64,000 nt of DNA. Origin: Candidatus Babelota bacterium (GTDB lineage Bacteria > Babelota > Babeliae > Babelales > Vermiphilaceae). The position numbers were made by a program, and so were the translations under genes. Position 1 is the stretch's first letter, and every line of letters starts with the position of its first letter. Below the pieces are notes generated by a model. That model was not told where the DNA came from and did not search any database. It was given only the letters and a program-made list of their open reading frames with translations. Below are positions 1-64,000 of this stretch, piece by piece. The DNA is taken from contig JBMOLF010000015.1 in NCBI GenBank assembly GCA_049325595.1, forward strand, positions 1-64,000. Reading direction: 5' to 3'.

Positions 1-126
1 GCATCCAACAATGGAATCGCGGCATCAAATTCTGCTGGACAAAGACTAAAGATTCTTTTCTGGCTCTTTGCCAATTAGCTTCTGCAATTCATAATTTTAG
101 GCTCGTGGGAATTTTCGGATAAGCTC
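1..126 (+). mobile_element. Right end of a probable IS5-family insertion sequence (transposase C-terminus 3..122 plus terminal IR ending ...TTTTCGGATAAGCTC, followed by TTA/TAA)
   Basis: Frame 3 reads IQQWNRGIKFCWTKTKDSFLALCQLASAIHNFRLVGIFG*, which resembles IS5 DDE transposase C-termini. The reverse complement of the end begins GAG, and a TWA-type target follows, as in IS1031-like elements. Left part lies outside the window. Confidence 0.5.
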
Positions 127-230
127 TTAATAAGAATCCCGAATTTAGAAAAAAAATAAAAGAAGCTCAAGAAAAATTTGATAAGAAAAAAGAAAATGTA
201 TAAATCGTGACCTAACTAAAGGAGAGAAGC

Positions 231-563
231 ATGGCACGTTATGGGAAAAAGGCGCAAACTAAAGTAGAAAAGGTTATGCGCGAATACAAAGAAGGAACAT
301 TAAAAAGTGGTAAAAGCCACAAACCAGTTAAAAGCCGTAAGCAAGCTATAGCAATTGGGTTATCTGAAGCGCGTAAAGCAGGGGCAAAAGTTCCTAAAAA
401 AGCTTCTTCGCGTACTAGTAAGTCAAAAACAGCTCATAGCAAATCAGCATATAGTAAATCTAGCTATTCAAGCGCTGGTAAAAAGAGCACGTCCGGTCGT
501 TCAAGATCACATGCGGGTAGAACGAGGTCTGCAAAAAGCAGCTCCCGAGCAAAAAGATCTTAA
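231..563 (+). CDS. DUF6496-type small basic protein with Lys/Ser/Arg-rich tail
   Basis: KVEKVMREYKEGTLKSG...KSRKQAIAIGLSEARKAG motif; AGGAG RBS upstream. Confidence 0.8.
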   Translation: MARYGKKAQTKVEKVMREYKEGTLKSGKSHKPVKSRKQAIAIGLSEARKAGAKVPKKASSRTSKSKTAHSKSAYSKSSYSSAGKKSTSGRSRSHAGRTRSAKSSSRAKRS

Positions 564-570
564 ACAAATA

Positions 571-600
571 AAAAGCACCGGCAAAGTACCGGTGCTTTTT
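571..600. terminator. Bidirectional intrinsic terminator
   Basis: AAAAGCACCGG-caaagta-CCGGTGCTTTTT between convergent genes. Confidence 0.8.
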
Positions 601-612
601 ATTATAAAGTTA

Positions 613-804
613 TTATAAACCTTGGGATGGAGGTGTTTTGCGTATTAAACGTAAGGCAAAAGAAACAAGGAATAATACGATAAATATAAAGAATAAAATT
701 TTTGCAATATACGCACTGTCAGCAGCAATGCCGGTAAAGCCAAATACCGCAGCGATAAGTGCAAAAATGAAAAATATAAGAGCCCAATCGAGTAACATAC
801 TCAA
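613..804 (-). CDS. DUF1328/UPF0391 (YtjA-like) small membrane protein
   Basis: [39 protein letters not shown] signature. Confidence 0.85.
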
Positions 805-827
805 TCTCCTTTAATGGGTGTAACAAA

Positions 828-1775
828 TTACGAAATTTCTCGTTCTAATACTTTTATATTACTATTAATCGAATTGAGGGTAATTTGTGCTTCGCCACTA
901 CCTAAAACGCCATCAGCACCTTTTTTAAATTGTTTCCAAGCATTAATATCAAGTTGTGTAGTAAATGGATTGAGGGTTATATAATGCTTACAAATAAATG
1001 TTCCTTTTTTTGTATGAGCATTTATGCGGGCATTAGTATCTTTAGGTAAATGGGCGACAATATTGCCATAGGTAGTATTAAGATCAATAATACTGGTGCT
1101 TGGTACTTGGCTAGAATACAGATCAATCTTGCCATTATAAGACTGTGCAATAACACTTCGTTGTGCATCTTGTATGGTAATGTCCCCATAGTAGGTAATT
1201 GCTTTTACCGTATTTTCTGCATGACGAATAGTTATTTTACCTTTTTCTTTTGAGTGGGCAGTTACTTTGTTTTGTGCCTTATCTATTTCAATATCGCCAA
1301 TTGAGGTGGTCAAAAATGCTTCGCTATGTAATGATTTTGCCTTAATATCACCTTGTTCAGTGGTTATATGCAGTGCAAGGGTAGTTGGCACGATAAGTTC
1401 CATATCAACGCGCCACTCGCCTTCTTGATTTGAGCACACCGGCTGTATAATGATACTTTCATTAGTTAATTGTGACTTAATTTGAATATGAGCTAATTTT
1501 TCTTGTGTTTGTGCCGATTTAGTTGCTTTTAAAAAAACTTTATTTTGGTTCCACTCAGTTTTTATATTAATTGAACCACAGTTGTTAGAAATGATTAGTT
1601 TTGATTGTTTTTCAGTCACAATATACTCTTGTGAGGTAGTGTCGGTACATTTTTTTTGTGGTACAACGCTATTGTACCACTTTTTATAAAACGGATCGCT
1701 CAAACAGTTGCTGTTAGCAAGTATTATACCTACAATAAGTACAAAGCGAATAAGTGAAAAATAGTTTTGTTTCAT
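828..1775 (-). CDS. DUF4097-like beta-strand repeat (adhesin-like) exported protein
   Basis: Repeated T..GDI.I motifs and signal peptide; start moved to ATG 1775, which has an AAGGA RBS. Confidence 0.7.
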   Translation of the reverse strand: MKQNYFSLIRFVLIVGIILANSNCLSDPFYKKWYNSVVPQKKCTDTTSQEYIVTEKQSKLIISNNCGSINIKTEWNQNKVFLKATKSAQTQEKLAHIQIKSQLTNESIIIQPVCSNQEGEWRVDMELIVPTTLALHITTEQGDIKAKSLHSEAFLTTSIGDIEIDKAQNKVTAHSKEKGKITIRHAENTVKAITYYGDITIQDAQRSVIAQSYNGKIDLYSSQVPSTSIIDLNTTYGNIVAHLPKDTNARINAHTKKGTFICKHYITLNPFTTQLDINAWKQFKKGADGVLGSGEAQITLNSINSNIKVLEREIS

Positions 1776-1813
1776 CTTATTATCCTTTGCAAAAAGATTG
1801 GTTATCAAAGCAT

Positions 1814-3217
1814 ATGAAGTCTACAAAAATTGAGACCGCAGTTCAAAGTATCTTGCAAAAAATAACTACCGAATATCCATTAGTACCAGAAATTGCTCAC
1901 GCTATTTCAAATGCGGGCGGTCGAACATTGCTCGTTGGTGGTGCGGTAAGAGATGCGCTATTAGGCAAGCAAGTAAAAGATCTTGATATTGAAGTGCATG
2001 GTATAGCACTTAATGAACTAGAGCAGATATTAAAGCGCTATGGACCAGTAAGTTTAGTGGGCAAAGTATTTGGCGTATTGCGGTTGCATGGTCTTGATGT
2101 TGATTGGTCGTTGCCGCGAACAGATTTAAGTGGAAGAAAGCCTATCGTTACTATAGATCCTTACATGGGAATGACTCAGGCTTTTGCGCGAAGAGATTTA
2201 ACAATAAATGCTATGGGTATAGATCTAGTAACGCATGAATTAATAGATCCATTTAATGGCTACCAAGATTTACAAAAAGGCATATTGCGAGCAGCAGACC
2301 CATCTTTTTTTACTGAAGATCCATTGCGCTTTTATCGGGTTATGCAATTTGTTGGTCGATTTGAAATGCAGCCAGATGAACAGTTAAATAATTTATGCAA
2401 AGAGATGGACCTTTCAATGGTTTCAGTTGAGCGTATTGATGCTGAATTTGAAAAGCTTATGCTTAAATCAAAGCGACCTTCACTAGGAATACGTTGGCTT
2501 GATGACATTGGTAGACTCAATGAACTGCTTCCTGAACTTGCAGTGACCAAAAACGTAAAACAAGATCCTCAATGGCATCCAGAAGGATCGGTCTTTGAGC
2601 ATACTATGCAAACTATCGATGCGGCAGCATTATTATCTTATGATTCACTAGATGAAAAATTAATACTTATGTATGCGGCATTGTGTCATGATCTTGGTAA
2701 AGTGAGTACAACAGAATTTATTGATGAACGCTTACGCAGTCGCGGGCATGATGTTGAAGGTGAAGAGCCAACAAAACATCTTTTAAAACGCATCACCCGA
2801 AAAAAATGGTTAAAAGATGCGGTGGTCAAATTAGTACGTTATCATTTAATGCCCTTTCAATTTATAACTAATGAGGCACGACCATCAGCATACAAGCGTT
2901 TGGCCAATAAATTATATCCTGATGCAACGCTGCAAATGCTTGGCAAGTTAGCCTTAGCCGATCGCCAAGGTCGTAATGCGCATGGCAGTACACCATTACA
3001 CATTATTCCTCAAGAACTAGAATTATATTTAAAACGTGCTCATAAGGCTGGTGTCATAGAACGTAAAGAAGAACCTATTTTGCATGGCAGGGATTTGATG
3101 CCCTATGTAGAACCCGGTCCCAAAATGGGTGAGTTGTTAAAGCGTGCTTATGAACTGCAAATTGAGCAGGGAATACAAGATAAAGAAGAGCTACTCAAAT
3201 TAATTTTAGAAAAATAA
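1814..3217 (+). CDS. cca: CCA-adding tRNA nucleotidyltransferase with HD domain
   Basis: LVGGAVRD, DLDIEV, RRDLTINAM, EDPLR, HPEG..FEHT and HDLGK motifs. Confidence 0.9.
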   Translation: MKSTKIETAVQSILQKITTEYPLVPEIAHAISNAGGRTLLVGGAVRDALLGKQVKDLDIEVHGIALNELEQILKRYGPVSLVGKVFGVLRLHGLDVDWSLPRTDLSGRKPIVTIDPYMGMTQAFARRDLTINAMGIDLVTHELIDPFNGYQDLQKGILRAADPSFFTEDPLRFYRVMQFVGRFEMQPDEQLNNLCKEMDLSMVSVERIDAEFEKLMLKSKRPSLGIRWLDDIGRLNELLPELAVTKNVKQDPQWHPEGSVFEHTMQTIDAAALLSYDSLDEKLILMYAALCHDLGKVSTTEFIDERLRSRGHDVEGEEPTKHLLKRITRKKWLKDAVVKLVRYHLMPFQFITNEARPSAYKRLANKLYPDATLQMLGKLALADRQGRNAHGSTPLHIIPQELELYLKRAHKAGVIERKEEPILHGRDLMPYVEPGPKMGELLKRAYELQIEQGIQDKEELLKLILEK

Positions 3218-3255
3218 TGAATTACTAATTTTGAGTGTGAATGTGAATGAGTATT

Positions 3256-4401
3256 TTATTCAAAAATAATTTTATTGTCATCAGGATTAGTTATTCGATC
3301 ATGATAAACAAGATACCACTCAGCAATAAAAGGTAGAAGGCAAGCCAGCATAATGCCCCGGCGAATTATTGCATTTTCAACAAGAGGTGTTGAGGGATAG
3401 TAAAGCGAAAAAAACAGAACTATTGTTATTAATTCTACCATGGCTAGACGATTGTAATGTTTTGTGTATTGATAGCTGCCATTAAGTGAACTCAGAATTT
3501 TTTGTAATTGATCATCAGTTTTTTTATTATTTGTTTTAGTTAAATAGATGGTGCATTGTTTAGGATATCTTTGAATTTTTGACTCTTCAATTGTTGTTAT
3601 CGGATTGTTTCTCAAATCAAGAGTAAAATTATCGGGTAATTGTGCTAAATTAGGCAAATCTAGTTTGGCAATAGCATTATTTTTCAATTCTAAAGATAAT
3701 AAATTTGGAAACACACTCAATATTTTTTTAATACTAAAATCACTAACGTAGTTGTATTGGATGCTTAGTGTTTTAATTCTTTCGCGTTCTTCTCTAGTTT
3801 TCAAGCCAGATATTGTTGTTAAATAATTTATATCATCTAATGAATAAATTTCTTGGCCAGCCCAAAGATGTAACTTTGATTGAGTTAGCGAGATTTGTTT
3901 TATTTGGTTTTGTTTTCCTTGTAGCAAATAATGTTTAACGCCTAATATTTTTTTTAGATCTTCATATTCATTTGATTTATAGTAATGGCAATACACTTTT
4001 ACATATGATTTAGCTAGCGGATAAAAAATTTTATCTTGAGCGCTTAAAAAATCAGCTAGCTGATAAACTTCATTAAATTCATCTCCAGAAAGAAATTCTA
4101 ATTTGTCCCTAAGAAGAAGCGATAAATTTTTTTTAGTAACACACTTGGGTAGATATTCGGGTAATTGAATAACAAATTTTTTATGTTGTGATGCGGTGCA
4201 ATCTAAAGCATTTTTAAAAAAGCTGAATTTTTTTGCCTGAGAGTATGGAATGGTAATGCGACTTCTATTGCGGAATATGATGGTGATATCTTGGTTTGAT
4301 TGGATAGATTTGTTGTTATTAAATAGCTTCTCGATACACAGCAGCGGAAAACAATGGATAAAGAATGTAATTAAAAACAAATTAATAATCATAGGTATCA
4401 C
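3256..4401 (-). CDS. Exported LRR protein with N-terminal Skp1/BTB-like region and two C-terminal TM helices
   Basis: LRR motifs (LLSLELKNNAIAKL, TLDLRNNPITTI), signal peptide, hydrophobic C-terminus. Confidence 0.6.
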   Translation of the reverse strand: MIPMIINLFLITFFIHCFPLLCIEKLFNNNKSIQSNQDITIIFRNRSRITIPYSQAKKFSFFKNALDCTASQHKKFVIQLPEYLPKCVTKKNLSLLLRDKLEFLSGDEFNEVYQLADFLSAQDKIFYPLAKSYVKVYCHYYKSNEYEDLKKILGVKHYLLQGKQNQIKQISLTQSKLHLWAGQEIYSLDDINYLTTISGLKTREERERIKTLSIQYNYVSDFSIKKILSVFPNLLSLELKNNAIAKLDLPNLAQLPDNFTLDLRNNPITTIEESKIQRYPKQCTIYLTKTNNKKTDDQLQKILSSLNGSYQYTKHYNRLAMVELITIVLFFSLYYPSTPLVENAIIRRGIMLACLLPFIAEWYLVYHDRITNPDDNKIIFE

Positions 4402-4527
4402 GACACGATAATTTAATAATAACGATTTGAGGGTTAGATTTTTATTTTAATAAGTTATTGTTTAATGTAAAAATAATAATATTTTGATACACTTTGAGTG
4501 TTTTAATTTTCTGTGAAAGGTTTGAGT

Positions 4528-5220
4528 ATGTTAAAATGGTTTGAAGGTAATGCCATATGGCAATTAGTAATGCAATCAGATGCAATAAGTAAAGCAGTTT
4601 TGCTTATATTATTTTTCTTATCTCTTGCATGTTGGACGCTCTTTTTTTATAAGCTTTTTAAATTTCGTACATTAAAAAAACATCTGCAGTTAGCAATTGA
4701 ACAAACCCGGAGTGTTTATCATTTTGATGGGATGATCGAATGTGTGCAACGCCATTCGGCTACACCAGCAGGTTATTTATTAAGTAAATGCTTAGGACAT
4801 GCAAAATCATTGTATGAAGCTGCTAAAAGCAAAAGTAGACTTGGCCTTAATTCAGACGATAAAGCTGAATTGCAAGATGAATCAGATAAAGTGGTCGATG
4901 ATATTATTGCAGAACAAGAAGAATTTTTACCTTTATTTTCCGCAACGGCAGCCATTTCACCGTTGCTTGGTTTATTTGGTACTGTATGGGGATTAGTGCA
5001 TGCTTTTATACGTATTAGTGAACGCCAATCAGCAGATATTGCAACCGTAGCACCTGGTATTGCCGAAGCGCTTATCACGACATTGGCAGGACTTATTGTT
5101 GCTATTCCTGCACTGCTTATGTTTGTGTATCTTAATACACAAATTAAGCATATTGAACAAAAATGCTATGCACTCGTAGACAAATGTGTATCTGCTGCTC
5201 ATCGCTCATTAATGCATTAA
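4528..5220 (+). CDS. tolQ: MotA/TolQ/ExbB proton channel protein
   Basis: SPLLGLFGTVWG and VAPGIAEALITTLAGL.VAIPA motifs. Confidence 0.9.
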   Translation: MLKWFEGNAIWQLVMQSDAISKAVLLILFFLSLACWTLFFYKLFKFRTLKKHLQLAIEQTRSVYHFDGMIECVQRHSATPAGYLLSKCLGHAKSLYEAAKSKSRLGLNSDDKAELQDESDKVVDDIIAEQEEFLPLFSATAAISPLLGLFGTVWGLVHAFIRISERQSADIATVAPGIAEALITTLAGLIVAIPALLMFVYLNTQIKHIEQKCYALVDKCVSAAHRSLMH

Positions 5221-5234
5221 AAAAGGAGTGTGCA

Positions 5235-5645
5235 ATGGCACGTAGTAGAAGAAAAAAAAGATCTGCGGCAGCTATTCCTGAAATTACCTTAACACCTCTT
5301 ATTGATACTGCACTTACGTTGCTTATTATTTTTATGGTAACGTCACCCATGTTAAACAACTCAATTAAAATTGATTTGCCGCGTGGTAAGGTGCAGGAAG
5401 ATAAAGCAACGCAGCAAGAGTTAGTTGTGTTTATAGATAAGAGCAAACAGATATTTCTTAATGGTAAAACCGTTACAAAACCGCAACTGTTGCAACAGCT
5501 ACAAGAAAAATTAACCGGCTCTCAAAAACCAGTAATAGTCAAAGGTGACAAGCAAGTTGACTATGGCTTTGTTTTTGAACTTGTAGATGAGGTTAAAACA
5601 ATACCAGGTATAAGTCATGTGGCGTTGGCAAGTCAAAAAGTATAA
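5235..5645 (+). CDS. tolR: TolR/ExbD protein
   Basis: PEITLTPLIDTALTLLIIFMVTSP motif; AAGGAG RBS before ATG 5235. Confidence 0.85.
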   Translation: MARSRRKKRSAAAIPEITLTPLIDTALTLLIIFMVTSPMLNNSIKIDLPRGKVQEDKATQQELVVFIDKSKQIFLNGKTVTKPQLLQQLQEKLTGSQKPVIVKGDKQVDYGFVFELVDEVKTIPGISHVALASQKV

Positions 5646-6510
5646 AGAATTCATTAGTGAAAATCACATTTTTTTTACGGCGTTGGCATTGGCCAGCGCC
5701 GGTCATTTGTTTTTGTTACTTTTTTTTATTGTTGGTTATAAAACCAATAATGAATTACATATAACCATAAAACAATCATATGCACCTGCCCAAGTGGTTT
5801 TAATGCCGCTGGTTAAACGTACCCAACCGGTACCCCAAAAAAACAATCAACAACCTAAGCCTATTACGGTAAGCAAAAAAATAAGCAAGACTACAACACC
5901 TAAAACAACGGCTATAAAAAAAGCAGAAACTAACATAAAGCCTGAACCAACTAAAAAATCAGTACAAAAAAGTTCACCAAAAAAAACAGTAGCACTCAAA
6001 GAAGCATCAAAAAAAACCGTACCGCAAAAAAAAGAAGAAGTAGTGCGGGCCAAAAAAACTATTGAAAAAAAAGAAACACAACCAACAAAGCCTCAAGAGA
6101 AAAAACAACTAGCTGAACAAAAAATAGTGGAGAAAGCACCAAAAGAAGAAACTAAAGTAACTCCTATTAAGGAGTTAGCTAAACAAAAAGAAGTTGCTCG
6201 CGCAGATGTAGTTGAAATACCTCAAGAACCGATATATGTCGGGTATGAACAATATCAAGAACTAGAAATGCAAGAATATTTCCGCCAAGAAATAGTGCGA
6301 AACTGGTCGCCACCGCCAGGATTTAGTAACGATACGGCGTGTGAAATAAAGTTGGTTATTTCAGGATCAGGTGTTATTGAAAAAATTGAGGTATGTAAAT
6401 CTTCAGGAAGTCTTGCGTATGATACGTCAGTTAAGCTTGCAGTAAAATTAATCAATGTGCCAAAATGGGCTTATAATAAATCAATACATTTGTATTTTAA
6501 ACAATCATAG
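5617..6510 (+). CDS. tolA: TolA/TonB-like energy transducer
   Basis: N-terminal TM with His, long Lys/Glu/Pro-rich linker, TonB_C-like end (NWSPP...SSGSLAYD); position in tol cluster. Confidence 0.7.
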   Translation: MWRWQVKKYKEFISENHIFFTALALASAGHLFLLLFFIVGYKTNNELHITIKQSYAPAQVVLMPLVKRTQPVPQKNNQQPKPITVSKKISKTTTPKTTAIKKAETNIKPEPTKKSVQKSSPKKTVALKEASKKTVPQKKEEVVRAKKTIEKKETQPTKPQEKKQLAEQKIVEKAPKEETKVTPIKELAKQKEVARADVVEIPQEPIYVGYEQYQELEMQEYFRQEIVRNWSPPPGFSNDTACEIKLVISGSGVIEKIEVCKSSGSLAYDTSVKLAVKLINVPKWAYNKSIHLYFKQS

Positions 6511-6520
6511 AAAGATAAGC

Positions 6521-7798
6521 ATGTTGTTATTACTTTTGTTGTTAATCTCTTCTTTTGTGTCATGTACTACAGATGCGTCTTTAGAATTTTCGGTAGCTGC
6601 AGAACAGTACAAAGTAATGAAAATAAAATTATATGTTGTTCTACCCAGCAATAAAAATATGGTTGATTTAGATCTTGTATCTTCTACGGTAAAAAAAGAT
6701 TTAGAATTTACAAAGCAGTTTGCACTGGACTTACAAATAGGAAATGCATTACCCCAACGTGCTGAAATTGTTTCTTGGGCACAACACGATATTCCCTTTG
6801 CGGTATTTGTAACTTTTACCAATGATTCAATTGAATGGCGTTTATATGACACAAGCCAAGTTGCTATGATTAAAGGTAAAAAAATTGAGCTTGAGAAAAA
6901 CAATCGCATCTTAGCCCATCGTCTAGCAGATAGCTTATGGCAAGAATTAACGGGCAAAAAAGGTTTTTTTTCAACAAAAATTGCTTATTGTAAAGAGCGT
7001 AGCTATAAAAAGAAGCTTATTAAATCTATTTATATAGCCGATTACGATGGTTCTTACGAACAATGTGTCATTGATTCGCCTACTTTAAATATTGCTCCTC
7101 GGTGGAACAACGATTATGATAATCCGCTCTTATTTTTTTCAGAATTAACCAATACCAATATGCGTCTTGCCTCAATTGACTTTAAGGGGCATAAAAAAAT
7201 TGCTTCTAATTTTGCCGGGCTTAATATGCTGCCCTCGTTTTCAGATGATGGTAAAGCCGTGGTATATGCAGCTTCTCGTGGTGCAGGAAATTGTCAATTG
7301 TACTATTACAAAAAGGGATACTTTAAGCGCTTGACTCATAATACGGGCAATAATGTTTCTCCGGTTTTTATTGATGATAATACCCTTGCATTTTGCTCTG
7401 ATTTTAAAAATGGTAAGCCCCATTTGTATACTTACGATTTAAAAACGGGAGCTATTGAATTACTTTCTGAAGGGTACTGCTGTACACCAACTTACAATAG
7501 CACAAGTAAATTGCTGGCCTATGGCAAAATGGTAAAAGGGTGTTTACAACTATTTACCTATCATACGGTTACCAAGGAGCATACTCAAATTACTTTTGAC
7601 CCAACCAATAAAGAAGAATGTAGTTGGTCTCCCTGCGGTAGTTTTTTGTTATACGCAAGTGAAAACAAGGGTCAAAGTCGCATTGCTATGTTTAATATTG
7701 CTACCAATCAAATGAGCTATATAACCAGTTCAAAAGATAAATGTAGCTACCCTGTCTGGTCGGGTAATTACCGTGTTATACCTAACACTTGGTTATAA
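6521..7798 (+). CDS. tolB: TolB-like periplasmic beta-propeller protein
   Basis: AHRLAD..G.KGFFSTKIAY, ADYDG, PD40 repeats (PSFSDDG, WSPCG). Confidence 0.8.
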   Translation: MLLLLLLLISSFVSCTTDASLEFSVAAEQYKVMKIKLYVVLPSNKNMVDLDLVSSTVKKDLEFTKQFALDLQIGNALPQRAEIVSWAQHDIPFAVFVTFTNDSIEWRLYDTSQVAMIKGKKIELEKNNRILAHRLADSLWQELTGKKGFFSTKIAYCKERSYKKKLIKSIYIADYDGSYEQCVIDSPTLNIAPRWNNDYDNPLLFFSELTNTNMRLASIDFKGHKKIASNFAGLNMLPSFSDDGKAVVYAASRGAGNCQLYYYKKGYFKRLTHNTGNNVSPVFIDDNTLAFCSDFKNGKPHLYTYDLKTGAIELLSEGYCCTPTYNSTSKLLAYGKMVKGCLQLFTYHTVTKEHTQITFDPTNKEECSWSPCGSFLLYASENKGQSRIAMFNIATNQMSYITSSKDKCSYPVWSGNYRVIPNTWL

Positions 7799-7945
7799 AT
7801 ATCGACAATTTTCTTTGCATAGCGTATAATTTTAACTATAATAATCAAATTTAAATCACTCAAAATTTTCTAATAGAAAATTGATGGCCGTGCTCGCACA
7901 AGCGAATGAAAAATCTTTTGCAATAACTTTTAAACAAGGTGAAGC

Positions 7946-9763
7946 ATGAATAAGAACAAAAAGAATCAATTAGTGCCAGGAGGCATGAAACATATTTTAT
8001 TTGGTGCTTTGTTTGTACTAGCATCAATTTTCCTCCTTTCTCGATTAAGTGATTATGCAAGAAGCATTGACGTTATTAGCTACTCAGATTTTCTTAAACG
8101 AGTAGAAGCAAATGATGTAAAATGGGTTCGTGTATATGGCCAAGAAGTAAAAGGTCTTCTAAACGATGGAAGTGCTTTTGAAACCGTTGTAGGCAATAAT
8201 CCAAATGATTGGGATTTGTTGCGCAAACACAATGTTGAATTTAGCGTGGTAAATCCTGCATCACAGATTAATATGTGGTATTTGGCCTTTTTCCTTGGAT
8301 TCTTAGGTCTTTTAATTGCCATAGCTTGGTTATTTATGCGTCAAGCACGTAATAGCAGTGGCAACTCAGGAAGCAATATTTTTACCATGGGTAAAAGCCG
8401 CGCACGCATGTTAATGCCTTCAAGCATTAAAGAGAATTTTAACTCAGTAGCCGGTGCTGCCGAAGCTAAAGAAGAATTAAAAGATATTGTTAACTTTTTA
8501 AAAGATCCTAAAAAATATAGCAGCTTGGGAGCTAAAATACCTCGCGGCGTATTGCTTATTGGCGAACCGGGTAATGGTAAAACCCTGCTGGCCAAAGCGG
8601 TGGCTGGCGAGGCAAATTGCCCTTTCTTTAGCATTAGTGGATCGGATTTTATTGAGGTATTTGTAGGCGTGGGTGCTTCTCGCGTACGTGATTTATTTGC
8701 CCAAGCCCGTAAGCATTCTCCAAGTATTATTTTTATTGATGAAATTGATGCGGTTGGCCGTCATCGTGGTAGTGGTCTTGGTGGTGGACACGATGAGCGT
8801 GAACAAACATTAAACCAATTATTAACTGAGATGGATGGATTCCAAACTGGTGAAGGTGCCGTAATCGTTCTGGCAGCAACTAATCGTCCTGATGTACTTG
8901 ATAAAGCGTTGTTGCGTCCTGGTCGTTTTGACCGTCGTGTCACCGTACCATATCCAGATATTAATAGCCGTGAACAAATTCTTAAAGTTCATGCTAAAGG
9001 GGTAAAAATTGATCCGGCAGTTGATCTGCATAAAATAGCCCGCGCTACACCAGGTTTTTCCGGTGCAGATTTGGCTAACTTAATTAATGAAGCTGCGTTA
9101 TTAGCATCAAAAAATAATCAATCGGCAGTTACGGTTAATGATTTTGAAGAAGCACGTGATAAGGTAATGGTCGGCAAAGCTAATAAATCTATAGTTATGA
9201 CTAAAGAAGATTTGAAAATGACTGCTTACCACGAAGCAGGGCATGCATTATTGTATGTCTTATTACCCGAAAATATGCCATTGCATAAAGTAACCGTAAT
9301 GCCAAGAGGGTCTGCCCTTGGTATTACCTGGGGTATACCAGATCGTGATAAACATACCGAGACTAAAGAAGAATGTTTGAGTTTCATCAAAATGTGTTTA
9401 GGTGGTCGCTTGGCTGAGCTTATGATATTTGGCAAGCTTACCTCTGGTGCGCATAATGATTACCAGCAAGCAACACAAGCTGCTAGAAAAATGGTTTGTG
9501 CATACGGAATGTCTGAAAATTTAGGACCGGTAAGTTATGCCATTGAAGGCTACCATGTTTCTCAGCGTACAGCTGAGCTTATCGATGAAGAAATTCGCCG
9601 TATTTTAAAAGAATGCGAAGCTGATGCGCGTCGTCTTTTAGAAGAAAATATTGATAAGCTTCACAAGTTGGCTGAAGTATTATTAGAAAAAGAAACGATA
9701 CCAGCTGAAGAAGTTTATGAGTTATTAGGCTTAGAACCGCGAGCAATTCATAGCTTTGTTTAA
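7946..9763 (+). CDS. ftsH: ATP-dependent zinc metalloprotease FtsH
   Basis: Two TMs, [33 protein letters not shown]. Confidence 0.97.
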
Positions 9764-9770
9764 AAAAGAA

Positions 9771-9818
9771 TATTTACTAAAAAGGGCTGGCTTAATTGCC
9801 GGCCTTTTTTAGTAAATA
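9771..9818 (+). terminator. Intrinsic terminator after ftsH
   Basis: AAAAAGGGCTGGC-ttaatt-GCCGGCCTTTTTT hairpin, extended by TATTTACTA/TAGTAAATA. Confidence 0.75.
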
Positions 9819-9935
9819 TATAAATTTCTATTTGAAAAAATATTAAAAATAATATCAATTTGATTTGATAAATTTTTTTAGTATATTCTTTTTTTATTAT
9901 TACTATTAATTATAGAAGCGACTCTTGGAGGATTC

Positions 9936-10565
9936 ATGAAAAAATTATTGCTGTTGTCTTTATTGAGTTTAAACGCTATAGCTTTTATTCAGAGCATGGT
10001 AGAGAGAGATTTTCTTTTAACCAAGGGTGCAAGTCATTTCAACTTTTATTGGCCTAAGAAAAACTATTGGACAATGGGCACAAAAAATAAATATGGCCGG
10101 AGACGTTCATGTGATAATCCCGATGCGCCACGACAAGAAGCAGAAAATTTCTGTGCAGAAATAAGCAAGAATTTGGCGCATAATCCCAAAGAATATTCTG
10201 TTCAATTTATGCCCATAGAAAGTGACTGCAATCTGGTATTTGCGTACACCAGAGACCAGGAATCAAGGATTTCATTTGAAATAGGCTTTATTGCTTACAA
10301 AAATACAGCACATGAGGGTGTTGTTGAAATCACTCATTTAGCTGTTAATCCTTCATTTTGGCGTAATGGTATTGGTAGCATGTTAGTTAATTCTATAACA
10401 GTGGATAGTGCTATTCCCAATATTAAGAAGTTAGTTATTGCTATTGAAAAAGCTAATAACCGCGCTGCTTGTTTTTTAATAAAAAATGGATTCAGATATA
10501 CAAATGAGGTATATACTCAACAAAATACTGAAAAGTTATTTACCCTAGAAAAAAACATACAATAA
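9936..10565 (+). CDS. GNAT-family N-acetyltransferase with signal peptide
   Basis: HLAVNPSFWRNGIGSML (motif A), NNRAACFLIKNGF; MKKLLLLSLL signal. Confidence 0.8.
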   Translation: MKKLLLLSLLSLNAIAFIQSMVERDFLLTKGASHFNFYWPKKNYWTMGTKNKYGRRRSCDNPDAPRQEAENFCAEISKNLAHNPKEYSVQFMPIESDCNLVFAYTRDQESRISFEIGFIAYKNTAHEGVVEITHLAVNPSFWRNGIGSMLVNSITVDSAIPNIKKLVIAIEKANNRAACFLIKNGFRYTNEVYTQQNTEKLFTLEKNIQ

Positions 10566-10576
10566 TATTAAAAAGA

Positions 10577-11362
10577 GTGAGTATTATGGAGCTTAATACC
10601 TTAGCTAAGGATGTAGAAGTTATTGTAAAGAAGGCAGGCGAAATCCTGCTTTCTTATTTTCGTAGAACGATACAGGTTCATCATAAACACCATGGCGGTT
10701 TGGTAACGGAAGCTGATCTTGCCTCAGAAACTTTTTTAAAAGCAGAGCTAGGAAAATTGCTTCCCGAAGCAGCTTTTTGGGCTGAAGAATCAGGAAAATC
10801 AGGAGAGGCTGAGTATCATTGGGTTATTGACCCGTTAGATGGAACGACTAATTTTGCACATGGATTGCCCTATTTTTGCATATCAGTTGCTTTAACACAT
10901 AATCATAACCCTATAGTAGGAATAATTTATCAGCCGTTATTAAACGAATGTTTTACCGCTGTTAAAGGCGAGGGGGCATTTTGTAATAATCAGCACATTA
11001 TGGTATCTGAAGTTAAATCGATGGCAGAAAGCATGATTGTGGTTGGCTTGCCTTATGTAAAAAGCGGTTATTACCGTGCGCTTTTACAAGATTTTAAAAA
11101 AGTAGCCTTAAAAAGCTTTGCCGTTAGACACTTTGGCGCTGCAGCGTTAGACCTTGCTTATGTAGCTGCGGGGCGGTTAGACGCAGTTTTTTTTGAAAAA
11201 TTAGGATGGTGGGATGTAGCGGCAGGAAGAATTTTAATAGAAGAGGCAAAGGGAATTATTACCGATTTTGAAGGGCTTCCCATTTTTCCTGATTTTATTT
11301 CCTGTCTTGCCTCAAGCCGGCCATTACACCAGCCATTACAGGAGTTACTTAAAAAAGAGTAG
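10577..11362 (+). CDS. suhB: Inositol monophosphatase family protein
   Basis: WVIDPLDGTTNFAHG, GAAALDLAYVAAGR, WDVAAG. Confidence 0.9.
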   Translation: MSIMELNTLAKDVEVIVKKAGEILLSYFRRTIQVHHKHHGGLVTEADLASETFLKAELGKLLPEAAFWAEESGKSGEAEYHWVIDPLDGTTNFAHGLPYFCISVALTHNHNPIVGIIYQPLLNECFTAVKGEGAFCNNQHIMVSEVKSMAESMIVVGLPYVKSGYYRALLQDFKKVALKSFAVRHFGAAALDLAYVAAGRLDAVFFEKLGWWDVAAGRILIEEAKGIITDFEGLPIFPDFISCLASSRPLHQPLQELLKKE

Positions 11363-11439
11363 TATAATTTGAAAAAACCGCTATTTCTAGTACACTATAC
11401 AATAAAAATTGCTTATTTTGACAGAAAGGATATTCATCA

Positions 11440-11643
11440 ATGGCAAGAATGTGCGCTGTTTGCGGCAAAGGACCTTCTGTAGGTAATTTAGTAAGCCACG
11501 CAAACAATAAAGTTAAACGTTGGATTTACCCTAACGTTCATCGTATGAGATTTACCTTAACACACGATAATTCAGGAAAAGTATGCCAAGCAAAGGTATG
11601 CACCAAGTGTGTTAAGGCTGGAAAAGTAAAAAAAGTTCTCTAA
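11440..11643 (+). CDS. rpmB: 50S ribosomal protein L28
   Basis: [31 protein letters not shown]. Confidence 0.95.
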
Positions 11644-11660
11644 GGATCTAAGGATTTTTC

Positions 11661-11939
11661 ATGGCAAACACTAAGTCTGCAAAAAAGCAAGCTCGCAAAA
11701 ATAAAGTTAATAGAACTATTAACTTATCTCGTAGAACAGCAGTTAAAACAGCAGTTAAAAAAGTTATGGCTGCTATTGAGCAAGATGTTGAGAAAGCAAA
11801 AGAATTGCTCAAAGAAGCTGAAGCTAAACTTGCTCGCGCTAAGAACAAAGGCGTTCTACACAAAAATACCGTTTCTCGCAAAATAAGTCGTCTTGCAAAA
11901 AGAGTTGCATCTGCTCAAAAAGCACAAGCAACTAAGTAA
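11661..11939 (+). CDS. rpsT: 30S ribosomal protein S20
   Basis: [12 protein letters not shown]...[16 protein letters not shown]. Confidence 0.95.
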
Positions 11940-11966
11940 CAAGATTACTAAAGGGGAGTAGATGAT

Positions 11967-12335
11967 ATGAAGTTAAGCATTAGGCTTATCTTGTGCGTTA
12001 TTTTTTGCACAGTTGTATGTGCTACTCCCAATTCTCTTTATTCAAATCAAATAGGTAACTTTTCGGTTAAATCTGAAGAAATTGTTGCCAGCCTAATTCC
12101 AGCCTTTTGCGTCGGTTCTGTTCTAGGAACTTTCTGGAGTTATGTTGATTCGATTGTCATTCCCTCTTCATTGCGTTATGTTACTACATTTCCTGTCGCT
12201 TTATGTGCACGTTATGTGATTGTTAATACGGTGAGTGCTGCATTAAAACAAGAAAAAATTGAGCATGACAAAAATCTATTTTTTTTTGCGACGTGGATAT
12301 GGGAATGGTATATGTATAAAAAATTATCGCGTTAA
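11967..12335 (+). CDS. Hypothetical membrane protein
   Basis: 122-aa ORF with GGGGAG RBS, signal-like N-terminus and hydrophobic segments. Confidence 0.6.
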   Translation: MKLSIRLILCVIFCTVVCATPNSLYSNQIGNFSVKSEEIVASLIPAFCVGSVLGTFWSYVDSIVIPSSLRYVTTFPVALCARYVIVNTVSAALKQEKIEHDKNLFFFATWIWEWYMYKKLSR

Positions 12336-12688
12336 ATACTATTTCTACGAGATGCTTTTTTTGATTCTATTATATTAGGAACTATTTCAAGCCTAAACAT
12401 AGTATTTTTAAAATAACTCCCCAGAGAATTTAAATTAATTTCTTGTTTGATTACTGATAGAGTATCAGTGTCATTTTGCTTATCAAGTTCTTGAACAAGT
12501 TCCATAAGCAGCTTGTCATCGTTTGCTGAAGGAGCGCTATCAAAAATAACATAGCGATTACGTAAATTACGTATTCCTTCTCTAACAACAACCGGTTCTA
12601 AAATGCGATTGATGTTGTTTTTTTCTTGCGCAAAAGATGCATTAGAGGTAATTAATAAATTTAGTAAAAAGAATAAACGTGTAGCCAT
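12332..12688 (-). CDS. Hypothetical exported protein
   Basis: 118-aa ORF with signal peptide (..NASFA-QE) and GAGG RBS. Confidence 0.6.
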   Translation of the reverse strand: MATRLFFLLNLLITSNASFAQEKNNINRILEPVVVREGIRNLRNRYVIFDSAPSANDDKLLMELVQELDKQNDTDTLSVIKQEINLNSLGSYFKNTMFRLEIVPNIIESKKASRRNSI

Positions 12689-12740
12689 ATTGCCTCAATA
12701 CATATTGAATTGTTAATATCTATAAGGTGATGTAAAAATA

Positions 12741-14468
12741 TTAACTAGTCAATAAGTTATTGTTGTAGTGCGTCAAAAAATCTTTTGCAACAGTGGTGGC
12801 CATAGATGCCGAACCTGCATTCTCAAGCAATACTACCAAGACTAAAGGATCTTTTTGTAGTGGTTGATAATAAGAAGCAAGCCAGGCATGTTCAAAGTAT
12901 GCTTTACCAAATTGTTTTTTATCTAACGACGCTACCTGTGCGGTACTTGTTTTTGCATAAATTCGTGCATTTTTTATGTGCTTTAATTTTTTACCTGTTC
13001 CTTTAGTCACCACCGAACGCATTGCTCGTTGTAAAAAAATTCGTGTTTCAGGTTTAATATCAAGATTTTTTTTCACTATAGGTTCATCTTGCAAAATACG
13101 TGGTGTTACTAATGCACCAGTAAAAATGCTACCAATCATGCTTGCTATTTGAATAGGGGTAACAAGAAGATAGCTTTGACCAATAGATGCTGATAACGTT
13201 TCTCCGGGCCACCATTTTTCATTTTTAGTTTCTCGTTTCCATTTAGTAGAAGGGACCAACCCACTTTTTTCGGCAAATAGAACATTAGTTTTTTCTCCTA
13301 GCCCAAATCGTTTGGCATAATCAGCGAGCAAATCAATCGAAATTTTTTTACCAATTTCAAAAAAAGGTTTATTGCAGGAATAAGCTAACGCTTGTTTAGT
13401 AGTAACCATACCATGTCCATAGCGATTATTGCACCAGTATTTACGTTGTGCAAATGGTACATAACCACAGCAATGCCAGGTGTCTTCTATATTTATAATA
13501 TTATGTTCTAAAGTTGCGGCGAGCGTAATGAGTTTAAAGAGCGATCCAGGTGGATAACTGGCATTAAAAGCTCTATTTAAAAATGGTCTTTGTTCTTGTA
13601 TATTTTCCCATTCTTGTATATTTACCGGTGTTAGAAAGAGTGCTGGATCAAAGCTTGGACGTGATACTAATGCTTTAAGTGCACCAGTATGAGGATCCAT
13701 GATAATAAAAGTACCTTTGTATTCTGTTGGAAAGACTGCTTCGGCAATCTTTTGTATTTCAAGATCGATAGTAGAATGTAAATCTTTACCGGCAAGCGCT
13801 TTTTGCAACTCAGTTTCGGCTAGATTTCTTCCCATCGAATTTATAGTTTTAATTTTCGTGCCCTTTTGGCCGCGCAATTCTTGTTCAAATATTTTTTCAA
13901 GACCCATTTTACCTAAATAATCAACATCAATACGACCTAAGTAACCAAGAAGGTGACAGGCAAGGGATTGATAAGGATAACAACGGACAAAGTGGGTAGT
14001 AATACTGATATTTTTTTCTTCAGGAAATTGTTCTACTATTTTGCTTAATTGTTCAAATGAAATATCGGAAGCTAACAAGATTTTTTTGTATTGTTTTTCT
14101 GCATAAGTGATGTTTGAAAGGAGGGATTGGTTTTCTGAGATTGATATATTTAATATAGATTCTAATTTTTTTAAAAACTCATGTTGCTTATCAGTCAGTC
14201 GTTGATTGCCGCATCCATTCCAATAGATATCAGTAGTAGGGCGATTAGTTGCAAGTAATTTACCATTACAATCAAAAATATTACCACGCAATGAGGCAAT
14301 GGTTTCAACACGAGAAAAATTTTTTTTGCTTTGATGATAATAACGATGATTGAGAATTATTTGAAGATAAAACAACCGTACAATAATAATAGATAATATA
14401 ACAGTCGTTGCAATAAAGGTCTTTTTTAATTTTGTATTAAGTTGACTGGAGGCATTATTGCTGATCAT
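12741..14468 (-). CDS. mrdA: Penicillin-binding protein 2 (class B PBP)
   Basis: RLFYLQI, RGNIFDCNG, YPPGSLFK (SxxK), SCN; KTG replaced by KTS; SIGQSYLLVTPIQ. Confidence 0.9.
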   Translation of the reverse strand: MISNNASSQLNTKLKKTFIATTVILSIIIVRLFYLQIILNHRYYHQSKKNFSRVETIASLRGNIFDCNGKLLATNRPTTDIYWNGCGNQRLTDKQHEFLKKLESILNISISENQSLLSNITYAEKQYKKILLASDISFEQLSKIVEQFPEEKNISITTHFVRCYPYQSLACHLLGYLGRIDVDYLGKMGLEKIFEQELRGQKGTKIKTINSMGRNLAETELQKALAGKDLHSTIDLEIQKIAEAVFPTEYKGTFIIMDPHTGALKALVSRPSFDPALFLTPVNIQEWENIQEQRPFLNRAFNASYPPGSLFKLITLAATLEHNIINIEDTWHCCGYVPFAQRKYWCNNRYGHGMVTTKQALAYSCNKPFFEIGKKISIDLLADYAKRFGLGEKTNVLFAEKSGLVPSTKWKRETKNEKWWPGETLSASIGQSYLLVTPIQIASMIGSIFTGALVTPRILQDEPIVKKNLDIKPETRIFLQRAMRSVVTKGTGKKLKHIKNARIYAKTSTAQVASLDKKQFGKAYFEHAWLASYYQPLQKDPLVLVVLLENAGSASMATTVAKDFLTHYNNNLLTS

Positions 14469-15393
14469 TAGATGTTTCTTTATTATTCATACGCTGATTT
14501 ATAGGGTGAATTTGATCACAGAGCCGTGCTAAATTATCAAGAGAAATATGGGTATATTTTTCAGTGCTTGCCAATGTTTTATGTCCTAATAATTCTTGCA
14601 CTACGCGTAGATCAACTCCTTGATTAAGTAAATGAGTAGCAAAAGAATGACGTAATTTATGAGGAGTAATATGTTTGTCTATTTTTAAAAATCCTCTAAA
14701 CATTTCTATAATACGTTGCACGCTACGAGAGGTGAGCGGTTCATTACGGTAATTTAAAAATAAATGTTCATCAGGATTTTGTGATTTTGGACGTTCTTCA
14801 TTCAGGTACTTGGTTAAACGATCTTTTGCTTTCTGGCCAAATAAAGCTATTCGCTCTCTTTTGCCTTTACCAAATATTCGTATCGCTTTATTTTCAAGAT
14901 CGATGTCTTTAAAGCGAATGTTGATTAATTCTGAACAGCGAACACCGGTTGCATACAGTAATTCAAAAATTGCTTTATCGCGTGCAGGTCGGCGCGTTGG
15001 TAACGTATCATCTGAGATATTATCAAGTAAATAAAATATCTCATCAACACTTAAATAAATAGGCAATTTTTTTTCTAAGCGTGGCCGTTGCATAGTAATA
15101 TCAAGTTGAATTCCTTGAGTGCGTAAAAAACGGTCAAATGATTTAAAGCACGAAAGTTTTCGAGCAATAGAAGCTTTACTGATTTTTTTATAATATAAAC
15201 TCACCAAGTAACGCTCAATAATATTTTTAAAACTTAAATTTTCTTTTTCTTCAGCGGTGAGTTTTTGCCAAAACAATACAAATTGCTCAAGATCGGTGGC
15301 ATAGGCACGTTGGGTATGATCAGAGCAGTTTTTTGCGATTGATAAGAAAGTAAGAAATTCGTTTTTTTTCTCTATAAATTGCGTAAGTTCCAT
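14455..15393 (-). CDS. xerC: XerC/XerD tyrosine recombinase
   Basis: LYATGVRCSEL, GKGKRER, TPHKLRHSFATHLL, LLGH..LASTEKYTH. Confidence 0.88.
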   Translation of the reverse strand: MELTQFIEKKNEFLTFLSIAKNCSDHTQRAYATDLEQFVLFWQKLTAEEKENLSFKNIIERYLVSLYYKKISKASIARKLSCFKSFDRFLRTQGIQLDITMQRPRLEKKLPIYLSVDEIFYLLDNISDDTLPTRRPARDKAIFELLYATGVRCSELINIRFKDIDLENKAIRIFGKGKRERIALFGQKAKDRLTKYLNEERPKSQNPDEHLFLNYRNEPLTSRSVQRIIEMFRGFLKIDKHITPHKLRHSFATHLLNQGVDLRVVQELLGHKTLASTEKYTHISLDNLARLCDQIHPINQRMNNKETSNDQQ

Positions 15394-15476
15394 GGCTTTG
15401 AATCCTGCATTAAAACCGTTTCGTGGTTAGGATAGTTTATTAACACAGGATTATCAACTCTTTTGAGAGTGATTTT

Positions 15477-18140
15477 TTATTGCAAGCTATATTCTTTACA
15501 CCGTCTATTCACTGAAGATCTATTAACTCCCAGATATTCGGCAATACGAGCTTGGCTTTTGAAGGTCTTCCACAATTGTGACATTAACTGGGGATCTTTT
15601 AAAGCAAGCTTCCCGAGTCGCATTGCCTGTGCAATTTCTGGTTTAATGTCATAAAGATAATTATTATCTTGTATAATTTTGTCTATTCTATTTTGTGCAT
15701 GCTCAAAAACCATTGTTTTAAGATCGTAAAGCGTTGTTGGTTTATAATTTTGAAAAAGAGTGATTAAAAAATCATTAGGAATGGTATTTAGGCATTCTTG
15801 CTTAAGATAATTACTTGCTATATCTGCCAACTCACTTGTTTTGAGCAGTGTTAAGTCGGGCATTGTGAGTATACCTGATTTAAGCTCATCATAAAGTTCT
15901 TGGTAAAATAACCCTTCTTTAACCTGCAAAGATAATTTTTTATGGGTTGAGCAAATAATCCTTACGTTAATACAAACTTTTTTCTGGTTTGTCGGATCGG
16001 TAAAAAAACCATATTTAATAACATCAGCTAGTTGTTTTTGTACTTTTAAATCTAATGCATCAATATTTTTTATAAATAAAGTTCCGCTATTGTTAAGTTG
16101 TTCTAACAATGAAGTTTTTTTATTTTTTTGGCAGTCAAATAATAATTGCTCGTAATCTTCTTCGCTTAATTTACCATCTATAGTATGTAGGATCTGTCGA
16201 GAGCTAGTTTCATGCAAAAAGTTAACTAGTTCGTTTAAGTCTTCAACAGGTGCTTGCAACAAGGTTGCTTTTTTACTTAAGGCAGCTTCTAATAAATCTA
16301 CTTTAAAGTTAAGTAGATCTGGTGCAGAACCAGGAATTAAGGTATTAATACGGTGACCAGGTTTAGTAGTTTCTAGATATAAAAGATAATCAAAACGGGT
16401 TGGATTATTAAGTAATGCTATTTTTTGAGAAATAGATTCGGTAAGATCAGCCCGGCTAATACTGATAATGCAATTGTTTCCTTGATGATTATAAACAGCC
16501 GTTATCATGTAACGATTACCTTTGCCATCACAGGTGTAACAATTATAGGGCGTTTGATAACGTTCAACATATCGCGCACTATTTTTTAGCGACTGTAAAA
16601 GAGGGTGGGATTGGTTATTGCCAATTAAAGAAGCAATTTTTTTTGCGCTATCATTTGCATATTCAAGGGTATTTTTATGACTAAAAATAATACCAATTTC
16701 TTGGGCTTGGCTAGTGATTAAAAATGAACGAATACTTTCTTTATAGTGAGCCAGTTCCAAATGTTTTTTATATAAATCATCTTTTAATTTTTTTTCTTGA
16801 TGAGAACAATGATCAGTGTCATGTAACAAGGCGTTTATTTTAGTAGCTAAATATTTTGCATATAAGATCATTTCATGTCGATCTATATTTGAATACAGCT
16901 CTTTTCTGGCAGCTTTTTGAATGACTATAAAAGCTATCATGCGTTCTTTTTCTATGATTGGCAAAAAAACATCTGCGCTGATTGAATCTAAAAATGATAA
17001 TAGCTTAGCAGTGCCCTCATTTGAGTTATAAAAGTTATTAAGTGCCAAATCATCGTATACTAAAATTTTTTCTTCTTTTATTATCGGGCAAACTAATAGT
17101 CCATGATTGTTTATTAACTGCTCAACGTTATTAATTAAAATACCTGTATTATTAGCTGAGGATGAATAATCCCTGAGTAGCAATACTACATTACAAGATG
17201 ATATTGAAAAATTAGTTTCAAAGAAATGTTCTGTTAGTAGATTGAGTTTTTCGATAGTATTGCAGCTATGAAGTTCTTCAATTATTTCTTTAAATTGATA
17301 GATAAAAGAAGGACGAGGTGAAGATTCAATCAATTCTTTGCAATTAAGAAATCGTAATCGAATTACCCGATACATACAATAACTCATAGCAGCGGTTAGA
17401 AAAAGATTTGAAAAACCAACCAAAATGGGTGAATAGATGTGTATTGAGCGCCAGAAAAAGTGAATGACCATAATAAAATCATATAAAAAAAATGGAACAA
17501 TAAAGGTGCCCATCAATGTTAAAATTTGTTTTTTTAGAATTTTAGGCAAAAAAATATTTTTTGTTTCTCTGAAGGAAAAATATAATAAAAATAACGACCA
17601 AATTCCTTGAATCAATAAGAAAATAGAAGTTATTTTCATAGCGGCTATTTCTAAAGGAACGGTGGCAAAAAGCGATTGTGCAAGATAATAATTACGTTCA
17701 TCCTTACTTAAAAAGTTTTCACAAAATAATGCATCATATATAAAGTAAGAAAAAAGTATAAAACTAATACCTATAAAAAAAAGATTCCCTTTTCGGATTC
17801 TGAATGAGGTGAATATAAAATTATCTAAAAATAAGGCAAAAGCTTGATATTGAACGACCAAAAATGCCCAACCAATTCTAATAAGTGACATAACAAAATC
17901 GCGTGCGATAACTTCTGAAAAAAATAAAATCCTTAAAAGTTTTGTAAAACCGGCAACATCACCTAATAAAGAACTACATATAACACAAATTAATAACAAC
18001 CATAGTTTAGATAGTTGTTTTGAGTGTGAATTATAATAAATAAGTACCGAAACTAATATGAGTTTTGTAAAGATGCATAAAATGATAGCGAAGAAAAAAA
18101 ATAGATTATTATTGAGTAAAAATAAAACAAAATTTAACAT
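15477..18140 (-). CDS. Membrane-bound one-component regulator A: ~7 TM sensor, GAF/PAS-like region, degenerate sigma54-interaction AAA+ domain, Fis-type HTH
   Basis: Hydrophobic first ~260 aa; GTLFIKNIDAL...NVRIICST...VKEGLF; C-terminal SQARIAEYLGVNRSSVNRRCKEY. Confidence 0.8.
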   Translation of the reverse strand: MLNFVLFLLNNNLFFFFAIILCIFTKLILVSVLIYYNSHSKQLSKLWLLLICVICSSLLGDVAGFTKLLRILFFSEVIARDFVMSLIRIGWAFLVVQYQAFALFLDNFIFTSFRIRKGNLFFIGISFILFSYFIYDALFCENFLSKDERNYYLAQSLFATVPLEIAAMKITSIFLLIQGIWSLFLLYFSFRETKNIFLPKILKKQILTLMGTFIVPFFLYDFIMVIHFFWRSIHIYSPILVGFSNLFLTAAMSYCMYRVIRLRFLNCKELIESSPRPSFIYQFKEIIEELHSCNTIEKLNLLTEHFFETNFSISSCNVVLLLRDYSSSANNTGILINNVEQLINNHGLLVCPIIKEEKILVYDDLALNNFYNSNEGTAKLLSFLDSISADVFLPIIEKERMIAFIVIQKAARKELYSNIDRHEMILYAKYLATKINALLHDTDHCSHQEKKLKDDLYKKHLELAHYKESIRSFLITSQAQEIGIIFSHKNTLEYANDSAKKIASLIGNNQSHPLLQSLKNSARYVERYQTPYNCYTCDGKGNRYMITAVYNHQGNNCIISISRADLTESISQKIALLNNPTRFDYLLYLETTKPGHRINTLIPGSAPDLLNFKVDLLEAALSKKATLLQAPVEDLNELVNFLHETSSRQILHTIDGKLSEEDYEQLLFDCQKNKKTSLLEQLNNSGTLFIKNIDALDLKVQKQLADVIKYGFFTDPTNQKKVCINVRIICSTHKKLSLQVKEGLFYQELYDELKSGILTMPDLTLLKTSELADIASNYLKQECLNTIPNDFLITLFQNYKPTTLYDLKTMVFEHAQNRIDKIIQDNNYLYDIKPEIAQAMRLGKLALKDPQLMSQLWKTFKSQARIAEYLGVNRSSVNRRCKEYSLQ

Positions 18141-18238
18141 TATCTCTTGAACTCGCCTTTAATGATATTTATACTACATCTGGTTCAGTAGGTTAAAATA
18201 TAAATTAATAACTTTCAACTACTATCACAGGAGAATCA

Positions 18239-18379
18239 ATGAAAGATCTTAAACGTATATTATATCTTTTAGTTCCCGCACTCTTTGCATTAGCGCTTTT
18301 GCGTTACCCGCCAGATGGTCCAGATAGATCAAGCGATCGTGAACTTGCTAATAATTTTGAGCGCGTTTTCAAACGTTAA
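18239..18379 (+). CDS. Unannotated 46-aa hydrophobic peptide MKDLKRILYLLVPALFALALLRYPPDGPDRSSDRELANNFERVFKR (putative signal peptide/small membrane regulator)
   Basis: AGGAGA RBS at 18229-18234, basic-hydrophobic N-terminus, own terminator at 18403-18427, divergent from regulator A. Confidence 0.7.
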   Translation: MKDLKRILYLLVPALFALALLRYPPDGPDRSSDRELANNFERVFKR

Positions 18380-18402
18380 TAAATAGTTTTAGCAAATAAA
18401 CT

Positions 18403-18427
18403 AAGGCTACCAGTGATTGGTAGCCTT
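18403..18427. terminator. Bidirectional terminator between peptide A and regulator B
   Basis: AAGGCTACCA-gtgat-TGGTAGCCTT perfect 10-bp stem with A/T-rich flanks. Confidence 0.8.
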
Positions 18428-18444
18428 TATTATTTAAATAAGAA

Positions 18445-21153
18445 TTATTCTAAATTATGTTCTTTGCAGCGGCGGTTTACTGATGAGCGATTTACCCCTA
18501 AGAATGCTGCAATTTTATTTTGATTTCTAAATTTATTCCACAACATTTTCATTATTTGTGGGTCGCGCAAGGCATATTTGCCTAACCGAGCGGCTTGTAC
18601 TAAATCTGGATCAGTTAACTGATACCCTCGATCAAATTCTATTTCTTGAGTAATATTATTCTTTTTGGATTTTTGTACTAACAGCTGTTGTACCTTTATT
18701 TTAAACTCTTGCAGGCTTGTTGGTCTGATATTAAGAAGCTTAGAAACATCTTTTTCAGTAATTTCCAAAAGATTTTTAAAATCTTGTGTTTTAATTGCTT
18801 GCTCAGCATAACCATGAACAATTTCACCAAGTTCAACTTCAGAAAGTGCTAAAAGTGAAGGCATAGTTAACGAAGTCTTTTTAAGTTCATCAAATAATGC
18901 TTGAGAAAATTTCCCTTCTTGAACTAAGCGAGAAATGTGTACACTTGATGAGCAAATAATACGAACATCACTAAAAATCTTTTGATTAGCTTTATAAGGA
19001 CGGTAATATCCATATTTTATAAATTCAGCTAAATTTTCTTGGGTTTCAAGATCAAGAAAATGAATATTTTCAATATACAACGTACCAACGCCATTTAATT
19101 TTTCTAACAATGGTTTTTGTGGTAAATCAGCATTTTTTATACTATACAAGGGATTAGAGCCAAATAAGGTTATTAAAATTTCATTACCTTTAGATTGATT
19201 TTGCAAATTCAACACATGCAAGGTTTCGCGCATATTAATATGATGAATAAGCTCAATTGTAGGGATTAAATCTTCAGTTGGCATGTCAATTAACAATGCT
19301 TTTTTACTCAGCGCAATTTCAAGCAAGGAAATTTTAAAATTAAGTAAAGTTTCACTAGAACCAGGAATTAATTGATTAATAAGTTGGCCTTGTTTAGTAG
19401 TTTCTAGATATAACAAATAATCCCATTTACTTGGGTCTTTTAATAGATTTATTTGTTTAAGAATAACATCGGTAATGTCAGGATAATAAACCGTTAAAAT
19501 TACATTATTCCGTTCTAAATTAGGCATACCACAAATAATTAATTTATTTCCCTGTATGTCGGTTGCCATTGAAGTTTGTGGTGATTTATATTCTTCAACT
19601 TGTTGAGCGACATGACGTAATGCTTTTGTTAATGGATGCCCATCTTGATTATTAAGATCAATACCAATAAGATCTTTTGCGCTTTTATTACCAAAAATAA
19701 AACGGCGTTGCTTATAAAAAACAACTCCAATTTCTTTATGTTTAGAAAGTCGCAAGAACGACCGAATACTTTCTTTGTAATAATTTATTTCTTGATGTTT
19801 GTGATAGAGTTCTTCTTTAAGTTCTTTTTCTTGGTGTATGAGTGTTTCAAGATTGCGATGTTGAAGTAAGTTTATGACATTTCCTAAATAACTGGCAAAA
19901 ATAATCATTTCATCGCGATCTACATTGTCATAAAATTTATGTGGTCGTGCAAAACGATCAACAACAATATAAGCAATAATAGTGTTATCTTTATAAATAG
20001 GAATAAATACATCGGCATTAATTGATTCTAAAAAACTAACAAGTGTAGCATGGAGCGATGTTTGCTCATAAAAATTAGTAAAATCTATTTCGTCGTAAAT
20101 TAATATTTTTGAGTTTAAAAGATACGAGTTTAATTCCTGATTGTCACTATTTAATAATGCTTCAACCGCATGTTCGACCTTAGGAAGTTCAGTTTCTGCT
20201 TTTTGGTTGTTTGCACGAAAATAAAGAGTAGTTTTTCCCGTAGGAACTTCAAGTGCTTGTTTAAAAAATGTTTGGGCAATATGGCTTAGTTCTCTTAGGT
20301 TAGTTGCTTGGCTTAATTGAGCGAGAGTATCTTTGAAGTTATCAATGAAGTTAAATTGACTAGTAGTTTGAACGTGATTTTCAAAATTTAGAAAACGAAG
20401 AACCATGATTTGCTTAACACATAGAAAAATGACGGTTGTTAATAATATGGTAGATATACTAACTATGGCAAAACTATTGCCAAAATAACCGGGAAAGAAA
20501 TTAAAAGGATAAACTTGAATAATGTCAGATATTAATCTAGGTATTACTAAAAATTTTATAATAATGCGTAATTGTTTTTGTAAAATGTGTGGTATGTTTG
20601 AATTTCTCAATTTTCTTATGGTAAAAAGAAGGCTTGTGCAACTTAAAAAGAAAACGCTATAAATATTAACCGCTTTCATAAGAGAAAATTCGATTGAAGG
20701 TCTATCTTGCCAAGATAAACAATTAATATTAGTTAAAAGAATAATCAAAAATGAAATTGAAAATAGGAGGGTTATACAAAGGAATATATAATGTCTTTTT
20801 TTTAGTTGAGGAGTTTTTTCTGTTAAACTCTCAATAAATAAAGCTAAAGATTGATACAAAATGGGGCTGAAGCACCAAGCTATTCTTATCCAAAAAATTG
20901 AAATCCTATAATCCATCTGAGGATAAAATAAGAGCTTACTTAGAGTAAGTATCCAAGCTGAATCTTCTATTATTGATGAAATTAAAACCATTAACAGATA
21001 GAATCGCGAATATTTTATAACTGGTGCTGTAGATTGTCTTATGTATACAAAAAATAAAATGATAGATTTAAATATAAAAGATATTACACTAACGGACAAA
21101 GCAAAAGGTAGGCTGCCGAGTATATATTCGAAAAAGTTTAGAGGATTATTCAT
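18445..21153 (-). CDS. Membrane-bound one-component regulator B, paralog of 15477..18140
   Basis: ~7 TM N-terminus; ADVFIPIY GAF-like region; DYLLYLETTK.G; GTLYIENIHFLD..DVRIICSS; NQNKIAAFLGVNRSSVNRRCKE. Confidence 0.8.
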   Translation of the reverse strand: MNNPLNFFEYILGSLPFALSVSVISFIFKSIILFFVYIRQSTAPVIKYSRFYLLMVLISSIIEDSAWILTLSKLLFYPQMDYRISIFWIRIAWCFSPILYQSLALFIESLTEKTPQLKKRHYIFLCITLLFSISFLIILLTNINCLSWQDRPSIEFSLMKAVNIYSVFFLSCTSLLFTIRKLRNSNIPHILQKQLRIIIKFLVIPRLISDIIQVYPFNFFPGYFGNSFAIVSISTILLTTVIFLCVKQIMVLRFLNFENHVQTTSQFNFIDNFKDTLAQLSQATNLRELSHIAQTFFKQALEVPTGKTTLYFRANNQKAETELPKVEHAVEALLNSDNQELNSYLLNSKILIYDEIDFTNFYEQTSLHATLVSFLESINADVFIPIYKDNTIIAYIVVDRFARPHKFYDNVDRDEMIIFASYLGNVINLLQHRNLETLIHQEKELKEELYHKHQEINYYKESIRSFLRLSKHKEIGVVFYKQRRFIFGNKSAKDLIGIDLNNQDGHPLTKALRHVAQQVEEYKSPQTSMATDIQGNKLIICGMPNLERNNVILTVYYPDITDVILKQINLLKDPSKWDYLLYLETTKQGQLINQLIPGSSETLLNFKISLLEIALSKKALLIDMPTEDLIPTIELIHHINMRETLHVLNLQNQSKGNEILITLFGSNPLYSIKNADLPQKPLLEKLNGVGTLYIENIHFLDLETQENLAEFIKYGYYRPYKANQKIFSDVRIICSSSVHISRLVQEGKFSQALFDELKKTSLTMPSLLALSEVELGEIVHGYAEQAIKTQDFKNLLEITEKDVSKLLNIRPTSLQEFKIKVQQLLVQKSKKNNITQEIEFDRGYQLTDPDLVQAARLGKYALRDPQIMKMLWNKFRNQNKIAAFLGVNRSSVNRRCKEHNLE

Positions 21154-21242
21154 TATTTATTGATGTTATAGAATTAGATAACTATAATATTAGTATAATT
21201 TTTATTAATAATAACACAAACAATGTTCGATGGAGTTCATTT

Positions 21243-21326
21243 ATGAAATTCTTAAATGCCTCATTGTGGTCAGCTTTATTAACTATAGTTCTATTATCTA
21301 ATATTATACCTCCATGTGATGGCTGA
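21243..21326 (+). CDS. Unannotated 27-aa hydrophobic peptide MKFLNASLWSALLTIVLLSNIIPPCDG (putative signal peptide)
   Basis: GGAG RBS 7 nt upstream, TAGTATAAT -10-like element at ~21191, divergent from regulator B, PP(C)DG motif shared with peptide A. Confidence 0.6.
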   Translation: MKFLNASLWSALLTIVLLSNIIPPCDG

Positions 21327-21334
21327 TTTAGCAT

Positions 21335-22015
21335 ATGTCTATGGCTTTAAATAATGACCATACTGACCGGGCTATAAAAATTATTCATATTTTGAGAAAA
21401 GCTACTCAAGGTATGGTCAAGCCAGCTTCTGTAACTATTACTGAACAATTTGGTAAAAATCCTTATTTGGTGCTTATTAGTTGTATACTCAGTCTTCGCA
21501 CTAAAGATACCGTATCGCTTCCCGCTTCAATAAGATTATTTGAACATGCTCAAACACCAGAGCAAATGCTTGCAGTCCCAGTAAAAACCATAGAAAAACT
21601 TATCTATCCTTGCGGTTTTTATCGCCGTAAAGCGATTAATATTCATGAAATTAGTCAATCATTGCTTGATAAATTTGAAGGTAAAGTGCCTGCTACCCTT
21701 ACCAAATTGCTTACTTTAAAAGGTGTTGGGCTCAAAACAGCTAATTTAGTGTTAGGAGAAGGATTTGGCATTCCTGCCTTGTGTGTTGACACCCATGTTC
21801 ACCGGATATCAAATCGTCTTGGGTTGGTAAAGACAAAAACACCTGAAGAAACTGAAAAAGAATTAAAAAGAATAATTCCGCCAGAATATTGGATTGAATA
21901 TAGCCATTTAATGGTGATGTGGGGACAAAATATTTGTGTGCCGATCTCTCCATTTTGCACTAAATGCGCTATTAAAGATCTATGTCCTCAAATTGGCGTA
22001 ACCAAATTTAGATAA
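21335..22015 (+). CDS. nth: Endonuclease III
   Basis: HhH LKGVGLKTANLVL, VDTHVHRI, 4Fe-4S C-x6-C-x2-C-x5-C. Confidence 0.93.
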   Translation: MSMALNNDHTDRAIKIIHILRKATQGMVKPASVTITEQFGKNPYLVLISCILSLRTKDTVSLPASIRLFEHAQTPEQMLAVPVKTIEKLIYPCGFYRRKAINIHEISQSLLDKFEGKVPATLTKLLTLKGVGLKTANLVLGEGFGIPALCVDTHVHRISNRLGLVKTKTPEETEKELKRIIPPEYWIEYSHLMVMWGQNICVPISPFCTKCAIKDLCPQIGVTKFR

Positions 22016-22039
22016 GATTACGCCCTGAGTTTTTTAAAT

Positions 22040-23761
22040 TTACTTGTTATTTGCTTCGTCTGCCTTTGTAATAAACTGCTCAAAGGATAAGCCAAATTCT
22101 TGTTTTCCATTAGCATAACGCAAGGTAATGGTATCGTTGTCCATTTCTTTTTGGCCAATAACAACCATCCAAGGCACTTTCTCTAATTGTGCTGTTTTTA
22201 TTTGGCCAGAAAGTGGGTCAGATGAATTATCTTGTTCCACGCGTAATCCATGAGCTCTTAGTTTTTGTGCGAGTATAGAAGCATATTCTTTTTGTGCATC
22301 GGTAATTGTTAAAATTTTAATTTGTACCGGAGCAAGCCAGAAAGGGAAATTGCCTTTATAGTGTTCAATCAAAATGGCCAAGAAACGTTCAAATGAGCCA
22401 TAAATAGCACGATGGATCATGACCGGTCTTTGGCGCGCGCCGCCCGAAGCTACATAGGTGAGATCGAAATTTTCAGGCAAGAAAAAATCAACTTGAATAG
22501 TACTTACTTGCCATTCTCTACCCATTGAATCTTTAATGCGGAATTCAATTTTGGGGCCATAAAAGGCGCCTTCGCCTTCGTTAATAGTGTAATTAATGCC
22601 TGCTTGTTCTAATGAGTTTTTTAAAGCGTTGGTTGCTTGGTCCCATAGCTCATCGCTCCCCATAGCTTTTTCTGGTTTAGTCGAGAGAGCAACACTAATT
22701 TGGTTAAAATTAAAGCGATTTAAAACATGATAGGTTAAATCAATGAGTTTTTTTAATTCTGAGCCAAGTTGATCAGGTGTACAAAAAATATGTGCATCAT
22801 CTTGAGTGAAAGCGCGAACACGCAATAAACCATGTAATACACCGGAAAGTTCATGACGATGAACATGTCCAAATTCTGCAAGTCGTAGGGGTAATTCTTT
22901 GTATGAATGAGGGTGATCTTTATAAATTAAAATAGCACCTGGGCAATTCATAGGTTTTATTGCATATTGTTTTTCATCAATAGTGCAAAAATACATATTA
23001 TTTTTGTAATGCTGATAATGACCTGATTGTTGCCACAAATGATCGGATAACATGGTTGGCGTAGTAACTTCTTCGTAATTTTGCTCATCAAGTAATTTTT
23101 TTAAGTAGTTTTTTAATGCATTTAAAATGCGCATTCCTTTAGGATGGAAAAAGGGGAAGCCAACACCCTCTTCATGAAAGGAAAAAAGGTCCATTTGTTT
23201 GCCAAGTTTGCGATGATCATACATGGCAGCTTCTTCTTTTAATTTTTCATACTCAGCAAGTTCTTTTGCCGTAAAAAAAGCAGTGCCCGTAATGCGCTGT
23301 AACGCTTGGTTTTTTTTATCGCCGCGCCAATAGGCGCCAGAAATATTGAGTAATTTAAAATGGGCAAGTTCACCAGTGGTTGCTACATGACCGCCGCGGC
23401 AAAGATCAATAAAATCTCCTTGCTGAGCAATACCAACGGTATCTCCCGGAATTTGATCAATAAGTTCAAGTTTAAATGGATTATTTTTATATAGTTCTCG
23501 TGCTTTTTCTTTACTGGTTTGATAATGAGTTAATGGTAAATTACGTGCTACGATTTCATGCATGCGACGAGAGATAATAGGTAAATCTTCTTCTTTAAAA
23601 TTAATCGATGGTAAGAAATCATAAAAGAATCCATCTTCAGTTGCTGGTCCAATAGTAAGTAAGGTATCCGGAAATAATTCGGTAACAGCTTGTGCTAATA
23701 AGTGAGCAGCTGAATGTCTTAAAATTGCAAGATCATTATTAGATTTCATAGTCGTATCCAT
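22040..23761 (-). CDS. thrS: Threonine--tRNA ligase (short form lacking the N-terminal TGS domain)
   Basis: RHSAAHLL, DLCRGGH, DHRKLG, KPMNCP, GAFYGPK, HRAIYGSFERF. Confidence 0.97.
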   Translation of the reverse strand: MDTTMKSNNDLAILRHSAAHLLAQAVTELFPDTLLTIGPATEDGFFYDFLPSINFKEEDLPIISRRMHEIVARNLPLTHYQTSKEKARELYKNNPFKLELIDQIPGDTVGIAQQGDFIDLCRGGHVATTGELAHFKLLNISGAYWRGDKKNQALQRITGTAFFTAKELAEYEKLKEEAAMYDHRKLGKQMDLFSFHEEGVGFPFFHPKGMRILNALKNYLKKLLDEQNYEEVTTPTMLSDHLWQQSGHYQHYKNNMYFCTIDEKQYAIKPMNCPGAILIYKDHPHSYKELPLRLAEFGHVHRHELSGVLHGLLRVRAFTQDDAHIFCTPDQLGSELKKLIDLTYHVLNRFNFNQISVALSTKPEKAMGSDELWDQATNALKNSLEQAGINYTINEGEGAFYGPKIEFRIKDSMGREWQVSTIQVDFFLPENFDLTYVASGGARQRPVMIHRAIYGSFERFLAILIEHYKGNFPFWLAPVQIKILTITDAQKEYASILAQKLRAHGLRVEQDNSSDPLSGQIKTAQLEKVPWMVVIGQKEMDNDTITLRYANGKQEFGLSFEQFITKADEANNK

Positions 23762-23855
23762 ATAGTTAATTTACTCGATAATAAGTATATTATCATTTAT
23801 TGGGAGAATTTATACTCGGAAAATATCCACATTTTATTTTTGAGAAAGGCTTTCT

Positions 23856-24569
23856 ATGAACACTGAACGCAGGTTTAATACTACAATTGAACAAGCATGG
23901 CATAGTTTTAAAAAAAATTTATTTACTCTTATAGGAGCAAGTTTTTTAAAATGGATTACCCTATTTGGGCTCATGTTTGCCATAGGTGGCATGATCGTTG
24001 GATTGGGGCGTTTTTTTAGTATTGGTACATTATTGAGAAATAACTTAGTGCTTCCTATTGGTTTCAGCTTGGTCTTGTTATTTTTTATGTGCCTGATTTG
24101 GTTGAGTTTGGGATTTATTGATATTGCCTTAAAAATAACGCGCCAACAGCAGCCTCATATATCTGATCTGTTTGGACAATTCAATAAAGTTCTTCCTGCA
24201 TTTATTGGGTATGCCATCTATTGGGCGGTTGTGTGTATTGGTATTTTAGCATTGTTAATTCCCGGAATCTATATGGCGCTTCGTTGGTATTTTTTTCCAT
24301 ATGTTTTAGTTGATAAAAATGTTTCATTAGTGCAAGCGCTTAAGCGAAGCAGTGAAATTACTAAAGGTATGAAATTCTCACTTTTTATTTATATTATACT
24401 CATGTCTTGGTTGCTTATGATTCCCGTTTTAAACTTCCTGGTGCATATAATAAATATTCTCATTTTGGCCTATATATATCGCATTGCAGATCAACCCCGT
24501 AACCATAACAATGCGCCGATAACTCATCATGAAAACATTCAAGATACGCAAGAAATGCATAATGATTAA
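23856..24569 (+). CDS. Integral membrane protein (DUF975-like)
   Basis: Multiple TMs; LLIPGIY.ALRW.F.PY.LVD....ALKRS..ITKG motif. Confidence 0.7.
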   Translation: MNTERRFNTTIEQAWHSFKKNLFTLIGASFLKWITLFGLMFAIGGMIVGLGRFFSIGTLLRNNLVLPIGFSLVLLFFMCLIWLSLGFIDIALKITRQQQPHISDLFGQFNKVLPAFIGYAIYWAVVCIGILALLIPGIYMALRWYFFPYVLVDKNVSLVQALKRSSEITKGMKFSLFIYIILMSWLLMIPVLNFLVHIINILILAYIYRIADQPRNHNNAPITHHENIQDTQEMHND

Positions 24570-24719
24570 TGCAACGTACTTACATAAACTGCGTGCATAA
24601 GTTGATGATATGTACCAAATTTTCTGAATAAATAGTGTTATGTAATTGCATGACTTTATGTTGCTATGGTAGTCTGCAATCGTGGTCATTGATTCACCCG
24701 TTAAAACGAAAATGACAGC

Positions 24720-26099
24720 ATGACAGAAAAAAAAATATACGTATTAGATACTAATGTCTTACTTCATGATCCAACGGCAATTTTTAATTTTAAGGAAGCT
24801 ACCGTCGGTATTCCAGCCTTAGTACTTGAAGAATTAGATCAATTTAAAGGTGAAGGATCTGGCCGTGGAAGAAGTACACGGGAAGTTATACGATTGCTCG
24901 ATGGACTCAGATCGCGAGGGTCTTTAGGTGAAGGGGTAAAATTAGAAAATGGTTCTGTTGTAAAAGTATTATTTTTAAAAGAGCCTCTTCCTCAAACACC
25001 GTTTAAAATAGATATTAAAGATAATGAAATATTGTTAACATCATTATCAGCACAACAAGAAGGTTATTCAGTAACCTTTATTTCTAAGGATCTCAATGCT
25101 CGCGTTAAGGCTGATGCACTGGGCTTGCATACGGAAGATTATTATCGCGAACATGTATCTGAAGATACGTTTTATAAAGGTTGGGTACGCATTCAAGTTC
25201 CTGCGGTACAATTAAAAAGAGAGTTTCCCGAAGAATTAAGTGAGTTGGCAAAAGAAGGACTTAATATCAATCAATTTATATTGGTTGAAAGCCAACATAA
25301 TCCACATCAGTATCAAGTATTTAGATATTTAGGAAGCGGTCGTTTTAGACCGGTAAACGAACCACAATTTCAATGGCCACTCAAAGCACGAAATCCCCAG
25401 CAGCTTATGGCGCTTGATTTGCTTTTTGATAACAGTGTTCAAATGGTCACCTTATTTGGACCGGCAGGAACTGGTAAAACATTTTTAGCCTTATTAGCCG
25501 GACTGCATAAAGTTTTAGTTGAAGATGAGTATGAAAAGTTGTTGATTTCCCGTCCAGTAGTGCCGCTTGGTAGAGATATTGGCTATTTGCCTGGTACTAT
25601 AGAAGAAAAACTGCACAGTTGGATGCTGCCTATTTATGATAATATGGAATTTATTATGCATTCATCGCAAATGAGACAACAACTTGGGCTTGTTGATCAT
25701 GAACACATGGAGCGTGCTCGCGGTAAAAAAAGATTTAAAGAGAAAAAAGAGCCTCGTGGATTGCTGCCAATGGAAGATTTAATTAAGCATAACAAATTGA
25801 GTCTAGAAGCAATTACCTACATGCGTGGAAGATCTATTCCTTATCAATGGATTTTCATCGATGAGGTTCAAAATTTGAGCCCTCATGAAGTGAAAACATT
25901 AGTAAGTCGTGTTGGTGAAGGAAGTAAAATAGTTCTTTCAGGTGATCCTTATCAAATTGATTCGCCATATCTTGATTTTAGCAGTAATGGTCTTATTGTA
26001 ACAGGTGAAAAGTTTAAAAATCAGCGCATTGCTGGTGCCGTATACTTAGAAACCAGCGAGCGTAGTGAATTGAGTAAACTTGCAGGCGAATTGTTGTAG
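24720..26099 (+). CDS. PIN-domain/PhoH family ATPase (PhoH2/YlaK-like)
   Basis: YVLDTNVLLHDP PIN domain; GPAGTGKT, GYLPG, YMRGRS, IDEVQN, GDPYQID. Confidence 0.92.
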   Translation: MTEKKIYVLDTNVLLHDPTAIFNFKEATVGIPALVLEELDQFKGEGSGRGRSTREVIRLLDGLRSRGSLGEGVKLENGSVVKVLFLKEPLPQTPFKIDIKDNEILLTSLSAQQEGYSVTFISKDLNARVKADALGLHTEDYYREHVSEDTFYKGWVRIQVPAVQLKREFPEELSELAKEGLNINQFILVESQHNPHQYQVFRYLGSGRFRPVNEPQFQWPLKARNPQQLMALDLLFDNSVQMVTLFGPAGTGKTFLALLAGLHKVLVEDEYEKLLISRPVVPLGRDIGYLPGTIEEKLHSWMLPIYDNMEFIMHSSQMRQQLGLVDHEHMERARGKKRFKEKKEPRGLLPMEDLIKHNKLSLEAITYMRGRSIPYQWIFIDEVQNLSPHEVKTLVSRVGEGSKIVLSGDPYQIDSPYLDFSSNGLIVTGEKFKNQRIAGAVYLETSERSELSKLAGELL

Positions 26100-26108
26100 G
26101 GAGTTTTG

Positions 26109-26402
26109 ATGTGCTATTTGTTGCTATTACTTGGATTGTCAATTTGTTTTAGCTATGCAATGGAACCGCAATTGAATACTGATTTTTCATCGCAAGTTAA
26201 AAAAACATTAGGCAAACTAGAAACAAATTCCAAAAGTATTAAGCGGCGGCGATCATTGCAAATACCAGATCCTACACAAAATAATAATACACAAATGCGC
26301 TTGAAGGATTCGCATACCTCAGAAGAATATAAAGAGGCTGTAAAAACGGCCTCTTCTTTACAGAATTTATTTAGTAATGCTAAAAAATCGGATGATTTTT
26401 AA
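26109..26402 (+). CDS. Hypothetical exported protein
   Basis: Signal peptide ending FSYA-ME; GGAG RBS; basic KRRR patch. Confidence 0.6.
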   Translation: MCYLLLLLGLSICFSYAMEPQLNTDFSSQVKKTLGKLETNSKSIKRRRSLQIPDPTQNNNTQMRLKDSHTSEEYKEAVKTASSLQNLFSNAKKSDDF

Positions 26403-26405
26403 TAA

Positions 26406-26630
26406 TTAACAAAATGGGTTACAAGAAAGAAGACGATGAGCTATTAAATAAAATGCTCTATGTAGGGGTTGTTCTTGTAATTGTTGAATTGCATACCGAG
26501 TGCAGGTAACGGGGAATTTACAATCAGCTGGCCCCAATAAAGGTCGTATACCCTGAATAATCATAATGCACAACAAACTTGGCACGCGATATATTATTTT
26601 TTTAATTCGAACTACTATGGGTGTTTGCAT
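26406..26630 (-). CDS. yidD: Membrane protein insertion efficiency factor YidD
   Basis: CKFPVTCTRYAIQ...RLLSCNPF; follows rnpA. Confidence 0.85.
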   Translation of the reverse strand: MQTPIVVRIKKIIYRVPSLLCIMIIQGIRPLLGPADCKFPVTCTRYAIQQLQEQPLHRAFYLIAHRLLSCNPFC

Positions 26631-26979
26631 GTGATGTGGAAGAATTTTTAAAGTTTTCTAATGCATTCTTAATAAGCAACGTTACGTCGGGTAGGGTTAA
26701 AGCGACAGGTAATTTTTTAATGATTACCATGCAATCAACATTATTAAGATATAATTGTTCTTGATAAAAAATAGCTTTTATTTGACGGCGAATTTTATTG
26801 CGAGCGGGCGCATTTCCTATTTTACGGGGAGTAATAACAATAATGCGTCCAAATGGTTTGGTTGCCGGAAGACATAAAATATCAAACGACGGACCTTTAT
26901 AGACCCGTCGTGATGATTTGAAAAAATGTGCGATTTCGTGTTGAGTAAAGCTTGAAAGATTTTGCGAAATACGCATCAT
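26602..26979 (-). CDS. rnpA: Ribonuclease P protein component
   Basis: RKIGNAPARNKIRRQIKAIF RNR-like motif; between rpmH and yidD. Confidence 0.88.
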   Translation of the reverse strand: MMRISQNLSSFTQHEIAHFFKSSRRVYKGPSFDILCLPATKPFGRIIVITPRKIGNAPARNKIRRQIKAIFYQEQLYLNNVDCMVIIKKLPVALTLPDVTLLIKNALENFKNSSTSHANTHSSSN

Positions 26980-26985
26980 TATAGA

Positions 26986-27129
26986 TTAGTCGCTAACGGT
27001 TAAACGTTTTCTACCGCGAGCTCTACGACGATTGATAATTTTGCGGCCGTCATGGCTAGCCATACGCTTTAAGAAACCGTGTTTTCTCGCTCTTTTTTTG
27101 CGACTTTTTCTGAAAAATGTAACTGACAT
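26986..27129 (-). CDS. rpmH: 50S ribosomal protein L34 (47 aa, missing from ORF track)
   Basis: [47 protein letters not shown]. Confidence 0.95.
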
Positions 27130-27317
27130 AGTGAGTTCCTGTCTTTATCGTGCGTATTTTTTACTTTGATAATATAGCTAATTATAAGCAAAAAATCTTT
27201 TTTTTCAAATTAGGTCTAGCCAAATGAGCTCCTTTTTTAAACTTTTCTTCCGCCTCAGGAATTTATTGACAATTTGAAAATAATATAGATAGTTTTATAA
27301 ATGAGGAGACTCTTTAA

Positions 27318-28490
27318 ATGAAAAAAATATTATTGTTTTTACTAATTCTTGGAGCAATTTGCTCGAGTAATATTGCTTTTGAAGGACATGGGATAAAAAG
27401 ACCCTTACCGGAAGATTTTGAGCAGCAGGGTAAAGAAAAAAAACAAAAGACCATTCCTACCCCCTGGGTTGAAGTACCATCGTTGAAAATGCAAGCAAAG
27501 GAACTTATTATAAAAAAACTTTTTAATGAGGCAGTTGCGACTTCGCACAGTAAAAAAACATTAGGCTTTTTTGGAGTAAAAAGTTTATTGATTCCTTTTT
27601 TGCTCCAAAATAATCAATTTCTTAAGGAACTTCCCTTCGATTTAATTCAGGATATTTTTTTTCAATTTATCTTAAGGATAGTTTTGATAGGAAATGTTCT
27701 TACCCTTCAAGAAACTAAAGAACTCTTAGAACTCGTATTAGATGAGCAAAAATTACATAAAGAATTTGAAGAATTATGTAAAACAGCAAAGGTAATAATT
27801 CCACAACTTCCCAACAAACAAAAACAGATTTTAACAACAATAAAAAAACTTTTTGTAGAAGATATGATTGATGCTGATCCAAACAATAAAAATACGATTA
27901 TTACCATTAATACCGTTCTTGTTGATGGCAAAACGTTTCTTGCAAAAATAATAGAAATGATATCTTTAAACAATTGGAATACCTACTTTTCTTATGAAGA
28001 AATCGCTATCGAATTGTACTACGATCTATTATTGTTAGGTGCTGATATTAATACATTTATTTATAGTCCTCATTTGAATGCGCCCTTAAGTTTATTTATT
28101 TTGCAGAGAACTAATCAGCCAAAAAAAATGATTAAATTACTCATTGAAGGTGGATTAGATATTAATAGAAGTGATACGGTTAATAATGCCTTATTAACAC
28201 CTTTGCGAATTCTTATACTTCTTGCGCATCCCGATCAATTGCATCGTAAAGGAAGTTTTGACCAAGGGTTTGATTTGGCAACTAGATTAGATGATATTTA
28301 TCAAGCGTTAGTTTTTATAGTTGAGAATAAGAAAATTAAAGAAACAGACCTTGCTATGTATATTGCTGATATACAGGAAAGTAAAAATAGACTCCTATTA
28401 CTTGCTATTGATCAAGAAAAAAAAGATAGATTATTAGCATGGTATGATTCAGTTCGTTCCTTATTAGAACCGGTAAAAACAAACGAATGA
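27318..28490 (+). CDS. Exported protein with bipartite NLS-like motif, BC/F-box-like segment and degenerate ankyrin-like repeats
   Basis: Signal peptide; KRPLPEDFEQQGKEKKQK; VPSLKMQAKELI..LKELPFDLIQDIF; LLLLGADIN, LLIEGGLDIN. Confidence 0.65.
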   Translation: MKKILLFLLILGAICSSNIAFEGHGIKRPLPEDFEQQGKEKKQKTIPTPWVEVPSLKMQAKELIIKKLFNEAVATSHSKKTLGFFGVKSLLIPFLLQNNQFLKELPFDLIQDIFFQFILRIVLIGNVLTLQETKELLELVLDEQKLHKEFEELCKTAKVIIPQLPNKQKQILTTIKKLFVEDMIDADPNNKNTIITINTVLVDGKTFLAKIIEMISLNNWNTYFSYEEIAIELYYDLLLLGADINTFIYSPHLNAPLSLFILQRTNQPKKMIKLLIEGGLDINRSDTVNNALLTPLRILILLAHPDQLHRKGSFDQGFDLATRLDDIYQALVFIVENKKIKETDLAMYIADIQESKNRLLLLAIDQEKKDRLLAWYDSVRSLLEPVKTNE

Positions 28491-28494
28491 ATTA

Positions 28495-29418
28495 TTATTT
28501 TTCCTTTAAATATTTTTCAGCATCAAGAGCAGCCATGCAACCGCTTCCAGCAGCAGTGATAGCTTGGCGATAGCGATAATCAAATACATCTCCTGCTGCA
28601 AAAACACCTTTTATAGAAGTTTTAGTGTGATCTTTTACTACCAGATAACCATAATCATTAAGTTCTAACTGACCTTTAAAAGGCGCAGTGTTTGGCGATA
28701 AGCCAATAGCTACAAACACGGCATCGGCTTTCATTTTTTTAGTTTGATTTGTTTTCTGATTAGTAATAGTAACGTCAGTTACTTTATTGCCATCACCATG
28801 TATTTCGGTTACGGTACTGTCATATATAATAGTTATTTTTTTGTCATCAACGACTCGTTGTTGCATAGCATGGGAAGCGGTTAATTTTGATTTAATATGC
28901 ACGATAGTAATATCATCAGTAAAATTGCGCATAAACGAGGCGTCTTCCATAGCAGTATCGCCCCCACCTACAATTATTACTTTTTTATCTTTAAAAAAAG
29001 CACCATCACAAACCGCGCACGTTGAAACTCCTTTACTCCAATATTCTTTTTCACCTGGGCAACCTAATAATTTTGGGTTAGCGCCAGTAGCAATAATAAT
29101 ACTGCGGGTATGAAATATTTCTTTGCGGGAAGTTGTTATAGTAAAAGGCTGCTTGTCTAATTCAACGTATTCTACGTCACTACTAATAAATTGAGTGCCA
29201 AAATGTTCTGCATGCTTTTTCATATTCATCATCAGCTCAGGACCCATTATGGAAATATTGCCTGGCCAGTTTTCGACTGCCGTGGTATTCATCAATTGTC
29301 CACCCGGTTTTTTTCCTTCTATAACGAGTGGATTAAGATTTGCGCGACTTGCATAAATCGCCGCAGTAAGGCCCGCGGGACCTGAACCTATAATAATAAG
29401 TTGATGTATTTTTTGCAT
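28495..29418 (-). CDS. trxB: Thioredoxin reductase
   Basis: GSGPAGLTAAIY, CAVCDG, GGGDTAMED, GVFAAGDV. Confidence 0.96.
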   Translation of the reverse strand: MQKIHQLIIIGSGPAGLTAAIYASRANLNPLVIEGKKPGGQLMNTTAVENWPGNISIMGPELMMNMKKHAEHFGTQFISSDVEYVELDKQPFTITTSRKEIFHTRSIIIATGANPKLLGCPGEKEYWSKGVSTCAVCDGAFFKDKKVIIVGGGDTAMEDASFMRNFTDDITIVHIKSKLTASHAMQQRVVDDKKITIIYDSTVTEIHGDGNKVTDVTITNQKTNQTKKMKADAVFVAIGLSPNTAPFKGQLELNDYGYLVVKDHTKTSIKGVFAAGDVFDYRYRQAITAAGSGCMAALDAEKYLKEK

Positions 29419-29419
29419 G

Positions 29420-30736
29420 TTATTTCTTAGTTAAATGATAAATAATATGATTGATAGTTTTTTCACGCAGACAAATATGGGCTAATTCAATTGCATTAAC
29501 CGGGAATTCCTGACCATGTATCTTTGTTTGTAATGGATCAAAATAAATAAATTCTTTGGTCCATTTACGTTTAAGCATATTTAAATATGCTTTGATATCT
29601 TGATGGTTAACGGTGATATTTTCATTATAAGCAAGTTGATCCAGTAATAATTTTTCTTTAGTTTGCTTGAGTGCTAATTCTTGTATGCGTTGTTCAAAAT
29701 CTTTTTGAACTCGATATACATAAAAATCAGGATTTGATTGTATAGTAGATAAAATTTCGTGTTGTTGTCTGAGTACTAAGTAATTAGGAACATCAAAACG
29801 GTGTTTTGATAATAGAAGTTTAAGACTTTCTTCGACCATTGCTCTGCGTTGGGAAATATCATTGCGATAAGAAAAAACTTCAATTAATTTTTGATACACT
29901 TCTTTATTAGTTTTTAATTTAAAATGATGCTTAAAATTATCAATGCAAAAATAAGAATGTGCTAACGAATCTTCTATGGTAACTAAAAATTTAGTTTTAT
30001 TATCAATTGAACTACTAAAACATTCATGGAGTTGTTCGTTGTCAGTAATAAAGCTATATCCCTTTTGTTTGTGTAAAAAAAGCTCATGAAAAGGACGATC
30101 TACTTCTTCATCACCGATTTTGAGCCATAGGCTATTTTTTTGATCACCAAAAATGGGAATTCCTTCTTTGGTTATGGGACGAGCAGTAAAATTAACCCAA
30201 TCACCAATGGCAATGGTCCCATCATTATGATTTTCACGCGCTTTTGTTTCTTCTTCAATAAAAGTTTCAACTTGGCGGTCAAGGTCTTTATAATTTTTTC
30301 GTTTGGGAGCCTTAAAAGGGAAATATTTCCAGTCTTGGAATTGAATTGCGGGAAAAACACTAAATTCAAATAAAAAATGTGCATCTTGCCCAGGGATAAT
30401 ATGAGCTTCTTTAAAACGGGGTTCCCCTGCAATTAAGATTTTTTTTCGTGTTAATTCATCAATTAAAAAATAGAGAACAAAATAACGGAGTAAAAACTCT
30501 TTAAGATGATCGATAAGACTTTGTTTAAAGTTTTGTTCTATATATCCTACAGGAGCATTTCCCTTTTGAAATCCATAAGCCTGGACTTCCATTTGTTGGG
30601 TTTTTATCGCGTCCTGGTACAAAGTTGTTACAATTGCTGCAGGAACAATTACTGTTGCTGTTGATAAGCTTGGTTTTGTTTGTTGTATGTCAAGATGGAA
30701 TGCTTCATTAAAAATTTGCTCTTTTTGTATCACCAA
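29420..30736 (-). CDS. tig: Trigger factor (divergent)
   Basis: GFQKGNAP ribosome-binding loop variant, FKBP-like middle (IAIGDWVNF), C-terminal LREKTI..I; typical length. Confidence 0.7.
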   Translation of the reverse strand: MVIQKEQIFNEAFHLDIQQTKPSLSTATVIVPAAIVTTLYQDAIKTQQMEVQAYGFQKGNAPVGYIEQNFKQSLIDHLKEFLLRYFVLYFLIDELTRKKILIAGEPRFKEAHIIPGQDAHFLFEFSVFPAIQFQDWKYFPFKAPKRKNYKDLDRQVETFIEEETKARENHNDGTIAIGDWVNFTARPITKEGIPIFGDQKNSLWLKIGDEEVDRPFHELFLHKQKGYSFITDNEQLHECFSSSIDNKTKFLVTIEDSLAHSYFCIDNFKHHFKLKTNKEVYQKLIEVFSYRNDISQRRAMVEESLKLLLSKHRFDVPNYLVLRQQHEILSTIQSNPDFYVYRVQKDFEQRIQELALKQTKEKLLLDQLAYNENITVNHQDIKAYLNMLKRKWTKEFIYFDPLQTKIHGQEFPVNAIELAHICLREKTINHIIYHLTKK

Positions 30737-30757
30737 AATTCTCCTTTTTTAGGTGAT

Positions 30758-30845
30758 TGGTGCAAGAGAAGGGACTCGAACCCCCACTCCTTATTAGGGA
30801 ACTGGATCCTAAGTCCAGCGCGTCTACCAATTCCGCCACTCTTGC
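30758..30845 (-). tRNA. tRNA-Leu (anticodon TAG)
   Basis: GCAAGAGTGGCGGAATTGGTAGACGCGCTGGACTTAGGATCCAG...GGTTCGAGTCCCTTCTCTTGCACCA; long variable arm, encoded CCA. Confidence 0.95.
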
Positions 30846-30851
30846 AATTTT

Positions 30852-30927
30852 TGGTGGGCTGCCTTGGAATCGAACCAAGAACCCACAGATTAAGAGTCTG
30901 TTGCTCTGCCAATTGAGCTAGCAGCCC
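30852..30927 (-). tRNA. tRNA-Lys (anticodon CTT)
   Basis: GGGCTGCTAGCTCAATTGGCAGAGCAACAGACTCTTAATCTGTGGGTTCTTGGTTCGATTCCAAGGCAGCCCACCA, 76 nt. Confidence 0.95.
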
Positions 30928-31014
30928 AGGTCTACTCTAAATATTTCAAAATATGAAGCAGTTTACCATAATCACAAATAAAATAAAGCATATTTTTTAT
31001 AAGTGATTACCTAA

Positions 31015-31599
31015 TTATACGGTTTTTATATCTTTTTCTTTCTTTTCAGCTAAAACTTCAGCTTGTTTGATATATTTATCAGTAATATCTTGAAGTATAT
31101 CACCAAGACGGCTGAAAAAATTTTCAGAAATAAGCTTATCTTTTTTTGCATCTCGAATAAAGTTATTAAAATCTCTTCGTACGTTGCGAATAGAGACACG
31201 ACACTCTTCTAACTTTTTACCCAAGATTTTAATAAGTTCATCGCGTCGAGTAGAACTCATTTCTGGTAATTGAATACGAATAATTTTACCATCATTTATG
31301 GGAGTTACGCCTAAATCTGAATTTAAAATTGCTTTTTCAATGGCATCGATAATAGTAGGATCCCATGGTTGTATAGTCAATAATTTCGCTTCTGGGGCTG
31401 ATAATACAGCAAGTTGCTTAAGGGGCGCTATATTGCCATAAGCGGTAACCATTACATCTTCGATTAAAGAAGTATGCGCACGTCCCGTTCTAATTTTAAT
31501 TAATTCCCCTTCAAAATGCTTAATGGGTTTTTGCATTTCTTGTTCGAGGTTATTTTGAAAGCCTTTGCTATCATTTTCGGTAATAGTTAATTTTAACAT
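31015..31599 (-). CDS. frr: Ribosome recycling factor
   Basis: IRTGRAH, LTIQPWD, DLGVTPINDG.IIRI.LP, RVSIRNVRRD. Confidence 0.95.
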   Translation of the reverse strand: MLKLTITENDSKGFQNNLEQEMQKPIKHFEGELIKIRTGRAHTSLIEDVMVTAYGNIAPLKQLAVLSAPEAKLLTIQPWDPTIIDAIEKAILNSDLGVTPINDGKIIRIQLPEMSSTRRDELIKILGKKLEECRVSIRNVRRDFNNFIRDAKKDKLISENFFSRLGDILQDITDKYIKQAEVLAEKKEKDIKTV

Positions 31600-31612
31600 A
31601 AGTGTATTCCTT

Positions 31613-32323
31613 TTATTCGATTGTGCTGCCAAAATCAGGATTCTGAGCTGCCTGAATCAAGGCTTCTGGTTCAAAAATTGAAAAAATTCTCACAATTTTT
31701 TTATGTGTAGATGCCAATGCAAAAGCAGTAGCATCCATAATGCCTAGTTTTTTTTCTAATGCAGTGTTATAGGAAACATGTTTGATGAGTTTAGCAGATG
31801 GATTTTTTTTAGGATCAGTATCATATACGCCATCTATATGAGTTCCTTTCCAAATTTCATCAGCTTGAATCTGTAATCCTCGTAAAATTGCAGTAGTGTC
31901 GGTAGTAAAAAATGGATTGCCTGTACCGCCGGCAAAAATTATAATTTTACCTAGATCTAAAGCAGCACTAATAGTTTGTTGGGAAATAGCAGAACCCACT
32001 TCAGGGCAGTCTATCGCAGATAAAACGGTAGCGGGTAAATTATTGTTTTCAAAAAGATCTTTAATAAGCAAAGCATTCATCATGGTAGCAAGCATACCAA
32101 CTTGATGTGCGACTGAAGGGGATATACCTAAAGTTGCGCCTTGTTGAGATCCACGAAAAAAATTACCCCCTCCTATTACAATACCAAACTGGTGGGTATG
32201 CTGCAGGTATTTAATTTGATGAATAAGATTTAATAAAACCGTATTATCAAGTGAGCGAGAAACGGGTGAAAGAAAAACTTCACCCGTTAGCTTTAATAAT
32301 ATTTTTTTTGCGGTGCGTTGCAT
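31613..32323 (-). CDS. pyrH: Uridylate kinase
   Basis: ILLKLTGE, IGGGNFFRG, GTGNPFFTTDT. Confidence 0.95.
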   Translation of the reverse strand: MQRTAKKILLKLTGEVFLSPVSRSLDNTVLLNLIHQIKYLQHTHQFGIVIGGGNFFRGSQQGATLGISPSVAHQVGMLATMMNALLIKDLFENNNLPATVLSAIDCPEVGSAISQQTISAALDLGKIIIFAGGTGNPFFTTDTTAILRGLQIQADEIWKGTHIDGVYDTDPKKNPSAKLIKHVSYNTALEKKLGIMDATAFALASTHKKIVRIFSIFEPEALIQAAQNPDFGSTIE

Positions 32324-32347
32324 GAACCGATCCCTTACGAGTACCGT

Positions 32348-32944
32348 TTATGCGCCTATCTCATAACGTGTAAAACGCTTAATTTGAATTTTCTCACCAG
32401 TTTTTGCAATCAATTCTTGGATGATTTGGTCAACGGTAAATTGATCATTTTTAACAAATGGTTGATTGAGTAAACAAATTTCTGAATAAAGTTTTTGTAG
32501 TTTACCTTCAAGAATCTTGTCGATGAACTTTTCAGCTTTACCAGATTGAACAAGTTGTTCTTTTAAAATAGAGCGTTCATGTTCTAAGAATTTTTCATCA
32601 ACTTCTGAAGGCGAAAGATACAAAGGTTTTAAAGCAGCAATATGCATGCATAAATCAGTAGCAAATTGTTTTAATGCTTCAGTACGTGCAACAAAGTCGG
32701 TTTCGCAATTAATTTCTACTAATACACCTACTTGGTTACCTGGATGAATATATGCTTGAACGATTCCTTCAGTAGTTGTTTTTTCTGCGCGTTTAGCAGC
32801 AACTAAAGCACCTTTTTTGCGAAGAAGATCAACCGCTTGTTCAAGATTGCCGTCAGTTTCTTCTAACGCTTTTTTGCAATCCATCATACCAAGGCCTGTT
32901 CTTTCACGTAATTGTTGAATAAGGGCTATATCTATTTTTGCCAT
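32348..32944 (-). CDS. tsf: Elongation factor Ts (short form)
   Basis: LRERTGLGMMDCKKAL, EINCETDFVAR. Confidence 0.96.
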   Translation of the reverse strand: MAKIDIALIQQLRERTGLGMMDCKKALEETDGNLEQAVDLLRKKGALVAAKRAEKTTTEGIVQAYIHPGNQVGVLVEINCETDFVARTEALKQFATDLCMHIAALKPLYLSPSEVDEKFLEHERSILKEQLVQSGKAEKFIDKILEGKLQKLYSEICLLNQPFVKNDQFTVDQIIQELIAKTGEKIQIKRFTRYEIGA

Positions 32945-33053
32945 AAGGTGCTCCCTGAGGAATATAACAATAAAGGTTTTTATTTGTTAGTGTGCCAAAA
33001 ATCAATTTTTTATCAATAAAGTATACCATAAAAATCGAGTAACCTTATTTCTA

Positions 33054-33416
33054 TTAATTTTCTTGCACCATATTCTCCTGTGCTGACTGCGGTCTTTTAA
33101 ATTCTATAAGTTCATTAAGGCTTTTTTTAATTTCACTTAATTCATTTTTTATCTCTTGTAACAATTGTGTATTATAATCAGTTGCTGGTGCTGGTATTGA
33201 AGGAATCTTTTCATTTTCATTTAAATCATCCTCTTGTTCCTCTTCGTCATCTTCTTCCTGATCTTCAGGTGGCATAGTTGGCTGCAAGTTTTTTTGTGAT
33301 ACTTCCTTATTTGCAGTAGGGCTACTTATATCGGCTGGCAAAGGCATATCTTCATTCATGGTGTATATAAATGATCCTGAAAATAATAACCCTATACAAA
33401 AATAAATATGTTTCAT
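33054..33416 (-). CDS. Hypothetical exported acidic protein with coiled coil
   Basis: Signal peptide, poly-D/E tract, heptad-like LLQEIKNELSEIKKSLNEL. Confidence 0.65.
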   Translation of the reverse strand: MKHIYFCIGLLFSGSFIYTMNEDMPLPADISSPTANKEVSQKNLQPTMPPEDQEEDDEEEQEDDLNENEKIPSIPAPATDYNTQLLQEIKNELSEIKKSLNELIEFKRPQSAQENMVQEN

Positions 33417-33429
33417 GTAATTTCCTTTA

Positions 33430-36162
33430 TTATTCAAGTGAAATAATTCCTTGTGATGTTCCTAACAATAATAATCCGGTAGCGCCAATTTGTTTTACCC
33501 AATTAATGGTGCGAGTTGATGTAACTATGGGTGTTATAATGATTGTTTGGTTTGGCGAGCTAATGCGCCAATCAAGTGTATCATAGGGCAATGAAAATAA
33601 AGAATTTCCTTTGCAACACCCATTAGCGGTCGTTACAAATAATCGACGATTTCCATCAGTCCAGAAATAATGTATTGCTGGCAATATGGCAAAGGCAGGG
33701 TTGGTTAATTGTTCTTTGCTAATAAAATAAAGAGGAATAAATTCATAAGGTAACAAGCTTGTTGTACCATTTAATTGATCGATGCTTCCATTTTCAAAGG
33801 TATGAAGTGTAGATTGTGTTTGAATACTAAATGGCCAAATGGTTGTAGACTGAGTGATTGGTAATGAGCTATCAATTCCCGCAATGCCATTAAAAAATGA
33901 CGTATTGTTGGAGATAAATGTCCAACCGGCAGTTGTTTGATTGATTGCAAGTGCAACGCCTCCCGGGGTTGTAGAGCGATATAGCCCCCTATTGGTTGCA
34001 ACTACTAATTGATTTTCTATAAATTGAATGGCAGTAAAAAGTCTTGTTGAGGTTAATGAGCTTGTCATTGTTTGTGCTATAATAACGGGACTTGCAAACA
34101 TAGTGTTAATGTTGGTGGTATAGCTAATGCTATATAGAGTGCTTTTAAATAAATTAATAGCATCAAATTCTCTGGTTAACACATATAATTGGCTTCCATC
34201 ACTTTTCACGTCAATGATTGAACCAGGAATAGTGGTTATTTTATGCCATCGACCATTAAATGGTGGCGCATTTAAAGAACCTAATTGTGAAACTAAAAAT
34301 CCGTTACCATTATTATCGGCAAATGCATACAATCCTTGTTCGGTTCCAGCAAAAAAATAATTAGAAGAACCTTCTGCTAGCAATCTACGAGAATATTCTA
34401 AAGATGTTACCGTTCCTGCCTGTCCTGGTAAATTAGTTATTACATAATTGCTAGGACTAGAATAATCACTCGTGATTATTTGAGGACTATTTACTGTCGT
34501 TGATATTCCTCTGCTTACTAAAGCAAATGCAACAATTTGATGTCCTCCAAACAATGCATAACGTGCGTGGGTATTACCAGAAAATCCTCTGGTTGCCTGA
34601 TCAAGGTCCAAAACTGAACAGCTGCCCGATTTACAGGTATTACCAAAGGTTGTATTTAAGGTATTAAGTAATGAACCGGCAATATTATTGCTGCTGCTCC
34701 ATGAATTAGTGCGAACAATTTGTTGTGTTTGTCCATCGACTGCCCAAATGGTGCTCGTTACCGCATCAACATCAAAAAACGAAATACCGGTGCTTGTATC
34801 TGTGGTTGGCGGAAATGCTCGTTTGGTCCATGGTGTCCATCCGGCAATTTTGCCATCTTGGTCAAATAGTGCTTGTGAATAAAATATGCCGCTATCGCTT
34901 GTCGTTGTTGTTGCTGTTGCAATTGAAATATAGACCGTATCGCCTGATACAACCATATCAAAAATATCGCCATTTGCCGCTAAAGGTACCGTAGTTGCAC
35001 CTACAATTGCAAACGTATCGGTATCATTGGCAAGTTCTCCGGCAGCAGTAGCTGGCTGAGTAAAAGTAAATTGAGGCGATAAGGGACTATTTTTGTTAGC
35101 CAATGTTCCATGAGAAGCGCTATCAAGTGGATTATCAACTAATGGCAACGCCCAAACGGTATTTCCTAATCCTCCTTGAATAATTAAATAGCTTGGGCCG
35201 GTACTGGTGTGCATTATGCCCATTTTTTTTATGGTAATTGGTTGATTTGATTGTTTAGTAACAATAAATTCATTAATGGCGCCCGCAGATATTGCTGAAT
35301 CAGGCGTAATTGGCACTAAGGTAAGAGCGTCATTAAGAGTATTAGTAAACCCAAGAGTTACTGCTTTACCAACTTCTCCTGCATTGACATCGGTACTAAT
35401 ACGAAATCCAAAATATACGCGTTGCAGTTGCTCGTCCCATAGCGTAACTACTTGATTAGTGTTTGACCCGGTTTGAAAAATAACAGGATCAGTTCCAGCT
35501 CCGCGTAATTCAACACTCGTTGCATTAAGAGGCAAAGCTAAATTACCAATAGATCCGGTAGTTGCATCAAGAACAGATATAGTGGGTGGCGGCATAGGAA
35601 CAGTATTACTAGTAGAAGGTGTTAATGAAGCAAGCGCTATTCCGCTACCAGTGGCACCAAAATTTCCTCCATTAGGACGTACGGGCGCAAATACAAAAGA
35701 ATCGCTTGCTGCAAGTCCTACTATGCCTGCTGTAAGATTGCCATTTGCGTCATTAAGGGTACCAGAGTTGTTTAATGTTCCGGCACTATTGGCAACGTTA
35801 AAATTTGTTTGACTGAAAGGATTAGTATTCAGCGTTGAAAAAACTAAATTAGGTTGTGTATTGCCAATAAAAGTAGAAAGGGTCAAAAATTCAATAGTAG
35901 CACCAGATACGTTGGTTCCTATTGCTGTTGCAACTGGTGTGGTTGATCCATTAAACCGAGCAATTTTATTAAGAGAAAAAGCAGCTCCTCCAGCTAACCC
36001 AAGAAATAAAGTTCCTGTGGCATGATCGTAGACTTTAGTAGTAACGGGGACAGTAAAAGTAAAAGAACTAGAAGTTCCTGCATTGCCAATGACAGTTATG
36101 GTTGCTAATGCTGGGGATGATATGAACAAAAGAGCGATTAATATATAACGTACACACTTCAT
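33430..36162 (-). CDS. Large exported Thr/Ser/Gly/Asn-rich beta-structure (surface) protein
   Basis: 910 aa, signal peptide (PALA-T), beta-propeller-like motifs (AGTEQGLY, ATNRGLYRS, LGTSQGI). Confidence 0.7.
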   Translation of the reverse strand: MKCVRYILIALLFISSPALATITVIGNAGTSSSFTFTVPVTTKVYDHATGTLFLGLAGGAAFSLNKIARFNGSTTPVATAIGTNVSGATIEFLTLSTFIGNTQPNLVFSTLNTNPFSQTNFNVANSAGTLNNSGTLNDANGNLTAGIVGLAASDSFVFAPVRPNGGNFGATGSGIALASLTPSTSNTVPMPPPTISVLDATTGSIGNLALPLNATSVELRGAGTDPVIFQTGSNTNQVVTLWDEQLQRVYFGFRISTDVNAGEVGKAVTLGFTNTLNDALTLVPITPDSAISAGAINEFIVTKQSNQPITIKKMGIMHTSTGPSYLIIQGGLGNTVWALPLVDNPLDSASHGTLANKNSPLSPQFTFTQPATAAGELANDTDTFAIVGATTVPLAANGDIFDMVVSGDTVYISIATATTTTSDSGIFYSQALFDQDGKIAGWTPWTKRAFPPTTDTSTGISFFDVDAVTSTIWAVDGQTQQIVRTNSWSSSNNIAGSLLNTLNTTFGNTCKSGSCSVLDLDQATRGFSGNTHARYALFGGHQIVAFALVSRGISTTVNSPQIITSDYSSPSNYVITNLPGQAGTVTSLEYSRRLLAEGSSNYFFAGTEQGLYAFADNNGNGFLVSQLGSLNAPPFNGRWHKITTIPGSIIDVKSDGSQLYVLTREFDAINLFKSTLYSISYTTNINTMFASPVIIAQTMTSSLTSTRLFTAIQFIENQLVVATNRGLYRSTTPGGVALAINQTTAGWTFISNNTSFFNGIAGIDSSLPITQSTTIWPFSIQTQSTLHTFENGSIDQLNGTTSLLPYEFIPLYFISKEQLTNPAFAILPAIHYFWTDGNRRLFVTTANGCCKGNSLFSLPYDTLDWRISSPNQTIIITPIVTSTRTINWVKQIGATGLLLLGTSQGIISLE

Positions 36163-36175
36163 TACAAGTTCCTTA

Positions 36176-37489
36176 TTAGAAAGTCCAGCTGAATTCTATA
36201 CCAAAATTGCCACCATATAAATTTGTTGCAAATACTCGTTTACCTCCTAATTGTTTTTGAATGAAGGCGCCAAGTCGTGGACCTACGCAATGTGAAGGTT
36301 TGGTAAAATCATATTCCACCATAAAATGAAGTGTGTGCATATTCCAACCAAAAAACTGTTGATCGGTAGCGACTGTACAGGTTGAAAAGAACGCGTTATT
36401 TAATGAACAGGGTGAAAAATGATTATTGCTAGGAGTAACTTGATCAGCATTTTTATTAACAAAGGTATAACCAAATAAGAAGGAAAGTCCTTTTATTACA
36501 TGATCAGCTTTTACATATGCCGATGCTTGCCAAATCGGTCCAGGATTTATGCAGGCGCATCCGGTTGCTAATTTGATAAATCCGTTTTGGCAAGCATCTG
36601 TTTTTAATGCAATATCACGTTTTGTTGGGGCAAAAGGTAATACTCCTAAAAAAGTTCCTAAGGTAAGCCAATCATAGACACCAACGGCAAAACTAATACT
36701 CATTGGTATTCCCCATTGACCATTATAACCCAGAGGTATATCAAATACCCGTTCAGGTTTAGTTTTTGCAGAAGTTGGTATTAATAATCCTACACGTAAA
36801 CTTAAATCAATAAAGTCTAATTCTTCAGTTTCTTCATAGTTTAATCCCCAACCAGCAATAATGACCAAATCCCCAACTCCTTTTTTGCTAAAGCCGCTAA
36901 TAGATCGGTGATATTGCTTGAATAGAGGACATAAATTAGCAAGTAAGGTTTGCCAAATCGGACTTGCTTGATTTACGCAACATGAATCAGATGATGAAAT
37001 ATCGCAATAGGTTACATCAGATATTTTTATCCATCGTATTGGTAAATGTACTTGAGAAAAAAAACCACAAATATAATTTTGGGTCCATGTGAGGGCACTG
37101 TCAAAAATACTAAATCGACCATCAAATAATAAACATCCAAAGTTGCATGAACGGGGTAATAAGGCTAATTGAGTAAGAGTAATATCAAAAGGATCGCTTA
37201 AATCTTTTAGTGGTAATCCTGCTCCTAGTAATTGCATGTTTTGAGGACCATGAATGCTAAGCAGTGGCACCAAGCACCCCTCTCCATTACGCGCCTTAGA
37301 CGTAGCGCCTCCCGAAACGACAATGTCAAGTGAACTTAGTCCATTTTTAACAATTCGTGGTTCTTGTAAGGCAGGAAAAAACTGTGTAGCAGCATAAAAT
37401 TGGGGGTTATCCATACCAACTAAGGTATAGGGGACATTAAAGAGATAAAAAAATAAGAAAATTTTTTTTATATATATCTTCATCTGCAT
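36176..37489 (-). CDS. Putative outer-membrane beta-barrel protein, Cys-rich
   Basis: Signal peptide, alternating amphipathic strands, C-terminal GIEFSWTF with terminal Phe. Confidence 0.55.
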   Translation of the reverse strand: MQMKIYIKKIFLFFYLFNVPYTLVGMDNPQFYAATQFFPALQEPRIVKNGLSSLDIVVSGGATSKARNGEGCLVPLLSIHGPQNMQLLGAGLPLKDLSDPFDITLTQLALLPRSCNFGCLLFDGRFSIFDSALTWTQNYICGFFSQVHLPIRWIKISDVTYCDISSSDSCCVNQASPIWQTLLANLCPLFKQYHRSISGFSKKGVGDLVIIAGWGLNYEETEELDFIDLSLRVGLLIPTSAKTKPERVFDIPLGYNGQWGIPMSISFAVGVYDWLTLGTFLGVLPFAPTKRDIALKTDACQNGFIKLATGCACINPGPIWQASAYVKADHVIKGLSFLFGYTFVNKNADQVTPSNNHFSPCSLNNAFFSTCTVATDQQFFGWNMHTLHFMVEYDFTKPSHCVGPRLGAFIQKQLGGKRVFATNLYGGNFGIEFSWTF

Positions 37490-37636
37490 GCATCCTTTTT
37501 TTGACCGTGCTCAAACTTGAATTATTGTATCTTCCTACTTATAGAAAAAATAGATCAAAAAGAAAAGACCATAGATCGCGCTCCTGACTTTTTTTGATAT
37601 ACTAAATAGGAAAGACTATATCTTAGGGAGACATTT

Positions 37637-38146
37637 ATGCATCAAAATGATACACCTGACATCAATAATGCAGGGGCTGACCACAGCCAAACAGATCAAG
37701 CATTAACTCAATGCCAACAAGAATTAGAAGAGTGGAAAGTACGCGCTTTACGAGTAACTGCTGATTTTGATAATTATCAAAAGAGAATCGAAAAAGAAAA
37801 ATCATCATGGATGCATGTTGCTCAATCAAATGTGTTTCTTGATTTATTATTAATAATTGATGATTTTGATCGCGCTCTTGATCAATTGTCAAAAGAGCAA
37901 AATCCTGATACGCAAAAACAACGTGCTGGTCTTGAACTTATTCACAAGAATTTGTATAAGATGCTTGAAAAATATGGCGTAAAAGAAATTGAGCAAACAA
38001 AAGTATTTGATCCTGAATTACATGAAGGGTTAGTGCAAGTAGAATCAGCCGAGCACCAGCCAGGAGAGATTGTTGTTATTTTGCAAAAGGGTTATACCTT
38101 TAAAAATAATGTGTTACGTCCAGCAAAAGTTAGTGTCGCTAAGTAA
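37637..38146 (+). CDS. grpE: Nucleotide exchange factor GrpE
   Basis: ADFDNYQKR, IDDFDRAL, FDPELHEG, QKGY...VLRPAKVSV. Confidence 0.95.
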   Translation: MHQNDTPDINNAGADHSQTDQALTQCQQELEEWKVRALRVTADFDNYQKRIEKEKSSWMHVAQSNVFLDLLLIIDDFDRALDQLSKEQNPDTQKQRAGLELIHKNLYKMLEKYGVKEIEQTKVFDPELHEGLVQVESAEHQPGEIVVILQKGYTFKNNVLRPAKVSVAK

Positions 38147-38170
38147 TTAAAAAAGCTTAATGGGGGTTAT

Positions 38171-38824
38171 ATGAAAAAAATTTTATTAGTGGCATATATT
38201 AGTGCAAGTACCTTTGCTACAGAAATCCCACATTTGAAAGATGTTGAACACACGCATCATTCTCGCCCCTATTTTTCTCCATATTTTCATATGAAATGGG
38301 TAGGTAAATTTCCTGTTGGGGTATCGCTTGGGCTTTATCAAAATGTTGATAGTAATAATTGGCAAAAAATAGCTAATAGTGTTGTTGCTGGTTTTGTTCC
38401 TTCCAAGGAATCGCTCATTAAACCATTTATAGATGAACAATGCGAAAAAATAATTGCCTCTAAACCATTTGAATATAACGTGCTGGGACTTTCAGTATCG
38501 AATAAAAAAATTGCACATGGTGCAAGTGCATTGACGGTTGCTCTCATGTCAATTTGGCTTAAAACATTACAGGGCAAAAATTTTGTTGATGCTAGTTGGC
38601 GTTATGCTACCAAAGAAATTAAAAGAAAGATGGTTGCCTTAACTTATAAAAAACTTGTCAGTTTGGCTGATCGGATAGCTCAAAAAAAAGGGCATACAAA
38701 ATGTGATTGGTACCCAGACTTTGTAACCCAAGACCAAACGCTTCATCATTCTGTTAAAACATTATGGCATTTAACAGCAAAAATAGCGATTTCAATAGCA
38801 ATAAGCCAACTACTAAGCATCTAA
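38171..38824 (+). CDS. Hypothetical exported/membrane protein
   Basis: 217-aa ORF, MKKILLVA signal, GGGG RBS. Confidence 0.6.
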   Translation: MKKILLVAYISASTFATEIPHLKDVEHTHHSRPYFSPYFHMKWVGKFPVGVSLGLYQNVDSNNWQKIANSVVAGFVPSKESLIKPFIDEQCEKIIASKPFEYNVLGLSVSNKKIAHGASALTVALMSIWLKTLQGKNFVDASWRYATKEIKRKMVALTYKKLVSLADRIAQKKGHTKCDWYPDFVTQDQTLHHSVKTLWHLTAKIAISIAISQLLSI

Positions 38825-38827
38825 TTA

Positions 38828-39901
38828 TTATCTAAAAAGTGCAATAATTAATTCTAAAAAGATTAATAAAATAATTGAGACGGTAAGCATATCTTCTCGG
38901 ATAGCATCTATTTTTTGTTGTAGTACTGAAAGTACATCATTTAAAATACCCAGTTTTTTATCGATAGATTCTTTAAGGTTTTTTAAATCGCGTTTTTCTA
39001 TTAATAAAGCGTATAATTCAGAATAAAATGGTTCGCCAGCAATTTTAATACTGCCTTCTAATCGCTCAGTAATCACCGAAATATCAACTTTAAGTTTGCT
39101 TAATTCATCTATAGGGCCCTTAGCGAGTGTACCAAGCACCGGTAAATAACCGCTTATCGGAACTTTTCGTACTTTGCCTTCATAGAAATTATTGAGTTGT
39201 TGGTCTAGTACCCGATCAAAATAGCGCAATTCTAAATGCTGAATATTAGCAAACTCAAAAAAGTCGAGTGTTTCTTCGTATTCATCATCATAAATGCAGG
39301 CAGCTTCAGTATCGATTACGATCAAATCACCTCTAAAATAACCAAAAGCAGAAGCTAAAATTTCATTTTTTTGATATTCAGATAATGTTTGGGTCTCAAA
39401 ACGCAATGTTGAAGCAATCACACTACCGTAATTATCTTTAAGTGTAACCGTATCTAACTTAGGATCAGGATATAATTGAATTACAACATAAGAAGATCGC
39501 GTATGAAAAAAGTTTGATTTGGTAATATATTTTTTAGATTTTTTAAATATCACTTCAGCATCAATAATTCCCTGTAGTTCATATTCATTATCAAGAGCTT
39601 CCAGGTTTTTACGAATATTATCAAGTGTGTCGTAAAATGGAATTTTATAAGTAAGTGAAATAGCGCCAAAATTATGAATTTTTGCTGAAATATATTTTTG
39701 TTGTTCGGGTAATTCAATAGCAAGTGGCGTATGATAATTTTTAAAATATTTAGATAATAAAACAATTTTAGGAATGATATCACCTGAGAGCTTTAATTTC
39801 TCTAAATTAATATCATCACCAACATCAAATGCTTGGAAAATAAAAATATTGCCACGAAACAGCTTTTCGCTTATTAGACTATCAGAATTAGGTGCAGACA
39901 T
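38828..39901 (-). CDS. RMD1/DUF155-like protein with C-terminal TM
   Basis: NFGAISL, EFANIQHLELRYFD..LD, C-terminal L..SIILLIFLELII. Confidence 0.55.
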   Translation of the reverse strand: MSAPNSDSLISEKLFRGNIFIFQAFDVGDDINLEKLKLSGDIIPKIVLLSKYFKNYHTPLAIELPEQQKYISAKIHNFGAISLTYKIPFYDTLDNIRKNLEALDNEYELQGIIDAEVIFKKSKKYITKSNFFHTRSSYVVIQLYPDPKLDTVTLKDNYGSVIASTLRFETQTLSEYQKNEILASAFGYFRGDLIVIDTEAACIYDDEYEETLDFFEFANIQHLELRYFDRVLDQQLNNFYEGKVRKVPISGYLPVLGTLAKGPIDELSKLKVDISVITERLEGSIKIAGEPFYSELYALLIEKRDLKNLKESIDKKLGILNDVLSVLQQKIDAIREDMLTVSIILLIFLELIIALFR

Positions 39902-39984
39902 GAATGCTCCTTGAGCAGTTTAAGACTATGCATACCTCTAGTTTACCAAAAAGCAGGATCATTCAGCAAATGATCCTCATAATT

Positions 39985-40704
39985 TTACTCTGGTAGGGTG
40001 GTATAATCAGTGATTGAACTTGTTAGCCCGGTAAATTCACCTGATCCATAGGGAGTATTTTGCGGTTGATGGAATGTAGTATGTTTTTGTATTATTTTGG
40101 TTGATTCATTTAAATAACAGACAAGTGTCGTTACCTTTTTTTCTTGTTTTTGAAACTCAGATTTTAAGTTCTGAATAGTTTCATAATCGGGTTCAGCTAA
40201 CTGTTTGATTCCCTTACGCACCAGATAAAAACCTGAGAGTATACCGCTTGTTTGTATGCCGGCTTTTATAGTACGAAGTTCAATCTGATTAGGTAATACT
40301 TTGCTAGCAAACATAATTCCTATTGGTGTAATTATTCCCACAGTTATTTTTTTCAAAGCTGCGATAGTTTTATATTTCTTAGAAAGAGGAGTGGGAGTTT
40401 GACTTTCTATTTCAGTGATAATATTTTGCTGTGCAGTGAGCTTATCTTTTTCTTGGTGATATAACTCTTTTAAATTATTATAATTTTGCACTTGAGCGCA
40501 ATGTTCTTCAAATGTGCTTACTATTCTAAAATCATATAAACGCTGTAAATCTCCCCATACACCCTGATCTATATCGGGAAAATTACTCGATGCTAGTAAG
40601 CTGCTTTTGCTTAAATCAGGCAATTGGCTTGCCAATGGGTTTTCTGAAGCTTGATTGACGCTATAAATACACAATAATGCAAAACTATATATAACTTTTA
40701 TCAT
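39985..40704 (-). CDS. Hypothetical exported protein with central hydrophobic hairpin flanked by coiled coils
   Basis: Signal ..VNQA-SE; two hydrophobic segments (~aa 118-165) between helical Q/K/E-rich regions. Confidence 0.6.
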   Translation of the reverse strand: MIKVIYSFALLCIYSVNQASENPLASQLPDLSKSSLLASSNFPDIDQGVWGDLQRLYDFRIVSTFEEHCAQVQNYNNLKELYHQEKDKLTAQQNIITEIESQTPTPLSKKYKTIAALKKITVGIITPIGIMFASKVLPNQIELRTIKAGIQTSGILSGFYLVRKGIKQLAEPDYETIQNLKSEFQKQEKKVTTLVCYLNESTKIIQKHTTFHQPQNTPYGSGEFTGLTSSITDYTTLPE

Positions 40705-41540
40705 AAATGAGTACCTTCTTCTTCATCTTGTGGTTCTGCATGACGAGGGATTAAGGGCGATTCTTTTTGTGAGCCATTACTTTTTAACAATTTTTTTTCA
40801 TTTAATTGTGCTGAGTAAGTGATCAATTGGTTGTGTATCTTCTTGAGATGATTGACATGCAATTCAGTTTCTTGCAGATGAGCATTTATTTCTTTGTTAT
40901 AACATACACATTCTCCCAATGCGTTGCCAGCTAGGTATATGCAATAAGAACCTCCTACGCAAAGAGCCAAAGAAGTGGTCAAATTTTTTAGCTGTTTTTC
41001 TTGTATTGCGTATTTTGCAGTAAATCCACCAATTAAATAGCTGGCGCAACCTAATGTAAAACGAGCGATTGCCTGAGACCATTTTTTTATTATAAAAATA
41101 AGGACAGCAAATGGTTGTGATTTTTCGCGGAGCCATTTCTTTTTGTATTCTAATTTTGTCTGATAAGTGTTAATTTTTTTTGTTAAATATTGGCAATAAT
41201 CAAAACGCCACGAGTCAAGTGTCGGATTTCCAGACTCAGAATATAATACTAATGTTGGATTAAAAATATTGGTAAATGCATTACTGTTTTGTGGGGGCTC
41301 ATCGGGGAGAGCTGTCGTGCATTCACTTGCTTTTAAATAGTAGCTCTTTATTGCCTCAAAGTTTTCTTTTAAATCTTTTTCGTCTAAAAGCAGCCGCATA
41401 TGCAATTTGTACTCAAGATTGTCAATGTTTTTTTTACATTCATATTTGGTCGCTAATTGTTCACTGCAGCTGATTAAGCTGGTGATAACAACTACCATAG
41501 CTAGGTTTAGTAATAGAGATAATTTCATATGCCAACTCAC
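40701..41540 (-). CDS. Hypothetical exported/lipoprotein with hydrophobic hairpin and coiled coils
   Basis: Signal with LISC; FTLGCASYLIGGF..SLALCVGGSYCIYLAG hairpin; overlaps next gene by 4 nt. Confidence 0.6.
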   Translation of the reverse strand: MSWHMKLSLLLNLAMVVVITSLISCSEQLATKYECKKNIDNLEYKLHMRLLLDEKDLKENFEAIKSYYLKASECTTALPDEPPQNSNAFTNIFNPTLVLYSESGNPTLDSWRFDYCQYLTKKINTYQTKLEYKKKWLREKSQPFAVLIFIIKKWSQAIARFTLGCASYLIGGFTAKYAIQEKQLKNLTTSLALCVGGSYCIYLAGNALGECVCYNKEINAHLQETELHVNHLKKIHNQLITYSAQLNEKKLLKSNGSQKESPLIPRHAEPQDEEEGTHL

Positions 41541-41573
41541 CAGTTATTTTTTTGGTTAGTGTGGCATGATTGC

Positions 41574-41616
41574 AAAAAAAATTGCAATAGTCTTAGCGAA
41601 TAAGAGCTATTGCAAT
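41574..41616 (-). terminator. Intrinsic terminator after lepA
   Basis: ATTGCAATAG-TCTTA-gcgaa-TAAGA-G-CTATTGCAAT hairpin with an A-run on + (U-tract on -). Confidence 0.65.
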
Positions 41617-41646
41617 ACAATCTTTTAGGTGTCGAAAAATTATGTG

Positions 41647-43467
41647 TTATCGTTTAAGAATTGTTAAAAATGCTTCTTGAGGCAATTCAACGTTGCCGAC
41701 TTGTTTCATTTTCTTTTTACCTTCTTTTTGCTTTTCAAGAAGTTTTCTTTTACGAGTAATGTCACCACCATAACATTTTGCTGTTACATCTTTTCGTAAA
41801 GCCGATACAGTTTCACGTGCAATAACTTTTGCGCCGATAGCTGCTTGAATGGCGACTTCAAAGAGTTGTCGTGGGATTACTTGTCTTAATTTGCTCACTA
41901 ATTCACGACCAATGTAATAGGCCTTATCATTGTGTACAATACAAGCAAGTGCATCAACAGGTTTACTATTAAGTAAGATGTCCATTTTCACCAGATCTTC
42001 AACTTCATAACCAGCTTCTTCATAGTCAAAGCTTGCATAGCCAGAACTAAATGACTTGAGTTTGTCGTAAAAGTCTGTAGCTACTTCGGTTAATGGGAGT
42101 TTATATTTTAAAATAATGCGATCTTCATCCATGAATTTCATGTCAAGCTGAACGCCACGCTTTTCTTCACACAAAGTGATTATATTTCCTAAATATTTTT
42201 TAGGAACGATAATCGTTGCTCTAATAATTGGTTCGTAAATTTCTTCAATTTTACCCGCATCAGGAAAATCTGATGGTGTTTCTACGTCAACCACTTCGCC
42301 GGTGTGTTTAAGTTTTACTTTATACAATACACTTGGCGCGGTTGCTATCGCAGAAACATTATATTCTTGCTCAAGACGCTGTTTAAATACATCCATATGC
42401 AATAAGCCCAAAAAGCCGCAACGGAATCCTAAGCCAAGAGCAGGAGAACTTGTTTTTTCAATAGTAACACTTGCGTCATTCAACGTGAGTTTATCTATGG
42501 CATCTCGGAGCATTTCAAATTCTGAAGCATCAATAGGATAAATGCCGGCAAAAACAACTGGTTTTGCCGGTTTAAATCCTGGCAAGGGAGTAACTGGTTG
42601 GCGGGTATGATAAATAGTATCACCCACGCGTGCTTCTTTTACCGTTTTCATACCAGTAATTAAATAACCTACTTGCCCTGCATATAAAGCATCCATAGGT
42701 GTTTCTTCAGGATACATTAATCCTACTTCTAAAACTTCATACTCATTTTCCATTTGTGCAAGAGTGATTTTATCACCTTTTTTAATACTGCCATCTTTTA
42801 CGGCAATTAAACACATCACTCCTCGGTAATCATCAAACCATGAATCAAATAAAAGAGCTTTTAATGGAGCATCGTTATTGCTTTTAGGACTTGGAATGCG
42901 TTCGATAACTGCTTGTAACACATCTTTAATGCCAATACCCGTTTTGCCCGAAGCATGGATAATTTCTTGTGCAGGGAAATCAAATAAGCTTTCCATTTGT
43001 TTAGACACACGCTCAACTTGTGCGTTCATCATATCTACTTTATTAAGAACCGGCACAATAGTTAATTCTTGTTCAAATGCTAAGTAAAAATTTGCCATGG
43101 TTTGCGCTTCAACACCTTGTGTACAATCTACGAGCAATAAAGCACCTTGGCAGGCATAGAGTGATCGCGAAACTTCGTAAGAAAAATCCACGTGCCCTGG
43201 TGTATCAATAAGATTAAGCAAATAGGTAGCCCCATTGTATTCGTAAAACATAGAAGCAGTTTGCGCTTTTACCGTAATACCTCGCTCTTTTTCAACTTGT
43301 AGCTTATCCAAAAATTGTTCGTGGCGAACACGCTGTGATAAGGTACCTGTAAATTCAAGCAAGCGATCGGAGAGAGTTGATTTGCCATGGTCAATATGGG
43401 CAATAATTGAAAAATTACGAACACGGTCAGGTGTAAAATTTTTAAGATTGACTGTTTTTATATCCAT
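41647..43467 (-). CDS. lepA: Elongation factor 4 (LepA/GUF1)
   Basis: RNFSIIAHIDHGKSTL, IDTPGHVDF, KDVTAKCYGGDITRKRKLLEKQKEGKKKMK. Confidence 0.97.
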   Translation of the reverse strand: MDIKTVNLKNFTPDRVRNFSIIAHIDHGKSTLSDRLLEFTGTLSQRVRHEQFLDKLQVEKERGITVKAQTASMFYEYNGATYLLNLIDTPGHVDFSYEVSRSLYACQGALLLVDCTQGVEAQTMANFYLAFEQELTIVPVLNKVDMMNAQVERVSKQMESLFDFPAQEIIHASGKTGIGIKDVLQAVIERIPSPKSNNDAPLKALLFDSWFDDYRGVMCLIAVKDGSIKKGDKITLAQMENEYEVLEVGLMYPEETPMDALYAGQVGYLITGMKTVKEARVGDTIYHTRQPVTPLPGFKPAKPVVFAGIYPIDASEFEMLRDAIDKLTLNDASVTIEKTSSPALGLGFRCGFLGLLHMDVFKQRLEQEYNVSAIATAPSVLYKVKLKHTGEVVDVETPSDFPDAGKIEEIYEPIIRATIIVPKKYLGNIITLCEEKRGVQLDMKFMDEDRIILKYKLPLTEVATDFYDKLKSFSSGYASFDYEEAGYEVEDLVKMDILLNSKPVDALACIVHNDKAYYIGRELVSKLRQVIPRQLFEVAIQAAIGAKVIARETVSALRKDVTAKCYGGDITRKRKLLEKQKEGKKKMKQVGNVELPQEAFLTILKR

Positions 43468-43815
43468 ATGGAAAAATTACCTACTAAAAATAATGATTTT
43501 TTCTTAAGTGTATTGTAAAAGCCCATAACAGGCAATGAACGAGATGTTTTTTAGCGGGTAGCGTTAATTTTGTATTTCAAAATATTAACTGAGCTTTTAA
43601 GGCAGATGGGTAACAAAATGAGCAAAGATTTTTTTTATAAGGCAAGCCTTTCAGTAAAGTTATAAATGACTCGATTTTAGCAATAAACAGATATTTTACA
43701 ATAAAACATTAAACCTAAAATTCTTGTCATATCTTGAGTCTAGGTGTATCATAAATACATGCTTTCTTTTGAATAAAAAAATGAAAAATAACCCGTCTGT
43801 GAAGGGCTCGTAACT

Positions 43816-46497
43816 ATGGCAACGCAAACGCCTCATGATAAGGCTGAAAATAAAGTTAAGCCGGTCTTGATTGAACAAGAATTAAAAACTTCATTTCTTG
43901 ATTATGCAATGTCGGTGGTAGTAAGTCGTGCTATACCTGATATTCGTGACGGGCTTAAGCCAGTTCATCGTCGCGTTTTGTATGCTATGTATCAGCAAGG
44001 ATTTCATCACAACAAGCCGTATCATAAGTCTGTTCGTGTGGTGGGTGACGTGCTTGGAAAATATCACCCACATGGTGACCAAGCGGTATACAATACCATG
44101 GTTGGCATGGTACAAGATTTCTCTAAACGTTATCCCTTATTAGATGGTCAAGGTAACTGGGGATCTGTTGATGGAGATAATGCAGCAGCAATGCGTTATA
44201 CCGAAGTTCGTATGGAAAAAATTGCCCAAGAACTTCTTGCAGATCTTGATAAAGAAACGGTTCGTTTTGTACCAAACTTTGACGAATCAACGGTAGAGCC
44301 AGTAATTTTACCAAGTAAATTACCACATTTGTTAATAAATGGTACCACAGGTATTGCCGTAGGTATGGCAACATCGATACCACCTCACAATTTAGGTGAA
44401 GTAATTGATGCATGTTTGTTGCTGCTTGAAAATCCACATGCTTCTGACGAAGAAATTTTTCAAAAAGTTCCGGCACCCGATTTTCCAACCGGTGGTATTA
44501 TTTGTGGAAGAGGCGGCGTTATAAAAGCTTATAAAACCGGACGTGGCAATTTAATTTTGCGTGGTGTTGTTGAAGTAGAAGAAACAAAAAAAGGCACTAG
44601 TTTGGTGGTCACTGAGTTACCATACATGGTTAATAAAGCAGCGCTTGCCGTGCAAATTGCTGATTTGTTGCGTGATAAAGTAATTGAAGGTATTACCAAT
44701 ATTAAAGATGAAACTGATAAAAAAGGTATGCGCTTAGTGCTAGAAATTAAGCGTGGTGAATCTCCTCAAGTGATTCTTAATCAGTTATATAAACATACTC
44801 CATTGCAAACATCAGTTAATATGTTAATGCTGGGGTTGCTGGATAATCGCCCATTAATTTTCTCTTTGCGCCAATTGCTTGAACAATTCTTGTATCATCG
44901 TCGCGAAATAATTTATAAACGTACGGTTTATGATCTTAAAAAAGCGCAAGATCGTGAGCATATTTTAACTGGTTTTATTATTGCGCTTAAAAATATCGAT
45001 GAAGTTGTTGCTCTTATTAAAAATTCAACTTCAGCCGAAGAAGCAATAACTAAGCTTAACAAACGGTTCTTGTTAACTGCTGAACAAAGCAAAGCTATTT
45101 TAGAAATGCGCTTGCAACGCTTAACGGGTCTTGAGCAAGATAAAATTTATCAAGAAATGGAAGAGCTCAAAAAAACAATTGCATATCTAAAATCTATCAT
45201 TGAAAATGAAGAAATTCTTAAAAAAGAAATTGTTAATGAGTTAGTTGAAATCAAAAAAGAATATGCTGATCCTCGCCGTACTAAGATAGAAGGTGCTATT
45301 GATATTCTTACTGAGGCAGATTTAATTCCCGACGAAGAAGTAGTCGTAACACTTACGCATAAAGGTTATATTAAACGGGTACCATTAAGCACCTATGGCT
45401 TGCAGCATCGTGGCGGTAAAGGCAAGATGGGCATGGCAACGCTTGAAGGGTCTGAAGATGTAATTCAAGATCTGTTTGTGGCTAAAAACCATGATGAGCT
45501 TTTATTCTTTACCAATCTTGGTCGTGTTTACAGTATGCGTGTATTTGAAGTTCCTGAGGCATCTCGTATTGCAAAAGGTCGTGCGGTTATTAACTTGCTG
45601 CCATTAACTCCTGAAGAAAAAGTAGTTAAATTATTGTGCACTAGAGATTTAGCAGGCAAAAACTTAGTTATGCTTACTAAACATGGCATTATTAAGCGTA
45701 CTGATGCGACAGAATTTGAAAAAATTCGCTCAACTGGTATTCGTGCAGCCACTCTTAAAGAAGGTGATGAATTAGTGTTCTGTGCATTAAGTTCAGGAAC
45801 TGATTCTATTATCATTGCAACTGCACATGGTCAAGGTATTCGCTTCAAAGAAGATGAAGTGCGTGTAATGGGCCGTCAAGCTGCGGGTGTAATTGGTATC
45901 CGTATGAAGGAAGATGATTACGTTGTTGGTATGGAAGTTATTTCTGATGGTGGCGACATTCTCTTTGCAACAGAAAATGGCTACGGAAAACGAGTAAGTA
46001 TTGCTGATTTCCGTTTAGCGCATCGAGGTGGTTTAGGTGTTAGAACAATTCCAACAACAGCTCGTAACGGTAAGGTAATAGGTCTTGTTTTTGTAACTGA
46101 TCGTTCTAATATTCTTCTTATTGATAAAGCTGGTAAGATTATTCGACTTTCATCTGCTGAAGTTCGCACTATGGGTCGACAAGCCCAAGGGGTACGCTTA
46201 ATTAAACTTGATGAAGGTCAAAAACTTTCTACCATAGTTGCATTTGAAGAAGAAGATAATGATCCAACCAATTCTTCATCTCATCAAGAATCACAAACAA
46301 GTGGCAGCAGTTCTGGGGCAGTAAAGAAAGATCTTTATGTCCAAAGCAGCCAATTGCCCGCTGAAGATTCCATTGATTCTCAAGAAGAATATGAGGGGGG
46401 CATGCAAGACGATAACGTTTTTGATATTGATAATGCAGTTCCCGTATTTAGTGCAGATGATTCTGAAACTGAAAATGATCCATTTGCTCAATTTTAG
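43816..46497 (+). CDS. gyrA: DNA gyrase subunit A
   Basis: YAMSVVVSRA.PD.RDGLKPVHRR, HPHGD, AAAMRYTE, GyrA-box QHRGGKG, acidic tail. Confidence 0.97.
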   Translation: MATQTPHDKAENKVKPVLIEQELKTSFLDYAMSVVVSRAIPDIRDGLKPVHRRVLYAMYQQGFHHNKPYHKSVRVVGDVLGKYHPHGDQAVYNTMVGMVQDFSKRYPLLDGQGNWGSVDGDNAAAMRYTEVRMEKIAQELLADLDKETVRFVPNFDESTVEPVILPSKLPHLLINGTTGIAVGMATSIPPHNLGEVIDACLLLLENPHASDEEIFQKVPAPDFPTGGIICGRGGVIKAYKTGRGNLILRGVVEVEETKKGTSLVVTELPYMVNKAALAVQIADLLRDKVIEGITNIKDETDKKGMRLVLEIKRGESPQVILNQLYKHTPLQTSVNMLMLGLLDNRPLIFSLRQLLEQFLYHRREIIYKRTVYDLKKAQDREHILTGFIIALKNIDEVVALIKNSTSAEEAITKLNKRFLLTAEQSKAILEMRLQRLTGLEQDKIYQEMEELKKTIAYLKSIIENEEILKKEIVNELVEIKKEYADPRRTKIEGAIDILTEADLIPDEEVVVTLTHKGYIKRVPLSTYGLQHRGGKGKMGMATLEGSEDVIQDLFVAKNHDELLFFTNLGRVYSMRVFEVPEASRIAKGRAVINLLPLTPEEKVVKLLCTRDLAGKNLVMLTKHGIIKRTDATEFEKIRSTGIRAATLKEGDELVFCALSSGTDSIIIATAHGQGIRFKEDEVRVMGRQAAGVIGIRMKEDDYVVGMEVISDGGDILFATENGYGKRVSIADFRLAHRGGLGVRTIPTTARNGKVIGLVFVTDRSNILLIDKAGKIIRLSSAEVRTMGRQAQGVRLIKLDEGQKLSTIVAFEEEDNDPTNSSSHQESQTSGSSSGAVKKDLYVQSSQLPAEDSIDSQEEYEGGMQDDNVFDIDNAVPVFSADDSETENDPFAQF

Positions 46498-46511
46498 TTA
46501 GATAAAAAACT

Positions 46512-46552
46512 AAAAAGGTGGGCTTTGTGAATTAAGCAAAGTCCACCTTTTT
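46512..46552. terminator. Bidirectional terminator after gyrA
   Basis: AAAAAGGTGGGCTTTG-tgaattaag-CAAAGTCCACCTTTTTT. Confidence 0.75.
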
Positions 46553-47011
46553 TCATTGATTGTGATTTTGGCATTTTTGGTTTTGTAATGAACAAGATAA
46601 TAGTTGGTGAGCAGCCTTTGCTAATTTATTAATGTTAAACGGAGCAAGAGTGGTATTGGTGACATGCTTATAGTCAATATACTCAGTCAAATCAGTTAAA
46701 AAATGCATTTCTTGGTTGCTTATTATTGCCTCACTACAATAATATTTTTTTGAATAAAGGGCATATATGTACAACCTGATTAGTTTACCTATTAAACAAT
46801 CAATATTATTTTGTATATTGTGCTTGGATTCTGATGTATATTCATCAATAAATAGTAAATCTTGGTAAATGCTCAGGCAGGTTTGCATTATATCGCGCAC
46901 GGAAGGTTCGTGCTCGGTAAGTTCAAATGGCACTAAAACCTCTTTTTCATTGCTAATTGCGCAAAAAGAGTAACAAGCTAACACTATGCATAATGAGAAT
47001 TTATTTTTCAT
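46553..47011 (-). CDS. Hypothetical exported protein
   Basis: 152-aa ORF with signal peptide and AAGGT RBS. Confidence 0.55.
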   Translation of the reverse strand: MKNKFSLCIVLACYSFCAISNEKEVLVPFELTEHEPSVRDIMQTCLSIYQDLLFIDEYTSESKHNIQNNIDCLIGKLIRLYIYALYSKKYYCSEAIISNQEMHFLTDLTEYIDYKHVTNTTLAPFNINKLAKAAHQLLSCSLQNQKCQNHNQ

Positions 47012-47211
47012 AATATACCTTATGTTATTTCACTCTTATAGTTTGCCATAATATATATTCAATTAGTCAATAATATTTCAAAGGTGCATTGGAGATTTGG
47101 CTTTCGATTGCAGCTGTATTTTTATTGATAAATTCAAGTTAATTAACCCAAAAAATAATTTTTTTAAATGTAATTATTCATATATCAATTAACTTTTATT
47201 CTCTTTTAAAA

Positions 47212-47239
47212 TTGACAATCTGAATATAATTGCTATGCT
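47212..47239 (+). promoter_or_regulatory. Sigma70-type promoter for the WD40 gene
   Basis: TTGACA-16 nt-TATGCT with extended TGn; supports start at ATG 47262 (GGAGG RBS). Confidence 0.5.
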
Positions 47240-47261
47240 GGAAAAAGATGGAGGTTTATTT

Positions 47262-48794
47262 ATGAAACTTTTTAAATTTATTTTTAATGCACTATTTTTT
47301 TGTTCTCAAATTGCTTTGGCTGGTGAAATTCCCGCATTAAAGCAATTAGCAGCGCAACAACTTGCGTACAAATATCAAAATTCAATCTTTACCAATTCAC
47401 TGGTCGCTGAATATAATAAAAAGCTTCCTGAGGCATGTATTAATCTAATAAATAAAGAACTACAAAGCGTAAATAAATTTTCTACCCTAACTTTAAAAGA
47501 AATTGCTCAGCAGATTTCTTATTTTGGGGTGTCATATTCACCAGATGGAAAAATTATAGCTACCATACACGATAAAACTATTAACTTATTCTCAACAGAA
47601 AATGGTAAACATATAGGTGCTTTGCAGGAGCATGAGCAGACGATTACTGATACTATTTTTATGGATGATTATACCCTCATTTCAGCTTCAATAGATAAAA
47701 CTCTAAAGATGTGGGATTTAAAAAAACATATATTAATAACCTCTTTTCAAACACAAGCCGAAGTGAAATCTATAAAACTATCTGGTGATAAGCATTATTT
47801 ATATGCTTTTTTGGAGAATGGTGTAATTGAAGTATGGAGCTTAAAATCGCATGAGTTATATCACACGATTAATGCGCAGTTTGATGGAAGTGATTTATTT
47901 TACTCAAAGCGTTTTAACAAAGCTAAAACGAAAGTGGTATTTATTCAGCCAGATAATAGCTTAATTATTGTTGATTTATTACAAGCAACTATAACTAAAA
48001 CAACTCAAATACATGAATTAAATATTCTTGATATTGCAATAACTGAAAATACTCCAATTGAATATATTATTACCGCATCTTCAGATCATAGGATAAAAAT
48101 CTGTGACATGCATACTGCGAAAGTAATTAGAACCTTGGAAGATAACAATATAACAAACGATAACGGAGAGATTCTGGGTGAAAGCCATGCAGGAGCAGTA
48201 TATGCTGTTATAGTTAATAAAAATGAAATTATTTCAGCTTCGCAAGATGGTACCATAAAAAGTTGGGATATTTTTACGGGAGAATGCCTGAAAGCATGGC
48301 ATGCACATGCTCAACCGATATTTAATCTTTATCTTTTTAACAACGGCAAAAATTTAATTTCTTGCTCACAATCAGGTGAAATTAAAATGTGGGATGTTTT
48401 GAATAGCAAATGCCAAAGAACTATACAAGCCCATGCAAGTTCAATACATTATCTTAAATTTTTAGACAAAAATAGTATAGCAACCGCATCGTTAACAGAT
48501 GGCACTCTTAAAGTATGGGATCTTTTTCATGGAAGTTGTCTTTTCTGTAAATTTATTACCAATAAAAAGCATGCTATTACTGATGTTTACCAAACTAAAT
48601 TAAAGCTTTCACCCAATAAGGGGGGATTGCTCGTTATAGATAATGGCATAATGCAGATCATGCAGTCGGAAAAAGTTACCATAACATCAAATAAAAAATC
48701 ATTATTAAATATGCTAGCTCTTTTAATTCCGAGCGGCATGATTTTCGCTGGTGCAGTGGGAGCAATGTCTATAGCCTTGTCCCATTATCGGTGA
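47262..48794 (+). CDS. Exported WD40-repeat protein with N-terminal BC-box-like motif and C-terminal TM anchor
   Basis: Repeats ISASIDKTLKMWD, ISASQDGTIKSWD, ISCSQSGEIKMWD, DGTLKVWD; hydrophobic C-terminus. Confidence 0.85.
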   Translation: MKLFKFIFNALFFCSQIALAGEIPALKQLAAQQLAYKYQNSIFTNSLVAEYNKKLPEACINLINKELQSVNKFSTLTLKEIAQQISYFGVSYSPDGKIIATIHDKTINLFSTENGKHIGALQEHEQTITDTIFMDDYTLISASIDKTLKMWDLKKHILITSFQTQAEVKSIKLSGDKHYLYAFLENGVIEVWSLKSHELYHTINAQFDGSDLFYSKRFNKAKTKVVFIQPDNSLIIVDLLQATITKTTQIHELNILDIAITENTPIEYIITASSDHRIKICDMHTAKVIRTLEDNNITNDNGEILGESHAGAVYAVIVNKNEIISASQDGTIKSWDIFTGECLKAWHAHAQPIFNLYLFNNGKNLISCSQSGEIKMWDVLNSKCQRTIQAHASSIHYLKFLDKNSIATASLTDGTLKVWDLFHGSCLFCKFITNKKHAITDVYQTKLKLSPNKGGLLVIDNGIMQIMQSEKVTITSNKKSLLNMLALLIPSGMIFAGAVGAMSIALSHYR

Positions 48795-49653
48795 TAGATA
48801 AATTTCGATTAGGTAGGAGGAGCTCTACCAGCGCAGAATATCCATGAGATAATGCGTATTCTTCAAGTCCTTGGCTATTTGCACCTGCATCTAATAGTAA
48901 TTTTGTTAATTCAAAATTATTATTGCGAATAGTTTTAATAAGCAAGGCAGGGCCTTTTAAACCATCAACTTCTATAAGTGCACCATGCGCGACCAGAATT
49001 CTGTAAAGATCGGTATTATTTGTCTCAATACAAGCTTCTAAAGGGCTTAAATTAAAAAATACCCCATTTAAATTAATATTTTTGTTAAGCAATTCTGCGA
49101 TTATTTCGCTATTGTTATGTTTTATAGCAATAATTATAAGAGGCGATAACTGGTGCCAATTTCCTTGGTAAGCAGTAAGCAATCTTTTAGTGAATGCATT
49201 ATTTTTAACTTCCAGTGAAGCATTAAACAGTTGAATACCCTGAGAAGTTTCAAAATTTATTAACGTATGAGGTAAAAGTAGTTCTGCTAAGTTTAATTTT
49301 TTTTGATTGAGTGCCATTTCCAATGGATGATTGCCGGATAAATCGGAAGTGGTCGGGCTGCTTTTTGCCAGCAATTCTGCTGCTACTGAAATCATGGATA
49401 TTTCATTATTTTCTTTAGCCGCAAGTAGATAGGTCAATGGCGTATAAGTTTTTTTAAATAGAGTTTTTGTGGCAGGTACATAACGATGGGTATAAATATA
49501 TTGATTTACTGGAAATCCATTATCTAATGCATAAGCAACTTGCTTGGCATACGCATTTTCTAGGCCTTGAATAAATGATTGTTCAAGGTGTACTAATTCT
49601 GATGCATGCGTGTAAAAACTGATTAAAATGAGAAATAAATAGGTGTTTTTCAT
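48769..49653 (-). CDS. Exported ankyrin-repeat protein
   Basis: SGNHPLEMAL, SPLEACI, NNFELTKLLLDAGAN; signal peptide. Confidence 0.8.
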   Translation of the reverse strand: MKNTYLFLILISFYTHASELVHLEQSFIQGLENAYAKQVAYALDNGFPVNQYIYTHRYVPATKTLFKKTYTPLTYLLAAKENNEISMISVAAELLAKSSPTTSDLSGNHPLEMALNQKKLNLAELLLPHTLINFETSQGIQLFNASLEVKNNAFTKRLLTAYQGNWHQLSPLIIIAIKHNNSEIIAELLNKNINLNGVFFNLSPLEACIETNNTDLYRILVAHGALIEVDGLKGPALLIKTIRNNNFELTKLLLDAGANSQGLEEYALSHGYSALVELLLPNRNLSITDNGTRL

Positions 49654-49697
49654 GGGAGGTTGTTTTGATTATTCGAGTTCTAGTAATTCAATAATTT

Positions 49698-50411
49698 TTA
49701 GAAGTTATGATCCATTCGATCGTTAGAAAAATCAGACGCTTTTTTAATATCCAAATTAGTTATTACATTACACAGATAGTTAAGATTAGCTGGAGCATGT
49801 CTTTCTTTTAATAGATTGATAACGGTATTAAAACGGCCATTTTTATTATTTTTACTTGCCATATCTAAGTAGTTATAAGTGAGTTTATCATTGTCAGAAA
49901 GATCAGGACTTTTTTCTATGATCTTTTGTGCCAATGAAGCATTCTCATTTTCTATTGCCCAGGCTAATGGTGAACCAAGCCGGCTAGGTTGATCGATAAT
50001 AGCACCTTTATCAATAAGATAATGAGCAACTTCACTCTTATCACCCATGGCAGCACTTAATAACGGGTAATACCCATCTATAGATAGATTGATATCTGCG
50101 CCATGAGAAGCTAAAATCTTCACAGCTTCTAAATTTCCTTTTTCTGCAGCGTAGATTAACGGAGTTGCATTAAAATCAATTTCTTGATTTAAGAAGTTAC
50201 TGTTTGTTTGTATAGTTTCTGATAGTTGGTGCAGGTTATTATTTTTTAAACTTACTAATAAAAGATTATTAATTGTTTTTGGTTTTTTATTTGCTACGAA
50301 AGATTCTTCAGCTGATTCAGCTTTACGTTTTTTAGTTATTGTTGTCTCTGCTGAAAATAGTGATTGAGTACAAAGTAATGCTAAAGCTGTTAAGAAAGTT
50401 GGTTTATTCAT
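49698..50411 (-). CDS. Exported ankyrin-repeat protein with bipartite NLS-like motif
   Basis: TPLIYAAEKGNLEAVKILASHGADIN; KRKAESAEESFVANKKPK. Confidence 0.85.
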   Translation of the reverse strand: MNKPTFLTALALLCTQSLFSAETTITKKRKAESAEESFVANKKPKTINNLLLVSLKNNNLHQLSETIQTNSNFLNQEIDFNATPLIYAAEKGNLEAVKILASHGADINLSIDGYYPLLSAAMGDKSEVAHYLIDKGAIIDQPSRLGSPLAWAIENENASLAQKIIEKSPDLSDNDKLTYNYLDMASKNNKNGRFNTVINLLKERHAPANLNYLCNVITNLDIKKASDFSNDRMDHNF

Positions 50412-50582
50412 TATTTTACCATAAATATTAAAAGAATTAATGCACTTTTCTATTTTTTTGAAAAGTAAGACGTCGAGTGGTTAATGTATTAATTGTAGTA
50501 ATTTGCCAATATTAATCAAACAATAATTCTATTTACATTATTCAATCCAGAGACAACAATAATAAAATGATTTTTTTTCTAA

Positions 50583-51578
50583 TTATTCGAGCTCTAAAAG
50601 TTCAACTTGTTTAGCGCGCATTATCTGCTTTACTTTGTATTTTTTATGAATGATTTGTTCGACTTGATCGGGGTTAAATCGACCCCACAATAGGAAATTT
50701 CTTATTTCCTGAGGGTTAAAAGTTGTATCTATGGTTTCTTCTTTTAAGTTGGCTATTTCATTTAATAAAATATAAGCCATTTCATCATTACCATTACCTT
50801 CTGTGTCAGCTAAAAAATTTTCAGACAAGGTAACTTGCTTTTTTGTTATAAACTGCTTTGCTAAATGGTTGTTGCAATGTCTTAATGCGGCTGAAAATGG
50901 TGTGATAGTTCCTTTTTGTTTGGGCTTAAAATCTATTATTGCCCCTTTTTTGATTAACACCTGTATGATGTCGTCATGCGAATGATTTTTATTAGCGCAA
51001 ATAGCTTGTGTAAGTAATGATGATTCGTATACCGGATGATCAATATTTACTTCTGCTCCAAGTTCTAGAAGTTTTTGGGCAAGTGCAATTTGTTTGTTAC
51101 TTATTGCAAAAAGCAATGGTGTACCAAATCTATCGGCTAAATTTACGTCAGCTCCATTTTCAAGCAAGAATAATGCCACGGGCTCACTATTAATGTGTTT
51201 TTTTATACTTTGAATTAATGGTGTTTGGCTCCATCCATTTTTCTCATTTACGCTAGCGCCCTTGTCTATTAATTCTTTAACGATATCAAGACGAAGCTTA
51301 TGGGCAGCAATGGTTAAGGGCGTGGTCTTATTCTCAAGTGCTAGATTAGGGTTAGCACCCAGCTCCAAAGCCTTTTTTATGAGGTTAAAGCCATCGTCTT
51401 GGCTTAACCCTTCACATAGCATCTTTTGTGCATCATCTAAGGGGGTCATTATTTTTTGTTTTTTAGTTTGAGGCGCTTCATCACTTTGTTCTGCAAGTCT
51501 TTTGTAGGGTGGCAAAGAGGCAAAAGAATTTTGATAAAAACAGAGTGCCAATAAAATAAGAACATGATGGGAAATCAC
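50583..51578 (-). CDS. Exported ankyrin-repeat protein with bipartite NLS-like motif
   Basis: TPLTIAA..IVKELIDKGASVN, LLENGADVN; KRLAEQSDEAPQTKKQK; C-terminal RAKQVELLELE. Confidence 0.85.
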   Translation of the reverse strand: MISHHVLILLALCFYQNSFASLPPYKRLAEQSDEAPQTKKQKIMTPLDDAQKMLCEGLSQDDGFNLIKKALELGANPNLALENKTTPLTIAAHKLRLDIVKELIDKGASVNEKNGWSQTPLIQSIKKHINSEPVALFLLENGADVNLADRFGTPLLFAISNKQIALAQKLLELGAEVNIDHPVYESSLLTQAICANKNHSHDDIIQVLIKKGAIIDFKPKQKGTITPFSAALRHCNNHLAKQFITKKQVTLSENFLADTEGNGNDEMAYILLNEIANLKEETIDTTFNPQEIRNFLLWGRFNPDQVEQIIHKKYKVKQIMRAKQVELLELE

Positions 51579-51596
51579 TTGATTTACTCCTGCACT

Positions 51597-52367
51597 TTAC
51601 TCAATTTCTAATAATTCAACTTGTTTGGCGCGAGCCATTTGTTTTATTTTGTACGCGTCAAAAATTTTTTTCTCAACAACCCAGGAAGGGATAAAATTTC
51701 CAACTGCTTGTCGTAGCTGGTCAGGATTGTATGTAGCATTAATGGGGGATCTGAGGTGTTTTAGTTCATGTAATATTATCAAAGCCATTTCTTGATTGCC
51801 CGATTGAAAAGCAGCAAAAAGCGTACGCTCGGAAAGAGGTATGCCATAGTGGCCTATCAATCTTTTTGCTAGCGTATTGTTGTGCTGATTTATTGCTGCT
51901 TCAAAGGGATTGAGCGGCAATGCGCCACGTTCTATAAGGCTATCGTAAGCGATAGTTGCACCGTTATCGATAAGCAGATTTATAATCTCATCATGTGAAT
52001 TATCATCATTACATTGAATTGCCAGTGCAAGAATAGAAAATTCGTTATCTTTTTGTTTAAGATAAATTCCCTTTTCGATCAAACGTTTAGCTACATCAAA
52101 TTGATCCGTTTTAATAGCTTCTATCAAATCGGCCACATCATTGTTAATGTAGGTCCTGCTGTGTGTAGGTAGCATGGTATCAAATAGATTTTCTGCAAAC
52201 GAGGTGAATTTTAAGTCTTGATCACCGGCTGTTTTATATTTTTTGGTGGGTGCGTTATTCAGATCATCATGTGAAGCTCTTTTTTTACCATGGGGTAATT
52301 CTGAGCACAAAGATGATGATAGTATTACCAAGCTAAGTAGCAATGCATAGTTTATAATTTTTTTCAT
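51597..52367 (-). CDS. Exported ankyrin-repeat protein, paralog of 50583..51578
   Basis: SILALAIQCN..SHDEIINLLIDNGA; KRASHDDLNNAPTKKYK; C-terminal RAKQVELLEIE. Confidence 0.8.
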   Translation of the reverse strand: MKKIINYALLLSLVILSSSLCSELPHGKKRASHDDLNNAPTKKYKTAGDQDLKFTSFAENLFDTMLPTHSRTYINNDVADLIEAIKTDQFDVAKRLIEKGIYLKQKDNEFSILALAIQCNDDNSHDEIINLLIDNGATIAYDSLIERGALPLNPFEAAINQHNNTLAKRLIGHYGIPLSERTLFAAFQSGNQEMALIILHELKHLRSPINATYNPDQLRQAVGNFIPSWVVEKKIFDAYKIKQMARAKQVELLEIE

Positions 52368-52455
52368 GGGTGTAAGCGTGATGAGAGTAGTGGGAGGCCG
52401 CTTTAACTATTTGTGTAGCAATGCAAAGGGCAGCTGTTGCTGCCCCTCTTATAAT

Positions 52456-53070
52456 TTAGAACGGAAGATCATCTACAAATGGTGGCTCGTCATTGAAATT
52501 AAGCTCACCCGTGTCAGATGCATCAGGAATATTTTCAAGCAATTTTGCTTTTTTCTTTACTTTAGCAGGTTCAACTTTTACCTCATCAAATGAAAATGAA
52601 GAAGTTGTTGCTGGCTTTGCTTGATTGCGATTTTTAATTTGATTGATTTGATTAAACAATTCTTTTTCAGCTGGATTATTTAAATCAAGACCAGTATTTG
52701 AAGATTCATTTTTTTCTGAATTATCTTCAGATTGTGCGCCATACGACAAGAACATTACGCGGTCAGCAACAATTGAGTGTTTGCTTCGTTTTTGACCTGA
52801 TGCTGAATCTTCCCAGCTATCAAATTTTAAGCGGCCTTCGATAAGCACCGGGCGACCTTTTTGTAAATATTGGCGACAACTTTCTGCTTGAGGTCCCCAA
52901 ACATCGATATCGATATAGCATACTTCTTGTATCATATCGCCATTTTGTTTGTTTTTAAATTGTCGGTTTGATGCAATACCCAAACGGCATACTGCTTGTC
53001 CTGAAGAAAGTTGTTTATATTCAGGATCGCGGGTTAAATTACCCATGATGATTACACGATTAAAACTCAT
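52456..53070 (-). CDS. ssb: Single-stranded DNA-binding protein
   Basis: FNRVIIMGNLTRDPE, KGRPVLIEGRL, C-terminal DDLPF. Confidence 0.96.
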   Translation of the reverse strand: MSFNRVIIMGNLTRDPEYKQLSSGQAVCRLGIASNRQFKNKQNGDMIQEVCYIDIDVWGPQAESCRQYLQKGRPVLIEGRLKFDSWEDSASGQKRSKHSIVADRVMFLSYGAQSEDNSEKNESSNTGLDLNNPAEKELFNQINQIKNRNQAKPATTSSFSFDEVKVEPAKVKKKAKLLENIPDASDTGELNFNDEPPFVDDLPF

Positions 53071-53154
53071 GTGTGTCCTTTAGAAAATTTAAGTAAAGTA
53101 TTACTCATGGTAGCAAAAAAATAAGTTTACTCAAACACTCAAAAACAAATAGGA

Positions 53155-53550
53155 TTACTTATTTTTTTTAGATGTTGATTCTAATGAAGAACGATTTTCA
53201 TGAATAAAGCTGCAGACTGCATCAAGTTCATTATGCAATTGTGTAAGGGCATGATTAAGTTGATCAATTTTTGCATGCCATTCACCAAGCGTTTCTTTAG
53301 AAGCGTTGTGTAATATACCTTTTTTATTATTTTGAACGAGGTCATCAACTTCGTTAATACAAAATTCTTGTATATGGGCTATTTTTTTTATCGTTGGCGC
53401 AGAATAGTGCAAAAAATCTGCGCAATCATTACCAGCTTGTTCTTTAAGTTTTTGCTGCGATACTTTCGGTGTCTTTTTTATAATAAAATTTTCAGCTAAT
53501 ACACCAGTTCCTAAAAAAATACTGGTTATTATAAGTAATTTAACTTTCAT
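53155..53550 (-). CDS. Hypothetical exported helical protein
   Basis: 131-aa ORF, signal peptide, GAGG RBS. Confidence 0.6.
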   Translation of the reverse strand: MKVKLLIITSIFLGTGVLAENFIIKKTPKVSQQKLKEQAGNDCADFLHYSAPTIKKIAHIQEFCINEVDDLVQNNKKGILHNASKETLGEWHAKIDQLNHALTQLHNELDAVCSFIHENRSSLESTSKKNK

Positions 53551-53566
53551 AAATCCTCAAAAAAAT

Positions 53567-54133
53567 TTAATGAGTGTGAGGAAGAATATGTCTAATGCCA
53601 ATTTTTACGTATTGTATGCACGATAAACAAATAACTAATGCAACAAGTACGAGTAATAGTGAATAGGTTTTGTAAGGAAGCCATTGATAATAATGGCACA
53701 TGAAAAGCCATACAAGAAAAAAAGTTTGTAGCACGGTGCTTGCTTTGCCAAGCAGAGTCGGTCGTGCCTGAAAACGGGTATTAATACAAAAAAGCAGTCC
53801 TGACCCAACCAAAATAAGCAATTCTTTGGTTATTATCAAACAGGCAAACCATGCCGGAATACCCAATGAAAAACCTTTAATAAAAGCGAGTGTAGTAAAA
53901 CAGCTAAGCAGAAGAATTTTATCAGCAATAGGGTCAAGGCACGCGCCAAGTTCAGTATGTTCATTGCGCAAACGCGCTAATAAGCCATCGAGCATGTCAG
54001 TTATAGAAGCAATGGCAAATAAAAATACGGCTATGCCCCAGGTGCCAGCAAGCATGTTCATAACAATAAAAGGGGTGAGTGCAATACGTGATAACGTTAA
54101 CCAGGTTGAAAGGGTGAGCTTATTTTTCTGCAT
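53567..54133 (-). CDS. pgsA: CDP-alcohol phosphatidyltransferase (PgsA-like)
   Basis: LTLSRI; D.LDG.LAR....T.LGA.LDP.ADK signature. Confidence 0.85.
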   Translation of the reverse strand: MQKNKLTLSTWLTLSRIALTPFIVMNMLAGTWGIAVFLFAIASITDMLDGLLARLRNEHTELGACLDPIADKILLLSCFTTLAFIKGFSLGIPAWFACLIITKELLILVGSGLLFCINTRFQARPTLLGKASTVLQTFFLVWLFMCHYYQWLPYKTYSLLLVLVALVICLSCIQYVKIGIRHILPHTH

Positions 54134-54143
54134 ACATATTTTC

Positions 54144-55196
54144 CTATGTAATAATACCTGCGCCTAAGCATACCTGATTATCATAAAAGACTGCAAATTG
54201 TCCGGGAGCTATTCCTTGATCGTTAGTTGTTAAGGTAACTTTTACACTATGTTGCTCATGTGGTTCTATTACTGCTTGGTGTATATTTTTACCATGTCGT
54301 AATTTTACCTGAACGATTGTAGGCTTTTCAATGCTTGATGCCAGCCAATTGCAATCAGTGGCAATAAATTGATTGCGTTGTTTATCAGCTGCATGGTAGG
54401 TACGGGAAACATACACAATATTTTTTGCCGTATCTTTAGTAACTACGTACCATGGTCCACCAGCAAGGCCAGATCCTTGACGTTGGCCAATAGTGTGAAA
54501 CCAAAAGCCTTTATGGGTGCCCAGTTTTTTACCCGTTTCATATTCAACAAGATCGCCTGGTTTTTGACCAATATGATGTTTAATAAAATCGCTAAACTTG
54601 AGCTTGCCTAAAAAGCAAATACCTTGACTGTCTTTACGATCCTTAGTTGGCAAGTTAAATTGATGCGCTAGAGCACGTACCTCTTCTTTTTGCAAATGTC
54701 CAATAGGAAACAATGCTCGTGATAGTTGATTTTTATCAAGATATGACAAGAAATATGTTTGGTCTTTAATAGCATCAGGAGACATACGTAATACCGGACC
54801 ATCTTGAGTGTGTTCTACTTGCGCATAGTGACCAGTGGCTATTTTTTCATAGCTATCATCAATGTGCTTAAGAAAAAAGCCAAATTTTATGCGCTGGTTG
54901 CAGAGCACATCGGGATTAGGCGTGCGGCCACGCTTAATTTCTTCAATAGTATAGCGAGCTACCGTATTGTGATATTCTTGTTGCAAGGAAACTACATGCA
55001 AGGGAACATCAAGTTGTTGGCATACGGCTTGAACATATTCTAAATCTTCTTGCCATGGGCATGACCCAAGGTAAGAAAGTTCATCTTCCAGCCAAATTTT
55101 TAAATAAAAAGCGGTAACATCGTGCCCTTGTTGTTTTAGCAAGGCAAGAGCAACAGAACTGTCTACGCCTCCGGAAACTAATACTGCGATTTTCAT
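54144..55196 (-). CDS. mnmA: tRNA-specific 2-thiouridylase
   Basis: SGGVDSSV, TPNPDVLCN, ATGHYA, KDQTYFL, DSQGICF, PGQFAVFY. Confidence 0.96.
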   Translation of the reverse strand: MKIAVLVSGGVDSSVALALLKQQGHDVTAFYLKIWLEDELSYLGSCPWQEDLEYVQAVCQQLDVPLHVVSLQQEYHNTVARYTIEEIKRGRTPNPDVLCNQRIKFGFFLKHIDDSYEKIATGHYAQVEHTQDGPVLRMSPDAIKDQTYFLSYLDKNQLSRALFPIGHLQKEEVRALAHQFNLPTKDRKDSQGICFLGKLKFSDFIKHHIGQKPGDLVEYETGKKLGTHKGFWFHTIGQRQGSGLAGGPWYVVTKDTAKNIVYVSRTYHAADKQRNQFIATDCNWLASSIEKPTIVQVKLRHGKNIHQAVIEPHEQHSVKVTLTTNDQGIAPGQFAVFYDNQVCLGAGIIT

Positions 55197-55382
55197 AGTT
55201 CACCATTAAATAGTTAAAATTTGCTATTAGTATACCATTTTTTTGAGAAATCTAAAAAAACAAAGAGGGATCATATATGAATAAAATCTCGTAGCGAGCT
55301 GAATTATTTTATAAATTCATTTTCTGGGGAATTATATGCTAGTATAATTTATATGACTCTTTTTAACGCAAGGACTTAAAAT

Positions 55383-55997
55383 ATGAGATTATTTTTTTTG
55401 TTTTTGTTTACTTTTTTATTGAGCTGCAAAACCAATGGATCAGAACAACGTGGAACATTTAATGTAATAATAAATAATGAAACATCTATTGATCTTGTAG
55501 TGAGAGCTTTGCGTGAAAAATTAGGAATTATAAAACCTACAAAAGGATCTTTATTGTCAATCAAAGCATCTGGGGACGAGAAAATATATAAAGGCAACGC
55601 TAAATTTTCTTTTGATCTTAATCCTGGAAAGCGAATTAGCTTAATGATCAATGATGCTGAGTGCACCCTAATGTATATAAATGCTGGAAGAGGTTTTTTT
55701 GATTTGCGTAAATCAGCCTTTGAGTACTTTATTAAAAGTAATCAACCTGAATATAATATATTTGTTAATAGCACTAAAAAAGATGGCACAACATTATTAT
55801 CATCATGGCGTTTTAAAGAAATAGATCCATACAACCCATCCGTTTTTCCACCTGAAATTACCTTAATGGTTAAAATTTATAATTTAGGTAAGCAGCCTCG
55901 GGTTTTGCAAACAATTGAATTGCGTAATGTTATACATTTGAAAGATACAATAAAGACAGAAGAAATAAAACCCATTAGCGAAGAAGAGTTTAAGTAA
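55383..55997 (+). CDS. Hypothetical lipoprotein, member 1 of exported beta-rich array
   Basis: LLSC lipobox; IINNETSIDLVV motif. Confidence 0.6.
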   Translation: MRLFFLFLFTFLLSCKTNGSEQRGTFNVIINNETSIDLVVRALREKLGIIKPTKGSLLSIKASGDEKIYKGNAKFSFDLNPGKRISLMINDAECTLMYINAGRGFFDLRKSAFEYFIKSNQPEYNIFVNSTKKDGTTLLSSWRFKEIDPYNPSVFPPEITLMVKIYNLGKQPRVLQTIELRNVIHLKDTIKTEEIKPISEEEFK

Positions 55998-56077
55998 AAA
56001 CCCCACTTTAAATATTGCTATTTGAAAATGTCTCATGCTACTCTTAATAATAATGATATTTTAAAATTAGGGGTACT

Positions 56078-56575
56078 ATGAAGCTATTCAACACACTTTT
56101 ATACACTATTAGTGCAGTTATTTTTTGTTCAAATCTTGCAGCATTTGAATTTCCTACACTTCCAGTGGTAGACAAACCTAAAATAGAAATTTACTTACAT
56201 GTGGTTAAAAATACTACAAATCAAACCATTTCTTTAGCGCGATTAAAAACGGTTGGTACTGACAAGCCATTTCTCGTATTAAAACCAGGTGAAGAAAAAC
56301 AAAATATTCAATTGCCGCTTGATTCAAGAACAGGCGGCTCTCAAATAGCTATAATTGATCAAGATGGTAACGCACGATATGTTGTACTTTTTAATCCCCA
56401 AGGACCTTATAATGCTGCTTATGTTCAATTACGAGAAGTTGGCAAAAAAGAGCCTCTTAGCAGTTTTGAATTGTCACCAGAGCAATTAAAAAGCAAGTGG
56501 ACTATTGCAATTGCGCTTAATATTGGTATGAATCCTGAGGGTAGATGGTATTTGCAAGCTGCTCCTGCCGCATAA
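56078..56575 (+). CDS. Hypothetical exported protein, array member 2
   Basis: Signal; VVKNTTNQTISL..LKPGEEK. Confidence 0.65.
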   Translation: MKLFNTLLYTISAVIFCSNLAAFEFPTLPVVDKPKIEIYLHVVKNTTNQTISLARLKTVGTDKPFLVLKPGEEKQNIQLPLDSRTGGSQIAIIDQDGNARYVVLFNPQGPYNAAYVQLREVGKKEPLSSFELSPEQLKSKWTIAIALNIGMNPEGRWYLQAAPAA

Positions 56576-56639
56576 TCATTAATTACATTAGTTGTCTTCA
56601 AATTTATTATCAAAGATATTTTGCAGTTGGTGGGCTTAT

Positions 56640-57161
56640 ATGAAAAAATTATTCTTGCTTGGTTTTATAATCAATTTGCATGCAATGGAAATGCCCATTG
56701 AACGAATGCATGCTTATTTAGAAAAAGTGGTAAACAAAACAAATCACTCTATAAAAATTGTTAACCCCAATCAACAAGAATTTACTATTGCACCGGGGAA
56801 GGAAATTGGCGGAAGTGAAATATCTAAACGATTTGAGTTACCTTTAAGTAGTCCTAATGCATTCTTGCGAACTTTTATTTATCTTAATGATGAACAATTT
56901 TATCGACTTTCGCTTGAGTTAATGCTAAATCCATCGCAAAACATAAGAAATCAATCATTTAGAGAGTTTGTTGCTAAATTAACTATGAACTATCCAAAAT
57001 TCTTCAAAAACCAGAGTTGGCAATGGAGCAACAAATATATCACTGATTTTTTTGAACAGGGTGATTATGAATGGATTTTTAAAATATCAATAATATTTAA
57101 AGGTGAAAATTTGCAAGAAACGGAATTAACTTTTACCAGAGATGTAAAACAAACCCGTTAA
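56640..57161 (+). CDS. Hypothetical exported protein, array member 3
   Basis: MKKLFLL..LHA-ME signal; VVNKTNHSIKI..IAPGKE. Confidence 0.65.
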   Translation: MKKLFLLGFIINLHAMEMPIERMHAYLEKVVNKTNHSIKIVNPNQQEFTIAPGKEIGGSEISKRFELPLSSPNAFLRTFIYLNDEQFYRLSLELMLNPSQNIRNQSFREFVAKLTMNYPKFFKNQSWQWSNKYITDFFEQGDYEWIFKISIIFKGENLQETELTFTRDVKQTR

Positions 57162-57206
57162 TGGTTAGTTTCATATACAGTAGTAGCAAGGCATTGATGA
57201 GTTGAT

Positions 57207-57704
57207 ATGAATAAATTAATACTATTTTTTTGTTTTCTTACTATGATGCACAAAGCTACTGGGCATATTAGTTTAGTGGTAAAGTCTATATATAATGGTA
57301 CTACCGACTCATTGATTGTTTATGATCAAGAATTACAGCCGATTCATATTATCGATCCTTTGCAACTATGTCATACTCATATTGTAAAAAATATTACCTT
57401 GCCAAGCATTATTTTAGCGTTGAGTTTTAGTAGACTTAACAACGGAGTTAAAAAGTCTGTTGCTTTATTTAAAGGGAGCATAGAAGCAGTATCGTATCCG
57501 GCAAGTGAATTTGATTTAATATTGCAATTACGAACCCCACCTACGCTTTCCCCGAGAGATTATTATCAGATAAAGCAAAGATATTCTTATGCGCCAATTC
57601 TTAGTAAGCAAGAGTCTTGGACCTTTAATATTGGCATTTATATATCTGAAAATGTTGAAGATAGCCATATTGCCGTTTCTCGAGCTATAAAAATAAGAAG
57701 ATAA
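57207..57704 (+). CDS. Hypothetical exported protein, array member 4
   Basis: Signal; GHISLVVKSIYNGT; ESWTFNIGI. Confidence 0.65.
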   Translation: MNKLILFFCFLTMMHKATGHISLVVKSIYNGTTDSLIVYDQELQPIHIIDPLQLCHTHIVKNITLPSIILALSFSRLNNGVKKSVALFKGSIEAVSYPASEFDLILQLRTPPTLSPRDYYQIKQRYSYAPILSKQESWTFNIGIYISENVEDSHIAVSRAIKIRR

Positions 57705-57729
57705 AAATATAAAAAAGGAGAAAAATAGC

Positions 57730-58215
57730 ATGAAAAAAATATTATTACTATTTGCTATGTTAAATGCTTCTTTGCAAGGACAAGTGCGGTTGGTAATTGA
57801 ATCTATAACTAATTTAACCAATTTTTCTGTTCAAGTTATGGATAGTAAATATAAACAAATAGCGACTATTGAATCTAAAAAAACATATTCTCAAGAAATA
57901 GTACATGAATTTTTGGCTCAAAATTGGTATGAACTTAATTTTTATCAAATAAGACAAGCAGGAAGGGCGCCATTAGCGCGTTTTGAGGCGGTATTTAACA
58001 CGAGAATTAATGACCCAATAGCAAATTTTATCTTAACATTATTGCCAATACCAAAACTTGGTGAATATGAACCTTTTTTTACAATCGAGCAAAGTTATAA
58101 TTTTGAACCGATAAGAAATGAAGAAGAAAGTTGGACATTTAGGGTAAAAATAGAGCTTAGGGATAATACAGATTCTCTAATTTTTTTCAAAAGAGAAATA
58201 GCAGAACGCAGATAA
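57730..58215 (+). CDS. Hypothetical exported protein, array member 5
   Basis: AAGGAG RBS; GQVRLVIESITNLT; ESWTFRVKI. Confidence 0.65.
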   Translation: MKKILLLFAMLNASLQGQVRLVIESITNLTNFSVQVMDSKYKQIATIESKKTYSQEIVHEFLAQNWYELNFYQIRQAGRAPLARFEAVFNTRINDPIANFILTLLPIPKLGEYEPFFTIEQSYNFEPIRNEEESWTFRVKIELRDNTDSLIFFKREIAERR

Positions 58216-58295
58216 AGTCTTTTAGATGACGAGGATGTTTTTTTGAGCTACACTAGAACCAAAAAATAGCATGATATTTATCCTATAGGTTCTCG

Positions 58296-59942
58296 ATGAA
58301 TTCTCTTACCTCACTTTACCAAGCGTTTGAATATTATTTAAAAAATCAGTATGCATTAGATGAACAAACGCTTGCAGTAGCTCAATTTTCATTAAATGTT
58401 GATACTGCTAAGCAACAATTTGGCGATCTTAACAGTTCTGCTCCTATGGTTATCGCCAAAAAAGTAGGGAAAAATCCGCGCCTTATTGCGCAAGAAATAA
58501 TAAATGGCTTTTCCCACGAAGCTTTAAAAGAAATTCAAATAGCGGGACCAGGTTTTTTAAATGCCTCTTTTACCGAAAAAGCATTGCAAGACATAGCTCA
58601 TGATGCTCTTGTTAATAAAGAATTTTTCTTTAAACCAGAAATGCCTACAAGGCCTTCGGTTAATATTGAATTTGTTAGTGCAAATCCAACTGGCCCTCTT
58701 CATTTAGGCCATGGCCGTGGGGGCATTATTGGCGATGTGCTTGGCAATGTTATGCGCTTTTGCGGATTACATGTTGCTAAAGAGTTTTATATAAATGATG
58801 CGGGTAACCAAATAGCTCGTTTAGGTGAATCGTTTAAAATACGTTGTCAGCAAATTGCCGGACTATCAGTTTCTGTACCTGAAGATGGATACCGCGGTGA
58901 TTATTTAATTGATCTTGCAAAGCAGTGCTTTGCTGAATATGGCATGAGTGTTCTTGAAAAACCTGACCAGTTTTTCGCCGATTATGCAAAACAACATTTA
59001 CTTGAGCAACAAAAAGAAACTTTAGCCCAATATGGCATTATCTTTGATGTATGGTTTTCTGAAAAGCAGTTACACGATTCAGGTGCCGTAGCGCAAGCAA
59101 TTGCTTATTTACAAGAACGTGGATTTATTTATGAGGCTGAAGGGGCGTTATGGTTTGCATCTACCCGATTTGGTGATGACAAAGATCGTGTTGTTCGTAA
59201 AACAACTGGTGAATGGACCTATGTTGCTGCAGATATTGCCTATTTGCGCAATAAAATTGATCGTGGATTTACTAAGCTTGTTATGATCTTAGGACATGAT
59301 CATCATAGTTATGTTGTTCGTTTACAAGGTATTTTAAAAGCCTTAGGCTACACCGATGTAACGCTTGATGTGATTTTATATCAATTGGTCACCATGAAAG
59401 CAAGCGGCCAGTTAGTGCAAATGTCAAAACGCGCAGGAACTATGGTTACCTTGCACGACGTTATAGATACCGTTGGCACTGATGTAGCACGCTTTTTCTA
59501 TCTAAACAGAAAAGCAGACGCGCAACTTGAATTTGATCTCGATTTAGCACTTAAAAAAACAGAAGAAAATCCTGTCTATTATTTACAATATGCCTATGTA
59601 AGAACGAATAGTCTTCTTGCCAAAGCAAAACAAGAAGGATTTAATACTATATCTGCAGAAGATGTAAAAGGGCTAGGTGCTGATGAAGCACTTTTAATTA
59701 AAAAAATGGCTTCTTTAAAACAAGTATTGGCAAATATTACTACGCACTATCAAACGCATACACTTACCTATTATTTATTGGAATTAGCTGATATTTTTCA
59801 CCGCTATTATGCACACCATCGTATTATTGGTGCCGACAATGAAAAACAAACTCGTGCTCGCTTGGCTCTGGTGATGATGGTTAATCAATGCTTTGGAACA
59901 GTACTTGAATTGCTAGAAATTTCACGTCCAGAGAAAATGTAA
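58296..59942 (+). CDS. argS: Arginine--tRNA ligase
   Basis: AGPGFLN, EFVSANPTGPLHLGHGR, MSKRAG, NPVYYLQYAY.R, C-terminal PEKM. Confidence 0.97.
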   Translation: MNSLTSLYQAFEYYLKNQYALDEQTLAVAQFSLNVDTAKQQFGDLNSSAPMVIAKKVGKNPRLIAQEIINGFSHEALKEIQIAGPGFLNASFTEKALQDIAHDALVNKEFFFKPEMPTRPSVNIEFVSANPTGPLHLGHGRGGIIGDVLGNVMRFCGLHVAKEFYINDAGNQIARLGESFKIRCQQIAGLSVSVPEDGYRGDYLIDLAKQCFAEYGMSVLEKPDQFFADYAKQHLLEQQKETLAQYGIIFDVWFSEKQLHDSGAVAQAIAYLQERGFIYEAEGALWFASTRFGDDKDRVVRKTTGEWTYVAADIAYLRNKIDRGFTKLVMILGHDHHSYVVRLQGILKALGYTDVTLDVILYQLVTMKASGQLVQMSKRAGTMVTLHDVIDTVGTDVARFFYLNRKADAQLEFDLDLALKKTEENPVYYLQYAYVRTNSLLAKAKQEGFNTISAEDVKGLGADEALLIKKMASLKQVLANITTHYQTHTLTYYLLELADIFHRYYAHHRIIGADNEKQTRARLALVMMVNQCFGTVLELLEISRPEKM

Positions 59943-60165
59943 AACTTCTAAAAATGGACAAATAGAAAATATTTGATATACTATAAAGATATCGAAGTTG
60001 ATTGCCTTGTAAGGAATATTTTAATGAATTATATCGCATTAATATTCTTGAAAGGTTTCTGTATGAGTCTAAATGGAGGTCCCATAATGACCAATGACAC
60101 GTAGAAATGTATTGGTTGGCGATTTTCTAAATAGTGCTGATGATGAGTAATAAATGGAGAAGAAC

Positions 60166-61638
60166 ATGATTAGAAAATTATACTCATTAATTATATTTTT
60201 CCTGCTAATAGTGGCTTTGGGCAATGCGCAAGAGCATTCGCTTGCTGAGCAAGCGTTTTTAATGGATATTCCCCATGAATCAGGCGATAAATTAACAAGT
60301 GATGGAATTACGCATCCTTCTTTTTCAACCTGGAAAAGATCATGCAATCAATTGCCAATAGGTTATTTGCGACAGGATAAAGCGTCAGAATTATTAACAA
60401 AAGAAGCACTATTGGAAGTATTAAACGTATTTTTGGCACATAATGAAATTGAGTTAAAAAAAATATCATGGGTAGAAAATAAGCAATTGCCAGAAGAATT
60501 TTTTGAAAAAAATAACTCGCTTTATTATCCACATGTGCAAAAATTGATATTGCCAACTAATGCTAAAGTAGCATTGCATGGCGATATTCATGGTGATATT
60601 CACTCTTTGAGTGGTTATATTACTTATTTGCAAAATGCCAATTTTCTTAATGATTCATTTAAAATTATAGATCCGTGCTTTTATATGATATTTCTGGGTG
60701 ATTATGTTGATCGTGGTTCGTATGGTGCAGAAGTTATTTATACCTTATTAAGACTTAAAATTGCAAATCCTGATCACGTTTTTTTAGTGCGCGGCAACCA
60801 TGAAGATATTGATCAAAACACGGGTGATTTTAAAAATGAAATTTTTGCAAAATTTAAAAAAGATAGTTTGCCTATAATGCGTGCTATCAATTGTATGTAT
60901 CAAAGATTGCCGTTAGCATTATATCTTGGCGCAGGCACAAAACCTGAATATGTTTTATGTTGTCATGGGGGCATTGAATGGGGTTATGACCCAGCACAAT
61001 TGCTTGCCAGTTCCCCTGCGCGTTCAGCAGAACCTTTACCAGTTTTAGATAGAGTAAAACATATTGAAAATTTACCTGAAGTTAAAAAAGTTATTGCACA
61101 GGTAATAAAAAATTTTCCAGCGCATCAAGTTGAATATCAAGATGACATTCAACCTAAAAGTCCACAACATCCTATAACTAATGGATTTATGTGGTTTGAT
61201 TTTCATACTGAAAAAGATCAAGAGCTTCCTTATGTTGCATTTAGTGTAAGGCGAAGTTGGACATTAGGACAAAAAGTTTCAGAAGCATTACTTGCTAAAA
61301 ATAATATTAAAGCTGTTTTTCGTGCACATCAGCATGGGGATGAAAAAATGATGAATTTAATATTAAAAAAGCATAAGAATGACTATGATGCCGATGCCGG
61401 TGTTTGTAAATTATGGAATGCTGATGATGTTAAACCGGGCCAACTTAAAGAAGGGATGGTGCTTACTTTTTGCGTGTCGCCTCATAATGGGTTTGGACAA
61501 GCAAAGGGTTATAACTATGATTCATTTGGCATTCTCCATCTTGCACCTTCATTTGAACAATGGCGTTTAGATATGCAAAGAATTGATGCTGAGGGCCAAC
61601 CTATTGTTGAAATAAATCAAGCTGTTGAGCAAAAGTAA
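60166..61638 (+). CDS. Exported PPP-family (calcineurin-like) Ser/Thr phosphatase
   Basis: GDIHGD, GDYVDRG, VRGNHE, CCHGGI, RAHQ motifs; signal peptide ..GNA-QE. Confidence 0.85.
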   Translation: MIRKLYSLIIFFLLIVALGNAQEHSLAEQAFLMDIPHESGDKLTSDGITHPSFSTWKRSCNQLPIGYLRQDKASELLTKEALLEVLNVFLAHNEIELKKISWVENKQLPEEFFEKNNSLYYPHVQKLILPTNAKVALHGDIHGDIHSLSGYITYLQNANFLNDSFKIIDPCFYMIFLGDYVDRGSYGAEVIYTLLRLKIANPDHVFLVRGNHEDIDQNTGDFKNEIFAKFKKDSLPIMRAINCMYQRLPLALYLGAGTKPEYVLCCHGGIEWGYDPAQLLASSPARSAEPLPVLDRVKHIENLPEVKKVIAQVIKNFPAHQVEYQDDIQPKSPQHPITNGFMWFDFHTEKDQELPYVAFSVRRSWTLGQKVSEALLAKNNIKAVFRAHQHGDEKMMNLILKKHKNDYDADAGVCKLWNADDVKPGQLKEGMVLTFCVSPHNGFGQAKGYNYDSFGILHLAPSFEQWRLDMQRIDAEGQPIVEINQAVEQK

Positions 61639-61672
61639 ATTGTGATAAACAGACTTTCTAAAATAATTCATA

Positions 61673-61697
61673 AGGCCTCGTTTTAGGGGCCTTTTTT
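61673..61697 (+). terminator. Intrinsic terminator
   Basis: AGGCCTC-gtttta-GGGGCCT followed by T-run. Confidence 0.55.
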
Positions 61698-61737
61698 ATG
61701 AAGTTTTGCAATTGTCTATGAGTAGTATAAACTGTTA

Positions 61738-62865
61738 ATGTATAAAAACTTTTTACTAATAGCACCCATGCATTCTTCTTTACTCTTACATTTATCATTA
61801 ATACCTTCTATTGGTCCTGCTACTATTGATGCATTAATTAAACGGTTACCTAGCGAACTGCTTGCGCAGATTTATCAACTTACTGCAACTGATATTATGC
61901 ACTATAGCGGGTTGTCTTACAAAATTGCTCATACTATAGTAACTGGTCTTGCTGATAAGAAAATTCTTGAAGATGAATTGTTGCTGATTGATAAATATCA
62001 TATTAATTGGGTAACTCGATACGAAGTTGATTATCCCCTATCCTTGCAACATATAACTGCTCCGCCGACAATTTTGTATTATCAAGGAGTTTTACCTGCT
62101 GATTGTAAAGGATTTGCAGTGGTAGGTTCACGCGAAGCTGATTATTATGGCCGATCTGTTATTGATCAGCTGGTTCCTTGTTTAGTGCAAGCTGGTTATT
62201 CTATTATAAGTGGTGGCGCTAAGGGCGCTGATACTATGGCGCATCAAGCAGCTCTTAATGCTCAGGGCAAAACTATAGCTATTCTAGGTTCTGGTCTCTT
62301 AAAGCCATATCCTTTGCAAAATAAAAAGTTATTTGAGGCTATTACTGCTTCTGGTGGTGCTGTAGTAAGTTCTTTTGCTCTTAATACAACAGCCATGCCA
62401 GGTAACTTTCCTGCCCGTAATCGAATTATAGCTGGCATGAGTATGGGATGCTTAGTGGTACAAGCAGCAGCACAAAGTGGTGCACGAATTACGGCTCAAT
62501 ATGCCCTTGAGCAAGGCCGAACAGTATTTGCAGTTCCTGGACTTATTACCAACCCCTTAAGTATGGGGTGCCATGAGCTTATTAAGCAGGGAGCTCATCT
62601 GGTTTCAGGTATAGAAACCATTTTTGAAGGATTGGGGTATGAGAGTATTGGGTCATCATCCCTGCCAATAAAAGAAACATTTTCCAACCAAGATGCCAGT
62701 GAAACTAATTTAATTGTCTCCCTATGTACCACTGCTCGGACTCTTGAAGAATTGCTAGAAGCAACGGGGTTGTCTATGGTCCAACTGATGGCCGACTTAT
62801 TTGAATTGCAATTGCAAGGTAAGGTTATTCAGGATGGGGCAGGCTTATGGCAGAGAAATAGCTGA
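61738..62865 (+). CDS. dprA: DNA-processing protein DprA
   Basis: AVVGSR, ISGGAKGADTMAH, FPARNRIIAG, SGARITA..ALEQGR.VFAVPG. Confidence 0.95.
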   Translation: MYKNFLLIAPMHSSLLLHLSLIPSIGPATIDALIKRLPSELLAQIYQLTATDIMHYSGLSYKIAHTIVTGLADKKILEDELLLIDKYHINWVTRYEVDYPLSLQHITAPPTILYYQGVLPADCKGFAVVGSREADYYGRSVIDQLVPCLVQAGYSIISGGAKGADTMAHQAALNAQGKTIAILGSGLLKPYPLQNKKLFEAITASGGAVVSSFALNTTAMPGNFPARNRIIAGMSMGCLVVQAAAQSGARITAQYALEQGRTVFAVPGLITNPLSMGCHELIKQGAHLVSGIETIFEGLGYESIGSSSLPIKETFSNQDASETNLIVSLCTTARTLEELLEATGLSMVQLMADLFELQLQGKVIQDGAGLWQRNS

Positions 62866-62869
62866 TTTT

Positions 62870-62897
62870 TTGCAATTTGCGCATTATTTGCTATAAT
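62870..62897 (+). promoter_or_regulatory. Sigma70-type promoter of rpmF
   Basis: TTGCAA-16 nt-TATAAT with extended TGn. Confidence 0.5.
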
Positions 62898-62952
62898 AAG
62901 CCCATAACTTTAAAAAAATTAATACACATTCAGCGATTTCATTGAGGAAAGT

Positions 62953-63216
62953 ATGCCAGTACCAAAGCGTAAACGTTCTCGTGCACGTAGAGATTCCCGT
63001 TTTGCAAATAAAGGGATTAAAGCTAAATCATTCGGTTCTTGCAAAAACTGCCAAGCACCTATCATGTCACACCAAGTATGTAAAGAGTGTGGTCACTATA
63101 AAGGTAAAAAAGTATTGGTGACTAAATCTGAAAGAGCATTAAAGCGCAATGAAGCAAAACAAGCGCAAAAAGCTCGTACTACATCACCAGAACCGGTTTC
63201 ACAAGAAGCGGAATAA
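62953..63216 (+). CDS. rpmF: 50S ribosomal protein L32 with C-terminal extension
   Basis: MPVPKRKRSRARRDSR, CKNC...HQVCKECGHYKG. Confidence 0.95.
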   Translation: MPVPKRKRSRARRDSRFANKGIKAKSFGSCKNCQAPIMSHQVCKECGHYKGKKVLVTKSERALKRNEAKQAQKARTTSPEPVSQEAE

Positions 63217-63221
63217 AAACA

Positions 63222-63257
63222 TAATCGCTCATTCAGCGCTTGTTGAATGAGCGATTA
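63222..63257 (+). terminator. Hairpin after rpmF
   Basis: TAATCGCTCATTCA-gcgcttgt-TGAATGAGCGATTA 14-bp perfect stem; no clear U-tract. Confidence 0.55.
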
Positions 63258-63334
63258 ATCTATAGACCGCTTAGATTCTATCGGTAATCTTTAATTTTTA
63301 CTTTATACTGCTGGTAACGGGGAGTTAAAAAAGC

Positions 63335-64000
63335 ATGTCTAATTATTATCAAAATAATTCTGAAAAAAAATTTGATTTCTCATCATTAACATCCGAAAAA
63401 AATGTATCCATAGCGCTTACGGCACTTGTGGCAATAGGGTTATTGATAGGAGGATGGTTTTGGTATCGTTCATATACACTTTCACAAGTTCAAGCGGCAC
63501 AAAAGGTGCTTTCTTCGTGTTTAGCAGAATATGAAAAAGTCCGTGCGGGTGGTTCTTTGGCGCAATGGCAAACATTGGATGCTATGTGCTCAGCTGGCTA
63601 TGAAAAACATAAAAATAGTCCGGTTGCTCCCTATTTCTTGGCAATACAAGCTGATGCGTTTTTAGCACAAGGTAAAATAAATGAGGCGCTTGCTCTTTTA
63701 GATAAAATGGTAACTGGCTTACCAACTATGTCTCCTATGTACTATCTTTACCAAACCAAGAAAGCATTAGTAGGTCTTGATCAAGATGAAGATACATTAA
63801 AGCAAAGCGCTCTTAATGAGTTAGAAAAGCTTGCCTATAATAACGATAATCCAAATGCAGATTATGCCCTATATTATTTAGGTGAATACTATTGGCATGA
63901 GAAAAAAATAGATCAAGCACGTCAAGTTTGGCAGGATTTAGAAACACGTTTTAAATCCGATTCAAAAAATGGCCAATCTCCATGGGCGGTTCTTGCACAA
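63335..64000 (+). CDS. Membrane-anchored TPR protein (YfgM-like), truncated by the window end
   Basis: Open frame from ATG 63335 to the end: TM ..LVAIGLLIGGWFWYRSY, then TPR-like helices (QGKINEALALL, ALYYLGEYYW..IDQARQVW). Confidence 0.7.
   Translation, partial: MSNYYQNNSEKKFDFSSLTSEKNVSIALTALVAIGLLIGGWFWYRSYTLSQVQAAQKVLSSCLAEYEKVRAGGSLAQWQTLDAMCSAGYEKHKNSPVAPYFLAIQADAFLAQGKINEALALLDKMVTGLPTMSPMYYLYQTKKALVGLDQDEDTLKQSALNELEKLAYNNDNPNADYALYYLGEYYWHEKKIDQARQVWQDLETRFKSDSKNGQSPWAVLAQ

Follow-up and report, generated by a model that had tools for sequence, protein, structure and literature searches.

Two regulator genes, each with a divergent small gene

The window, 64,000 nucleotides from a bacterium of the amoeba-parasite type (phylum Dependentiae) with Candidatus Dependentiae bacterium Noda2021 as its nearest relative, carries the same two-gene cassette twice in tandem. 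Regulator 1 (15477..18140, - strand) is an ORF of 887 aa and regulator 2 (18445..21153, - strand) one of 902 aa, and the two are full-length paralogs (331/919 identical, 36%). Most relatives have a single copy of the regulator, next to nth, and regulator 2 is orthologous to it; across genera these orthologs are 50–55% identical, and on the receptor tree regulator 2 lies inside a starred clade of 38 rows. Divergent from each regulator is a very small gene on the + strand. Small gene 1 (18239..18379; 46 aa) is separated from the start codon of its regulator by 98 nt and small gene 2 (21243..21326; 27 aa) by 89 nt, and both have a GGAG-type Shine-Dalgarno sequence 6–8 nt 5' of the ATG. The first is a called protein in the public collection, and the exact ORF of the second is not found there. 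A preliminary description of this DNA had reported the repeated cassette, these coordinates and gaps and the ribosome-binding sites, all of which hold on re-reading of the ORFs, and had rightly guessed Dependentiae as the source.

The product of small gene 1, aligned with those of nine relatives, consists of a basic N-terminus, an apolar stretch, Arg-Tyr-Pro-Pro and a genome-specific tail, which runs for 21 residues from Pro-Pro, or 19 beyond the Asp-Gly that follows. The ORF of the nearest relative stops two residues after Pro-Pro, and the long tail is peculiar to the window genome. The product of small gene 2 likewise has a basic N-terminus and an apolar stretch, followed by Pro-Pro, three residues and the stop; its orthologous ORFs occupy the gap between regulator and nth in related loci.

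Outside the cassettes, nth (endonuclease III-like; 21335..22015, + strand) is a neighbour conserved by synteny, and its start codon lies 8 nt from the stop of small gene 2. The conserved flank on the opposite side is an xerC/D-like recombinase gene (14455..15393, - strand). A bidirectional intrinsic terminator is predicted in the gap that separates small gene 1 from the end of regulator 2 (18403..18427; folding energy -18.4 kcal/mol, z = -4.0).

A 7TM domain joined to an ATPase-motif-less scaffold

Domain models of regulator 1 give the order 7TM, GAF-like, signalling helix, PAS-like, degenerate sigma-54-type AAA+ and C-terminal helix-turn-helix (HTH), which bears out the earlier reading of a seven-helix TM sensor followed by AAA+ and HTH. 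The 7TM sensor domain (approximately residues 1–270; 17331..18140, - strand) was modelled by AF2 with a pLDDT of 88.6 and a pTM of 0.85, and the model contains seven long helices and a short helix in the TM4–TM5 loop. When it was compared with known structures by VIA-align, all of the top 50 matches were GPCR-fold chains with Z scores of 14.3–16.5, where caution applies to helical bundles below about Z 13; the rmsd was ~4.4 Å over ~240 of 286 residues at 5–13% identity. By Foldseek the likeness reached only E ~2e-3 and TM ~0.5. As far as such models go, the GPCR-likeness is one of fold level only, which is usual for seven-helix bundles. At least one regulator has been deposited publicly without the 7TM domain.

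The 7TM domain matched no Pfam family. It resembles bacterial 7TM sensor modules such as HisKA_7TM (PF16927) and 7TMR-DISM in being a seven-helix N-terminal module placed before cytoplasmic signalling domains, and comparison with a HisKA_7TM cluster gave an Atlas feature score of 0.90 and structural TM-scores of 0.62–0.65, which serve as leads only. However, none of 60 TM domains of the family matches PF16927 at E <= 1. A profile search of 1.84 billion proteins returned 412 matches at E <= 0.001, and the best 150 of these have the ~900-aa architecture or are fragments of it.

The C-terminal half of the regulators matches Sigma54_activat (Pfam PF00158) above the curated cut-off of 20.2 bits, a likeness to enhancer-binding proteins such as NtrC, PspF, DhaR and TyrR. 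The two regulators score 44.1 and 40.5 bits (E 2.3e-11 for regulator 1), and the matches are partial, covering positions 82–163 and 69–167 of 168, the C-terminal half of the profile. Alignment to the NtrC-family chain 3dzd places the degenerate AAA+ domain of regulator 1 at 15771..16343 (- strand), and in this alignment Walker A (GxxxxGK), the Asp-Glu of Walker B (hhhhDE) and GAFTGA are all replaced. Consistently, the three motifs are lost in the consensus of 60 family sequences. Sigma-54 itself (RpoN, searched by its DNA-binding domain PF04552) has no match in the window genome, which is 94.96% complete, and the same search was positive in four known genomes used as controls. Because the motifs are replaced, sigma-54 is not found and a 7TM domain occupies the N-terminus, the regulator cannot work as an ATP-driven sigma-54 activator, and these are the points in which it differs from the enhancer-binding proteins.

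The most conserved block of the family is the C-terminal HTH (15480..15593, - strand, in regulator 1), with near-invariant columns 862–881 in the 60-sequence consensus. In the comparison with the Fis-type HTH of enhancer-binding proteins, HTH profiles match this block below their cut-offs (HTH_50, E 0.0067; HTH_8, E 0.17), and alignments to the NCBIfam models DhaR, TyrR and PrpR extend to the C-terminal HTH of those models. Neither regulator has a Pfam match at E <= 1 to a histidine kinase core (HisKA, HATPase_c), and the Pfam and NCBIfam scans of the regulators contain no TPR or Rgg family.

Conservation of the Pro-Pro ORF and its promoter

A strict rule was applied to related regulator loci. 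It asked for a divergent-strand ORF no shorter than 12 aa and lying within 300 nt, in which the Kyte-Doolittle mean over 13 residues reaches 1.5 or more and Pro-Pro falls among the last eight residues. Such an ORF is present at 68 of 102 loci and on the opposite strand at 1 of 102. The first set of loci contributes 41/61 (other strand, 1/61) and a second, non-overlapping set 27/41 (other strand, 0/41), and a looser rule raises the total to 82/102 (50/61 and 32/41). By comparison, 100 dinucleotide shuffles yielded a mean of 0.17 and a maximum of 2 per 61 loci, and the background in the window genome is 0.0054 per 300 nt per strand (46 of 27,204 small ORFs). Among the loci without an ORF by the Pro-Pro rule (19 of 101 regulator loci), at least 10 have a Shine-Dalgarno-equipped hydrophobic small ORF whose tail bears Pro but no Pro-Pro pair. 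In two tandem regulator pairs (gaps of 87 and 105 nt) the downstream paralog has no recognisable partner ORF. The regulator-plus-peptide cassette is found in 152 of 201 sampled genomes, or about three quarters, and annotation has missed or left uncalled about 80 of the small genes.

The small ORFs are conserved at the protein level. In 13 close pairs (370 codons) the differences by codon position number 126/71/178, with a pN of 0.27, a pS of 0.56 and a ratio of ~0.32 (dN/dS ~0.3), and the first Pro codon varies at its wobble position (CCT 22, CCA 16, CCG 11, CCC 1). Judged by these comparisons, the small ORFs are real, conserved genes under purifying selection. The cassette was duplicated as a unit, each tandem paralog retaining its own ORF. 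Where the regulator is missing (eight genomes), the recombinase gene adjoins nth, and a Pro-Pro ORF precedes nth in none of them (0/8); by gene neighbourhood, the peptide gene goes with the regulator and not with nth.

Lys or Arg occurs within the first 10 residues of 43 of 50 peptides, and 45 of 50 have an apolar run of at least eight residues (median length 13), which ends a median of two residues before Pro-Pro. Two classes recur, namely Arg-aromatic-Pro-Pro (class A, to which small gene 1 belongs) and Asp/Glu-x-Pro-Pro with a tail of 6–7 residues. From the acidic residue to the C-terminus there are 6–7 residues in 35 of the 41 members of the Asp/Glu class, and G, A, S, T or C stands before the acidic residue in 26 of 41. 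The Arg class has no small residue before Arg and no signal-peptidase-like site. At four loci (L117, L070, L048 and L061), two or three tandem acidic-aromatic-Pro-Pro units follow a signal-peptide-like segment, by analogy the layout of multi-copy secreted peptide precursors. The preliminary description had named, as what would support it, a recurring divergent ORF of the form MK-hydrophobic-PPxDG; the basic start, the hydrophobic stretch, Pro-Pro and purifying selection recur across the phylum, but the motif is Pro-Pro rather than PP(C)DG, 'DG' after Pro-Pro not being conserved among relatives.

Peptide classes cluster on the receptor tree, with 32 changes against 50.7 in shuffles, and none of 200 shuffles had so few. 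This clustering of peptide class with receptor clade is explained by co-inheritance and common descent. Because the well-supported independent class switches number four, which is too few, co-evolution of peptide and receptor cannot be demonstrated. At one pair of loci (L081 and L086), very close receptors have peptides of different classes.

Each small gene is preceded by a predicted, near-consensus sigma-70-type promoter that starts 7 nt from the start codon of its regulator: TTGAAC, a 17-nt spacer and TATACT for small gene 1 (18147..18175, + strand), and TTGATG, a 17-nt spacer and TATAAT for small gene 2 (21160..21188, + strand). The latter promoter is conserved in the nearest relative. The same element occupies the same place at 37/50 and 25/41 related loci, against 1/50 and 1/41 on the other strand and 0/273 background windows. 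On the regulator strand, an extended -10 element lies just past the ORF stop at 34/50 loci (3/50 on the other strand, 8% background) and is not clear in the two cassettes of the window.

A possible peptide-signalling system

With its pairing kept across the phylum Dependentiae, the cassette looks like an undescribed peptide-signalling cassette; no published description of it as such a system was found. The explanation preferred here, held with slightly less than even confidence, is that each cassette is a two-gene signalling unit in which an exported peptide is sensed by, or modulates, the adjacent 7TM one-component regulator. The small gene product would be a precursor of ~25–35 residues in which a basic N-terminus is followed by an apolar segment for export or anchoring and then by a short Pro-Pro tail. 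After export, this tail would be displayed on the outer side of the cytoplasmic membrane or set free there. The Asp/Glu class often has a small residue ahead of the acidic one, and its tail may be freed as a peptide of 6–7 residues, for which signal peptidase I and an M50 site-2 protease are the candidate cutting enzymes; both are present in the window genome. The tail would then be sensed by, or modulate, the extracytoplasmic face of the neighbouring GPCR-like 7TM bundle, and the signal would pass through the GAF-like domain, the signalling helix, the PAS-like domain and the ATPase-dead AAA+ scaffold to the C-terminal HTH, which presumably acts on sigma-70 promoters without sigma-54. Because the peptide promoter abuts the regulator start codon, the transcription units would have to overlap head-to-head and interfere, and such interference could make the regulator/peptide pair a switch.

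Several known systems share parts of this design. In RRNPP systems, such as Rgg/SHP of streptococci and PrgX/PrgQ of Enterococcus pCF10, a very small gene adjoins the regulator gene and is divergent from it or overlaps it, and the promoters of prgQ and prgX face each other. Their precursors start basic and are hydrophobic further on, and the last ~7–8 residues supply the active part, which often begins with Asp or Glu. The Dependentiae cassettes are similar in that a small hydrophobic precursor gene adjoins the receptor gene and that the window genome has an Eep-type M50 protease. However, the receptor is a 7TM membrane protein rather than a cytoplasmic TPR and HTH protein, the tail is Pro-Pro based and not aliphatic, and the organism is a Dependentiae bacterium and not a Gram-positive one. 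An Opp-type binding protein (PF00496) has no match in the window genome, the control search being positive in 11 known genomes, so that RRNPP-like cytoplasmic re-import would be without its usual route. The cassette resembles Agr (AgrC/AgrD) and Com (ComD/CSP) in that a polytopic membrane sensor would bind, at its outer face, an exported peptide made by the same cell, but it has no histidine kinase, receiver or separate response regulator, the sensor and the DNA-binding domain being one polypeptide, and, unlike Agr, no AgrB-type processing gene within it. Small membrane proteins act on a membrane sensor in MgrB/PhoQ and SafA/PhoQ, and ToxR and CadC are membrane-anchored transcription factors that bind DNA directly, with one TM helix and an N-terminal DNA-binding domain; none of these has a sequence or architectural relation to the cassette proteins.

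Some observations weigh against the two-gene signalling unit. The cytoplasmic GAF-like and PAS-like domains could take a different, intracellular signal, some regulators are without a recognisable partner ORF, the Arg class offers no signal-peptidase-like site, and the tail of ORF1 indicates that Pro-Pro need not sit near the C-terminus. An unlikely alternative is that the small protein is a membrane-anchored accessory subunit that is never released. Packed as one helix against the 7TM bundle, it would adjust the bundle's activity, much as MgrB or SafA does for PhoQ, and the Pro-Pro tail would form a short periplasmic cap. The Arg-aromatic-Pro-Pro peptides, lacking a small residue before Arg and hence a cleavage site of the signal peptidase type, fit such an anchor, as does an apolar run that ends two residues before Pro-Pro, and pairing and co-duplication with the receptor speak for it as they do for signalling. 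But a median run of 13 residues is short for a stable transmembrane helix, the fixed 6–7 residue tail of the Asp/Glu class, often with a small residue at -1, speaks against it, and multi-copy tails behind one hydrophobic segment are odd for a pure anchor.

It is also improbable that the small gene is regulated output only, the main target of the regulator (for example a secreted peptide for host or envelope) with no feedback on a 7TM domain that senses something else. The conserved divergent promoter with one common control region and the further GAF-like and PAS-like sensor domains agree with this reading, and the relatives are intracellular protist parasites with many secreted proteins, according to one genome paper (PMC6561590). 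Nevertheless, it leaves unexplained why each paralog has its own distinct peptide class after duplication and why the class changes between the very close receptors of L081 and L086.

Less probable still is a cis-acting expression device, in which transcription and translation of the small ORF across the regulator 5' region matter, by antisense overlap, promoter interference or slow termination at a Pro-Pro close to the stop that reports on EF-P or proline, and the peptide itself has no role. The position of the peptide promoter against the regulator start codon, the regulator-strand extended -10 past the ORF and the placing of Pro-Pro 1–3 residues before the stop in 39 of 50 ORFs favour it, and a comparison of cassette 1 in the window and in its nearest relative shows the ORF to be less conserved than its promoter and 5' leader. 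Against it, the hydrophobic N-terminal design, the basic start, the class-specific residues before Pro-Pro and the repeated tail units are kept at the protein level, and dN/dS is ~0.3 across the whole ORF. From what is known of SecM and MifM, a force sensor of their type is excluded because the apolar stretch directly before Pro-Pro would still be inside the ribosome at a Pro-Pro stall. AT-rich DNA with many short ORFs and the 8 nt between ORF2 and nth might suggest ORFs that arose by chance or a leader of nth. Both readings have negligible probability and are refuted by the near-zero controls and the lack of a Pro-Pro ORF before nth in the eight regulator-lacking genomes; ORFs of this type also occur between tandem regulators with no gene after them, and the ORF-to-nth distance ranges from 8 to >100 nt.

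The Dependentiae, a widespread phylum that is almost uncultured, parasitise protists; their genomes measure ~1 Mb and encode very few regulators. If the two-gene signalling unit is real, the cassette would rank among their principal means of signalling; one genome paper describes quorum-sensing mechanisms as absent (PMC6561590). A wider proposal, conceivable but doubtful as a whole, is that bacterial peptide signals have a third class of receptor, in which a GPCR-like 7TM domain fused directly to a transcription factor (a '7TM-to-DNA' one-component system) reads a self-made, exported Pro-Pro peptide of 6–7 residues encoded head-to-head with it. Such a system, spread through the phylum and split by duplication into orthogonal channels of Arg type and Asp/Glu type within a single cell, might allow an intracellular parasite to gauge how dense its population is or that it is confined in a host compartment, and to time a developmental switch. 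The preliminary description had likewise proposed each peptide as ligand or membrane modulator of its neighbouring receptor; its idea that bacteria are counted in the vacuole is speculative. Peptide signalling by the cassette would also mean that the sigma-54 activator scaffold has been recycled in an ATPase-dead form in a lineage where sigma-54 is not found, and it would supply a concrete, synthesisable ligand candidate for a family of bacterial GPCR-like 7TM sensors without a known ligand.

Tandem regulators with a seven-helix membrane domain

Two long ORFs on the minus strand, regulator 1 (15477..18140, 887 aa) and regulator 2 (18445..21153, 902 aa), are arranged head-to-tail and are paralogs over their full length (36% identity). 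Each regulator faces a small ORF on the plus strand, and the two together make up a cassette. Small ORF 1 (18239..18379, 46 aa) diverges from regulator 1 across a gap of 98 nt and small ORF 2 (21243..21326, 27 aa) from regulator 2 across a gap of 89 nt, and both are preceded by a correctly spaced GGAG-type ribosome-binding site. A strong bidirectional terminator (18403..18427, both strands; z = -4.0) lies between small ORF 1 and the end of regulator 2. A search of 18000..21500 against Rfam gave no family at E <= 1. In the public, NCBI-sourced annotation, regulator 2 starts at Met250 and is a protein of 653 aa that lacks the 7TM domain entirely; the open frame gives the 902-aa form, which is the one that the orthologs match.

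The cassettes are flanked by a xerC/D-like recombinase gene (14455..15393, minus strand) on one side and by nth (21335..22015, plus strand), followed by thrS, on the other. The recombinase gene, which starts at 15393 and ends at 14455, overlaps the start of a penicillin-binding-protein-like gene (12741..14468, minus strand) by 14 nt (14455..14468), and the two therefore probably form a single operon.

The source genome is 1.29 Mb in 24 contigs and 95% complete. Among public sequencing runs, none of RNA was listed for it, and a biofilm metagenome, which may be the origin of the assembly, is the only run to contain it in full. Candidatus Dependentiae bacterium Noda2021 is the nearest relative, and the titles of further relatives name Dependentiae, Babeliales or TM6, so that the guess of Dependentiae in the preliminary description was right. 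Strain Noda2021, which is cultured with Vermamoeba, also has the tandem cassette (AP025250.1, loci L032 and L077). A profile search of 1.84 billion proteins returned 412 clusters at E <= 0.001, and the best 150 of these are without exception proteins of the ~900-aa architecture or pieces of such proteins. A regulator homolog is present in 52 of the 61 relatives and in 152 of the 201 genomes sampled across the phylum; in this phylum-wide sample, none was found in some families (0/23, 0/9, 0/4 and 0/3). All 21 loci inspected share the same gene order, in which the recombinase gene, one to three regulators and a divergent nth follow one another, and 13 of them contain a tandem pair or triple of regulators. 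Regulator copies are split or carry in-frame stops in several relatives (G025, G029, G005, G152 and G158), and two related genomes (G013 and G035) hold many partial copies, which suggests that the paralogs are in continuing decay and turnover.

Residues 1 to ~270 of the regulator were modelled with high confidence (pLDDT 88.6, pTM 0.85) as a bundle of seven long transmembrane helices; the TM4-TM5 loop contains a further, short helix. In an exhaustive structural comparison, all top 50 matches were GPCR-fold chains (Z 14.3-16.5; rmsd about 4.4 A, about 240 residues aligned), and the agreement of Foldseek with this fold was weak (E about 2e-3). The resemblance of the predicted model to GPCRs is taken as a likeness of fold, not as kinship. 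The Atlas lead was to bacterial HisKA_7TM modules (feature score 0.90, TM-score 0.62-0.65), and the HisKA_7TM Pfam family was matched by none of 60 members. With seven helices ahead of a C-terminal part that is cytoplasmic, the outward-facing portions would be the N-terminus and the TM2-3, TM4-5 and TM6-7 loops. Lys26, Leu50, Trp91, Pro199, Gln205 and Pro216 are near-invariant in the 7TM domain; these residues form no catalytic-type set, and an intramembrane protease was rejected.

In the model of residues 270-600 (pLDDT 80.5), a 58-residue helix connects a GAF-like domain to a PAS-like domain, a layout that resembles phytochrome sensory modules (E about 1e-4). In both regulators, Pfam matches the sigma-54 activator AAA+ domain in the C-terminal half only (E about 1e-10 to 1e-11). 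Pfam signals for the HTH are weak, and the alignments of the NCBIfam DhaR, TyrR and PrpR models extend to a C-terminal HTH. Alignment to a solved NtrC-family chain shows that the GAFTGA loop is replaced, as are the Walker A loop and the Walker B Asp-Glu, and all three are likewise replaced in the consensus of 60 family sequences. In the three regulator alignments, minus-strand rows (row 1 of the second alignment excepted) are missing the initial Met, which has no bearing on the conclusions. A search of the 95% complete genome for a sigma-54 DNA-binding domain found none. With these motifs replaced and no sigma-54 found, the AAA+ domain is predicted to be an ATPase-dead scaffold operating without sigma-54.

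Conserved small genes with a Pro-Pro tail

The divergent small ORFs recur across the relatives. In a first set of 61 regulators, drawn from 51 loci, the 420 nt past each start codon were analysed. A strict pattern (an ORF of at least 12 aa with a hydrophobic window and a Pro-Pro pair, PP, within the last 8 residues) was found on the divergent strand of 41 of the 61 regulators and on the opposite strand of one. Dinucleotide shuffles gave a mean of 0.17 per 61 (maximum 2), and the background over the window's whole genome was 0.0054 per 300 nt per strand. A loose rule, any ORF with PP starting no more than 200 nt away, identified 50 of the 61. Among 41 further non-identical regulators, 27 fitted the strict pattern and 32 the loose rule, with none on the opposite strand. 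With the opposite-strand and shuffle controls near zero, chance ORFs are excluded. At least 10 of the 19 loci without a PP ORF have a hydrophobic, Shine-Dalgarno-equipped small ORF in the same place, the tail of which bears Pro without a Pro-Pro pair.

The third base varies freely in both Pro codons, the stop falls 1-3 residues past PP in 39 of 50 ORFs, and nearly all begin with ATG behind a Shine-Dalgarno sequence. In 13 close pairs (370 codons), differences at codon positions 1, 2 and 3 number 126, 71 and 178, and pN (0.27) and pS (0.56) give a ratio of about 0.32, which is rough because dS is near saturation. Judged by these patterns, the small ORFs are conserved genes. The public protein collection includes the 46-aa product of ORF 1 and not the 27-aa product of ORF 2.

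The encoded peptides have a median length of 32 residues. Lys or Arg occurs among the first ten residues in 43 of 50. An apolar run of 8 residues or more (median 13) is present in 45 of 50, and the median distance from its end to PP is 2 residues. Peptides encoded between tandem regulators mostly end in Arg-aromatic-Pro-Pro plus 1-3 residues (Arg-type), and those encoded before nth mostly in Asp or Glu, one or two residues, Pro-Pro and 1-3 residues (Asp/Glu-type). The motif PP(C)DG, proposed in the preliminary description, did not hold, as the 'DG' common to the window's two peptides is not conserved in relatives. ORF 1 continues for 21 residues from PP, or 19 past Asp-Gly, and this extension is absent in the nearest relative.

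In the Asp/Glu class (n = 41), the distance from the acidic residue to the C-terminus is 6-7 residues in 35 peptides; Gly, Ala, Ser, Thr or Cys stands just before the acidic residue in 26, and position -3 is aliphatic. This site would fit signal peptidase I, which is present in the genome together with an M50 site-2 protease. In four relatives, two or three tandem tail units follow one signal-peptide-like segment (L070:1216-1362; L048:4372-4557; L061:4380-4571; and L117, upstream of the regulator at 1186). The repeated unit is the acidic/aromatic-Pro-Pro tail, and these genes resemble multi-copy peptide precursors. Tandem copies of the tail behind a single segment point to the tail as the functional unit of the peptide. 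That the small protein acts through its apolar helix, as an anchored accessory of the regulator, is improbable. A force-sensing arrest peptide of the SecM, MifM or ApdA kind was rejected, since the apolar stretch lies directly before PP and there is no downstream gene between the tandem regulators. A RiPP precursor was also rejected, as the conserved neighbourhood has no modifying enzyme genes.

Conserved expression signals

The small-ORF strand carries a near-consensus promoter (TTGnnn, a spacer of 16-18 nt and TATA[AC]T), and the median distance between the regulator start codon and the beginning of the -35 box is 7 nt. Such a promoter was found at 37 of 50 loci in one set and at 25 of 41 in the other, once in each set on the opposite strand and in none of 273 background windows. 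In the window, these promoters are at 18147..18175 for small gene 1 and at 21160..21188 for small gene 2, both on the plus strand. A generic promoter scan of the region is uninformative alone (21 sites versus 20 expected), and the weight of the two promoters therefore comes from their conservation across genomes. Because the peptide promoter abuts the regulator start codon, the regulator transcript would cross it and, wherever exactly that transcript starts, the two units would interfere. The small gene could also be read as a regulated output without feedback on the regulator, a possibility to which we give little credence.

On the regulator strand, an extended -10 motif (TGnTAnnnT) occurs between -12 and +45 nt of the small-ORF stop in 34 of 50 loci, compared with 3 of 50 on the opposite strand and a background of 8%. 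Given this motif, the regulator leader would be antisense to the whole small gene. The small ORF as a purely cis-acting overlap device is the least probable of the alternatives. The window's own extended -10 is not convincing: cassette 2 lacks a match, and one match lies inside the stem of the terminator. Comparison of cassette 1 with L032, a regulator locus of the nearest relative, shows the predicted promoter and the 5' leader (18182..18238) to be more conserved than the small ORF, and so the promoter of regulator 1, or an operator, may lie within this leader. The stretch 18182..18238 neither folds stably (z = -0.5) nor matches an Rfam family, and the predicted 5' leaders of both small genes fold no better than shuffles.

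Just 8 nt separate the stop of small ORF 2 from the start codon of nth (21326..21335); in relatives, the spacer is ~70-110 nt and bears the extended -10 motif. In the window's genome, nth may be co-transcribed with small gene 2.

Pairing of peptide and regulator

Each tandem paralog keeps its own small ORF. In 8 genomes without a regulator, a count that leaves out two further loci that were not parsed, the recombinase gene and nth are directly adjacent and divergent and no PP ORF precedes nth, which excludes a leader ORF of nth. On this distribution, the peptide gene goes with the regulator. In a tree of 101 regulators, the peptide classes are clustered (32 changes versus 50.7 in shuffles), with 28 Asp/Glu-type rows in a starred clade of 38 and 10 Arg-type rows in one of 19. 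Co-inheritance would predict such clustering, which by itself does not show co-evolution. Regulator 1 and its nearest ortholog fall in a separate, longer-branched group.

In the TM4-TM5 outer loop, the position that corresponds to regulator 1 residue 148 (about 17697..17699) is acidic in 92% of the receptors paired with Arg-type peptides versus 37% of those paired with Asp/Glu-type ones; it was picked post hoc among about 600 column-by-charge tests. Of four independent contrasts, about 2.9 agreed with this trend, 0.1 opposed it and 1.0 showed no difference (p about 0.25), and three within-clade switches follow the trend. The charge covariation with peptide class is not significant and is a lead only. 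Complex prediction for the regulator 1 7TM domain (60-row alignment) and the 46-aa protein (10-row alignment), with a score of 0.00 and no controls, speaks neither for nor against their contact.

Full-text literature searches found no description of the regulator family or the cassette. The Chromulinavorax genome paper states that quorum-sensing mechanisms were absent (PMC6561590), and in the text of the TM6 comparative paper the search terms had no match save one in the reference list (PMC4776705).

No Opp-type importer was found in the window's genome. The precursor design and gene arrangement of the cassette resemble those of SHP/Rgg and PrgQ/PrgX; however, the receptor of the cassette is of a different type, a membrane protein. 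The cassette is most economically explained as a peptide and its receptor, in which the Pro-Pro tail would be displayed on the outer side of the membrane to the 7TM bundle of the adjacent one-component regulator.
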